From positions 1 through 44,440 of the IMG/VR virus record IMGVR_UViG_3300012682_000003: DNA of 44,440 nucleotides. One strand, written 5' to 3'. A program made the position numbers and the translations under genes. Below the pieces are notes generated by a model. That model saw nothing but the letters and a program-made list of their open reading frames with translations, made no database searches and had not been told where the DNA came from. This DNA comes from a virus (lineage: Duplodnaviria > Caudoviricetes). Shown here in pieces: positions 1-44,440 of this stretch. Position 1 is the first letter of the stretch. Each line of letters opens with the position of its first letter.

Positions 1-123
1 ATGACATAGCTGCATCATATGATCCCGCGTCTACACTTTCAAAGAAGCGAAACGCTTGTGCCTGTTTCAACTTATCAACACCTTGCACCATATCCGCAGC
101 ATTTGAAGCATTCATCAAACGTA
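1..123. repeat. Direct terminal repeat copy 1 (circular-assembly overlap)
   Basis: 1-123 (atgacatagc...ttcatcaaacgta) is identical to 44318-44440, so the unit length is 44317 bp. Confidence 0.97.
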
Positions 124-823
124 CACGCATTGATTCTTCTTGACGCGCAGCACGTTCAGAAAGAAATGGTGCCAACATTCTACCACGCGGAGAAGCTAGT
201 ACCGCGGATATATCCTTTCCTGAGAAACGTCCATTAAAGATTCCATCAACAATTTCGCGGGGATCGAGGTTCTTATTGCGCTCAAAAAAACCTTCAGCTT
301 CCTGCGAGATTGCCGTCTGAATTCCTGCTTCTGCTGCCGTTGATCTTTCGATAGCATTTCCAGCTTGTGACTTCCCTGTAGCTGCAATTGATTCAGTTTC
401 TTGCGGGTTCTTTTGGGCATAATTAATTCCTGCCTGTGCTGTCAGTTGTTTGAACTGATCGCTAGTTATCCCGCCCGGCGTAGTTCCAGCGACAGCCGTA
501 TTCGCACGAAACATTGTATTCGTCGGATCAGCCAAAGCAGTTTGCATAGCAGGACGCATTGCGTTATCAACCATCTGTCCAGTTGATTCCGGTCCAGCCG
601 CAAGTGTATTACCAAACTGTCCCAATCCAAGTTGCGCGCCCATCGCAGGATTGTTACGGAGCATATCCGTAAGCTGCTGTGCGAGTGCAGGATTAATAGC
701 AACCTGCTTCTTCAATGCTTCACGCATAGCATAACCGGGATCGTACATTTGTCCAATCGACTGAACTAAACTTGTAAGCGCAGGCGCGAGAAATGCATCA
801 GCACCGGGAAGGATTTGGACCAT
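1..823 (-). CDS. 5' part of a putative internal virion/DNA-ejection protein that spans the circular junction (about 483 aa in total, ending at 43689)
   Basis: Not in the ORF track. ATG at 823 follows AAGGGGAAG and reads MVQILPGADAFLAPALTSLVQSIGQMYDPG... It is in frame with ORF 43689..44435 once the overlap is collapsed (position 118 = 44435). Ala/Gln-rich, lies between ejection-type genes. Confidence 0.8.
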   Translation of the reverse strand, partial: MVQILPGADAFLAPALTSLVQSIGQMYDPGYAMREALKKQVAINPALAQQLTDMLRNNPAMGAQLGLGQFGNTLAAGPESTGQMVDNAMRPAMQTALADPTNTMFRANTAVAGTTPGGITSDQFKQLTAQAGINYAQKNPQETESIAATGKSQAGNAIERSTAAEAGIQTAISQEAEGFFERNKNLDPREIVDGIFNGRFSGKDISAVLASPRGRMLAPFLSERAARQEESMRVRLMNASNAADMVQGVDKLKQAQAFRFFESVDAGSYDAAMS

Positions 824-838
824 TGCTTTTTCTTCCCC

Positions 839-1471
839 TTAGCGGTTATAGAAATTCATGCTAGGAATATCGAACCCACCGAAGTTTGACATTCCTGGAA
901 GTTGTGCGCCACCGCCAAACATTCCACCTAACATTCCACCAAGTGGTCCGCCGGCAACAGCACCAAGAACTGGCGCAGCAGTTCCAAGAAACTGACTAAA
1001 TCCTGACGGCTGCATAACAGTTTCAGCCTGCGAAATTCCTTTGTTTGCAGTACCACTCATCATCTGCAACAGTGGCATGAGCGCCTGTAACTGTAGCCCA
1101 CCAATCGCCTGTGTCATTTTAGGTGCAGTCTCAGAACGCAACATCGCCTCTGCATAAGCGGCCGGCGTACCAAACGCTTGCCCACCCTGCTGTCCAAATC
1201 TTGCGCGCAGATTCTGTGCATCACGTTCGCTTTGCTTAGAAATCATTTGCTGCATACTTCCACCCATCTGGCCAGCGCCACCGGAAAGAATATCATTCAA
1301 GATACTAAACATTCCTTGTGACTGTCCAGTAGGATCGGCACCACCAAAACGTTGTCCAGCAGTTGTCGCGCCGAACGATCCCGTTTGTAGTGCACCCTGC
1401 AACATTTGTGTCCAGTCCTGACCCAATCCAACAGCAGGACCGCCGCCAACTGTTCTCTGATTCATGCCCAC
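839..1471 (-). CDS. Gly/Gln/Met-rich putative DNA-ejection (pilot) protein
   Basis: Gly-rich hydrophobic C-terminus (GAVAGGPLGGMLGGMFGG). Sits directly after nozzle-GNAT, as podovirus ejection genes do. Confidence 0.6.
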   Translation of the reverse strand: MGMNQRTVGGGPAVGLGQDWTQMLQGALQTGSFGATTAGQRFGGADPTGQSQGMFSILNDILSGGAGQMGGSMQQMISKQSERDAQNLRARFGQQGGQAFGTPAAYAEAMLRSETAPKMTQAIGGLQLQALMPLLQMMSGTANKGISQAETVMQPSGFSQFLGTAAPVLGAVAGGPLGGMLGGMFGGGAQLPGMSNFGGFDIPSMNFYNR

Positions 1472-2016
1472 TTTTCAGTCTCCTCGCGCAGTATGCCGTA
1501 AAGTTTAACATCAAACCACGCATCTTTGTACAGTGCAGCATTACGTAACTTTCCTTCACGATAGAACCCAACTGATTCTACGAAGTTACTTACTAACGAA
1601 CCAGCGTAAGCAGGAACCTCGGCAGAAACTCTAACGAACTGATACTTATTGAATACAAACTTAAGCATCTCGCGCACGAGTGGCACTCTACCAAAATGCT
1701 TGCGATCGAAGAATGTGTAATGTACCTTTGCCTTTACACCCGGCTCGATATGCGTTAGGTAGAACACGCCAATGAAATCATCTACGACCCAGAACAATCC
1801 GTTCGACTGGATTCCCTCTGGACCGTACGATACAAACAACTCGATAAACTTCTTGAAATCCCCGCGCAGTTCTTCGTTATAGAGAGTGCGGAACTTATTA
1901 GATTCTTCCCAAAATCGCTTTACATTCTCGGGACTCAGAACCATAGGTCGCACTTTCCTAATTACAACTCCATCATTCTCCTTGCAGGGGACAGCAAGAA
2001 TATAGTTATCATCCAT
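1462..2016 (-). CDS. GNAT (RimJ/RimL-like) acetyltransferase-fold protein of the tail/ejection module
   Basis: Motif FVESVGFYREGKLRNAALYKDAWFDVKLYGILREE. Likely start is ATG 2016 (MDDNY), overlapping the upstream stop. Confidence 0.8.
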   Translation of the reverse strand: MDDNYILAVPCKENDGVVIRKVRPMVLSPENVKRFWEESNKFRTLYNEELRGDFKKFIELFVSYGPEGIQSNGLFWVVDDFIGVFYLTHIEPGVKAKVHYTFFDRKHFGRVPLVREMLKFVFNKYQFVRVSAEVPAYAGSLVSNFVESVGFYREGKLRNAALYKDAWFDVKLYGILREETEKWA

Positions 2017-3634
2017 CAGATTTCCCGCCGGGGTAAACATGAATCTCAAATGCTACTAGCTCGAATAATCCATTAGATGCACGAACACGAAATGCAAACT
2101 TTCTAGTCTTGATGTTCTTATTGAAGATGAGAAGCTGCGTCTTATTAATCAAAACCGGAGTAACTGATTTAGCAACCTTCCAACTTCCATCCGTATCACC
2201 ACCGTCTTTAGAATACTCAAGTGTCAACGTGCACTGTTTGATTGGACGATAATCAATACGAACTTGTGCAATATAAGTATCTACTTCTGGTATGTTGAAT
2301 GTCTTTGTTGCTAGGACTGTTTCATAGATGAGTCCATCATTAGCTGACGTTGGTGTAAGTTGAGCATCTCTATCAGCGTTTGGATTTTCAAGTAGAATAT
2401 CTCCTGTGTTCTTACCAAACAAACGCGTCGATATATTGACCGCCGTTGGCGAGAGCGAATCAATCGTTCCTTGCAAGTTATCAATTGAACCAACCAGTTG
2501 ATCTATTGTGGTTCCCGCCGTTCCCAAATCGGTGTCGTCTAGTGAAGTAATTGAATCGTACTCCGAGAAAACCCAAGCCTTTGTGCGGAAGTTATATGTC
2601 CACGCTCGTACTAACGTAGAACCAACTTGCGGGATACAAACAGTGTACTCATTGAAAACGGGATTGTAAGAACCAAAGATATTTTTCGGATCAGTTACGT
2701 TCTTAATGATTTCCGATTCAACATTCTGTCCAATCCTATCAAGTTCTCCGCCCGGCGTATAAGCATAAACTCCCGCCGTTCGTGTATCAAGCCAAGCAAC
2801 CCCGCCCAGAATTACAGTGGCCGAGTGTGGCGCATCACAACCCACGCCCGGAATTGCTGCTTGGAAGTTAAACGGAAACTGTGCGATAGGTTGTTTGTAA
2901 CCAACCCAAACACTTTGTTCACGCAACACGATCAATACATTACTCAGTCCAAACACACCAGTTATGTAATCAGAAAGATCAGAAGGTGATTCAACAAGTG
3001 GACTGTTACCGGAAGATTCATCAGTAATTGGATTCCACTCTGCAATGTTTCCATCACCTGACCAACCAATTTGTACTTCATTCACACCACGTAATGCCGC
3101 GCCCACAACACGATTATAGAACCCCGTTACATACCGATACTTAGGCGCGTTACCAAGGTCAGCATGAGTTTCAGCTGCAAAATTAACAAGCTGAATCTCA
3201 TCTGCACCATTATTCGCAAACACTAAGTTATCAAGTACAAACGCTGTACTTATCCTATCGCTTACTGTTCCAGTTAATGCAGCTAGTGTTGTGTATGGAC
3301 TCCAACCAGCAGCTTGTCGTGAGTGTACAGTAGTTGGTGTGAAACGTAACGTATATGGAGAACCATTATTCTTTTTAATGAATAACGTCTTCAATACCGT
3401 TAGTGCGTTTGGTTTAATTGGAGTAAGTAATACAGTACCATATCTACGAGAAGTGCGATCGAAACGAACAGTAGCGTTCTTAGCAAGTTGCAGCGCACCA
3501 GTTGGAATATCAGAAGGATCAATCTGTGTAATCATTCCAAGATTCACACGTGCTTCTACAAACTTCTCCATCTTCATATTATCTGCCGCCGGCATCCTTT
3601 CCGGATTTACAGTCTTTGCAATCGTTCTAGCCAT
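2009..3634 (-). CDS. Tail tubular/nozzle (packaged-DNA stabilisation) protein, beta-propeller type
   Basis: 541 aa, beta-rich, with IGWS-GDG-W, GVGCDAPHS and WTYNFRTKAW segments. Position before GNAT and ejection genes matches P22 gp10/T7 gp12 analogues. Confidence 0.7.
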   Translation of the reverse strand: MARTIAKTVNPERMPAADNMKMEKFVEARVNLGMITQIDPSDIPTGALQLAKNATVRFDRTSRRYGTVLLTPIKPNALTVLKTLFIKKNNGSPYTLRFTPTTVHSRQAAGWSPYTTLAALTGTVSDRISTAFVLDNLVFANNGADEIQLVNFAAETHADLGNAPKYRYVTGFYNRVVGAALRGVNEVQIGWSGDGNIAEWNPITDESSGNSPLVESPSDLSDYITGVFGLSNVLIVLREQSVWVGYKQPIAQFPFNFQAAIPGVGCDAPHSATVILGGVAWLDTRTAGVYAYTPGGELDRIGQNVESEIIKNVTDPKNIFGSYNPVFNEYTVCIPQVGSTLVRAWTYNFRTKAWVFSEYDSITSLDDTDLGTAGTTIDQLVGSIDNLQGTIDSLSPTAVNISTRLFGKNTGDILLENPNADRDAQLTPTSANDGLIYETVLATKTFNIPEVDTYIAQVRIDYRPIKQCTLTLEYSKDGGDTDGSWKVAKSVTPVLINKTQLLIFNKNIKTRKFAFRVRASNGLFELVAFEIHVYPGGKSDG

Positions 3635-3654
3635 TCCTTCTCCTACTTAATGAA

Positions 3655-4254
3655 TTAGATGGTAGAACGAGAATCGGGAACAGTGTAAGTAACCTGCGCG
3701 CCGTAGAAATCAAATGTTGCACCTGTAGCACCGTTAGGCAAATCTAGGAACAGCACAAGATACTCGCCTTCAAGTATCAAAATACCCGGCGCAGTTATAA
3801 CAGGTATAAATGAATGGCGTCCTGCATTGTTATCAATACCAGTGAACAGTGGAACGTTAGTATTAGCTGTAGCGAAATGCCACTTGTAAATTGACCAAGT
3901 TAATCCTGCGAAACTTCGAAGAACATTAAATGCAATCTCTGTAACCGTAACTCCGACCGGCAAAATGATCGGGATATACATTGGGCCTGATCCTGCGTAC
4001 GATCCAACGGCTCCTAAAACAACTGCATCTACACCACTCTGCGCAGCATACGGAGAAATAACTTGACGCTTCGTTGTCTTACCAAGTAGCGTATCAGAAC
4101 CAACAATCGGACCGGGTTCAGTATCCCAATTCGGAAAAGCTTCTTTCAAACGCTCGTCAAGATCAACACGTAACTCACGAATTGCATCATCAATTTCTCG
4201 TGCGTCACGTGCACCAAGCGGAGCATTTACACTCCACGGTCTTGTTCTAGGCAT
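3655..4254 (-). CDS. Putative tail fibre/spike-associated virion protein
   Basis: N-terminal helical segment (DDAIRELRVDLDERL) followed by a beta-rich domain; in the tail cluster. Confidence 0.45.
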   Translation of the reverse strand: MPRTRPWSVNAPLGARDAREIDDAIRELRVDLDERLKEAFPNWDTEPGPIVGSDTLLGKTTKRQVISPYAAQSGVDAVVLGAVGSYAGSGPMYIPIILPVGVTVTEIAFNVLRSFAGLTWSIYKWHFATANTNVPLFTGIDNNAGRHSFIPVITAPGILILEGEYLVLFLDLPNGATGATFDFYGAQVTYTVPDSRSTI

Positions 4255-4592
4255 TAGGCATCCTCATACCAAATGTTAGCAAACTTCGTGAATCTATATA
4301 CTTTATTCAATCCAAGTAATTTATTAACTGCTGTGTTGGTGAAGATTCGAGTGCCGTGCGTGATCGTAGCTAAACCGTCGCCTAGAATTGTAATCGTTTG
4401 TCCTTCTTGTCCATCATCGAAGTTTGTTATTGTAACCGCGACCCCGCTAGAAACAATCACCTCCCGATTCAAGACTGATGGTGTAGTGTCCGCAGGTTTA
4501 AACTCATGCACAAATTTCTTATCAATGACAAGTTTCACTTGAGCACGTTCAATCCTTTCTTCCGTCGTTACTCTCTTTGTGGTCTCTGACAT
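4254..4592 (-). CDS. Hypothetical virion-associated beta-rich protein
   Basis: ORF translationally coupled to the downstream gene; TITNFDDGQEGQTITI resembles phage appendage domains. Confidence 0.5.
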   Translation of the reverse strand: MSETTKRVTTEERIERAQVKLVIDKKFVHEFKPADTTPSVLNREVIVSSGVAVTITNFDDGQEGQTITILGDGLATITHGTRIFTNTAVNKLLGLNKVYRFTKFANIWYEDA

Positions 4593-4601
4593 AATCTTAT
4601 T

Positions 4602-5105
4602 TTAGCAGACGACGTTGATATGATACCTTAACTTCCTAAGTCTAAACAACCAGCCTTTCAAAAACTCTAATGAAGTCGGCCTTCTCAATATTAAATTGAT
4701 ATAGAAGATTTCTCTTTCTCTCATGTACAATCTGATAACATCACGTGGGGATTGAGACTTCATTAATGCTAGTGTCTGTGGTCCAATATGTCCGTCAGCA
4801 ATTACGCCAATTGCGCGCTGTAGAAACTTTGCAGCTTGTGCAGGTCCACTATTAATTGCCGCGTCGAAATGCACAGTTGCAAGTTCTGGTGAGTAATCTG
4901 CAATAAGATCAGCGCGAGCACGAAGCCAAAACTCTGCGTATATCTTCTTTACTTCGGGCGGAGTAATGTTCTTTACATCTTTCTTACGTGAAGCATCGTA
5001 AACGTTTTGTGTGACCCCGAAGTTTGTGCGCCCACCGGGATCATTTGGATTATCTACAAATCCACCTTCTTCACGCAGTACGAAAGTATACGCAGAATCT
5101 AGCAT
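4602..5105 (-). CDS. Endolysin, glycoside hydrolase family 108 with C-terminal peptidoglycan-binding domain
   Basis: EGGFVDNPNDPGGRTNFGVT catalytic motif, plus FDAAINSG, LQRAIGV-ADG-IGPQT and FLKGW-R. Confidence 0.93.
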   Translation of the reverse strand: MLDSAYTFVLREEGGFVDNPNDPGGRTNFGVTQNVYDASRKKDVKNITPPEVKKIYAEFWLRARADLIADYSPELATVHFDAAINSGPAQAAKFLQRAIGVIADGHIGPQTLALMKSQSPRDVIRLYMREREIFYINLILRRPTSLEFLKGWLFRLRKLRYHINVVC

Positions 5106-5599
5106 TAAGAATTCTCCTTTTGTTTCAATGCTAACCGTAACGTAGTCTCCTGCTCAACTAAACGCTTATCAATATTGTGTAGCAACTCAATTATTCTACT
5201 AAGTTCCTTTTCTACGTTCGTGTACTTTTCACCAAGCCTAGCAATGTCTTTATCTTGTACGCTGTTTTCGTGCGTAGCGGCATTTGCCATAGCTGTGACA
5301 GCCACAATATCTCTCGTGTTTGCGATACAACCAGATTCAATTTCATTAGCACGTTCGCCAACGCCGTCAATGTCAGTTACTAATTGTTTCGTCAGTGCAA
5401 CCAATTTGTCATCAAGTGTTTTGTCAGCTTCACGAAATGGTCCTTGCATCACCTTCCAAAAGAACGTGCCGAGCGGACCAACAATCGCAACGATGAGCGC
5501 ACCTAGTTTAATAATCCCGTCCCAATCATTTGTGAAGAACGGATTATTAGCCCGCGGCGTTGCTTGCACTAGTAACATTAGATAAGTTAACATGCTCAC
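5105..5599 (-). CDS. Membrane-anchored coiled-coil protein next to the endolysin (holin/lysis accessory candidate)
   Basis: One TM segment (IIKLGALIVAIVGPLGTFFW) followed by heptad repeats; TAATG-coupled to the endolysin. Confidence 0.5.
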   Translation of the reverse strand: MSMLTYLMLLVQATPRANNPFFTNDWDGIIKLGALIVAIVGPLGTFFWKVMQGPFREADKTLDDKLVALTKQLVTDIDGVGERANEIESGCIANTRDIVAVTAMANAATHENSVQDKDIARLGEKYTNVEKELSRIIELLHNIDKRLVEQETTLRLALKQKENS

Positions 5600-5611
5600 T
5601 CTCGTTTAAAC

Positions 5612-6751
5612 TCAAACAACAGCTGTAGATACAACCGCACCCGTGTCGCTAACTGTAAGACGATAACGTGAACCATTCGTGGACTTCAAGATAAGTCCCC
5701 TATTAGCCGTAGTAATTTCGGCATCGTCAGTAAACTTAGATAGTCCAGTTACTTCAAGCGGAACAGTCGGTGCGACAAGCGAACCAATTCCAAGTTTACC
5801 TGCGATTGCATTATTAACTGTAGAACCGTCAACATACAATCCAAATACATTCGTGGACTGTGTACGTGCGAGGTTCTCGATATGTAAACCGTACAAATTT
5901 GTGTTTGGTCCAGCACCTTCCAATGGCACAACACGTAAACCTGCTATTGTAGTAACAAGTCCAGTACCTTGATGAATCATACGTGCACGTAAAGCTATTG
6001 CAGTCGTCATCGTACCCGTACTATATTGCTGAACTAATGCACTACCACCAATCATAGTAGTACAATTACCAACATTACTACCAGAGAAATTTATACCTAC
6101 TATATTAGTGGCAATACCCGCAGCATTGTTGTTTGTCACACTCATCGACAAACCTTGCATATCACTAACAATTGTTGCGACGCGATGCGTTATACTCATT
6201 GATGCGCCATACATACCGTTTGCAGCATTAACTGAAGTCGTAAGATTATCAACAGTTACAGCCAAGCCAGTTTGATTTAAGAAGTTACCGCCACTTGGAG
6301 CGGCAGCAAGATTCCAACCATTACGTATAGCAATAGAAGTTGGAGCTTTCGGCGCAAGCAAAAGTGTTTCTCTTACTTGCAAAATCTGAATGGCTGCTGT
6401 ACGCACAATAGGTGCATCAATTCCAAAACTTCCGTCAGCACCATTAAACAATCCATTCACATTCAAGTTGCCTGTTACTGTTCCGCCACTTTTCAATAAG
6501 TAGAGTGCATCATTTTCTACTTTAGTATACGCATCACTAATACCATAACCACCTAACGTCGTGGGTAATCCTAATAGTTCAGCGAATGTAATGGCACCAG
6601 CGGCGCGGAATCCTAGAAAGTCTACATCAGGATTCAATCCACTCGCAATTATAATCTCACGCAGCGGACGATTAGTTACATCGGCACGCCCATAGATATC
6701 ATTTCGCGCAATAGCAAATTCACCAGCTTGTACCCAATTAATAAGTGTCAC
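5612..6751 (-). CDS. Tail fibre / receptor-binding protein
   Basis: PTTLGGYGISDAYTK and YLLKSGGTVTGNL are typical fibre repeats; Thr/Asn/Gly-rich; C-terminal GLILKS-NG-RYRLTVSDTG. Confidence 0.75.
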   Translation of the reverse strand: MTLINWVQAGEFAIARNDIYGRADVTNRPLREIIIASGLNPDVDFLGFRAAGAITFAELLGLPTTLGGYGISDAYTKVENDALYLLKSGGTVTGNLNVNGLFNGADGSFGIDAPIVRTAAIQILQVRETLLLAPKAPTSIAIRNGWNLAAAPSGGNFLNQTGLAVTVDNLTTSVNAANGMYGASMSITHRVATIVSDMQGLSMSVTNNNAAGIATNIVGINFSGSNVGNCTTMIGGSALVQQYSTGTMTTAIALRARMIHQGTGLVTTIAGLRVVPLEGAGPNTNLYGLHIENLARTQSTNVFGLYVDGSTVNNAIAGKLGIGSLVAPTVPLEVTGLSKFTDDAEITTANRGLILKSTNGSRYRLTVSDTGAVVSTAVV

Positions 6752-7275
6752 AAGTACCTCGTGAATCCGTCGTATTTGAAGAAACTGTAACGCGCTGTGA
6801 CAGCTTGATAGTTACCATCGGCAGCAGTTACTAAGATGCTCACACCACTTTCTTTTTCACCAAACGCACTTACGATAGGACAAGGTTCGGCTGGAGAAAA
6901 CACACTTACTATTGCACAAGTCTCACGTTCTAATATGACTAAGTTGCCACAAAGTTCACGATCAAAGTTCTCATCCAACTTCGGAAGTGTAATCGCATCA
7001 ATTAACAAAACACCGTATGCTTCCGGCAATATCAGCGAAAGTCGAAAACCAAATGAATCAGTAGCGAATCCCGCGCCGACCGTTGAGTATCCGTTGCCAA
7101 GTTTCTTTTCCGTTTGGCTCGGCAATTCATCCGGCTCATTAATCCATTCACTTTCTGCTAGCCCATCAGAATACAAACCGATATGTGGAAGCGGAAGTAA
7201 CACCGGCACCACAGGTTTGTTTACATTGTTAGCTTGTAAAAGAAAACCTGTGGCCGGTATCACACTCTCCCCCAT
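6748..7275 (-). CDS. Hypothetical protein in the fibre cluster
   Basis: ORF overlapping both neighbours within the operon. Confidence 0.55.
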   Translation of the reverse strand: MGESVIPATGFLLQANNVNKPVVPVLLPLPHIGLYSDGLAESEWINEPDELPSQTEKKLGNGYSTVGAGFATDSFGFRLSLILPEAYGVLLIDAITLPKLDENFDRELCGNLVILERETCAIVSVFSPAEPCPIVSAFGEKESGVSILVTAADGNYQAVTARYSFFKYDGFTRYL

Positions 7276-8216
7276 GCGTGACGAACAACAAGAGTCAAAC
7301 GCTTCGTATTAATCTTCGGAATCCCCACACCGAAATCAGTTTGAAACGTACGCGCGAGTGCAGAGTTTCCTGTGGTCCAGTAACTTGCAGAACGCACACC
7401 GCCAGTTAAGTTACCAATCGCGGGATCGAATACGTGTGTAACATCACGAAAGTAATTGCCATTAACATATGCCGAAGCAGTTGCACTTGTATTTGTTGCA
7501 GCTTCTGCTCCACCGGGCGCACCAGTTGATACACCGATTGCACCATTATGTACAACCATTGATGCGGGAGATAAGCCACGGAAATCACCAAATTGATCGT
7601 TAGACCAAAAGCTTCCTACGTTTGCCGGTCGGGTTACTGTATTATACAAAACAGAATCAATCGTAACCGTACCCGCAAGATCACCTGGAATATTAATTCT
7701 CAGTTCATACGTGATGCGTAACTGATCCGCAGACGTTTTTGTAATGACAGTTGTAACGCCGTTAATATCCTTAAAGAGTTGTCGCGTCCACATCGGCGCA
7801 CCAACTTGTAAACCAAACAAACCTAGTTCGGAAAGATTACCATTACCTTCCGCTTCAAGCAAGAGTCGTGTGCGTTTCTGAAAACTGTAAGCGTTCGCTG
7901 CACCATAACCAAATGTATCAGCGAATCCACCATTGTTATTAACTCGCGTACCAATTTGTGCACCTAACTGTACGTCTGCATTTGTAGGCGCAACCGCACC
8001 AGTTCCAACACCAAGCCACACATACATATTCTGTAGATTGTTTCCTGCGCCAATACCATCTAATCCCGCGTTTACAATTAGATTCTTAAACTTCAATTCC
8101 TGTTTCACTTCTTGCGTCTTTGCATCTAGAAGTTCAACATGGAAATGTCCCTCCAGTTGCGGAATCGGAGTAGGCAAGAGAATCTCTTGACTTCTACTTA
8201 TAATCAAGTTGCTCAT
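7260..8216 (-). CDS. Putative tail fibre/appendage structural protein
   Basis: NLIVNAGLD...GVGTG...PT..D..L and GNLSELGL motifs are typical of phage fibre/appendage proteins. Confidence 0.6.
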   Translation of the reverse strand: MSNLIISRSQEILLPTPIPQLEGHFHVELLDAKTQEVKQELKFKNLIVNAGLDGIGAGNNLQNMYVWLGVGTGAVAPTNADVQLGAQIGTRVNNNGGFADTFGYGAANAYSFQKRTRLLLEAEGNGNLSELGLFGLQVGAPMWTRQLFKDINGVTTVITKTSADQLRITYELRINIPGDLAGTVTIDSVLYNTVTRPANVGSFWSNDQFGDFRGLSPASMVVHNGAIGVSTGAPGGAEAATNTSATASAYVNGNYFRDVTHVFDPAIGNLTGGVRSASYWTTGNSALARTFQTDFGVGIPKINTKRLTLVVRHAWGRV

Positions 8217-8232
8217 TTTTATTTAGTAGAAG

Positions 8233-9363
8233 TTAAGGGAAGATCGCCAATGTTCCACTTTGCACACTAGCTTGTGCCGAAAGCGTTTCAATCTCAGCAT
8301 CGTCAAGAATAACTATCAGTATCAAAATACCCGACCGCATCGAACCCGTAGCAGAAAGCGTTTCAATCTCCGCGTTGTTAAGAATAAGCGGAAGCACCAA
8401 CAATCCACTTTGAATCGAAGCCTGCGTAGAAACCGTTTCAATTGCAGCATTACTTATAATGATAGGATCAGTTAACGTACCGCTTCGCACACTACCAATA
8501 ACAGTTAATGAATCACTAGCATCAGAAGTAATAACAACCAACAACAATACACCAGACAGAACAGCGGAAAATACTTCAACGATTTCGGGCGGTAGTATTT
8601 GGGGGTAGAGGGCCGACTCAATATGAAAAACTTCGTACGTCCCTGAAGCGAGGAATCTTTCGGAGTAAACAATATGGATTCTACTGTCCGTTGCTTTGAC
8701 AATGTCTTCCAAATACTTGTTCGCAACAACTGTAATTGGAGTGTCATATATAGTTAGGTATCTGTCACGTTGTTGCCGGTAGACGATCTTATTAAGTGAG
8801 TCTGATACGTAAAAGAACAGTACGTCAGAATCAGTAATGTCGTCTGGATTATCCAGCAATACTCTTGGATTCCTACCGTTCCCGAAACTAACAAACTCGT
8901 ACGCAGCGATAAGTGAATTATAATAGTAGAGCCAAACATCATTACCGCGTTGAGCAGTTACGACAAGTCTACCAAACTGATCGAATCCTGCATCTACTTC
9001 ACTTACTGCTACTCCTTCATATGTAAGTAAGAGAGTGTCAGGAAGCCAATCGTCTTTAGTAAGTGTCTCGCGTGCGTAGTAAATAGATGAGTTGAGAATT
9101 CGAATACGCCATACATAAGGAATAATCCCGGCTGACGTATCTCCAATCGCTATCGGTCCAAATGTAAATGACGTTAGGTAATTAAACGAAATTGCATCGG
9201 GTCTACGTGTTAAACTTAGTTGAATTAAGTTGCGTGTCGTTGTATCAAATTCGCTAGCAAATTCTCTGCGTCCTGTGCTGTAATTAACAGCCGGCGTACT
9301 CGGGAACTGGAGCGAATCTTCCTCGGCTTGGAAACCTGTTGGAAGTGTTCTTTCGCAAGACAT
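8233..9363 (-). CDS. Putative tail-associated protein with C-terminal ~25-aa repeats
   Basis: Beta-rich N-terminal part; repeated xAEIETLSxxxSxxSGxL units with a 75-nt period at 8281/8356/8431. Confidence 0.6.
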   Translation of the reverse strand: MSCERTLPTGFQAEEDSLQFPSTPAVNYSTGRREFASEFDTTTRNLIQLSLTRRPDAISFNYLTSFTFGPIAIGDTSAGIIPYVWRIRILNSSIYYARETLTKDDWLPDTLLLTYEGVAVSEVDAGFDQFGRLVVTAQRGNDVWLYYYNSLIAAYEFVSFGNGRNPRVLLDNPDDITDSDVLFFYVSDSLNKIVYRQQRDRYLTIYDTPITVVANKYLEDIVKATDSRIHIVYSERFLASGTYEVFHIESALYPQILPPEIVEVFSAVLSGVLLLVVITSDASDSLTVIGSVRSGTLTDPIIISNAAIETVSTQASIQSGLLVLPLILNNAEIETLSATGSMRSGILILIVILDDAEIETLSAQASVQSGTLAIFP

Positions 9364-9378
9364 TTCACTTCCTCAGGT

Positions 9379-10083
9379 TTAGAAACGATTGTAACGTCCT
9401 GTTCCATTTGAACCTCTGTGGCTACCATAATTATTATCGTATGGTCGTGACGCAACATTCAATCCAGCAAAAGAAGTATCTCTTTCTTCCTTCGCTTGTG
9501 TTGGCACCTGTGAATTGATAAGTGAAATTTGATGAGCCTTCGCAGCATTTACACGCGACCAGTCATTGTATTTCATGAAGCCGCGCCACACTGCGCCGAG
9601 CAATAGAATATCATCCCACGATTGGGGAATCTTTGCCGATGTATTGGTGTCACTTAAGTCTGCGAGTGGCGCAAGATACTTAAGTGTCATTTTGTAAACT
9701 TGATCTGGTGTCGGCCAGAGCCGTGCAAAACAACCTTCGCGCGTATACTTAATTGGAACACCGTGCGCGAATGTCGCACCAACATACTGTCCTTCATAAT
9801 CACGCGGGTCCATATATTCCAAACGTGTATGCTGAAAACTAGACAAGTCTTCAATAGAGATTGAGACTACTGCTTCGAAAGGCGAAGGCATATCGTAATT
9901 GCGCGTACCTGCAATTGTATTAAACGTAACCGTTGCTTCCTTTTCCCGAAACGGGAACTTATCAAGCAATTCCCAATACGAACGGTTGAGAAGTAAATCA
10001 GCCGCATCCTTCGACAAATCATTCTCATCCACACCAAGTGCATCACGAAGCTCAATGCGTAGTTGCGTAATGGACATTGGCAT
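9379..10083 (-). CDS. Head-tail adaptor (tail tubular protein A-like)
   Basis: GTRNYDMP, G.P..Y, LWPTPD and IPQSWDDILLLGA motifs; located after the capsid genes. Confidence 0.75.
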   Translation of the reverse strand: MPMSITQLRIELRDALGVDENDLSKDAADLLLNRSYWELLDKFPFREKEATVTFNTIAGTRNYDMPSPFEAVVSISIEDLSSFQHTRLEYMDPRDYEGQYVGATFAHGVPIKYTREGCFARLWPTPDQVYKMTLKYLAPLADLSDTNTSAKIPQSWDDILLLGAVWRGFMKYNDWSRVNAAKAHQISLINSQVPTQAKEERDTSFAGLNVASRPYDNNYGSHRGSNGTGRYNRF

Positions 10084-10097
10084 TTTTCTTTCCTTAG

Positions 10098-10355
10098 TTA
10101 ATCAGTTGAGTCAAACGGAACCGCGTAAGCTGAAACGAAACTTTCAGAACCCCGCGTTTCGAAATCACAATACACGAGGCACGGACCAGTAAAATCATTC
10201 TGGTCAATAATGGACCCATTGGAATAATTACGGAGCGTTATCACGCTATCAATAACATTCCCCGTAATCATTTTCCAACGAGTCGCATCCAATCGTACAA
10301 CTGCTGTGTTGTTACAAGTTTTCGGATTCGCCCCGATTAGCAATGCGATCTGCAT
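10098..10355 (-). CDS. Small hypothetical virion protein (paralogue of 10388..10642)
   Basis: Shares LL..ANP.T, V.DS.I, TGP and F(D/E)TRG(S/T)E..S with its neighbour. Confidence 0.65.
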   Translation of the reverse strand: MQIALLIGANPKTCNNTAVVRLDATRWKMITGNVIDSVITLRNYSNGSIIDQNDFTGPCLVYCDFETRGSESFVSAYAVPFDSTD

Positions 10356-10387
10356 AATTTTCTCAACTCGTTTAATTTAATCCGAAG

Positions 10388-10642
10388 TTACTCGATGTGC
10401 GTAGCAACAACAGAAATAGAAGCTTCCGTGCCGCGAGTATCAAAGAGTGCAATTACATCAGCCGGTCCAGTAATTGGCTGACCAAGCAGATACTGAATAT
10501 CCGAACCATCCATCTTACGAACGATGATGTTTGAATCCACAACACGCTCAAGTGTTACTGCGTAATCCCCTTCGGGAATGTACGTTGATTCGCCCTGAGC
10601 AGTTGCGGGATTAGCATTTTTAAGCAGGTAGATTTTATCCAT
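10388..10642 (-). CDS. Small hypothetical virion protein (paralogue of 10098..10355)
   Basis: AAGGA RBS; immediately downstream of the MCP; motif similarity to its neighbour. Confidence 0.65.
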   Translation of the reverse strand: MDKIYLLKNANPATAQGESTYIPEGDYAVTLERVVDSNIIVRKMDGSDIQYLLGQPITGPADVIALFDTRGTEASISVVATHIE

Positions 10643-10666
10643 TTCCTTAATTGTAGCAAGGGAAAG

Positions 10667-11587
10667 TTAAATCGGATTCGAGCCTGTCCAACCACGCCAA
10701 TCCACAAACCATACAAGGAAACGTGTAGTTGCCTTATACTTCGCAGCATCCGTATCGAAATCCCACGTGTCATCAAACTCAATCGGGCGACGGATAACCA
10801 TGTGTGCGTCGTTGAGTGAAGAATCCATCATGAAATACGACTTCGGATTCGTCTTGTAATGTGAAACGATAATGTTCACGCGCGGCATACGACGACGGAT
10901 TGCATTATCATTCTGCTGGTTAGCAGTAAACGGCTCCAGATCAGAATTGAAAATCTGAAGTGCCGTATGATAATCGCCTGCATTGTTGCCAAGAATAAGC
11001 GTATCCGGAAATGCGCGCATCGGATCGCCATTCTCATCCTTCATATTCTGATACAGGTCAAACTGTCCCGTAATACCAGCGTTGGACAGCGCAACATCCG
11101 TAGCAGAACGGTTAGAAACAGTTCCGCCGCCGAGCGTAGTATGCGCGGTATGAATCAGCGGAAGGTTATCCATTCCACGGAAGAAATTTCCGGTGAACGC
11201 ATCGTCCAAAAGTGCAGCAGAACGATATTCCATTGTGTTACGGCCAGCCTTCGCGAGCCACTTAGAAGCCTGATTCGCCTTCTTATACTGATCGTCCTCA
11301 ACAGTACGGCGTGTGATAATAAATCCAAGAGCGAATTCCTTATCAACACCCATCACCTTTGGACCAATCTTCGGGTCCTCATAAATAAGTGGCTCACCAT
11401 CGCCGCGCTCAAGAAGCCGCGACAGTCCACTCATTGTAATTGCCGACTGTTCTGGCATATCAGAACGAGATACCTTCAGAAACTGCGAGTATTCCGGTGC
11501 GTACTGTTCAAAGGAATCACGGAAATCCCTTCGCAGACCTGGCCGGAAAAGGTGGTTAAATGCGCCCTGTACAATCATTTCATTCAC
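10667..11587 (-). CDS. Major capsid protein (HK97 fold, Mu gpT-like family)
   Basis: FRPGL, FALGFIITRRTVEDDQY, D..PL....H, DENG.P....PDTL and DFDTDAAKYKA..R....DWRG..GS; about 305 aa; start may be 11578. Confidence 0.88.
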   Translation of the reverse strand: MNEMIVQGAFNHLFRPGLRRDFRDSFEQYAPEYSQFLKVSRSDMPEQSAITMSGLSRLLERGDGEPLIYEDPKIGPKVMGVDKEFALGFIITRRTVEDDQYKKANQASKWLAKAGRNTMEYRSAALLDDAFTGNFFRGMDNLPLIHTAHTTLGGGTVSNRSATDVALSNAGITGQFDLYQNMKDENGDPMRAFPDTLILGNNAGDYHTALQIFNSDLEPFTANQQNDNAIRRRMPRVNIIVSHYKTNPKSYFMMDSSLNDAHMVIRRPIEFDDTWDFDTDAAKYKATTRFLVWFVDWRGWTGSNPI

Positions 11588-11638
11588 TCCGACAATTCGA
11601 GAAGAACTACAAAAATCAAGAAGAAAATCAAGCAGAAA

Positions 11639-12160
11639 TTAAGCGGTGCTAGGACCACCCTGACCAGAGATAACCGACGAGAGGAACTTAAACAGAAACA
11701 TCTTAGCATCTGCATCAATATCAGTAATCTCAATACGGTTAGCAGGAACTGCCGGAGAAACAACTGGAGTCATATCAATAACCCAGTCATCAGCAACTTT
11801 CTTCACAGGATACAATTCGCCAATGTGCGTCTGCAACGGTAGAACTGGATCGACCGCACCGTTAACTGCACGACCAGAAAACTCCGTAAGTGGCGCAGCA
11901 TCAAGCATGGAAACTTCCTGCACACGACCAGTTACAACAGTGGGCGTACCACTTACATCATAACCTGGTCCCGTTCCTGCGCCCTGCAACGCAACACCAG
12001 CAATAGCAGGAGCGTCACCAATACACTCTTGATACGTACCGGCTGCATTATCAATAAGCAACGCACCGCGCTTAAAAGTCTGTCCGGTCGCATATGCAAC
12101 AGTGCGCACCATCGGAACATTTGTGCCGCCGTGCCTTGCGTTCATAAATCCGCGTGGCAT
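11639..12160 (-). CDS. Capsid decoration/cement protein
   Basis: Small beta-rich protein immediately upstream of the MCP; ATGQTFKRGALL and IAGVAL. Confidence 0.6.
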   Translation of the reverse strand: MPRGFMNARHGGTNVPMVRTVAYATGQTFKRGALLIDNAAGTYQECIGDAPAIAGVALQGAGTGPGYDVSGTPTVVTGRVQEVSMLDAAPLTEFSGRAVNGAVDPVLPLQTHIGELYPVKKVADDWVIDMTPVVSPAVPANRIEITDIDADAKMFLFKFLSSVISGQGGPSTA

Positions 12161-12198
12161 TTCTTTTTCTCACTTTTTATTTGAATGGAACAAAGAAG

Positions 12199-12813
12199 TT
12201 AAATCTTCGGCTGTTCAAGAGCAGCCAAAATTTCTGCTGTGGAAGCTACTGACTGTGAGCTTTCATGAATAACTGGCATATCAAGCTTATCTGTTGCAGT
12301 ACGAAAATCACTTTCTTCCTTCTGCGTTCTAGCTGCGCCCCGCTTACCATTAATACGTTCGAACCTTTCTTGATAAATCTTATTGATTAGATTCTTGTTG
12401 TCCTGCGTAGTCGTCATAAAAATTACATCACCAACAATCGTTGCACCTGTACCATTATTATGTAGTCCACGATTATTAGCATACTTCGTATCAATCTCAA
12501 AACCCATCATCTTCATACGATCAATTTCAATCTGCTCATTTCTTGCCCACTCTCCGTGAACACCGGGAGGAAGTGGAACATACAAACGATCTGCAACAAT
12601 CCCGCGATCAAGAACTTGAATCAAGCGCGCTTCATCTTGCGCAAGACGCACACGACGTTCATGAACAGTTTCGCCAACAGGTGCAATACTTGGCGTTACT
12701 TGTGTCGGGATTACAGTTGTTTCAATTGTTGTAGTTGTCGTGGTAACAGTGGCAGGGAGAACAGGAGACGCGTCAGGAATCCCTTTAACGGAATTATCGC
12801 GAGTGTTAGCCAT
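12199..12813 (-). CDS. Head-module hypothetical protein
   Basis: PPGVHGEWAR...MGFE...VGDVIFM pattern; lies between scaffold and decoration genes. Confidence 0.55.
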   Translation of the reverse strand: MANTRDNSVKGIPDASPVLPATVTTTTTTIETTVIPTQVTPSIAPVGETVHERRVRLAQDEARLIQVLDRGIVADRLYVPLPPGVHGEWARNEQIEIDRMKMMGFEIDTKYANNRGLHNNGTGATIVGDVIFMTTTQDNKNLINKIYQERFERINGKRGAARTQKEESDFRTATDKLDMPVIHESSQSVASTAEILAALEQPKI

Positions 12814-13700
12814 TATCTATTCCCCGTTGCTGGCGCTGGCTTATCAAAGCTCGCAGTTGCAACTTCCGTAGCAGGCATATTCATCCACCTACGATAGTCT
12901 GCTTCATTTGAGAAACCCTGCTCACGCATGATACGACGCTCTAGTTCAGTAAGTGGCGTGGCGTTGTTTGCGTTTGCACGCGGAGCGGGAGCGGGCGGAG
13001 AAGTTGGGCGAACATTCGGAGGATTACTCATCGAATTATTTCCGTTTGTGGGAGCGGGATTATTTGGCGAACCGTTCGTGGAATTAGAAGGAAGATCATC
13101 AGTAAGTGAAACGCCCGGAATCAATCCAGCCGCAGCGCCACCAATTGTTGCTAGTAGAAGTCCGTAGTATTGCTGCTCAGTAATAGCCGTACCAGATTCA
13201 CGAACTTGACTATCAAGCGTAGCCTCAATCTTCGGAAAAACTTTCGAGAAGCGAGGATCATTCTTAAACTTCGCTTTAATAGTATCGTATTGTGAATTTG
13301 CCTGTACGCCACTAACAAACTTCGCAAGCGGTTCAATCGCCTTACGAACTTCTTCCTGAATTACAGAACGGGGATCATTATAGAAACGCTCACGCTCAAC
13401 AGCAGGATCAGCCGGGGGAGATGTTTCCGCGCGCGTACGTAGCGCAGTAGCTTCCTGCTCCAACTGTTGAATACGTGTGTTGTTCGCACGCATCTGCTCG
13501 GTATACAGTTCCAGCAATCTTGCGGAATTATCTTCCTTCGTTGTGTCTTTAACTTCTGGCGTTGGTGCGGGAGGAGTATCAGTATTCGGAGGAGAATTCT
13601 CTGGCGTCACTTCTGCTTCGTTCGTGTGTGGTTCCATTAGTCGGTACCGTTGGATTAGTTTGTGTTCGTGACTGTATTGCGGGAACGTGCGATATTTCAT
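12813..13700 (-). CDS. Capsid scaffolding protein
   Basis: Pro/acidic N-terminus, coiled coil, C-terminal LTELERRIMREQGFSNEADY helix-turn-helix; follows the portal; start may be 13637. Confidence 0.7.
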   Translation of the reverse strand: MKYRTFPQYSHEHKLIQRYRLMEPHTNEAEVTPENSPPNTDTPPAPTPEVKDTTKEDNSARLLELYTEQMRANNTRIQQLEQEATALRTRAETSPPADPAVERERFYNDPRSVIQEEVRKAIEPLAKFVSGVQANSQYDTIKAKFKNDPRFSKVFPKIEATLDSQVRESGTAITEQQYYGLLLATIGGAAAGLIPGVSLTDDLPSNSTNGSPNNPAPTNGNNSMSNPPNVRPTSPPAPAPRANANNATPLTELERRIMREQGFSNEADYRRWMNMPATEVATASFDKPAPATGNR

Positions 13701-13908
13701 ACAACTGCGAAATCAAGAAACTAACTTTTCTAATACCTGAAACATATCCTCTCTTCTCAAATGCTTCTTCTGCTCTAGTAAAGTTAGCTAAATCATTGAG
13801 GGACGCCGCCTCCAATTTGCGACATAAGCGCAGCAAGGCCGCCCATTCCGGCTGGCGGGATAGCAGTTTGAGGTCCACCAATTCCTGCGCCGTTAGCTCC
13901 GATAACAT
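13579..13908 (-). CDS. Small helical head-assembly protein downstream of the portal
   Basis: GGGGGAGG RBS before ATG 13908; L...PEW..L...RG...G pattern typical of post-portal small proteins. Confidence 0.65.
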   Translation of the reverse strand: MLSELTAQELVDLKLLSRQPEWAALLRLCRKLEAASLNDLANFTRAEEAFEKRGYVSGIRKVSFLISQLYEISHVPAIQSRTQTNPTVPTNGTTHERSRSDAREFSSEY

Positions 13909-15721
13909 TTCCTCCCCCTATTGCCTGTTGCATCATCTGTTCATATTCCTTCACAATTATTTTATCCACGTTACGAATATCGAAGCTTTCAAGAATCTGC
14001 CTCATTGCTTCTGTTCCAGCAATCATTCCTTGCTTTGCAATTCTAGCAGTAGCTTCTTGATCACCCAAACCTTGTGACAACTGAAGTAGGTTCGTATAAT
14101 ATTGTGTAAGCAATCCCGCAACTTGAACCCAATTCTGACGGTCAACAATCTTATTCTCTTGCTGACCCGCCGCACGCAATTCAAATATCAACCCTTCACG
14201 AATAGATTCCGTAGGCATCGTGAATAGGCTGCGCACTAAACCTTGCGCGGGATTACTGTCATCTAAGAAACTAAGTTGACGCGAACCAAACTGTTGAATG
14301 TTCGCAGCAAAGTCAACAATAATATCGTTCGTCAGTTCCTTAATGTTACGATAGATGAAATCAAACTTCTTATTACCTTCTTGAATACGCGCAAGGTCTG
14401 ATGTTGCAGTTCCCGGCGTACCCATTTGTGGCATACCCAACTGTACTTCACTGATACCAGTACGCTGCTGCGAGTAAATCAGTGTACCTTGTTCGTTGTT
14501 ATATGACGATGGATAAATTTCACCAAGCTGGAATGTTTCAACATGGCGCGGATCGTCAACAAACCACATCTTACCGGGAAACACTGGTTCGTTCGGACCA
14601 TAACCAGATAGCTTTGAAATCTTAATCATACGCATATTCGCCAGTGTAGCATTATCCAAACGCTGACGATGTTGCGTTGTTATTTCTTTCTGGAATTGTT
14701 CGTTTTGCTTACATACTCCAATCCCCGCCCAGCGATGTTCAACAGGAAAGTAGACGCCCTTATGATAAGGAGAAGATAGATCAGTTTTCCAGTTGTATCT
14801 GATTCCGAGAAACGTGCCCGAGTCTTTGTGATAATAGACAACAATTTCTCGCTGCTCTCCGACACGAAGTTCGCCACCACTACCGTCTGCGTTAAATGGT
14901 TCGTGTGCCGAATCAGTATCAAAAGTCATCCACAACTCAATCCAATTAATACGACTTGGCAGGATTGGTGAACGATTCTCTAACTGCTCCTGCGTTTCTG
15001 TAGTACGATTTGTGTCGGGTGAAGTATTAGAACGTGTAACCCAACCTTTCAAATCATCCATCACATCGTCGTAAAACAAACCATCACGAATCATCTGCTC
15101 AATTTCATGTGGCGAAGATACGTGTTCTTCACCTTTCCAATGTGCGTTACGAATTTCTGTTGCAGAAAATGGCATCAAGAAACGTGAGACAGGAAGTGCG
15201 TCTACAGTAGCGCCGTCTTTTATTACTACGTTAAATTCCTGCTCGATACCATTCACTTCACGAATCGCAGTCTTAGTTATCTTCTCGTATCCAACCTTTG
15301 CAGTACCCGTACCGAACTTAACAATTTCAAGTACGATCGAATTCATCTTATCATACATACGCGCATCTTCTAGCAATGCCCGGTCGAGAAACTTCTCTAA
15401 TGGACGCGCAACATTTGACCACCGATCAGTTGCAGCGCGAGCACTTACAAACTGATTCAGTGCAAACAACGTAGTCATGGTGCGCGCGTGGACTGCTTCA
15501 ATTGCAATAGCAGAAAGCGGAATAACGATTGTCGCAGCATTGTTAAATGGAAACGTAGCTGCTTCCGTTACAGGCTTAGCCCAATAATCTTTCTGCCACC
15601 TTTCAAGATCATCAAGAAAAGAACCACGCTCGATATAATGGTTTGAAATTTCGGTGTCGATGTATTGACTAAGCCGAGCTTTCGTATCAACATCAAGATT
15701 TAGTAGGCGGGGATATGCCAT
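13793..15721 (-). CDS. Portal protein
   Basis: About 642 aa (start MAYPRLL at 15721); KFGTGTAKVGY, HRWAGIG, HRQRLDNATLAN, TGIS...G and TAT motifs; after terminase. Confidence 0.88.
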   Translation of the reverse strand: MAYPRLLNLDVDTKARLSQYIDTEISNHYIERGSFLDDLERWQKDYWAKPVTEAATFPFNNAATIVIPLSAIAIEAVHARTMTTLFALNQFVSARAATDRWSNVARPLEKFLDRALLEDARMYDKMNSIVLEIVKFGTGTAKVGYEKITKTAIREVNGIEQEFNVVIKDGATVDALPVSRFLMPFSATEIRNAHWKGEEHVSSPHEIEQMIRDGLFYDDVMDDLKGWVTRSNTSPDTNRTTETQEQLENRSPILPSRINWIELWMTFDTDSAHEPFNADGSGGELRVGEQREIVVYYHKDSGTFLGIRYNWKTDLSSPYHKGVYFPVEHRWAGIGVCKQNEQFQKEITTQHRQRLDNATLANMRMIKISKLSGYGPNEPVFPGKMWFVDDPRHVETFQLGEIYPSSYNNEQGTLIYSQQRTGISEVQLGMPQMGTPGTATSDLARIQEGNKKFDFIYRNIKELTNDIIVDFAANIQQFGSRQLSFLDDSNPAQGLVRSLFTMPTESIREGLIFELRAAGQQENKIVDRQNWVQVAGLLTQYYTNLLQLSQGLGDQEATARIAKQGMIAGTEAMRQILESFDIRNVDKIIVKEYEQMMQQAIGGGNVIGANGAGIGGPQTAIPPAGMGGLAALMSQIGGGVPQ

Positions 15722-15731
15722 TTCGTTTCTT

Positions 15732-16106
15732 CTACTCGATACGAGAAACAAGGATAAGGGAAGAAACGATTAGGGCACCAACTATGTCAGCAATAATATC
15801 ACGCCACATAAACTTCCAAACTTCTTTGCCTTGACGCTTGCCTATAATCGCCTGTTCGATTTCAAGAATAATCCAGCCAGCCAAAGATAGAAGTAACGCG
15901 ACTCGGAGCGAACAAGAGAAGATATAATAACCCACAACAACGGTAATACCCGAACCGATTGCGTGTTTGATCTTATCCGGCGTGAAGAATGTATCTTCAT
16001 ACTTCCCGATATCCGTTCCTTCTTTTGTAAACGCTGCTAAGATTAAACCGATTCCAATAGCGATACTAAATGCGAGTGCGCTTTGGACGGGATTGAGCCA
16101 ATGCAA
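15732..16106 (-). CDS. VanZ/YfiM-like multi-pass membrane protein
   Basis: DKIKH...EIEQ...DIIADIVG signature; AGGAG RBS 6 nt before TTG at 16106. Confidence 0.6.
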   Translation of the reverse strand: MHWLNPVQSALAFSIAIGIGLILAAFTKEGTDIGKYEDTFFTPDKIKHAIGSGITVVVGYYIFSCSLRVALLLSLAGWIILEIEQAIIGKRQGKEVWKFMWRDIIADIVGALIVSSLILVSRIE

Positions 16107-16290
16107 TTCCAACTCCTGCGATAACGAGAAGGCCAACTGCAATCATTACCTTATCAGAACTTTCAATTGTTGATCTGGTGCAGATGTGTTCGACACCGTT
16201 AAACACACAATCCTGCGAACCGACCGCAAGAAAAATCATCCCGATAAAGACAAGGGGAATGATAGCGAATCCGATTTTACGTAGCGACAT
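16066..16290 (-). CDS. Small two-TM membrane protein
   Basis: Two hydrophobic helices around a Cys-containing loop; basic C-terminus; GGAG RBS. Confidence 0.6.
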   Translation of the reverse strand: MSLRKIGFAIIPLVFIGMIFLAVGSQDCVFNGVEHICTRSTIESSDKVMIAVGLLVIAGVGIALAQSRPKRTRI

Positions 16291-16292
16291 TA

Positions 16293-16520
16293 CTACTCCG
16301 TAATTTGTGAAGGTGTACCGAATAGCATAACGAACACAGAATGAAGATCACGTACGTAAATAGTCTTGCGTACAAACAACCACTTGATTGTTGTAATCTT
16401 CATCATGTTATGTTCAACGTACCATTGCCAGAATCCCATCTTAATAATCTCACGAGCCAAGTCCATTAACTCGCGCGGGATCGCAGCGTTCTGTGTATTG
16501 ATTTCGTAAATGACGGCCAT
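16293..16520 (-). CDS. Hypothetical protein
   Basis: ORF in the operon with tight spacing. Confidence 0.55.
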   Translation of the reverse strand: MAVIYEINTQNAAIPRELMDLAREIIKMGFWQWYVEHNMMKITTIKWLFVRKTIYVRDLHSVFVMLFGTPSQITE

Positions 16521-16532
16521 TTTCTTTACTCG

Positions 16533-16856
16533 TTAAATAGAATTAGGATCGTACTTCTTTTCGCCAACAGTTACAACTGTAACAGAAGCCTCTTGCGCGT
16601 GCCTAGCTTCCTGCTTATCATTCTCGATACGTGTGACCGTAACAGAAGCTGCATCGCTAGGATTGATAGAACGGTTCAACAACTTGTGTACGATAGCGTA
16701 AACTGCGAGTAGAACGAAAGAAGATAAAGCTAATTCCGCTTCCGTTCCGAGCGAGAAGTTAAACTTGCCTACGAGAAGTGCGGAAAGTGCAGAAATTGCA
16801 GCTGCGACTAGGCGTGCAAACAGTGGCCGAAGCGCGTCAAATAACGCGAAATGCAT
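16533..16856 (-). CDS. Holin-like two-TM protein
   Basis: Two TM helices and a charged C-terminal tail; GAGG RBS. Confidence 0.5.
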   Translation of the reverse strand: MHFALFDALRPLFARLVAAAISALSALLVGKFNFSLGTEAELALSSFVLLAVYAIVHKLLNRSINPSDAASVTVTRIENDKQEARHAQEASVTVVTVGEKKYDPNSI

Positions 16857-16877
16857 AATCTTACCTCATTACGAACG

Positions 16878-18500
16878 TTAAAGGATGAGCGAATAACCCG
16901 TTTCCGGGTCCCTTCCTGACATAATAGACTTAGCTGCTGCTGCATTTTGATCCATGATAGCTTTGTTTGATCCCGCACGCCAGATTTCAGGACCATAAGC
17001 TAGTGAATCTAGTATGTGATAGTTAGAAGTTGCACCGAAATTGTCGAATTCTTCTATCAATTCCTTCTGTGACTCATGAAAGTAGATCATCCCGGCCGAG
17101 AAATAGTTAGATAGCTTCATTACTCGTTCAGCTTTCGCACGTTTCTTCGTCGTAACAGGACTGATATTGAAACGAACGCCACGGAATCCCATCTCACGCT
17201 GCCACCAGTGCGAAAACACTTCCGAAAACAACTCGTGTTCAATCGCTACTGTACGTGGCCACCACTTCTGCACTAAAGCGAAGATGAATTCAGTAAATTC
17301 TGGAGGTCTTTTAATTCCCTTGATAGCTTCGAGTACGAATGTTCTATTTTTAGAGTCTGTACCAGTAACACACAAACCGAATAGACCAGAAACAGCAGGA
17401 TCGACCAAGAATACGATATCAAGTTCACTTCTACGTACGACTGTGTGCGAGTCACCTGAAAATATGGCTATCTTATCGCCGGATAACCATTGATAGTAAC
17501 GTTTCCAACCCTTATCGAATGAAGTCGCACCTTCTCTTGGGTCATTTGCGTACTGCGCCGAAAAGATTTTAGTGTTCTTACGTAGAATTGATAGCTTGCT
17601 AGGAGTGAATTCTTCAGGAAAGATAGCTTCAATTTTCCCGGTTACTGGATTCAACTCCTCAACACCGCGCACATAACGCTTTAACTGATCACCATACACT
17701 TCATGTGCGTGCGCATACAAATCATCAAATGACCAGCGCGTACCAATCAAATCAAACTTATCGTCACCAAACTTAGAGAAGAAAGATTGAATGTTATCAA
17801 ACCAAGTTTTGGCTGATTCCATTTCAGTCTTAGAATCTCTAGCTTTATCTCCGATAAGATCGTCAAGTTTCAGGAAGTTATAGTGTCGTCCCTGTCCACG
17901 CGCACCAACACCCATCGTATCAATAGTAGGTTCTGCCCAAGACTCATCGCGCGGCAGTTCTAACTGTTCCTTATTAATACGATGCTTCTTTGGTGAAGGT
18001 ACACACTCAGGAAACAAACCCATAAGCGTTGGATTTGTTAGGAAGTTTCCTGTGATTGCGTAGAGATAACCTGACGCTGTTGCGTGTGTTTCATGGATGA
18101 TTGCAAGACGACAGTTTGTACCAAGATTACGAGGCCAAATACTATCACCCAAATCATCAGTAAGAACAATCTGAATCGCGTCCGCAATCGTAACAATAGT
18201 GGACTTAAAATGACCGCGCGGAAGTAATTCTTCTCTGAACTGCGCTGCTCTTGTATGTTCAAGCCAGCTACAGAGATGGCCATGTAAGTTAACAGAAAGG
18301 CGCTTGAAACCAAGCACACCATAAGAAAGGAAGAAAAGATCATTCTTTGCTCGCAGTCGAAGATACTTCCACTGATCTGTAGAAAGATTTTCGAATCTCT
18401 TTTCTGCCGCTTTCCTATGACTTACTAATGTGCGTCCGTCTAATAGAGAATTATATTGATCGTCTAAACTAATTGAAGGATCATGATTTTCAAGGCTCAT
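16878..18500 (-). CDS. terL: Terminase large subunit
   Basis: Walker A-like LPRGHFKST, G.H, Walker B LKLDDLIG, IGTRW...DLY, FSAQYANDP, nuclease VDPA and HILDSLAY. Confidence 0.93.
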   Translation of the reverse strand: MSLENHDPSISLDDQYNSLLDGRTLVSHRKAAEKRFENLSTDQWKYLRLRAKNDLFFLSYGVLGFKRLSVNLHGHLCSWLEHTRAAQFREELLPRGHFKSTIVTIADAIQIVLTDDLGDSIWPRNLGTNCRLAIIHETHATASGYLYAITGNFLTNPTLMGLFPECVPSPKKHRINKEQLELPRDESWAEPTIDTMGVGARGQGRHYNFLKLDDLIGDKARDSKTEMESAKTWFDNIQSFFSKFGDDKFDLIGTRWSFDDLYAHAHEVYGDQLKRYVRGVEELNPVTGKIEAIFPEEFTPSKLSILRKNTKIFSAQYANDPREGATSFDKGWKRYYQWLSGDKIAIFSGDSHTVVRRSELDIVFLVDPAVSGLFGLCVTGTDSKNRTFVLEAIKGIKRPPEFTEFIFALVQKWWPRTVAIEHELFSEVFSHWWQREMGFRGVRFNISPVTTKKRAKAERVMKLSNYFSAGMIYFHESQKELIEEFDNFGATSNYHILDSLAYGPEIWRAGSNKAIMDQNAAAAKSIMSGRDPETGYSLIL

Positions 18501-19056
18501 CTTTCTTTACTTCAGTTAAGACTTCTACAATGATTGGAGCTTGTGCTGTTTGTGCGTGTAACTGCGCTACTTCATTCGCCTTATTCATCCCCTCGACGAG
18601 AGTTGCAGCGTTCCCGGCCGGCAATACTAAAGTGTTAAATACATTTCCACCACCAACGCCGGGGATTGTGTTAGGATTATTAAGTTGTGTAGAAGTCTTA
18701 AGATGACCTTGCGAACGGAGAACATCTAAGCCACGATCAAGAATAGAAAGTGGCGACTTATCAAATCTATCTTCTTCAGTTAGTAGTTGTTCGAGGCGGT
18801 CCACCGTTTTCTCAGCTATTCTTTCTAAACGGGATGCGATGCTTTCGTTAGCTTTATCTCGAAGATTTGAGACCATAAGCTTTTTGATTGCGCGAGCTTC
18901 GTCCGTAGATAGAATATTACTGATATGCTCCTTAGTATAACCAAACTTAACAGCAAGTTCAGTATTGGCCATACCTGTAGCTGACAGAGCCACGATTGTT
19001 TCGTACTCTGGTTGCCACGTTTTCGGTTGCCATTTGGTGAGCCGCGCTTGTTTCAT
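18490..19056 (-). CDS. Terminase small subunit (HTH)
   Basis: HTH-like GMANTELAVKFGYTKEHISNIL; immediately upstream of and overlapping terL. Confidence 0.7.
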   Translation of the reverse strand: MKQARLTKWQPKTWQPEYETIVALSATGMANTELAVKFGYTKEHISNILSTDEARAIKKLMVSNLRDKANESIASRLERIAEKTVDRLEQLLTEEDRFDKSPLSILDRGLDVLRSQGHLKTSTQLNNPNTIPGVGGGNVFNTLVLPAGNAATLVEGMNKANEVAQLHAQTAQAPIIVEVLTEVKKDEP

Positions 19057-19079
19057 TTACTTAAGTGCTAAAGGAATGA

Positions 19080-19736
19080 TTAAAGCTTAAAGTTCTTTTC
19101 CTGTCCCTTCGGCGCTTTCGCAAGAACTTCTCCACCGTCAGGTCCATCCTGTTCGCCGGGAGGAATTCTAGAATCCTGCTGCGCCTTATTCAATACTTCC
19201 ATATCATGCTTAACCTGAGCATTAACATCAGTCGTATCAAACGTAGCTGCACTTGCAGGCGGCTGCTGAATAACTACAACCTTCAGTGGCTCAATACCAG
19301 TTGACGGTGTGGACGGAATAGGAATCCCCGTCTGACCCAATTCAAAAATCTTCTGATCGCGCTCGTAACGTGGATCACTCTTGAGACGCTTATCCGAATC
19401 AGCCTGCAACGTATATGCATCAGACGCTGCGTTAAGTGCAAGAGCCGCACTTGTCAACTGTGAAGTCGCTGCACTTGTCGGCGTATCTGCCAAACTACGT
19501 TCGCCGGGTGGCGTGGAATTCGGGTTCTTATCATAACGTTGTGACGTTGGCAACTTCGGTGCAGTATCCCCGGCCAGTTCCGTCGTCAACTTCTGAATCT
19601 GCTTAACTGCTTCGGTCTGCTTCTTATTTCTTTCTTCCGTTTCCTTACTTACAGAAGTAGGGGCCGGGGTCTTCTTATCCTTTGCAGCAGCGGCCTCTTC
19701 CTTTTCCTTCTGTTCCTTCTGCGCTTGAGTCGTCAT
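19080..19736 (-). CDS. Hypothetical low-complexity (Lys/Ala/Thr/Pro-rich) protein
   Basis: 218-aa ORF with TAATG coupling to the upstream mini-gene. Confidence 0.65.
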   Translation of the reverse strand: MTTQAQKEQKEKEEAAAAKDKKTPAPTSVSKETEERNKKQTEAVKQIQKLTTELAGDTAPKLPTSQRYDKNPNSTPPGERSLADTPTSAATSQLTSAALALNAASDAYTLQADSDKRLKSDPRYERDQKIFELGQTGIPIPSTPSTGIEPLKVVVIQQPPASAATFDTTDVNAQVKHDMEVLNKAQQDSRIPPGEQDGPDGGEVLAKAPKGQEKNFKL

Positions 19737-19858
19737 TATCGTGGCCTTTTTGGAGTGTACCGTGAAATCTTCTTCATGTGAGCTTGAAGCGTTTTCTGAA
19801 GGTTGCCCTTCTTAACGGTAATCGTGCGCGGGATTGGCGGATTCTTCGGTTTTGCCAT
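19736..19858 (-). CDS. 40-aa highly basic peptide, first gene of the virion operon
   Basis: Not in the ORF track. MAKPKNPPIPRTITVKKGNLQKTLQAHMKKISRYTPKRPR*; AAGGAAAGGA RBS; its stop overlaps the next ATG. Confidence 0.65.
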   Translation of the reverse strand: MAKPKNPPIPRTITVKKGNLQKTLQAHMKKISRYTPKRPR

Positions 19859-19927
19859 TTCCTTTCCTTCTTAAGTGATGAAATAAAAGGATAAGAAACT
19901 TGTGTGGAAAGAGTGGGCGCAACTTAC

Positions 19928-19956
19928 AATATACAACGAGGGCGGCCCATATGCAA
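19928..19956 (-). promoter_or_regulatory. Sigma70-type promoter for the virion operon
   Basis: TTGCAT-17 bp-TATATT on the minus strand, preceded by CAC as several of the plus-strand promoters are. Confidence 0.65.
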
Positions 19957-20264
19957 GTGCCGATCAATCACATACCCAAGTGTTTCCATATTCTCTTAAC
20001 GTTGAGAAGAAGCTAAAAGAAAAGTGTCCATAATTGAGACAACGATAAAAGTATGCTGCGAAAAATTTGAATAAAAAATAAGTGTACGTGATGGAAAGTG
20101 TTACGCGTTTTGTCAGAGTCATATTTTCTGCGGCGGCCTCGCTCATTTTTTGGGCACCCCACCCCAAGTTTATTAGAATTCTAATCTTTAAACACACGAA
20201 CTGTAACGGTAGAAGTTACAGGGCCGAGCGCCAAAGGATTAGAGAATTATAATGTGTCAGACAC

Positions 20265-20293
20265 TTGCGCCCCGCTGCGCGCTCGCTTATCTT
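20265..20293 (+). promoter_or_regulatory. Putative sigma70-type promoter
   Basis: cacTTGCGC-17 bp-TATCTT. Confidence 0.4.
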
Positions 20294-20368
20294 GTGTACA
20301 TCAGACAGGGCGCACGGACTGAGGCGCCGAACCTGAGAAAAGAAAAAGAAAAAAGATTCCAAAGGCAC

Positions 20369-20397
20369 TTGACAAACAATGTACCATGTGTTAGATT
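20369..20397 (+). promoter_or_regulatory. Early sigma70-type promoter
   Basis: TTGACA-17 bp-TAGATT with an A-rich upstream tract. Confidence 0.85.
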
Positions 20398-20448
20398 GTT
20401 GGAAGAGAAAAGAAACGGGATCGCCCACTAAAACAAACGGAGCGCAAA

Positions 20449-20583
20449 ATGTCGGAAGCTGAAGTGCGGGAATGTTTCGAGCTTGCACTAGCGAAACTTA
20501 TCACAATGAATGCACGACGCGCCACGCTCGCAAGTATTGAGGCCAAGCTACTCGCAGATATGCAGGCTCGGCCGGTAAGCTGA
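20449..20583 (+). CDS. 44-aa early protein
   Basis: Not in the ORF track. AACGGAGCGCAAA-ATG; MSEAEVRECFELALAKLITMNARRATLASIEAKLLADMQARPVS*. Confidence 0.65.
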   Translation: MSEAEVRECFELALAKLITMNARRATLASIEAKLLADMQARPVS

Positions 20584-20615
20584 AAAGGATTAGAAAAGAA
20601 TAATAAAGAAAAGGC

Positions 20616-20644
20616 TTGACAAACGTTGCACAGTGTGTTAGATT
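20616..20644 (+). promoter_or_regulatory. Early sigma70-type promoter
   Basis: TTGACA-17 bp-TAGATT with an A-rich upstream tract. Confidence 0.85.
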
Positions 20645-20689
20645 ATAGAAGACGAAATGAGCGAAACGCCAAACGAACGGAGCGCAAAA

Positions 20690-20890
20690 ATGATACGTAA
20701 GCTCGAATGGCAAGATAGTCAGTATGCGGTAGCCAGTAGTGACGTTGGAGTGATACTTGTAAGTGAAACTGCTACACAGACTGTGTATTACATTCCCACA
20801 AACATGCAGTTTGTACGTAGCACAAAATCGGTCGTAACATTTCGCAACGCAAGTTTAGTTCGGACGGACTGGGAACGTGCTTACATCTGA
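20690..20890 (+). CDS. 66-aa early protein
   Basis: Same AACGGAGCGCAAAA-ATG leader as the previous gene; MIRKLEWQDSQ... Confidence 0.65.
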   Translation: MIRKLEWQDSQYAVASSDVGVILVSETATQTVYYIPTNMQFVRSTKSVVTFRNASLVRTDWERAYI

Positions 20891-20956
20891 AAAGTAAACC
20901 GTCCTAAAAAGGAGACACCGAACAGGGACCGAAGAAAAGAAAGTTGACCGGAGCAC

Positions 20957-20985
20957 TTGACAAACGGTGTGCACAGTGTTAGATT
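20957..20985 (+). promoter_or_regulatory. Early sigma70-type promoter
   Basis: TTGACA-17 bp-TAGATT. Confidence 0.85.
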
Positions 20986-21090
20986 GTAAAACATGGAAGG
21001 GAAGCAGGAAAGCAGGAAACGGAAGCTAGTTTGCTTGCACAATGTAAGTAACCTAAAAGTTTCCGCAAACGTTAAACAGGAGATTTTAAA

Positions 21091-21492
21091 ATGTTGTTCG
21101 TCGCCAGCAAGAAGAGCATTAAGGCTGCTCACCCGACGCTTGGAAAAATCGAGATTGCCGGAGAATTTCCGCAGGCTGAGAGTCTGGACGATGCGGTAAA
21201 GTTCTGCGGGGGAGAAGTTGCGACACTGGAATTCATTAACAGTGCAATCGAGTACAATGCAAAGAACACGACGCGCGGTTTCGTTCGGAATTCTTCCGAG
21301 ACTGACGGTGTAGAAAAGATTGCAACCGGTGGCGCAGATGCGATGCGGAATTATGCGCCAAGTTCGGAGCGGACGCGCAAGGGAAATTACAAGGAGCGCG
21401 CGCAGAAGTTGGATGCTGTAACTGCACTTGTGGAGAGCGGCCGCGAGTTTACCCGCGAAGAACTGCTTGCACTTCTGATGGGCACCAAGTAA
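21091..21492 (+). CDS. Hypothetical early protein
   Basis: AGGAG RBS; 133-aa ORF. Confidence 0.75.
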   Translation: MLFVASKKSIKAAHPTLGKIEIAGEFPQAESLDDAVKFCGGEVATLEFINSAIEYNAKNTTRGFVRNSSETDGVEKIATGGADAMRNYAPSSERTRKGNYKERAQKLDAVTALVESGREFTREELLALLMGTK

Positions 21493-21600
21493 GTTTCGGA
21501 ATGTCGCGTCGGAATCAGCCGACACCAGTTTGCAAGTGACTGGCGCGACAATTTAGGTTCCACATTTCAAGAGTAGAAACATTTACAAAGTTAATAAGTA

Positions 21601-21846
21601 TTCCATACCCATACACGCCCCGGGCCGGGGATAGGGGAGGCATTAGGGGGGGTGTCCTAAAAAGTGGACAGCGAGTTAAAGAATTAAGGTTTAGGGTAGT
21701 TATGTATATAAAAAAAAAATTATACTACTAATACCTTACTTCAATAACAGTTACACCACTGTCACCCTTTTAGGACAGTGTCCACTTTTGGAGACACTAG
21801 GCTATGTCCCCCCTAGCCATATTGCGGGCCATGTATGGGTATGGAA
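21601..21846. repeat. Large imperfect inverted repeat around an AT-rich core (candidate replication origin)
   Basis: Perfect 15-bp arms at 21601-21615 and 21832-21846; inner 19-bp arms at 21652-21670 and 21779-21797; central A-tract at 21710-21719; non-coding. Confidence 0.7.
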
Positions 21847-21937
21847 ACGCAAAAAGATTAAGTCTCGGTAGATTAGATTTCCACAATGTTTCTAATGGTT
21901 GAGCCTAACCTAAATTGTAACAATTCACGAAAGGTAC

Positions 21938-21966
21938 TTGCGCGACGGTGCGGAATGTGTTACCTT
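21938..21966 (+). promoter_or_regulatory. Putative sigma70-type promoter
   Basis: acTTGCGC-17 bp-TACCTT, with a TGTGT spacer end like the other promoters. Confidence 0.5.
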
Positions 21967-22020
21967 TCCTCTTGTAAGCAATGAAGCAAGAGACACGAAA
22001 AATAAACGGGAGATAATGAA

Positions 22021-22644
22021 ATGGTAAGCGCAAAAGTTTCTGCCCTAATCGAGGAAGCACGACGCGAGCTTGACGCAATTGAAGCGCCAGAAGTTACACT
22101 GACGGAAGCAGAAAAGCTTACTCTGTCAGAAATGGAAAAGGTCACACTTGAATATGCTAAGACGATTGCACGACGCATGAACGTGCAGGATAACAGTTTC
22201 GTCATCCATTTCTCGCCTAATGCTAAGTATGATTTTCGTCTAATCCCCGGACAGGTAGTAACTATCATTTTCAAGTATCCTATTGCGGCCAATTTCAACA
22301 CACTTCTTCGGGATGCACTACGTAAGGTTCCTGCTCACGTTACAACTTTGTCAGTAGTACGTATCTCGACGGTGCAGAATGATAAGAAAGTATTCCGTCA
22401 GAAGTTTAAAGAAATTCTAGACGTAATGCCGGAAATTGCGCCTCTCTCACAGATTGACGTAACACACACTGAAACTATCACAATCAGGGACAGGGTTTCA
22501 GGTCTAGTAGAAGTTGTAAGTTATACTGACGGGAAATACAATAATGCGTTAATGACAGCACGCGTAAATCTCGGTCGGAAGATTGCACAACTTCAGTATG
22601 ATAGTGATGCGGAAGAAAGCGCGCTCACAAACGTGGCGCCATAA
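22021..22644 (+). CDS. Hypothetical protein
   Basis: GGGAG RBS; 207 aa. Confidence 0.75.
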   Translation: MVSAKVSALIEEARRELDAIEAPEVTLTEAEKLTLSEMEKVTLEYAKTIARRMNVQDNSFVIHFSPNAKYDFRLIPGQVVTIIFKYPIAANFNTLLRDALRKVPAHVTTLSVVRISTVQNDKKVFRQKFKEILDVMPEIAPLSQIDVTHTETITIRDRVSGLVEVVSYTDGKYNNALMTARVNLGRKIAQLQYDSDAEESALTNVAP

Positions 22645-22686
22645 TTTTCTCACCATATTTACATTGCAAGAAAAAAGAAAAAAGAA

Positions 22687-22848
22687 ATGTCAACACTTAA
22701 GAATGTAAATCACTGCGAACGTTGCAAACAGTCCACACGTATCAACAATATAGTTAAAGCGCGTGTATGTGCGACGTGTAAGCAAACTGTTTGCATGAAG
22801 TGTGTAAACAATATGAATTACAAAGTTTGCAAGTCTTGCACACCGTAA
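22687..22848 (+). CDS. 53-aa eight-cysteine zinc-finger protein (FYVE-like spacing)
   Basis: Not in the ORF track. MSTLKNVNHCERCKQSTRINNIVKARVCATCKQTVCMKCVNNMNYKVCKSCTP* has four CxxC. Confidence 0.75.
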   Translation: MSTLKNVNHCERCKQSTRINNIVKARVCATCKQTVCMKCVNNMNYKVCKSCTP

Positions 22849-22902
22849 TTCTCGCCTTTTGTAAAAGCATAATCACAAACGAAAATAAATCGAGAAAAGA
22901 AA

Positions 22903-25113
22903 ATGAATTACGAACAGTTAGAAAAAATGATGCGAGATATGCGTGACGTTGCACATGGTGAGGCACTTATTGATGCCGCTGCATATGATACACAACTAGC
23001 TAAGGAAAATGAAACAACGCAACGTGCTCTTATTGTTGCCGCCCATGTAGAAGCAATTGTAATTGACGAAATATTTAATTCACGAAAGCTAGTTGCGATT
23101 GTCAAGATTGACAACGTAAGTAGTGGACGTGTGTATTTCCACTCTACTGTTACGCGTTCCGATATTACGGAAGTTTTCACAAACGTTATAAGTTTCTACA
23201 AGAATACAAACATCGGCGGCAAGTCTTCTATTGCGATAAATGAATATGTTTCTTTTCGTGATGCAATTACAAAACTTCCGAATGTTACGTTTGTAATTCC
23301 GTCAGAGTTTGTAGCGGAACTAGAGTATATGGAAAATGGTCCAGATTATAAATTCGACTACGATGAAAAGTCGAAAATGATTACGTGTCTTGTGCATCCG
23401 AACTGCACACGAAACATTGTAACACGAGTAGACGGCGCAACTTATAACGGGCAGAAGAAACTGTATGTAATCCCGCGACTCGAAGCTTATAAAATCCCTG
23501 ACGTATTCGACGCGCTTGATGCTAATGGTATTGCGCCGAAAGTATTTTATAGCGATACCGCACGAGATATTATCACCTCGGAGTTGAGCGCGAGAATAAG
23601 TCTCGACGCGATTGCGTTAGCAACAGATGCAGATTATGAAGTTAAGTTTGCTGCTAGCGATTTTGCCATGCGACCGTTCCAGCGAGTCGGCGCTAAGTTT
23701 CTTGAACTGGCAGGAGGGCGCGGAATACTTGCGGACGAAATGGGATTGGGCAAAACAATTCAGTCACTCGCACTAGCTATTAAGAATAACTATGCGACGA
23801 TTGTAGTGTGTCCTGCGAACCTGAAAATTAATTGGGCACGAGAAATCTGTAGGCTCACAGGCAAGGTTCCAAAGGTAGCTTTTGGTTCTGCCCCATCCAA
23901 TGCAGATATTATTGAACTGCTAATAGAGCGTCCACAATTTATCATTATCAATTATGATATTGTAGGTCGAAAGGAAGAATTCAAGACTACCACAGTTGAC
24001 GCGGAAGGTTACAGTCACGAAAAGTATAACGAAAAGAATCCGTGGATCGACGTACTGAATATGGCCAAGTATGATATGACTATTCTGGATGAGGCACATT
24101 ACATTAAGAATCCCGATAGTCAGCGCACGAAAGGTACGATGAAACTGAAAACGCCTAAGCTGATTTGCATGACGGGTACGCCAGTTTTGAATCGTCCGGG
24201 TGAAATGTGGCCAATGCTTAACATGACATATCCTGATCTCTTTCCTTCTTATGCATCCTTCCTTAACACATACACGTACGACGGAAAGTCTGCTCGGAAT
24301 GTGAAGCAGTTGAGGGAAATGCTTAAGCGTATCATGATAAGGCGTCTAAAGAAAGATGTAGTTGCTGAATTGCCGCCGATCGTACGTATTAATGAGTATC
24401 ATGAACTCTCACCTAAAGCTAGAAAGTTATACACAAAGATATTGGACGGTGTGTACGACACTCTTAACCAATCGTCAGGAGAAATTGAGTCGAAGAATAT
24501 CACAAGTATCCTTACGCAGATTATGAGAATGAAGCAGGTTTCCGCAATTGATAAGGCAACTGCTACCGCTGATCTTGCTATTCAGTTATACGATAGTGCA
24601 GGACCAGACGAGAAGTATAAGAAGGTTCTGATCTTTACACAATTCAAACCAATTGCTTTCAAGTTGTCGCAACTGCTCGGGAATGAAGCACGCTGTTTTG
24701 TCAACCGTTCAGCTAATGGTAAAGAGTTTACGACAATTGACATAGTTGAAAGACAACGTTTGGTGGATAAGTTTCAGGAAGATAATGACGATGTTAAGTT
24801 TCTTATCGTCACGGAGAAAACAGCAAAGGAAGGTCTAAACATTACAGCAGCAGGTTCTGTAATCTTCAACGATCTTTTCTGGACTCCCGCAGGACACGAA
24901 CAGGGAGAAGCAAGAGCATATGGCAGACTCGGAGATTTGCATAGCGTAACATCATATTACATGCAAGCTGAGAACACAATTGACGAATGGATTATGGCGC
25001 TGCTCATGGAAAAGATGCAGATAATTACAGAAGTTGTTGAGGGCGTACAGGAATCCCGCGCCACCGATACCAGTATCGCAATGGCTCTCATTCAGAAGTT
25101 GCGGGGTCATTAG
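22903..25113 (+). CDS. SNF2-family (SMARCAL1/HARP-like) ATP-dependent helicase/translocase
   Basis: MRPFQ, ILADEMGLGKT, VVCPA.LK.NW..E, DEAH, MTGTPVLNRP, RRLKKDV, KVLIF, EGLNIT and QGEARAY. Confidence 0.93.
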   Translation: MNYEQLEKMMRDMRDVAHGEALIDAAAYDTQLAKENETTQRALIVAAHVEAIVIDEIFNSRKLVAIVKIDNVSSGRVYFHSTVTRSDITEVFTNVISFYKNTNIGGKSSIAINEYVSFRDAITKLPNVTFVIPSEFVAELEYMENGPDYKFDYDEKSKMITCLVHPNCTRNIVTRVDGATYNGQKKLYVIPRLEAYKIPDVFDALDANGIAPKVFYSDTARDIITSELSARISLDAIALATDADYEVKFAASDFAMRPFQRVGAKFLELAGGRGILADEMGLGKTIQSLALAIKNNYATIVVCPANLKINWAREICRLTGKVPKVAFGSAPSNADIIELLIERPQFIIINYDIVGRKEEFKTTTVDAEGYSHEKYNEKNPWIDVLNMAKYDMTILDEAHYIKNPDSQRTKGTMKLKTPKLICMTGTPVLNRPGEMWPMLNMTYPDLFPSYASFLNTYTYDGKSARNVKQLREMLKRIMIRRLKKDVVAELPPIVRINEYHELSPKARKLYTKILDGVYDTLNQSSGEIESKNITSILTQIMRMKQVSAIDKATATADLAIQLYDSAGPDEKYKKVLIFTQFKPIAFKLSQLLGNEARCFVNRSANGKEFTTIDIVERQRLVDKFQEDNDDVKFLIVTEKTAKEGLNITAAGSVIFNDLFWTPAGHEQGEARAYGRLGDLHSVTSYYMQAENTIDEWIMALLMEKMQIITEVVEGVQESRATDTSIAMALIQKLRGH

Positions 25114-25148
25114 TCGAGAACAGTTAGGAAGTGAAGTTGGAAAGAAAC

Positions 25149-25177
25149 TTGACAAAGCGTGCACATCAGGTTATATT
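25149..25177 (+). promoter_or_regulatory. Sigma70-type promoter
   Basis: TTGACA-17 bp-TATATT. Confidence 0.8.
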
Positions 25178-25216
25178 GACGGTGTGCACGCTCCCCCTCA
25201 TTATGTGGAGTGCAAA

Positions 25217-25453
25217 ATGTTAGACGAGAATATAAAAGTTGGGCAAGTGTGGAGAGTTGAAAATGTTCTTGGTTTCCCGAATACGTTTTACGTAATTAAG
25301 ATCACATATGTAAATGGTGAGATTGTTGCGGTCATACTGGACGAGAAGCGCAAGCCAATAACAAGCACAATTCTAGATTCGAGTGCGTACCTGTTAAAGC
25401 ACGGTACTCTTAGCGCAGACAAATTCAATGTGTGGATGAAGGAAAATGGATAA
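25217..25453 (+). CDS. Small beta-rich protein (KVGQVW motif)
   Basis: GGAGTGCAAA-ATG at 25217; MLDENIKVGQVWRV. Confidence 0.7.
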   Translation: MLDENIKVGQVWRVENVLGFPNTFYVIKITYVNGEIVAVILDEKRKPITSTILDSSAYLLKHGTLSADKFNVWMKENG

Positions 25454-25724
25454 TAAGATTGAGATTAAAGTTGGACAGGTTTGGGGCACGCCACTATCTA
25501 TGTCACCTTTCTATGTGATTGAGGAAGTTTTTCGTAACTTTAATGGTGACAAGAAGATTGCACGAGTAGGAATCTACGACGATTTCGGGTACGCTGTTAA
25601 TCGTATTGCATACCCAACATATGAGTATCTACGTGAGAATTGTCATCTAGTGCATGACGATGCAGAAATGTGGCGGAGTGGTATGCGGAACACTCATTTC
25701 GGGAGATTTCAAAGTGTTAGGTAA
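25446..25724 (+). CDS. Small beta-rich protein (KVGQVW motif)
   Basis: AAGGA RBS; MDNKIEIKVGQVWG. Confidence 0.7.
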   Translation: MDNKIEIKVGQVWGTPLSMSPFYVIEEVFRNFNGDKKIARVGIYDDFGYAVNRIAYPTYEYLRENCHLVHDDAEMWRSGMRNTHFGRFQSVR

Positions 25725-25914
25725 AATAAGGAATCCAAGAGTTGGAGAAGTTTACGAACACAACGTAATTGGTTCACAGTTTATGATAGCAACAATACTT
25801 GCGTTTGAGGAGATTGGAGTTTATTGGGCATGGCGACATTACGCAGGAATTAAGTTTGCAATTGTACCAGTTACTGCTAAATGGTTGAACGAAAACACAA
25901 CGCGCATTGCATAA
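25714..25914 (+). CDS. Small beta-rich protein (RVGEVY motif)
   Basis: GGGAG RBS, GTG start at 25714; MLGKIRNPRVGEVYEH. Confidence 0.6.
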   Translation: MLGKIRNPRVGEVYEHNVIGSQFMIATILAFEEIGVYWAWRHYAGIKFAIVPVTAKWLNENTTRIA

Positions 25915-25954
25915 CGCGCCACTATCTTTCTCACATTTTTAAGAGGATAAAGAA

Positions 25955-26233
25955 ATGCCCCACGCTACTGTTGTTACTGAACACTTTGTCAATCCAAATC
26001 CGAATGTTTCTATGGATGATATGTGTCTCGGTAAGCATGAGTTTTATTTCAATAACGAACGAGACATTGATGGTCTTGTCCCCACTAATTGTAGTGCGTG
26101 CGGTGCTATTTTTGACAAGGAAGATCGTGAAAGAATCGAGTGGTGGATGAATGAAAAGATGAGACTTGAATTGGATTTCGATGAGTACGGTCGTAAGATT
26201 CCAGAGAAGCGTTGTCGGAATGATCCATACTAA
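25955..26233 (+). CDS. Hypothetical protein with CxxxH...CxxC zinc-ribbon-like motif
   Basis: GAGG RBS; CLGKH and CSAC. Confidence 0.6.
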   Translation: MPHATVVTEHFVNPNPNVSMDDMCLGKHEFYFNNERDIDGLVPTNCSACGAIFDKEDRERIEWWMNEKMRLELDFDEYGRKIPEKRCRNDPY

Positions 26234-26248
26234 TCGTGGGAGATAAGC

Positions 26249-26461
26249 ATGAAAACATGTATAGAAATTGAAGCCGAAGCAAGAATAGGAATGATGCAAT
26301 CCCGTTTCTACAATCTTTGTTATCACATTATCGTACTCGGAGGTAACAGTCGTGAATGGACCAATTCAGAATCGTCCCGAGAGCGAGATGTATGTGCGCC
26401 AAAACTTTCCTTACTCACTAACGATATGGGGGCCACTGAAAACAAAGACAAACGAGTTTAG
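26249..26461 (+). CDS. Hypothetical protein
   Basis: GGGAG RBS; overlaps the alternative ORF 26352..26525. Confidence 0.4.
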   Translation: MKTCIEIEAEARIGMMQSRFYNLCYHIIVLGGNSREWTNSESSRERDVCAPKLSLLTNDMGATENKDKRV

Positions 26462-26525
26462 ATATGCTGATTGGATTGCGTGGTATTACAATCACATTCT
26501 TCCTTCCTTCGATCTTCCTGCTTGA
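26352..26525 (+). CDS. 57-aa hypothetical protein
   Basis: Not in the ORF track. GGAGGT RBS then GTG; MNGPIQNRPESEMYVRQNFPYSLTIWGPL... Confidence 0.45.
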   Translation: MNGPIQNRPESEMYVRQNFPYSLTIWGPLKTKTNEFRYADWIAWYYNHILPSFDLPA

Positions 26526-26620
26526 TGTTCGCGCGAAGCGCGGGATTACTAGATGCTCAGTTAATTCCGAACGGGGCGCAGCCCGGGATTACAAAGAGTG
26601 TAGGAAAAAATGAGAAACGA

Positions 26621-26818
26621 ATGAAAATTGCAGTTAAGGCACTTCATAAAAGTCCGCTCGCAATTGATAAGTCTAATCATGTATGCCAACATACAAGTTA
26701 TGGTGCTTGCCTTAATTGTAGACTTCCTTTTGCAACAAAAAGTGCTGATGGTCATTATTATTTAAAGGGATTTAGATTAGAATGGGATCACGCTTTGCTA
26801 AATAAGAATGTGAAATGA
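26621..26818 (+). CDS. Small hypothetical protein with CxH...CxxC
   Basis: Likely start MKIAVKAL at 26621, within track ORF 26471..26818. Confidence 0.45.
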   Translation: MKIAVKALHKSPLAIDKSNHVCQHTSYGACLNCRLPFATKSADGHYYLKGFRLEWDHALLNKNVK

Positions 26819-26832
26819 ATGTGAAAAGAAAC

Positions 26833-26861
26833 TTGACTTTCACTGGTACACAGGTTAGATT
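26833..26861 (+). promoter_or_regulatory. Sigma70-type promoter
   Basis: TTGACT-17 bp-TAGATT. Confidence 0.8.
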
Positions 26862-26923
26862 GTTCCACATGGGGCGGCCACTCCGGCGTCAGTTAAGACT
26901 AACTTAAACTAATCGAGAAGAAA

Positions 26924-27280
26924 ATGCTAAGTTCCACGAAGGTAATTAAGAACCTGCTCACGTATGCAACGTTTCCAAACGATGAGTTGCAACACGCAGC
27001 AGAGGGTTTGGTTGCACAGTTGCAGGAAGATTTGAATTCAGTTGGATTTGAACCAAGTGGACCGTTTGAAAAGCTTATGTTCGCGGCCGAAAGTTTGATG
27101 AGTGAGGTCGATGCGGAAGATGATTCTTCAGTTGATGCGCTTGACGAAAATGATGATGAAGATGAAGATGACGACGACGACGATGATGAAGATGATGAAG
27201 ATGATGAAGATGAAGATGAAGATGATGACGAGGATGAGGATGAGGATGAGGATGATGCGCCAGCACAGGTAAACAAGTAA
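26924..27280 (+). CDS. Protein with a long Asp/Glu tract
   Basis: About 35 consecutive D/E residues encoded by mixed GAY/GAR codons. Confidence 0.75.
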   Translation: MLSSTKVIKNLLTYATFPNDELQHAAEGLVAQLQEDLNSVGFEPSGPFEKLMFAAESLMSEVDAEDDSSVDALDENDDEDEDDDDDDDEDDEDDEDEDEDDDEDEDEDEDDAPAQVNK

Positions 27281-27302
27281 GAGGAAATTAAAAGGAGTGA
27301 AT

Positions 27303-27758
27303 ATGAATAACATTGCAACGTTCAATAGTATTAACTTTCATGTAGCCACGCCGGACGGCGCGATGTTTGTTAATGTGATGGAAGATAAGGAAGGAAAACC
27401 GTTTAAGATTATTACTTCCATTGGTAAGTGTGGCACAGCAGTTGCAGCGTGGGCGCAAGCTTTTGATTTGGTTGCGTCTGAGACACTTGAAAATGGTGGG
27501 AGTGTAAATAAGCTAATTGAAATCCTGTCCGGTATTACATCTGCGGGTATCCGAATTCTTCCGGCCGGTGAAACAGTGCGCTCCGGTCCAGAAGGCGTTT
27601 GTCTTGCACTAATGCGTTATCGTCAATCGAAGTTTCAAGAGTTGAAGAACACTCTTGGTTTAATGTCTGATTTCAGTCGCAACAACGATAACGAAGATGA
27701 CGATGACGATGAGGATGAATATGATTTGGAGAATAGACCAGCAAGAGCGTTTCGGTAA
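27303..27758 (+). CDS. Stand-alone TSCPD/NrdJb-like domain protein (C-terminal domain of class II ribonucleotide reductase) with acidic tail
   Basis: TPDG.MFVNV..D..GKPF.I....GKCG......A......S..L..G.....LI..LSGI...RSGPEGV..AL; AAGGAG RBS. Confidence 0.75.
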   Translation: MNNIATFNSINFHVATPDGAMFVNVMEDKEGKPFKIITSIGKCGTAVAAWAQAFDLVASETLENGGSVNKLIEILSGITSAGIRILPAGETVRSGPEGVCLALMRYRQSKFQELKNTLGLMSDFSRNNDNEDDDDDEDEYDLENRPARAFR

Positions 27759-27960
27759 TACACTTCTAACCGTTCTCTTTATCAATGTAGATAAGTTTGG
27801 TAAAGAGATCGGTGAAGAAGTTCGTGGTTCTATTATGTGTCGCTCACCAGAGGAGATTGAATTTTGGAACGCTCTACTCCACCAAAAGGATTTGACGCAA
27901 ACGGAATTTCAATCGGCACAGCAAATAATGCGGAAGTTGACGACCAAGAAGGATTGGTAG
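27721..27960 (+). CDS. Hypothetical protein
   Basis: GAGG RBS, ATG at 27721 (MIWRIDQQ). Confidence 0.5.
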   Translation: MIWRIDQQERFGNTLLTVLFINVDKFGKEIGEEVRGSIMCRSPEEIEFWNALLHQKDLTQTEFQSAQQIMRKLTTKKDW

Positions 27961-28325
27961 ACTCAATTGATTCGCATGATACGATGGTCGAAGAACGCAT
28001 CATATTAATGGCTACTGTTGATGCAAAAGTTCCTAGTCCCGAATGTCGTGCCGCTTTTATCTTTGATCATTTACAAGCAACACTTGTGGGCGCAACGAAT
28101 TGGGATTTGTTTTGTTTCTCTGTTGAATATCTTGGCCGACAGATCGCAACGTTTCCAATGATAGAACGTCTTGTCAAGAGTCTAGTAATGTTTCTGTACA
28201 CCGCACATTATTACGATGCCGGTACTGATTTCTTGAAGGATGATGCGACAGCAGTAACAAAGGAGTTTCATAAATCATGGCTAGCACAAGAGGCACAGTC
28301 ACAAGTAACAAAGGCAGTGGAATAA
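27864..28325 (+). CDS. Hypothetical protein (start uncertain, possibly 27984)
   Basis: ORF fills the operon. Confidence 0.55.
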   Translation: MERSTPPKGFDANGISIGTANNAEVDDQEGLVDSIDSHDTMVEERIILMATVDAKVPSPECRAAFIFDHLQATLVGATNWDLFCFSVEYLGRQIATFPMIERLVKSLVMFLYTAHYYDAGTDFLKDDATAVTKEFHKSWLAQEAQSQVTKAVE

Positions 28326-28564
28326 AACTCACACGCCAACTAATAAGTAAACGCGCATTAGGAAATGTAAGATGTATGCAGTACGACATTTGCCACATAC
28401 AACGTGCGAAGAAACATGGAATGTTAGCGACCCCGATTGATCGCATTGCGTTTGCATCTTACGTTATGCAAGTTCCGATTAGCAAGATTAACAAAGTAAC
28501 CTTTCGTTATAATAGGAGGGATCGAGTTGTTTACATATTCATCTGGACCAAGTGCGGCAGATAG
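28277..28564 (+). CDS. Hypothetical basic protein
   Basis: AAGGAG upstream; ORF fills the operon. Confidence 0.5.
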   Translation: MASTRGTVTSNKGSGIKLTRQLISKRALGNVRCMQYDICHIQRAKKHGMLATPIDRIAFASYVMQVPISKINKVTFRYNRRDRVVYIFIWTKCGR

Positions 28565-28571
28565 AATTGAA

Positions 28572-28877
28572 ATGAAATTGGCGTTACGTGATATACGTAC
28601 AGCGCGGGATCGAAAACGTAATGAAGTAAGAAATGCAAAGAAAGCAAGACGTTATCCCGAACGGATTATGTATGATGAAATTCGTTTGAGGAAAATCACG
28701 GAAGCGATTAGCACAATCGAGAAAATGTTTAAGCAGTTGTATGCAGATGAAGTAACTAAGTTACCACATGGTCGTAAGCGTACAGGTACACAAAATAAAG
28801 TGAGAGGCAAGAGTGGGATACACAGAGAGTCCAGAAATATTGGGGCGAGTTTTGATTTATTTGGAGGCAATGGTTGA
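28572..28877 (+). CDS. Hypothetical Arg/Lys-rich protein
   Basis: Likely start MKLALRD. Confidence 0.45.
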   Translation: MKLALRDIRTARDRKRNEVRNAKKARRYPERIMYDEIRLRKITEAISTIEKMFKQLYADEVTKLPHGRKRTGTQNKVRGKSGIHRESRNIGASFDLFGGNG

Positions 28878-29340
28878 AAGTAGAACAGATATTACTTGGG
28901 CAACAGACGACCCAAGAACATTTGCGTATCGTATTCGTGAGGCGCTAAACTTTGCCGTTAAGAATAACATTGAGAAGTACGCCGCGCTAAAAGGTAAATT
29001 CAAAATCTTAGAGCGTCCCGGTGAAGTAACGGCGAAGCTACGATTTCAGCTTCCAATAGATATTCTAAAACAATCACATAGTCGTATTGTAATCCCGGAT
29101 TTAACTACTCCGCTTGAAATCATTGGTGCCACGATTGAGCATCAAGGACACATTGAGATTCACTTTCCCGATTCGCGCTTTTCCGATGTAGAGCTTACGA
29201 AGATTTATAATTGGTCTACGCGGAATGATTTCAAAATGATTTATAGTTCTATGAATGGCCTAACGTTCACGAAGAAAGCGATAAGTGAGGAAATGGTATG
29301 GCATCCGAAGGCGCTACATACGCCAAACGTGTCGAGCTAG
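28813..29340 (+). CDS. Hypothetical protein
   Basis: GAGG before GTG 28813; alternative GGAGG-ATG at 28870. Confidence 0.65.
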   Translation: MGYTESPEILGRVLIYLEAMVESRTDITWATDDPRTFAYRIREALNFAVKNNIEKYAALKGKFKILERPGEVTAKLRFQLPIDILKQSHSRIVIPDLTTPLEIIGATIEHQGHIEIHFPDSRFSDVELTKIYNWSTRNDFKMIYSSMNGLTFTKKAISEEMVWHPKALHTPNVSS

Positions 29341-29507
29341 ATAGCCGTTTGGTCGATTGGTATTATGCAACATATCCTGATGGGTCATTGTCTTGGATTC
29401 TAAATCTATTGATGAATGAATTTATGGAAGTAAGCAAGACAAAAACTCCCGCTTATTACGCAGCGTTAGGTGCCGCCGCTTTGACTGAGCAACTTAACTC
29501 GGATTAA
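29298..29507 (+). CDS. Small putative ribbon-helix-helix-like DNA-binding protein
   Basis: KRVELDSRL (strand + helix) ... SLSWILNLLMNEF (helix). Confidence 0.4.
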   Translation: MASEGATYAKRVELDSRLVDWYYATYPDGSLSWILNLLMNEFMEVSKTKTPAYYAALGAAALTEQLNSD

Positions 29508-29510
29508 GAA

Positions 29511-30470
29511 ATGGAATTAGAGCCAGTAATAAAGCAGGAGTTCATGAAAGAATTCCCGCGTTGCGAACCATTGATTAAAGATCACACCGCAATTCATGCG
29601 GCCAAGACTTGCTTTCGTAAATACTTCTATCAGATTGTGATTGGTCGAGTACCAAACAACGAAGCTATTTACTTTGCGTTTGGTTCCTCTTACCACAAGT
29701 TTCGTGAAGTTTTAGAGTTTGAGTATCTAGAGAAAACGAAAGGGATGGACAGTAAACAGAAGCGTGAGGCATTAAATGAAATAGGAGAGGCCGCCCTACT
29801 CATAGCCACGAATGCAGCAACTGCTACGTGGAAGCGTAAGACAAAAGGTAAAGACCCGGACGTGACTGATAAGTTTGGATTCATGACGGGATTGCGTCTT
29901 GTACAATCATGTATGACAGCTTATAAGTTTTGGCTTAACGAAAAGAAACTAGGTAAGATCGAAGTTCTTTCTGTTGAGCAGCCGTTTAACGTAATGTTTC
30001 CGGACGGCAGTTCTACTTCCGGTCGAGCAGATCAGATTGTACGTTGGAACGGACAGTTATGGGGCCGCGATTTCAAGACTACTTCTAAGGAAGGTAATTA
30101 TTATTCACGCGGTCTTGAACCAAACGATCAGTTCACACGTTACACATACGCCGAGTCGAAACTTTCGGGACAACGTGTGGAAGGCCAGATCATTGAGGTT
30201 CTCTACAACAGTAAGACAAAAGGCCCCATTATCAACACTTATCTATCAAGTAGGACAGAGAGTCAGATAAATAATTGGGTGAAAGAACAGATGCACTTCC
30301 TTAAGTTGTTAGAACTAAACAGGAAGGAAGATGTGTGGCCGATGGAAGAAGTTAACTGTCCATTCTGCCCGTATCACCAAGTGTGTAAGAAAGCAAACGA
30401 AGCCGCGATGATTAATGAATTGAAAGCGAATTACATTTATCGTCCGTGGGACAATACTAAGATAGATTAA
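29511..30470 (+). CDS. PD-(D/E)XK exonuclease, Cas4/RecB-like
   Basis: TCFRKY, FGSSYH, VEQPF, GRADQI, DFKTT, QFTRY and C-terminal CPFCPYHQVC (Fe-S staple pattern). Confidence 0.88.
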   Translation: MELEPVIKQEFMKEFPRCEPLIKDHTAIHAAKTCFRKYFYQIVIGRVPNNEAIYFAFGSSYHKFREVLEFEYLEKTKGMDSKQKREALNEIGEAALLIATNAATATWKRKTKGKDPDVTDKFGFMTGLRLVQSCMTAYKFWLNEKKLGKIEVLSVEQPFNVMFPDGSSTSGRADQIVRWNGQLWGRDFKTTSKEGNYYSRGLEPNDQFTRYTYAESKLSGQRVEGQIIEVLYNSKTKGPIINTYLSSRTESQINNWVKEQMHFLKLLELNRKEDVWPMEEVNCPFCPYHQVCKKANEAAMINELKANYIYRPWDNTKID

Positions 30471-30496
30471 CTTTCTTTTTAAGTTGAGAAGATGAA

Positions 30497-30763
30497 ATGC
30501 AAACGTATGCATCACTAACGAAAGAGTTGGGGGAGTTAGGGTTTCTTCCTGAAAGCTCATCTAATAATACGCTTTATAAGCGTGGTGATAGAAAGGTAAT
30601 GATTATAATTCCAGAAGGTGGTGGGCGAATGACCTTATGGGAGTATGATTTTGCTGATGTATTCGGTCACACATATCTTGAAGTTGCGCTCGATCAAGAC
30701 CTAAAGAAATACTTCGGTGTACTGAATGTGAACACACAGAATGACGGTTCTCCTGACGAGTGA
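30497..30763 (+). CDS. Hypothetical protein
   Basis: 88-aa ORF in the operon. Confidence 0.6.
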   Translation: MQTYASLTKELGELGFLPESSSNNTLYKRGDRKVMIIIPEGGGRMTLWEYDFADVFGHTYLEVALDQDLKKYFGVLNVNTQNDGSPDE

Positions 30764-30772
30764 GAAAAGAAG

Positions 30773-31654
30773 ATGAATAACTTTGAGATTAAAAACTTAA
30801 GTGACTTACAACCCGCCGAATCCCTCACCATTCTATTGTATGGTCAATTCGGTTCGGGTAAGACACAATTTATAGGAAGCGCCGGCTCGCGCACACTGAT
30901 TATTAATATCGGTTCCGGCATTGACACACTACACGGCAAAACTTTTAAAGACAAAAATCCAAACGTCGATCCTCTTATTATCACAATCAACGAGACATTA
31001 GACGAGAACGGACAATTTGATACAGCGGAAGCATTTGACGCAGTAACAGACGCAATTGATTTCGCATTAAAGAATCATCATGATAAATTCGACACAATCG
31101 CGATAGATGATATTACAGCCCTGCGGGGTTTCGCCATGAACAAAGGACTGGAGCTTAATCAAAAGACAAAGAAATCACAAACGAACGCACAGCGGAAAGA
31201 TTATGGTGCCACGCTTCCGGCTGTACAAGACTATGGTACCGAAATGAGTTTGATTGAATGGTTCATTAAGACTTACACGAACCTATGTAAGCGCGAGAAG
31301 AAACATTTAATCATGACCGCACATGAAAGGCAACAGTTTAAGAAGGCGGATAAGATTGGCGAACAGCCGTCACTATTTAAAATCCGCCCCGGTTTTACCG
31401 GACAAACTTTCCCTGACGATATGTGCGCGCATTTCGATTTCGTATGGCACGCAGAAATTGCAGGTGGTGGTGGACAAATTGTATATCGTGTGCGTACAGT
31501 TGGTGATGAAGTTATCAGTGCGCGTACACGGTATGGCGGTATCTTTGATCTACTCGAAAAGGATTTGAGTTTCTCGAAGGTACTATCTAAAATTCAAACC
31601 TACACCCTATCTCAGAAACCAGTTCCGAAAATCGTAGCAGCTGTTGTAAAGTAA
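30773..31654 (+). CDS. Sak4-like AAA_24 ATPase (single-strand annealing recombinase)
   Basis: LLYGQFGSGKT, TIAIDDIT, QDYG, LIMTAHE, FDFV and ARTR; flanked by exonuclease and SSB. Confidence 0.85.
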   Translation: MNNFEIKNLSDLQPAESLTILLYGQFGSGKTQFIGSAGSRTLIINIGSGIDTLHGKTFKDKNPNVDPLIITINETLDENGQFDTAEAFDAVTDAIDFALKNHHDKFDTIAIDDITALRGFAMNKGLELNQKTKKSQTNAQRKDYGATLPAVQDYGTEMSLIEWFIKTYTNLCKREKKHLIMTAHERQQFKKADKIGEQPSLFKIRPGFTGQTFPDDMCAHFDFVWHAEIAGGGGQIVYRVRTVGDEVISARTRYGGIFDLLEKDLSFSKVLSKIQTYTLSQKPVPKIVAAVVK

Positions 31655-31708
31655 CCGTAGGAAAATATGCAGCTAAGAACAATCCATTTTCATAGAGAGA
31701 ACCGAACC

Positions 31709-32173
31709 ATGCCACGTTTCGAACACGATCCCGCTAATGTAGTTGCAACACTTGAAGTTCTTCCGAAGGATACGTACGAGTTTATTATCGGACAGCCCAA
31801 GTCTTTCTTTCGGCAGAATGCAAAGGGCGGAGATTCATACGGTATCCGTTATCCGTTGGTTGTAGCAGAAGGACCGATGAAAGATAAGAAGGTTTTGTTC
31901 TCTACTTATTTCCAGAGTGAAGGCGCGCAGGCGGTAGGTAAGCAGTTTCTTATGGCCGGTTATGGTTTCGGCCGTACGTCTGGTGATGAGAAAGTTTTCA
32001 ATCAACAGTATGCAGGTTCGGATTTTGGATTCGATACTGATACCGCAAGCGTTGGCGAAATGTACGCAGAGCTTCGTGGTAAGCGTATCGTTGGTGATCT
32101 TGATGTTCGCCTGAATGAAACGAATGGTGAGCAGCAGCAGGATTTCAAGGGATGGAAGCCTTTCGGCAAGTAA
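31709..32173 (+). CDS. Single-stranded DNA-binding protein (DUF669-like)
   Basis: LPKDTYEFII...VVAEGP...LRGK pattern; follows the Sak4-like gene; likely start MPRFEHD. Confidence 0.7.
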   Translation: MPRFEHDPANVVATLEVLPKDTYEFIIGQPKSFFRQNAKGGDSYGIRYPLVVAEGPMKDKKVLFSTYFQSEGAQAVGKQFLMAGYGFGRTSGDEKVFNQQYAGSDFGFDTDTASVGEMYAELRGKRIVGDLDVRLNETNGEQQQDFKGWKPFGK

Positions 32174-32179
32174 CTGATT

Positions 32180-32262
32180 AAGGAATGTGAGAGGGAATTG
32201 TATATAACTAGGATTCCCTAAATATAATCCGAAAGTATACAATTCCCTTTCTCATTTTCCTT
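32180..32262 (+). terminator. Long intergenic stem-loop (terminator or RNA processing/stabilising site)
   Basis: GGGAATTGTATA (32193-32204) pairs with TATACAATTCCC (32236-32247); outer and inner stems extend it. Confidence 0.55.
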
Positions 32263-32286
32263 CCCCATCCCGCAACAAAAAGAAGC

Positions 32287-32814
32287 ATGAACATTCGAGA
32301 ATACAATAGACGGATTGCGATTTGGCGGATTCATTATAAGATTCCTGTCCCTCCATCCTTACCGCACACAAGTTTTGACCTTACCAAAGTTAACGCACGT
32401 CGTACTTGTGTGAAGTGTAAGAACAGTTATTCGTGGCACGTAGTATCCCGCCACCATATCGAAAACGATTTCCGTTTTGCATGTATGTTACCAGATGCAT
32501 TTGCGCCACGTTATATTCAATTCCTCGACGAAGATGTTGTTCTACTTTGTAACCGTTGCCACACAAAAGTGCATCGTTATTATGCAAAGTTGAATGACGA
32601 AATGCACGCAGATAAAGTTATGACGTTTGGATGGTATGAGAAACCAACAGTAGAGTTTTGTTTAGACTGGAAAGCGAAGTATCGTAAAGCGTTTGAGCGT
32701 TGGATTAAGCAACCGCCCAGACCACGCAAACGTAAACCACGTATTTCAGTTAAGAAAGTCGTTGCTAAATCAGCAACTGACAAGCCAGCTAAAATTAAAA
32801 AGAAAGGTAAATGA
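32287..32814 (+). CDS. HNH endonuclease-like protein with basic C-terminal tail
   Basis: CVKC...SRHHI...LLCNRCHTKVH. Confidence 0.75.
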   Translation: MNIREYNRRIAIWRIHYKIPVPPSLPHTSFDLTKVNARRTCVKCKNSYSWHVVSRHHIENDFRFACMLPDAFAPRYIQFLDEDVVLLCNRCHTKVHRYYAKLNDEMHADKVMTFGWYEKPTVEFCLDWKAKYRKAFERWIKQPPRPRKRKPRISVKKVVAKSATDKPAKIKKKGK

Positions 32815-33053
32815 TTATGATTAACGAAGAACTTGAAACCGAAGAAATTCGTAATGCACTAGAGAATCCCGATACGGGTCCGAGTCGCAAGGTTCGTGAT
32901 TATCTTTTGCTTTCCCGGTTGACGCATACCAGCCTCACCACGATTGTTGCTATGGCAAAAGAAGCCACGAAGGATGTAAACCGTGTGTTCGACGAAACGT
33001 ATTCGCCACGCCCACGGCCAGTAACTAACGAAGAAAAGAAAGATGAAGAATGA
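32811..33053 (+). CDS. Hypothetical protein
   Basis: Coupled ORF. Confidence 0.6.
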   Translation: MIMINEELETEEIRNALENPDTGPSRKVRDYLLLSRLTHTSLTTIVAMAKEATKDVNRVFDETYSPRPRPVTNEEKKDEE

Positions 33054-33360
33054 AATAAATGCTGAGACTCCCCACTACATTGTTGTATTTTCTAGTGGTG
33101 AGTTTCAACTTCGCATCGATGAACATGAATTGTATAGACTGCTCGATCTTATGTCTACTAAAGAACCAAAGCCATTAATAAAAGTTATCGACATATTCGA
33201 AACTTCAAATTGGATTCCGCATAATAAGATCGAAGCCATACTTGAAATCAACCCGGCATTACGAGAAGCCGCAGTAAGATTGAACACACAAATTAGTATG
33301 GCAATTGACACTACTGATACAGAAGTTCGTAAGCTTGAATCCAAAAAAGAGTGGGAATGA
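33043..33360 (+). CDS. Hypothetical protein
   Basis: Coupled ORF. Confidence 0.6.
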   Translation: MKNEINAETPHYIVVFSSGEFQLRIDEHELYRLLDLMSTKEPKPLIKVIDIFETSNWIPHNKIEAILEINPALREAAVRLNTQISMAIDTTDTEVRKLESKKEWE

Positions 33361-33361
33361 A

Positions 33362-33796
33362 ATGCTCCAGTTCTTAGGAAGGAAAGTTGCTATCACACCG
33401 ATCTTCGATCCCGATAAGATTGGAAGTCTTTACGTTCCCGATATTGCAAAGCAGCGTGTGGATCAAGGAATCGTAAAGTATATCGGGCCGGACGTAGTTG
33501 ATATCAAGCCACTAGATTATGTTATCTTCTCCGGCTATTCAGGTACGCAACTAAAGGTAGACGGCGAAGGTATGTTAATCGTATTGAACGAGGACTTTAT
33601 CGTTGCGCGAATTGACGACATACCTTTTACTACTGTTGATGGTTTGTACTTTCGTGATAGGGACCGTGGCTATTTTGGTGCTACTTATGAAGAAGCTATT
33701 AACGTTATATCGGCAGGTATCACGGCTGCTGATTGGCACAATCGCTTTAATGTTAAGGTTCCGAATCCAATTTTTGAAGGCACGAATAAGGAGTAA
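33362..33796 (+). CDS. GroES/Cpn10-like co-chaperonin with C-terminal extension
   Basis: LGRKVAI, GSLYVPDIAK, QGIVKYIGP, DYVIFSGYSGTQLKVDGE..LIVLNEDFIVA; start ATG 33362. Confidence 0.88.
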   Translation: MLQFLGRKVAITPIFDPDKIGSLYVPDIAKQRVDQGIVKYIGPDVVDIKPLDYVIFSGYSGTQLKVDGEGMLIVLNEDFIVARIDDIPFTTVDGLYFRDRDRGYFGATYEEAINVISAGITAADWHNRFNVKVPNPIFEGTNKE

Positions 33797-34029
33797 TGGG
33801 GATGGGAGAATATCATGATGATAATGTTAGAGGTATCTTTAGACACAAGCTACCGATAATCCCGGTTCCTGTTGACGCAATGTGTGATTACTGTGGCCGA
33901 TCACGAGAAGAATTTACAAAGCTACGAATGGTGGTGTTACAGTTACGCAAGACGCAAGTTATAATTTGTGTGATGTGTTCGCCATATCTCGCTGATGTAT
34001 TAAAGAAACTTGAACCCTCACATTTGTAA
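33796..34029 (+). CDS. Small C4 zinc-finger protein (ClpX-N-like)
   Basis: CDYCGRS...ICVMC; AAGGAG RBS. Confidence 0.6.
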   Translation: MGMGEYHDDNVRGIFRHKLPIIPVPVDAMCDYCGRSREEFTKLRMVVLQLRKTQVIICVMCSPYLADVLKKLEPSHL

Positions 34030-35767
34030 CGTGACGATATCAAATAGATATGTACCTGATTCCGGGCCAGAAGATTCACCAATCTTATTTGTAGGTGAAG
34101 CGCCCGGTGAGAATGAAGATGAACAGCTAATACCATTTGTCGGCGCGTCGGGTGATAAGTTAATTTCCTGTCTCGGCCGGAATGGTTTAGCGCGAGAAGA
34201 TGTAAGACTCGCAAACTTGTGTCACTATCGTCCGTTCGGGAATAAGTTTGAAACCTTACTTACTTCTACTCAACTGAAGAACGGTATTGATGAGTTACAT
34301 AAGTACATAGCAAGGACGAAACCGAATGTGATATGTGCAATGGGAGCTTATCCTCTCGAATATCTCACAGGTAAGAAAGGAATCACACGTTGGCGTGGCT
34401 CAATCTTACCGTATGTAAACGACGCGAGTATAAAAGTAATCCCGACTTTCCATCCAGCTTACATACTCCGCAGTCCTACTGACTTTCCAATATTTGATTT
34501 CGATATTCGTCGAGTAATTGAAGATAGCAAGTTTCGTGAGTTCAAACTTCCCGAACGTGAATATGTTATTCTTGAAGCTGGACTGGAGATGGAAGAATGG
34601 ACACAGAAATTAGAGAACGCAGAGATACTAAGTGTGGACATAGAGAGTGTGAAGAAGTCAACTCATATTCTTTGTGTGGGTTTTTCGGCAGACCCGAAGG
34701 TGGGTGTATGTTATCCGATGGGTACTACCCAAGCACAGCAATCTATTGCCCGCTTGTTATCGAGCCGAGCACGGAAGGTTTTTCAGTTTGGTACGTTCGA
34801 TACGATAATGCTAAGTCTGAATGGTTTCAACACGGAGAACTACAGTTTCGATACGCTTCTAGCGCAACACGTTATGAACCCGGAATTACCGCGTTCTCTA
34901 GGATTCTTAACCTCAATATACACTCGTCAGCCTTACTACAAGAGCGAAGGGCGTGGAAGTATTCCCGGGGATGTAAAATCGTGGAGTGCAAAGGCAAACC
35001 GCCGCGAATTGTACGAATACAATTGTAAGGATGTTTGTGTTACGTTAGAGATTGCATTAGAGCAAGAGAAGGAAATTAATAGTGATCCCGATTGGACTAG
35101 GTTATTCAAGTTTGAAATGGAACAAACTGAACTCGTAAAAGAAATGGCATTGGCTGGACTGCCAGTTGATTTAGAGCGTCGTGAGATTATTGAATTGCTA
35201 CTGTTGGAGAAGTGGCAGAAGAAACAATTCGCACTCGATCGTCTTACCGGATATGAAACTAATGTCAACAGTCCGAAGCTTAAAGATATCTTGTATGATA
35301 AGTTGAAGTTTCCTCCGCGACGTAATCGTGACGCAGGACTGACGACTGATGAAGATGCAATCGTTTCGCTTATTACATATTGCAAGTCTCATCTTGAAAC
35401 ATTGAAGCGTCCCGATGCAATTCTCGACTGGCAAGTTAAGTCTGCAATCCTTTCAACGATCCTAGAAATCCGTGGTATCCGTAAGCTACTGTCCACGTAC
35501 ATTAAGGCAAAGATATTTGAGCCGACAGGTAGGTTACATTCCACACCTAAGATTGGCGGAACAGAAACGGCGCGCTATAGTTTCTCGCAGTTTGTAGACA
35601 AGTCGGGATTGAACGCGCAAACTTTTCCGCGTGAAGTTCTTGAAGTCTCAGATGATTTCATCGCATACGCACAACAGCATAGAATTAATTTGAGCGAGTT
35701 GAGTAAAGCCGCAGAAATTGATGCGCTTAAGGAACAAAATCTTGATGAAGAAAATGAAGGGGAATGA
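34010..35767 (+). CDS. DNA polymerase A, N-terminal part: family-4 uracil-DNA-glycosylase-like domain + 3'-5' exonuclease + thumb
   Basis: UDG: VGEAPGENED, PFVGASG, TFHPAYILR. Exonuclease: VDIES, FD, DTLLAQH, YNCKD. Polymerase: NVNSPKL..LY, TTDEDA, R.IRKLLSTY, GRLH, TETARYS and NAQTFPR. Confidence 0.9.
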   Translation: MNPHICNVTISNRYVPDSGPEDSPILFVGEAPGENEDEQLIPFVGASGDKLISCLGRNGLAREDVRLANLCHYRPFGNKFETLLTSTQLKNGIDELHKYIARTKPNVICAMGAYPLEYLTGKKGITRWRGSILPYVNDASIKVIPTFHPAYILRSPTDFPIFDFDIRRVIEDSKFREFKLPEREYVILEAGLEMEEWTQKLENAEILSVDIESVKKSTHILCVGFSADPKVGVCYPMGTTQAQQSIARLLSSRARKVFQFGTFDTIMLSLNGFNTENYSFDTLLAQHVMNPELPRSLGFLTSIYTRQPYYKSEGRGSIPGDVKSWSAKANRRELYEYNCKDVCVTLEIALEQEKEINSDPDWTRLFKFEMEQTELVKEMALAGLPVDLERREIIELLLLEKWQKKQFALDRLTGYETNVNSPKLKDILYDKLKFPPRRNRDAGLTTDEDAIVSLITYCKSHLETLKRPDAILDWQVKSAILSTILEIRGIRKLLSTYIKAKIFEPTGRLHSTPKIGGTETARYSFSQFVDKSGLNAQTFPREVLEVSDDFIAYAQQHRINLSELSKAAEIDALKEQNLDEENEGE

Positions 35768-35770
35768 GAA

Positions 35771-36568
35771 ATGAAAATGCCCGTACGTTCTATTATCCGT
35801 GCGCCGAAAGGTAAGTTACTTATCGCGTGTGATTTATCGCAAGCAGAGAGTTGGATTGTTGCGTATCTAGCTGATGAGCGTAACATGAAGCAAGCATTAA
35901 TGTATAGTGACATTCATACAGAAACAGCAGCTAACGCATTGTTTCACATTCCAATGGATGAAGTCACAAAGGAAACACGTTACATTGGTAAGCGTTACAA
36001 TCACGCATCCGCATACCGTATGAAAGCAGAACGCGCTGCACAAGTTATTAATAAGGATAGTGATAAGCCACCTTTCGTCACCGTCACCCTATCCCAGTCT
36101 CGCGTCTTTTCAAAAGATTGGCATAGCTACTATAACTTGAAGAATTGGTGGGCAGAGATTGACGAGAAGATGAATCGCAATCGTACTATCGTAACATCAT
36201 ACGGACGCAAGCGTGTATTCTATGAAGCATACGGTCCTGAATTATTGAAGCAAGCTACTGCACATGAACCACAGTCAACAGTTGCAGATCATTTTAACGG
36301 TGCGCTCCAGCCGGGTAATGAAATCCCGGGCGGCCTTACCGAGATTTACAAGAAACTTGTCAAACCTTCTAACGGTGAAGTTCTTTTACTTAACCAAAGT
36401 CACGACTCTTGTATGTTAGAAGTCCCTTCTTCCTCAGCAAGAGACTTGGTATTGGAAGTTAAGAGTTTGCTATATCGTCCTGTTGTAGTGCGTGGTGAAA
36501 GTGTAATGATACCAGTGGATGCAGAAATGGGTGAGTGGTGGGGCGAGTTTGAGAAAGTGAAGTCCTAA
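35771..36568 (+). CDS. DNA polymerase A, C-terminal catalytic part (palm/fingers)
   Basis: Motif A DLSQAE, DIH, motif B RYIGKRYNHASAY, YGRKR, PQSTVAD and motif C HDS. Confidence 0.92.
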   Translation: MKMPVRSIIRAPKGKLLIACDLSQAESWIVAYLADERNMKQALMYSDIHTETAANALFHIPMDEVTKETRYIGKRYNHASAYRMKAERAAQVINKDSDKPPFVTVTLSQSRVFSKDWHSYYNLKNWWAEIDEKMNRNRTIVTSYGRKRVFYEAYGPELLKQATAHEPQSTVADHFNGALQPGNEIPGGLTEIYKKLVKPSNGEVLLLNQSHDSCMLEVPSSSARDLVLEVKSLLYRPVVVRGESVMIPVDAEMGEWWGEFEKVKS

Positions 36569-36583
36569 CTACAGCAGAGAAAT

Positions 36584-37774
36584 GTGATGAGAAAGTGTGA
36601 GAATTGGTTAAAGACATTTATGGACTGCAATCTTCCCCGTTCGGAGGCGCCAGAAAGTTTCATCCTCTGGACGGGATTGTTTACGATAGCAGCCGCTATA
36701 CGTAGGAAGGTTAAGATTCCTAAGTTAATGTTCGGATCGTGGGAAGCTAGTCCGAATATGTATATTATATTTGTAGCCCCACCCGGTAAAGCACGCAAGT
36801 CTACAACTGCTGGATACGCAGAAGAATTACTTGATGGGGTTCCAGTTGTTACCAAGGGTCCTACTATTGTAACACAAGCCGCTCTCCTCGACAGATTAAT
36901 TAAATCCGACGACGCATCTGTCTACTTAATCTCATCTGAATTTGCGTCATTGATATCGAAGTCGAAGTTAGAAATGTTCGAGTTCCTTACTGATATGTTC
37001 GATGGAAGGAAGTCTATTGAAGCTGCAACAATTAGTCGTGGTGTGGAGTTTGCTGATCGTCCATGTATTAATCTTCTCGCAGCAACTACTCCCGGTTGGA
37101 TTAGTGAAAACATGCCGGAGTCTGTAATTGGTGGCGGCTTTGCTTCTCGTGTCATATTCATCTTCGAAGATAAGGTTCGGCGCCGGCAACTATATTACAA
37201 TCACGTTGATTATGACGAAATTCTCCAGAAGCAAATGGACCTAACGGCCGACCTAGTACACATAGCCACGAATATAGAAGGCGAGTATGTGATTGAAAAG
37301 GAAGCACAAGACTTTATGGAAACGTGGTATCGTGAGAACGCAGAGTATGGTGGTGGTGCGGAATCATATAGACTTCATGGATATTTTGAGCGTCGTCCTG
37401 CGCACGCACATAAAGTTGCGATGTTATTTCACTTGACGTACTCAGATGAAATGGTATTGAACAAGACTGATTTCGAAACCGCCATTGGCTTTCTTGAATC
37501 AATCGAACCGCGTTTGTCAAACACGTTTAAGGCAGTAGGTAAGAATAAGTTCTCAGTTGATATGGACCACATCTTAAATTACATAACACAAAAAGGCCGA
37601 GTCCAGCGGCCAGAACTGCTTTCGCAATTCTATGCTAATGCTGAACCCGACCTTCTTGAACGTTTGATTAAAGGACTAATTGATATGGGCGAGGTTAGAG
37701 TTACTGTTGATACTTCAACGAATAATGTTTGGTACTCATCCACATCCATACCACCAAAACTTATTTCCCTTTGA
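36584..37774 (+). CDS. DUF3987/YfjI-like P-loop ATPase, putative replicative helicase with C-terminal winged helix
   Basis: SEAP..F..W, PNMYIIFVAPPGKARKST (Walker A), SSEF, LTDMFD, LLAATTP and GGFASR (Arg finger). Confidence 0.75.
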   Translation: MMRKCENWLKTFMDCNLPRSEAPESFILWTGLFTIAAAIRRKVKIPKLMFGSWEASPNMYIIFVAPPGKARKSTTAGYAEELLDGVPVVTKGPTIVTQAALLDRLIKSDDASVYLISSEFASLISKSKLEMFEFLTDMFDGRKSIEAATISRGVEFADRPCINLLAATTPGWISENMPESVIGGGFASRVIFIFEDKVRRRQLYYNHVDYDEILQKQMDLTADLVHIATNIEGEYVIEKEAQDFMETWYRENAEYGGGAESYRLHGYFERRPAHAHKVAMLFHLTYSDEMVLNKTDFETAIGFLESIEPRLSNTFKAVGKNKFSVDMDHILNYITQKGRVQRPELLSQFYANAEPDLLERLIKGLIDMGEVRVTVDTSTNNVWYSSTSIPPKLISL

Positions 37775-37776
37775 TA

Positions 37777-40700
37777 TTACTTCTTATCCAACCGTGGTCT
37801 GATACCTAACATATCATCAAGAGAACTTCTGTTCTTCTTATCAACCGGCATACCCGCAGCCGCAGTTACCGCAACTAAAGGATTGAAATTCCGATCCATT
37901 AGATCAAACATATCAGCAACTCCTTGCGCTGCGAAACTTCCGGGAACAAAGATACTACTTGCTCTACCATTATATATCGGAATCAATTGCTTTAAGGTTC
38001 TCAATCCTTTGTTCCGCTCATATTCCGAACCACTTGTGGTTTCACGAACGGCACCGTACAAGCCAACCATTACGCCGCCGGGAGCCATAAGTGCGCCGGG
38101 AGTAAGCATCCACTTATTGAAGTTGTATCCAAGTGCATTACCCGCAACTTTAAATGCACCTTGTGCAATAGCAAACCGTAACATACGCGCACCAATTTCT
38201 GCTTTCGTACCGCGCGTAAGATTCTGACGTACCATAGATGCTTGATGCACAGCCCACGTTCCAAACTGTCCTGCTAGTCTACCGAAATTTGTTTGCCAAC
38301 CTTCTGGATGATTAGCTGCGCCATACAATCCCGCAGTTTCAGCACCAGTATTACGAGCCAAGAATCTAGAAGCTTGGTCAATCTTATCTGCACCACCAGT
38401 ACGCAGAATTCTATCAAACTCCTCAGCAACAGGAAGTGAATACGAATCCAACTTGATTTCTTTGTATGCCTTAAACTTATCAATCTCACCTTTCGCAACA
38501 CGATTCAACAACTGTCCGGTGTGTGTCCACGTTTCAATGTATGCCGCACCGTGAGCGAACTTGTAAGCATCCTTTTGTAGTGAACCCTTAAAAGATGCTT
38601 CCATAAATGCAGTCATTCCTGTGGCGATCTTACCGGGAACTGCGCCGGGAACTGACAATTCTTCGAGCGTGAGCGTACCAATTTCTCCTGTGCGCTCTAA
38701 GTGATTAATGACTTCTATGTCACCCCAAAACTTCTGTGCTGTAATCATCCGCTTCTGACCAAAGCGAATAAAATAGTTTTGCAAGAACGATGTGTAGTCA
38801 CGAATCCCGGCCGACATTTTAAATCCTTGCGCCGCTGATTCATTAACCATCAGAATCCTAGTAATCGCACGATCACGAAAACTCTTTTCAACTGTGATCC
38901 CGAGATTCTTATGCAACTGATCTACGACACTCTCTACAAACCTAACACTCTCATCACCGTAACCACGCAACTCACCGAGATATGAGTCAACTCTTTTTTG
39001 TATTCCAACCCTCGCATTTTGATCAGTGACATTAGGTATCACCTTCCCGTTTTCATCCTTGATATCAGAACCATCCAATCCTTTCTTGTTACCAGTAACT
39101 TGTTCTTCGAGTGCCTTCTTCGCTTTATTCCACGTGGGATAAAAGTCACGTGTCTTGAAGCCAGCAGTTACATAACGCTCAAGTGATTTGAGTGGGTCCT
39201 TCTCATAAATATCAATTTCACCTGTACGAATCATATCAGAAACAAACTTCTCTTGTGCATCGGGCATTTGTGGCTTGCTCATCATCTTATGGAACAACGC
39301 TTTACTATCAAGATTTGTTTCGTACATCTTATAGTGTGCGACATAACCCATAAGCTGACGCGTATCCGAAAAGCCAAACTCAACAGCGGCTTCGTCATAA
39401 ATTTTCTTAATCATCCCCGCCGCGCGTAACTGTTCTGAATTCATCTTACGTGATGCCGCAAACTGTGAGCCAGTCATTTCCTTATTAGTAATCGCGCGCG
39501 CATACCTTGTGATACCGAGTAACGATATTTCCCCTACAGGAAGTTTGAGAACCTCACCCATCTGCCCAAATGCAACCTGTTCATCTGGCGTTAAACTAAA
39601 TTCTTGCTCGATTTGTGCGAGTGCTTCCTGCGCCTTAAGTTGTGTAGGATCAGGAAATTCTTCAGCATGATCCAACAACGCACGACGACGCTTAAACAAC
39701 TTAGTAACGTCAACTTGCGTGTCTGCCCAATTCTGCCCGAGCCGCTTCTCGTTATCAGTAAGACCACGACCCTTTGTAAACTGTGCTGCAATTTCTTCTG
39801 GACTCCGAGTTTCGATATACTCAGTAATCGTCACGCGATCTTCAACATTCATCTTACGTAAAATCTTATCTACTTCATGAATCTTATCCCGGTATGGCGC
39901 GAGTGCGGCAGTTACTTTACGATGTGCAACTTGTGTGGGTTCGTAGATTTGTGCAAAGAGTTTCGTACCCCACACATTATCCATCTGAATAAGCTGTTCA
40001 CGTAAAGAAGTAAACTTACCGCTCATTGCGTTCATTGCAGCAAACTTCTTTTCAACTGTAGACAGTGGTGAGAATTCATAAGGAACTTCAAATGGTCCAC
40101 GCTCATAACGACCGTCGCCCATAATATCCCCACCAATTCCGGGCGGCACTCCACCATTATTACCCATCAAGTCAGGACCAAACGCCTGTCCTGTTTTGTT
40201 AATAAACTCTTGTGCTTCCCTTACATTCTTGAAAGGTGTAGTATGCAAACGCTTGCCCGATTCCAAATCACGTACAGTTATGTTACCCGCCTCAGCAACT
40301 TCAAGATACATACGATTCGATGAAGCAGAACGTGCGAGTCTATCAGATGCGGGTTCCAAACTTTCTACTATCTTCTTCGATTCGTTATCAAGTAGTTCAG
40401 TAGATTCTTTAGCAAACTTCTCGTACAATAACTTCTCGTCTGGTTCAAGAACTGTGTTGAGAATCTTCTCGTGAAACTGACGCTCAAAGTTTGCTGCAAG
40501 TGATGGGATTTCTTGTGGCAAGAATCCACGCGACTCCGCAAACTTAGCTACTTCCTGTGCAAACGGAAGGTCAGTCATTTTTACTTCGTCGAACTTCACT
40601 TCGGTTTTGCTAAAGCCACGTGACGTTAGTGGATCACCAGCAGTAACACGAGCTGCTTTTTGGTCAGCATCTGTTAACTTAAAATAATCGTTACCATATT

Positions 40701-43689
40701 TATCTTTAGCAATTGCGGATAGAGCATCTATTATTTTATCTTCGTAAGCTTGATCCAATTCATCTAGCTTTCTATTTATTCTGTACTTTGCTTGGGCTTC
40801 TCCCGGTCCAGACTTTATTCCAGTTAGATCAACGTTATGTTTCTTTGCATAGTTTTGTACTTCTTCTGCAAATATCTCATCTTGCCAAACACCTTCTTCT
40901 TGCCGTAATTTACGTTCCTTATCGCGTGCTGAACTAAGTGCTTCTGTTTTATTTAGCTCAGTCGCATCTTCCGCAGTCTGCTTTGTGCGCGTAAGAAAAT
41001 CATCAAACATACGACGCAAGAACTTCTCCTTCGTAACCACAGGCAAATTAACTTCTACCTGCGCTTTAATATCAGCAATAGCGCCCTGTCTAAGATCGAC
41101 AATCTCGCCCCACACCACTTCATTTCCACCATATGAAGCTGGTTCAGTCTTATTATAAATGATTCCATCGTGTCCATTCTGGCGCATGACTTCAGCCAAC
41201 ACTAAATCCTGTAGTTGATAACCAGATTCATATGTTGTTGCACCAGAATTTGTACCTGTTAAACCGCCACCATAACCTTTACCTTTCTTAGAGCTATGCG
41301 TAACATTATTAGCCTCAATGAATTGCGCTTCTTGTTTGGCTGTAATACGCAATCCCGTCGTGCCGCTACGTATCATCTTAAGCATTTCGTAATGCGCACC
41401 TTGAGCGGCATCTACAACATATGGATTTTCAAACGCGAGCCGGTGAATAACGAGTGAGTTTATAGCACCTGCTTCTGTACGTCGTGTTGCTTTTGGATCA
41501 GCGTCGTACCCAACGCCAGTATGTTGCGGATTTGCAGCATAAAATCTTCCTGTCTTACTGATCGCACCGCTACCGCGCTGCTGACGTACACCAATAAATG
41601 TAATTGGCTGACCAGTTTTTGCTAACTTCATCGCCCTTTCATTTGCTTCTACAATAAAACCCTTAGCACCATACTTAAAGTTTTCTGTTTGTTCCTTAAT
41701 GTACAATCCTTTAAGTGTAAAGGGAGAATCCATAAGAACTTTCTCAGCATCCATTCCTTGCATTTGTAAACGACGTACATCTTCTCGCTTTACAGTTAGC
41801 CTCTTACCTGTCTCAAGCGAAGTAAGAAAAATAGGTCGTGGCTCACCCGTTTTATATCGTATATCAGGCGAACCCGGCGCACCGTGTGTATTTACAACAT
41901 ACCGCTTGCCTTCGTACGTCACTAGTTCATTTGGGATGAAACCAGTATCGCGGAAATTAGATCTTGCTTCACTAGGATCGCCACTAATACTTGTCTGCTT
42001 AAGTATTACATCAAACTTATCCGCTACCGAATCATAAAAAACTAGACCATATTCTTCAAAATTAACTGGTTGTGCTAATTCTGCTTCAGCAGCTATTATG
42101 TTACGCGCTGCATTATTATTTTGGTATTTTAGCTTTGGAATTTCAATCTCAATTATATCAGCTGGATCAGTAGCCTTTGACCAATCCGGCAAATTTTTGT
42201 CAGCTATAATTTTGCGAATTGCATGTTGCGTTTGACCTACCAAAGAACTTCTAGTTGGGTCTAACAAATCTAAGTTAGTAGCAAAACTTGGGCTCAGATA
42301 AGCTAATGCTAGATGATCGTCGTTATAAATAATAGAGTCTATAACATCAGCAAACTTTAGCTTGTAGCCATGATGAGTTAAATCAGCAAGTTGGCTTTCA
42401 TCAAGGAACTTTTTTATCTCTGGATCAGCTGTGTTAATTGGAGTAAGTTCACGTGGCCTACCACCAGCCATTTCTGCTTTTACAATTCTACTTTTAGTTA
42501 TGTTATCTTGCGCAACTTTAGCTTGGGCAATAACTTTCTGCTTTATGTTTGCCATTTCTTCTGCTGTAAGATCAGCAAGGATAACAGTCTTCGTTGGTTC
42601 TATTGTACCACTAAGTTCAAGTGACCCAGTAAAATCTTTAACAACTATATCCGTAAGATCGTCTGCGGTTTCAAGAATACCAACACGCTGAACAACATCA
42701 TGAAGCGTAACGTCATTCGTCGCTTGAATCTGGCGCATCAATCCAATGTCACGCGCCTGCTTTGAAATCATCTCAGGCATACCTACTACATTCTTCTTAC
42801 CCGTAATACGATCAATAGTCGTCGATCCAAACTGTCCCGAAACTTCCATCGCCGTACCAATCGGCGCAAACATGATTGATTCAATAAAAATATTCGGGAG
42901 AATATCTTCCGTGTTCGCGCCTGCAATTGCAGCACCAACTCCGCCACCAACAACACCACCCGCACTTCCAGCTACAACCTTGCGTGCAAATTCTCCCATT
43001 ATCGGACGCGCAGTAAGTAGCGCACGATCAGTAAACAATCCCGCGCCGGCGCCCGCAATAACATCATCAACAGAAGAAACGCCACGTATTGTACGTTGCG
43101 CGCCTAACATACTGGACACGCCCTTAGTAGCAAGAGCTTCCACACCAATAGACGCAATGAACCCTGCAAGTTCTTTCGATCGACGTGCGGAATCTTCTGG
43201 CGTTAATGCAATTGCATTTCCTTCGTCGTCAATTCTACCACCAAGTGACAACTCAAACGCATTACCGATTGTTAAATTTAAGATACCTGCACCCAACTGA
43301 TCGGCAACACCAAGAACACCAGCTTCTTTAACTCCTTCCCAAGCTTCGCCAACTACTTTCCCAAATCCCTGCGCCTTAACTTTCGTAAACATATTATTAA
43401 AATCTTCAAGCAGGATCGCAGCATGATCTGGACCCTTACCTTTCTGTGCCGCTTTCTGTACGGCGATACTCGCGAATACGTCACCGCTATTCTCGTCAAA
43501 CATTCTACCAAAATTCTGATAGAGGCGCTTAGCAGTTCCGAATGTTCCTAATGCTTTCGGCGCTTGTGAATCTGTGAGGGATATAAAATCATTCTTCGGA
43601 GCAACGGAAGCTGCGTCACTCCTTACTGGTGCAGGATTTTGCGTCAAGCTAAAAAAGTCTTGTGCTGGCGAAAGTGGCGGAGAAGTCAT
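37777..43689 (-). CDS. Large (1970 aa) internal virion/ejection protein, polyvalent type, with a probable ADP-ribosyltransferase-fold domain
   Basis: Last gene of the ejection cluster; Gly-rich hydrophobic N-terminal segments; ART-like motifs near 41090-41620; helical C-terminal half with QFG.W. Confidence 0.7.
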   Translation of the reverse strand: MTSPPLSPAQDFFSLTQNPAPVRSDAASVAPKNDFISLTDSQAPKALGTFGTAKRLYQNFGRMFDENSGDVFASIAVQKAAQKGKGPDHAAILLEDFNNMFTKVKAQGFGKVVGEAWEGVKEAGVLGVADQLGAGILNLTIGNAFELSLGGRIDDEGNAIALTPEDSARRSKELAGFIASIGVEALATKGVSSMLGAQRTIRGVSSVDDVIAGAGAGLFTDRALLTARPIMGEFARKVVAGSAGGVVGGGVGAAIAGANTEDILPNIFIESIMFAPIGTAMEVSGQFGSTTIDRITGKKNVVGMPEMISKQARDIGLMRQIQATNDVTLHDVVQRVGILETADDLTDIVVKDFTGSLELSGTIEPTKTVILADLTAEEMANIKQKVIAQAKVAQDNITKSRIVKAEMAGGRPRELTPINTADPEIKKFLDESQLADLTHHGYKLKFADVIDSIIYNDDHLALAYLSPSFATNLDLLDPTRSSLVGQTQHAIRKIIADKNLPDWSKATDPADIIEIEIPKLKYQNNNAARNIIAAEAELAQPVNFEEYGLVFYDSVADKFDVILKQTSISGDPSEARSNFRDTGFIPNELVTYEGKRYVVNTHGAPGSPDIRYKTGEPRPIFLTSLETGKRLTVKREDVRRLQMQGMDAEKVLMDSPFTLKGLYIKEQTENFKYGAKGFIVEANERAMKLAKTGQPITFIGVRQQRGSGAISKTGRFYAANPQHTGVGYDADPKATRRTEAGAINSLVIHRLAFENPYVVDAAQGAHYEMLKMIRSGTTGLRITAKQEAQFIEANNVTHSSKKGKGYGGGLTGTNSGATTYESGYQLQDLVLAEVMRQNGHDGIIYNKTEPASYGGNEVVWGEIVDLRQGAIADIKAQVEVNLPVVTKEKFLRRMFDDFLTRTKQTAEDATELNKTEALSSARDKERKLRQEEGVWQDEIFAEEVQNYAKKHNVDLTGIKSGPGEAQAKYRINRKLDELDQAYEDKIIDALSAIAKDKYGNDYFKLTDADQKAARVTAGDPLTSRGFSKTEVKFDEVKMTDLPFAQEVAKFAESRGFLPQEIPSLAANFERQFHEKILNTVLEPDEKLLYEKFAKESTELLDNESKKIVESLEPASDRLARSASSNRMYLEVAEAGNITVRDLESGKRLHTTPFKNVREAQEFINKTGQAFGPDLMGNNGGVPPGIGGDIMGDGRYERGPFEVPYEFSPLSTVEKKFAAMNAMSGKFTSLREQLIQMDNVWGTKLFAQIYEPTQVAHRKVTAALAPYRDKIHEVDKILRKMNVEDRVTITEYIETRSPEEIAAQFTKGRGLTDNEKRLGQNWADTQVDVTKLFKRRRALLDHAEEFPDPTQLKAQEALAQIEQEFSLTPDEQVAFGQMGEVLKLPVGEISLLGITRYARAITNKEMTGSQFAASRKMNSEQLRAAGMIKKIYDEAAVEFGFSDTRQLMGYVAHYKMYETNLDSKALFHKMMSKPQMPDAQEKFVSDMIRTGEIDIYEKDPLKSLERYVTAGFKTRDFYPTWNKAKKALEEQVTGNKKGLDGSDIKDENGKVIPNVTDQNARVGIQKRVDSYLGELRGYGDESVRFVESVVDQLHKNLGITVEKSFRDRAITRILMVNESAAQGFKMSAGIRDYTSFLQNYFIRFGQKRMITAQKFWGDIEVINHLERTGEIGTLTLEELSVPGAVPGKIATGMTAFMEASFKGSLQKDAYKFAHGAAYIETWTHTGQLLNRVAKGEIDKFKAYKEIKLDSYSLPVAEEFDRILRTGGADKIDQASRFLARNTGAETAGLYGAANHPEGWQTNFGRLAGQFGTWAVHQASMVRQNLTRGTKAEIGARMLRFAIAQGAFKVAGNALGYNFNKWMLTPGALMAPGGVMVGLYGAVRETTSGSEYERNKGLRTLKQLIPIYNGRASSIFVPGSFAAQGVADMFDLMDRNFNPLVAVTAAAGMPVDKKNRSSLDDMLGIRPRLDKK

Positions 43690-44440
43690 TATCTATTTCC
43701 CGATTCGAGTTGCTTAGCAATTTCAGGTGCTGTTGTACGCAATGATGCGCGTGCGTCATTCTGGCGCTTCGCAAATGCAGTAGCAGTTTCACCATCCCGC
43801 CTTCTCATACTTTGCAAAGCTGTGCGCGCGCTCTCAACTGTTAGTGCGGGAGCAGGAGCTTGTGTAGCAGTTTGTGTAGAAGATGAACTTATTTCCGTAA
43901 GGACCGTTTCTGGTTTAACAAAATCACCATTAGCATCCGTGAAATGCAATCCGACATTCTTACGCATGATAGGACTAATAGCATTTTGCCAAGCATACTT
44001 TCTAGGCATCTCGCCAAACTGAACAGTAACTTGTCTACCCGTCAATGCGTTTTGTGCCTGTAGTGCAGTATTAACTTGCGCAGTCATGATTGTCAATTCT
44101 TCGTCTGATACACCAGCAACTTCTGCTTTCGCAACTCCGGTCAACAAACCATTAATCAGTTGCGATTGCTTTCTAACTTCACCATCTACACCATTCTGAC
44201 GCAACCTTTGTACACCTTCGTGAATCGCAAGCAAATCTGCATCCGGACCAGCAGCAGGTTTCGTTCCAGCAGCACGCAATTGTTCAGCCTTCTTCTTTGC
44301 AGCAGGATCAAAAAGATATGACATAGCTGCATCATATGATCCCGCGTCTACACTTTCAAAGAAGCGAAACGCTTGTGCCTGTTTCAACTTATCAACACCT
44401 TGCACCATATCCGCAGCATTTGAAGCATTCATCAAACGTA
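43689..44440 (-). CDS. 3' part of the junction-spanning ejection protein that starts at 823
   Basis: Open to the window end and in frame with 1..823; its stop overlaps the ATG of the 1970-aa gene. Confidence 0.8.
   Translation of the reverse strand, partial: RLMNASNAADMVQGVDKLKQAQAFRFFESVDAGSYDAAMSYLFDPAAKKKAEQLRAAGTKPAAGPDADLLAIHEGVQRLRQNGVDGEVRKQSQLINGLLTGVAKAEVAGVSDEELTIMTAQVNTALQAQNALTGRQVTVQFGEMPRKYAWQNAISPIMRKNVGLHFTDANGDFVKPETVLTEISSSSTQTATQAPAPALTVESARTALQSMRRRDGETATAFAKRQNDARASLRTTAPEIAKQLESGNR
44318..44440. repeat. Direct terminal repeat copy 2
   Basis: Identical to 1-123. Confidence 0.97.

What the first reader, a model, noticed from the sequence alone, without database searches (positions are those of the whole stretch)
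34010..36568. Family A DNA polymerase split into two in-frame genes: candidate two-subunit PolA
Seen: the break falls between the conserved NAQTFPR (NLQNIP equivalent, about 35612-35632) and VRSIIRAP...DLSQAE (motif A), which are only a few residues apart in single-chain PolA. Gene 1 instead continues for about 44 aa as a helical, acidic tail (...EQNLDEENEGE) and stops at TGA. GAA ATG follows in the same frame with its own AAGGGG RBS. All three catalytic motifs are in gene 2; UDG, exonuclease and thumb are in gene 1. No intein or intron signatures are visible. Inference: a natural heterodimeric polymerase whose new tail may mediate assembly or helicase/SSB contact. TGA readthrough to one ~850-aa chain, allowing regulated subunit ratios, is the alternative. 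This is the strongest candidate for an undescribed system in the window.
Basis: partly seen in the sequence, partly recalled or inferred. Interest (0 to 1): 0.8.

Follow-up and report, generated by a model that had tools for sequence, protein, structure and literature searches.

The report
Two-chain phage DNA polymerase, once re-fused
This complete uncultured phage genome, like many relatives, encodes its only DNA polymerase as two separate genes cut just before the catalytic centre; the two proteins likely snap together into one working enzyme, and one relative has apparently fused them back into a single chain, which suggests where they touch.

Summary
The split is real and inherited. Gene 1 (UDG, 3'-5' exonuclease, thumb, motif 2) ends at TGA 35765-35767; gene 2 (motifs A, B, C) starts at 35771. 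All 30 fetched loci that hold both halves are cut at this site; 25 non-duplicate ones use three different stops and all three frames, most with unrelated small genes between the halves. Sequencing error, readthrough, intron and intein are therefore unlikely. Best reading (0.88): a two-chain UDG-PolA. Each cut end keeps a short conserved strand-like segment; a co-fold scores 0.89 against 0.00 for the best control (may reflect likeness to solved single-chain PolA). One single-chain relative nests inside the split clade (AU p 3.6e-5): a likely re-fusion that keeps both segments and drops the acidic tail. The tail is outside the confident interface and absent in three relatives, so it is probably not the assembly module. 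Not categorically new: phages MEP401/402 have a published split in the same linker (PMC10580990), and this scan noted such splits before on other DNA, probably including this clade. New variant; interest 0.45.

The parts
34010..35767 (+). Gene 1, N-terminal chain: UDG + 3'-5' exonuclease + thumb + palm motif 2 + tail (585 aa from TTG 34010; probable start GTG 34031, 578 aa)
34055..34483 (+). Family 4-like uracil-DNA glycosylase domain; GEAPG..E, F43, N69, HP..R kept in 94-96 of 96 aligned rows (A31 varies)
   Evidence: Pfam PF03167 E 7e-26; PDB 1l9g/1vk2 E 5e-21
34571..35071 (+). Proofreading exonuclease; D210, E212, D264, Y337, D341 invariant in 96 of 96 rows
35225..35632 (+). Thumb and first palm elements, ending in motif 2 (T520, R522, NAQTFPR)
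35633..35653 (+). Conserved acidic, alternating-hydrophobic segment (consensus D-P-V/I-E-V/I): likely clasp strand of chain 1
   Evidence: in interface; equivalent to strand 536-540 of the P0121 model
35654..35764 (+). Variable acidic tail, not in the confident interface, absent in some relatives
35757..35762 (+). Shine-Dalgarno-like AAGGGG for gene 2, inside the last codons of gene 1
   Evidence: sequence
35765..35767 (+). TGA stop of gene 1
   Evidence: TGA ends 10 of 34 genes tallied in this genome
35771..36568 (+). Gene 2, catalytic chain (265 aa): motif A D21 (35831), motif B R70/K74/H78/Y82 (35978-36016), motif C HDS (36401-36409)
35771..35794 (+). Basic N-terminal arm (consensus M-K-I-x-I/V-R-S-M): likely clasp strand of chain 2
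   Evidence: residues 1-12 in interface; equivalent to strand 546-550 of the P0121 model
36584..37774 (+). Neighbouring DUF3987 primase/helicase-like gene; candidate partner, untested
   Evidence: same neighbour follows the single-chain polymerase of Mel-JY34

Best explanation
The phage makes its only DNA polymerase as two separately encoded proteins that likely assemble into one family A enzyme with uracil-excision, proofreading and polymerase sites. Shown: two genes, each with its own start and stop; the same cut across a large clade; intact catalytic residues in both halves. Inferred: chain 2 (fingers and catalytic palm) docks on chain 1 (UDG, exonuclease, thumb, first palm elements) through the old intramolecular surface (about 160-190 predicted contacts), and a new two-strand clasp, chain 1's D-P-V-E-V segment against chain 2's M-K-I-x-I-R arm, closes the cut. 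Likely history: a short loop between motif 2 and motif A grew a small hairpin (P0302-like), the gene was cut at the hairpin's turn, the free end of chain 1 later gained an acidic tail, unrelated small genes move in and out of the gap, and at least one lineage (P0121) fused the genes again. The acidic tail most likely works as a flexible contact for a basic surface of another replication protein or of the enzyme itself, not as the assembly module (weakly supported).
For:: 30 of 30 loci with both halves (of 40 fetched; the other 10 had no tblastn hit to gene 1, one of them, L003, being an unrelated PolA) have them in different ORFs, cut after motif 2; 25 non-duplicate loci, TGA 15, TAA 9, TAG 1; frame offsets 0/1/2 = 9/9/7; L045 is also split; 11 to 1154 nt between the stop and the conserved Arg; 120 of 120 listed hits to the gene 2 profile are 263-306 aa; 1 of 120 listed hits to the gene 1 profile holds motif A; catalytic residues invariant in 96 of 96 (exo) and 99 of 99 rows (motifs A, B, C); complete circular genome (123-nt terminal repeat), one motif A only; co-fold 0.89 against best control 0.00 (mark reached by 116 of 157 solved complexes and 2 of 215 mismatched pairs; runs agree in at least 96% of contacts; partner pLDDT at least 90), with chain 1 residues 539-548 and chain 2 residues 1-12 in the interface; the pass may come from likeness to solved single-chain PolA; single-chain P0121 is sister to split L038 (100*, 99*; both halves alone 98* and 96*), AU p 3.6e-5 against a split-only clade; its junction forms two strands (536-540, 546-550) around a short turn, pLDDT 91-93. 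L028, L035, L034 end 6-11 residues after motif 2, keeping only the strand.
Against: No expression, binding or activity data. The strand-to-strand pairing is inferred: the 25 best-resolved contact pairs listed are elsewhere (chain 2 residues 8-11 with chain 1 384-391 and 509; 205-208 with 378-385), and no coordinates were available. P0121 is one protein on one contig whose DNA I could not see, so a mis-assembly is not excluded. The order of events is weak: the branch that separates P0302 and P0320 from the split forms has support 84, and the C-half tree alone needs 5 changes, placing four more single chains (P0302, P0320, P0323, P0326) among split forms without starred support; several fissions or several re-fusions remain possible. 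'Split' labels of database proteins without DNA rest on their length and start only.
Confidence: 0.88

Rival explanations
1. Stop-codon readthrough of the TGA gives one ~850-aa chain, with regulated ratios.
For: In the window and L012 the two ORFs are in frame with one TGA between them.
Against: 23 of 25 non-duplicate loci have other frames, further stops or whole genes in the gap; 10 of 25 end in TAA or TAG. TGA ends 10 of 34 tallied genes here, two of them followed by TAA/TAG within one codon. No tRNA gene in the window. Gene 2 has its own SD-like site.
Confidence: 0.02
2. The gap is a self-splicing intron (the reading offered in print for MEP401/402) or the halves are joined by a split intein.
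For: PMC10580990 suggests an intron for a similar layout. True inteins occur in this clade's motif B (P0122, P0123; read from the sequence).
Against: Only 18 nt lie between stop and conserved Arg in the window, 11-17 nt in L012, L027, L028. No Rfam intron match in 12 sources (one tRNA only). None of 20 gap ORFs hits an endonuclease or Hint family; 4 hit DHH, DUF6378, DUF3310, DUF4031. The tail has no conserved Cys/Ser start and chain 2 has no His-Asn end before PolA sequence resumes.
Confidence: 0.03
3. The two chains are translated but work loosely or separately: chain 1 as a stand-alone repair enzyme (UDG plus exonuclease), chain 2 associating only transiently or with another partner.
For: Genes can lie over 1 kb apart (L015, L034); databases annotate chain 1 as uracil-DNA glycosylase.
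Against: Chain 1 keeps the thumb and motif 2 (T520, R522 invariant), which serve only polymerisation (established PolA structure, recalled); chain 2 lacks them. The re-fused relative and the co-fold point to the normal geometry.
Confidence: 0.05
4. Sequencing error or recent nonsense mutation (pseudogene).
For: Three bases between two in-frame ORFs look like a point change.
Against:: same cut in relatives at 41-60% identity, new conserved termini, intact active sites.
Confidence: 0.01

Closest known systems
Methylophilales (OM43) phages MEP401/MEP402, DNAP ORF13 + ORF15 with small ORF14 between (PMC10580990; passages seen; OP830906 read)
   Same: Family A polymerase in two genes, cut in the linker between motif 2 (NLQN) and motif A, with a small unrelated gene in the gap; shared by most related genomes.
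   Different: No UDG domain; 20% identity to gene 2; the cut lies about 11-15 residues later (IKTLFLSRYGE stays on chain 1, chain 2 starts 5 residues before the motif A Asp), no acidic tail, no clasp arm. The paper suggests an intron and does not test a two-chain enzyme. Likely an independent origin.
S-SBP1-like split T7-type PolA, exo | pol (Czernecki et al. 2023, PMC10201439; passages and section 32 seen)
   Same: Gene fission of a phage PolA with a predicted heterodimer.
   Different: That cut separates exonuclease from polymerase domain; here the polymerase domain itself is divided (thumb and motif 2 | motifs A-C).
Single-chain UDG-PolA (SPO1, SP-10, SP-15, N4-like cluster 17 in PMC10201439; Desulfofustis phage LS06-2018-MD01, Microcystis phage Mel-JY34, ctMlz233; phrog_17)
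   Same: UDG-exo-pol order; the three GenBank phages share gene neighbours (primase/DUF3987-like gene next, in two of them annotated so); His at the motif B discriminator position in LS06-2018-MD01 and in most distant single chains.
   Different: One ORF of 779-826 aa with a 2-9 residue linker; 27-29% identity.
Split PolB gp43A/gp43B of T4-like Aeromonas phages and Aeh1 nrdA 'genes in pieces' (recalled; named in scan notes, search found no paper)
   Same: An active site completed by two polypeptides.
   Different: Other enzyme families; the nrdA case holds a homing endonuclease in the gap, none found here.

Membership tests
Family A DNA polymerase | Motifs A (Asp), B (Arg, Lys, Tyr) and C (His-Asp) | tested here: met
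   D21, R70, K74, Y82, H211, D212 in 99 of 99 rows; Pfam PF00476
Family A DNA polymerase | Klenow-like fold | tested here: met
   Model of relative P0121 matches Klenow 1kfs E 3e-28 and Bacillus fragment TMt 0.8; tested on the relative, not on the window's chains
Family A DNA polymerase | Templated DNA synthesis | not testable with these tools
   needs an assay
UDG-PolA (Czernecki 2023) | [quoted passage not shown] | tested here: met
UDG-PolA (Czernecki 2023) | UDG catalytic motifs retained (active type, unlike N4-like) | tested here: met
   GE.PG..E, F, N, HP..R align with Thermotoga UDG and are kept in 94-96 of 96 rows; their catalytic role is recalled; the two cysteines visible in the Thermotoga alignment are not kept
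UDG-PolA (Czernecki 2023) | One polypeptide from UDG to motif C | tested here: not met
S-SBP1-like exo|pol split | Cut between exonuclease and polymerase domains | tested here: not met
   thumb and motif 2 lie in gene 1
MEP401-type split PolA | Cut between motif 2 and motif A | tested here: met
MEP401-type split PolA | Same cut point and same lineage | tested here: not met
   cut 11-15 residues apart, 20% identity, no UDG in MEP401
Group I/II intron-interrupted polA | Ribozyme core in the gap, with or without an endonuclease ORF | tested here: not met
   18-nt gap in the window; no Rfam match in 12 sources; 0 of 20 gap ORFs endonuclease
Split intein | Hint halves with Cys/Ser start and His-Asn/Cys end at the cut | tested here: not met
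   position profiles of tail and arm; no Pfam Hint hit in either gene
Recoded / readthrough TGA | TGA read as sense in the genome or conserved at the site | tested here: not met

The most novel reading that the evidence does not exclude
A natural, reversible split-polymerase design: a hairpin inserted in the motif 2/motif A loop was cut at its turn, so an acidic and a basic strand now clasp the two chains; the freed acidic tail became a new replisome contact, and the UDG-exonuclease-thumb chain can be made in its own amount and double as a repair and editing platform on which the small catalytic chain is loaded or exchanged. Lineage history would then show all stages: short loop, hairpin, cut, tail, re-fusion.
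Probability: 0.2. Interest if true: 0.7.

Novelty: new variant of a known kind. Interest (0 to 1): 0.45.

Why it matters
It shows that the PolA palm can be built from two chains and kept so across a large phage clade, and it gives a natural series (single chain, hairpin chain, split, re-fused) on which gene fission and fusion can be tested directly. Practical points: annotation pipelines label chain 1 as a lone uracil-DNA glycosylase, and polA marker surveys that need full-length genes miss the clade; a natural cut site with a built-in clasp is a ready template for conditional split polymerases; a His at the nucleotide-discriminating position of motif B with a seemingly active UDG is uncharacterised in the papers I saw.

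Tried and rejected
Readthrough, intron, split intein, homing-endonuclease insertion and sequencing error were tested and rejected (see rivals). Host: unresolved; two genome bins hold members (L045 in a Blastocatellia bin, 29.5-kb contig; L046 in a Nitrososphaerales bin, 3-kb contig), which may be binned phage contigs. Cluster look-ups gave no organism. Paper searches for His762 and gp43A/gp43B gave nothing relevant; 'split PolA' gave only PMC10201439 among 25 of 42 listed; PMC8775771 holds no 'split' (one passage seen). A search of earlier findings by sequence gave nothing. The frequent ...EEAA end of chain 1 (AA in 45 of 111 tails) was considered as a protease tag; in L002, L006 and others it overlaps the SD and ATGA start of the next gene, which may explain it, so no claim is made. 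A single origin of the split could not be shown. Rows dropped before the 25-locus tally: duplicates L004 (the window's own record), L005, L007, L036, L037, and L019 (near copy of L018 whose gene 1 ends in another frame). Trees used only rows with both halves long enough (28 rows; 39), quick method without the mixture model.

Full report
Observation. The window is a complete circular phage genome (123-nt terminal repeat; terminase, portal and capsid hits). Translation of 34010-36568 gives one frame with one internal TGA at 35765-35767, 44 residues after NAQTFPR, then GAA and ATG 35771. Gene 1 holds UDG, exonuclease and the first third of the PolA profile; gene 2 holds the rest. A Logan contig at depth 60 shows no difference over 35300-36200 (possibly the same sample). 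There is one motif A in the genome.

The cut is inherited. Three scans gave 40 loci. In 30 of them both halves were found by tblastn, and in 30 of 30 they lie in different ORFs, with gene 1 ending after motif 2 and gene 2 starting about 20 residues before the motif A Asp. After dropping six duplicates or near copies (the window itself counted once), 25 loci remain: TGA 15, TAA 9, TAG 1; frame offsets 9, 9, 7. The gap runs from 11 to 1154 nt; most loci carry one or more small ORFs with overlapping starts and stops. Of 20 gap ORFs scanned, 4 hit Pfam (DHH, DUF6378, DUF3310, DUF4031) and none is an endonuclease. Rfam found no intron in 12 sources. Protein searches agree: 120 of 120 listed hits to the gene 2 profile are 263-306 aa (783 hits in all), and 1 of 120 listed hits to the gene 1 profile carries motif A (395 hits in all). 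Only the window and L012 have an in-frame stop directly before gene 2, so readthrough cannot be the clade's mechanism.

Both halves are under selection. Exonuclease residues are invariant in 96 of 96 rows, motif A, B and C residues in 99 of 99, UDG motifs in 94-96 of 96. Motif B has His at the position of E. coli Phe762 (numbering recalled) in 120 of 120 proteins, followed by YR instead of YG in 119. Most relatives carry a Cys/His insertion in the fingers that the window lacks.

The cut ends. After motif 2, chain 1 keeps a conserved D-P-V/I-E-V/I segment, then a variable acidic tail (median 39 aa, median net charge -14 in 111 of 119 proteins where the motif was matched; D+E 0.39 against 0.13 in the body). 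Chain 2 begins M-K-I-x-I/V-R-S-M. Distant single chains join motif 2 to the IR element by 2-9 residues, so both segments are additions. Three split relatives (L028, L035, L034) end 6-11 residues after motif 2: they keep the segment and have no long acidic tail.

A re-fused relative. A search for longer proteins found one close single chain, P0121 (829 aa, 54% identity). Its junction keeps both segments, joined by a short turn, and has no acidic tail. With tail and arm columns left out, it is sister to split locus L038 (100*; 98* and 96* for each half alone; 99* in a larger set), and the AU test rejects a split-only clade (p 3.6e-5). Its AlphaFold2 model (mean pLDDT 95) has strands at 536-540 and 546-550, likely a hairpin, and matches Klenow-type structures. 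The wider search gave further single chains near the base: P0302 with a hairpin-length insert and P0320 with a short linker. In the two-half tree they fall just outside the split forms, at support 84; in the C-half tree they and P0323/P0326 fall among them without starred support. So P0121 as a re-fusion is well supported if its contig is right; 'hairpin first, one cut' is plausible but not shown.

Complex. The co-fold of the window's two chains scored 0.89 in three runs against 0.00 for the best of 3 controls; the mark was reached by 116 of 157 solved complexes and 2 of 215 mismatched pairs; runs agree in at least 96% of contacts and the partner's pLDDT is at least 90. Halves of a split gene tend to pass by likeness to solved structures, so this shows compatibility, not binding. 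In the model of chain 1 alone, 542-547 forms no strand and the tail is helical with confidence falling from 84 to 41.

Mechanism. Shown: two genes, conserved cut, intact motifs. Inferred: 1:1 heterodimer through the ancestral surface plus a charge-complementary two-strand clasp; polymerase activity needs both chains because thumb and motif 2 are on chain 1 (role of these elements recalled). Weakly inferred: the acidic tail is an optional contact site.

What is known. Czernecki et al. 2023 (PMC10201439; passages and section 32 seen) describe UDG-PolA fusions and an exo|pol fission as the first PolA split. PMC10580990 (passages seen; lead taken from scan notes, and listed already) reports two-ORF polymerases in MEP401/402 and suggests an intron; reading OP830906 shows that cut in the same linker, 11-15 residues later, in an unrelated polymerase without UDG. 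PHROG 2573 also matches gene 2 from profile position 4, a hint of other stand-alone catalytic chains that I did not follow. GenBank relatives with the same gene order are single-chain. Ten paper searches (listings only except the three papers named) found no description of this UDG-PolA clade, its clasp or its re-fusion; the library lacks most subscription papers and supplements were not read. The scan itself noted such splits before on other DNA (e1-9759269 probably this clade; e1-8003131, e1-3410634, e1-3424969); these notes are not evidence.

Verdict. Real feature, new variant of a known kind. Two-chain enzyme 0.88. Interest 0.45; the boldest reading (staged, reversible fission with a clasp and a tail of new function) has probability 0.2 and would merit 0.7.

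Noticed in passing
P0122, P0123: Two catalytic chains of this clade carry a ~290-aa insertion inside motif B, bounded by Cys at the start and Gly-Asn/Ser at the end: intein-like by sequence, though Pfam gave no Hint hit.
   Followed up: partly
window 35942-35977; alignment A4: Most relatives have a C-x-H...C-x-x-C insertion (possible zinc site) in the fingers between motifs A and B; the window is one of 3 of 120 proteins with no Cys there.
   Followed up: partly
window 36002-36004 (H78 of gene 2): His at the motif B discriminator position, with YR for YG, throughout the clade; His also in most distant single-chain UDG-PolAs. No paper found.
   Followed up: partly
window 26924-27280 (+): 118-aa protein with a run of about 40 Asp/Glu residues; possible DNA mimic or chaperone.
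   Followed up: no
window 29511-32173 (+): PD-(D/E)xK nuclease, Sak4-like AAA_24 annealing protein and a 168-aa protein of no family that may be an SSB but ends without an acidic tail, while the polymerase chain 1 has one.
   Followed up: no
window 33305-33796 (+): GroES/Cpn10-like protein; a similar gene lies upstream of the polymerase in L002 and L045.
   Followed up: no
window 27297-27758 (+): Stand-alone TSCPD domain protein.
   Followed up: no
window 37777-43689 (-): 1970-aa protein without Pfam or PHROG match, convergent on the replication module; similar large genes in L001, L002 and Mel-JY34; possibly an ejected virion protein.
   Followed up: no
L002:1210-2541, L045:716-2029: ParB-like domain fused to a DNA methyltransferase-like domain (read from the sequence) upstream of the polymerase in relatives, absent from the window.
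   Followed up: no
L046:890-2536: Downstream of the catalytic chain: MazG-like, ThyX-like and nucleotide-kinase/hydrolase-like genes (read from the sequence), hinting at dUTP/dTTP control beside the UDG-PolA.
   Followed up: no
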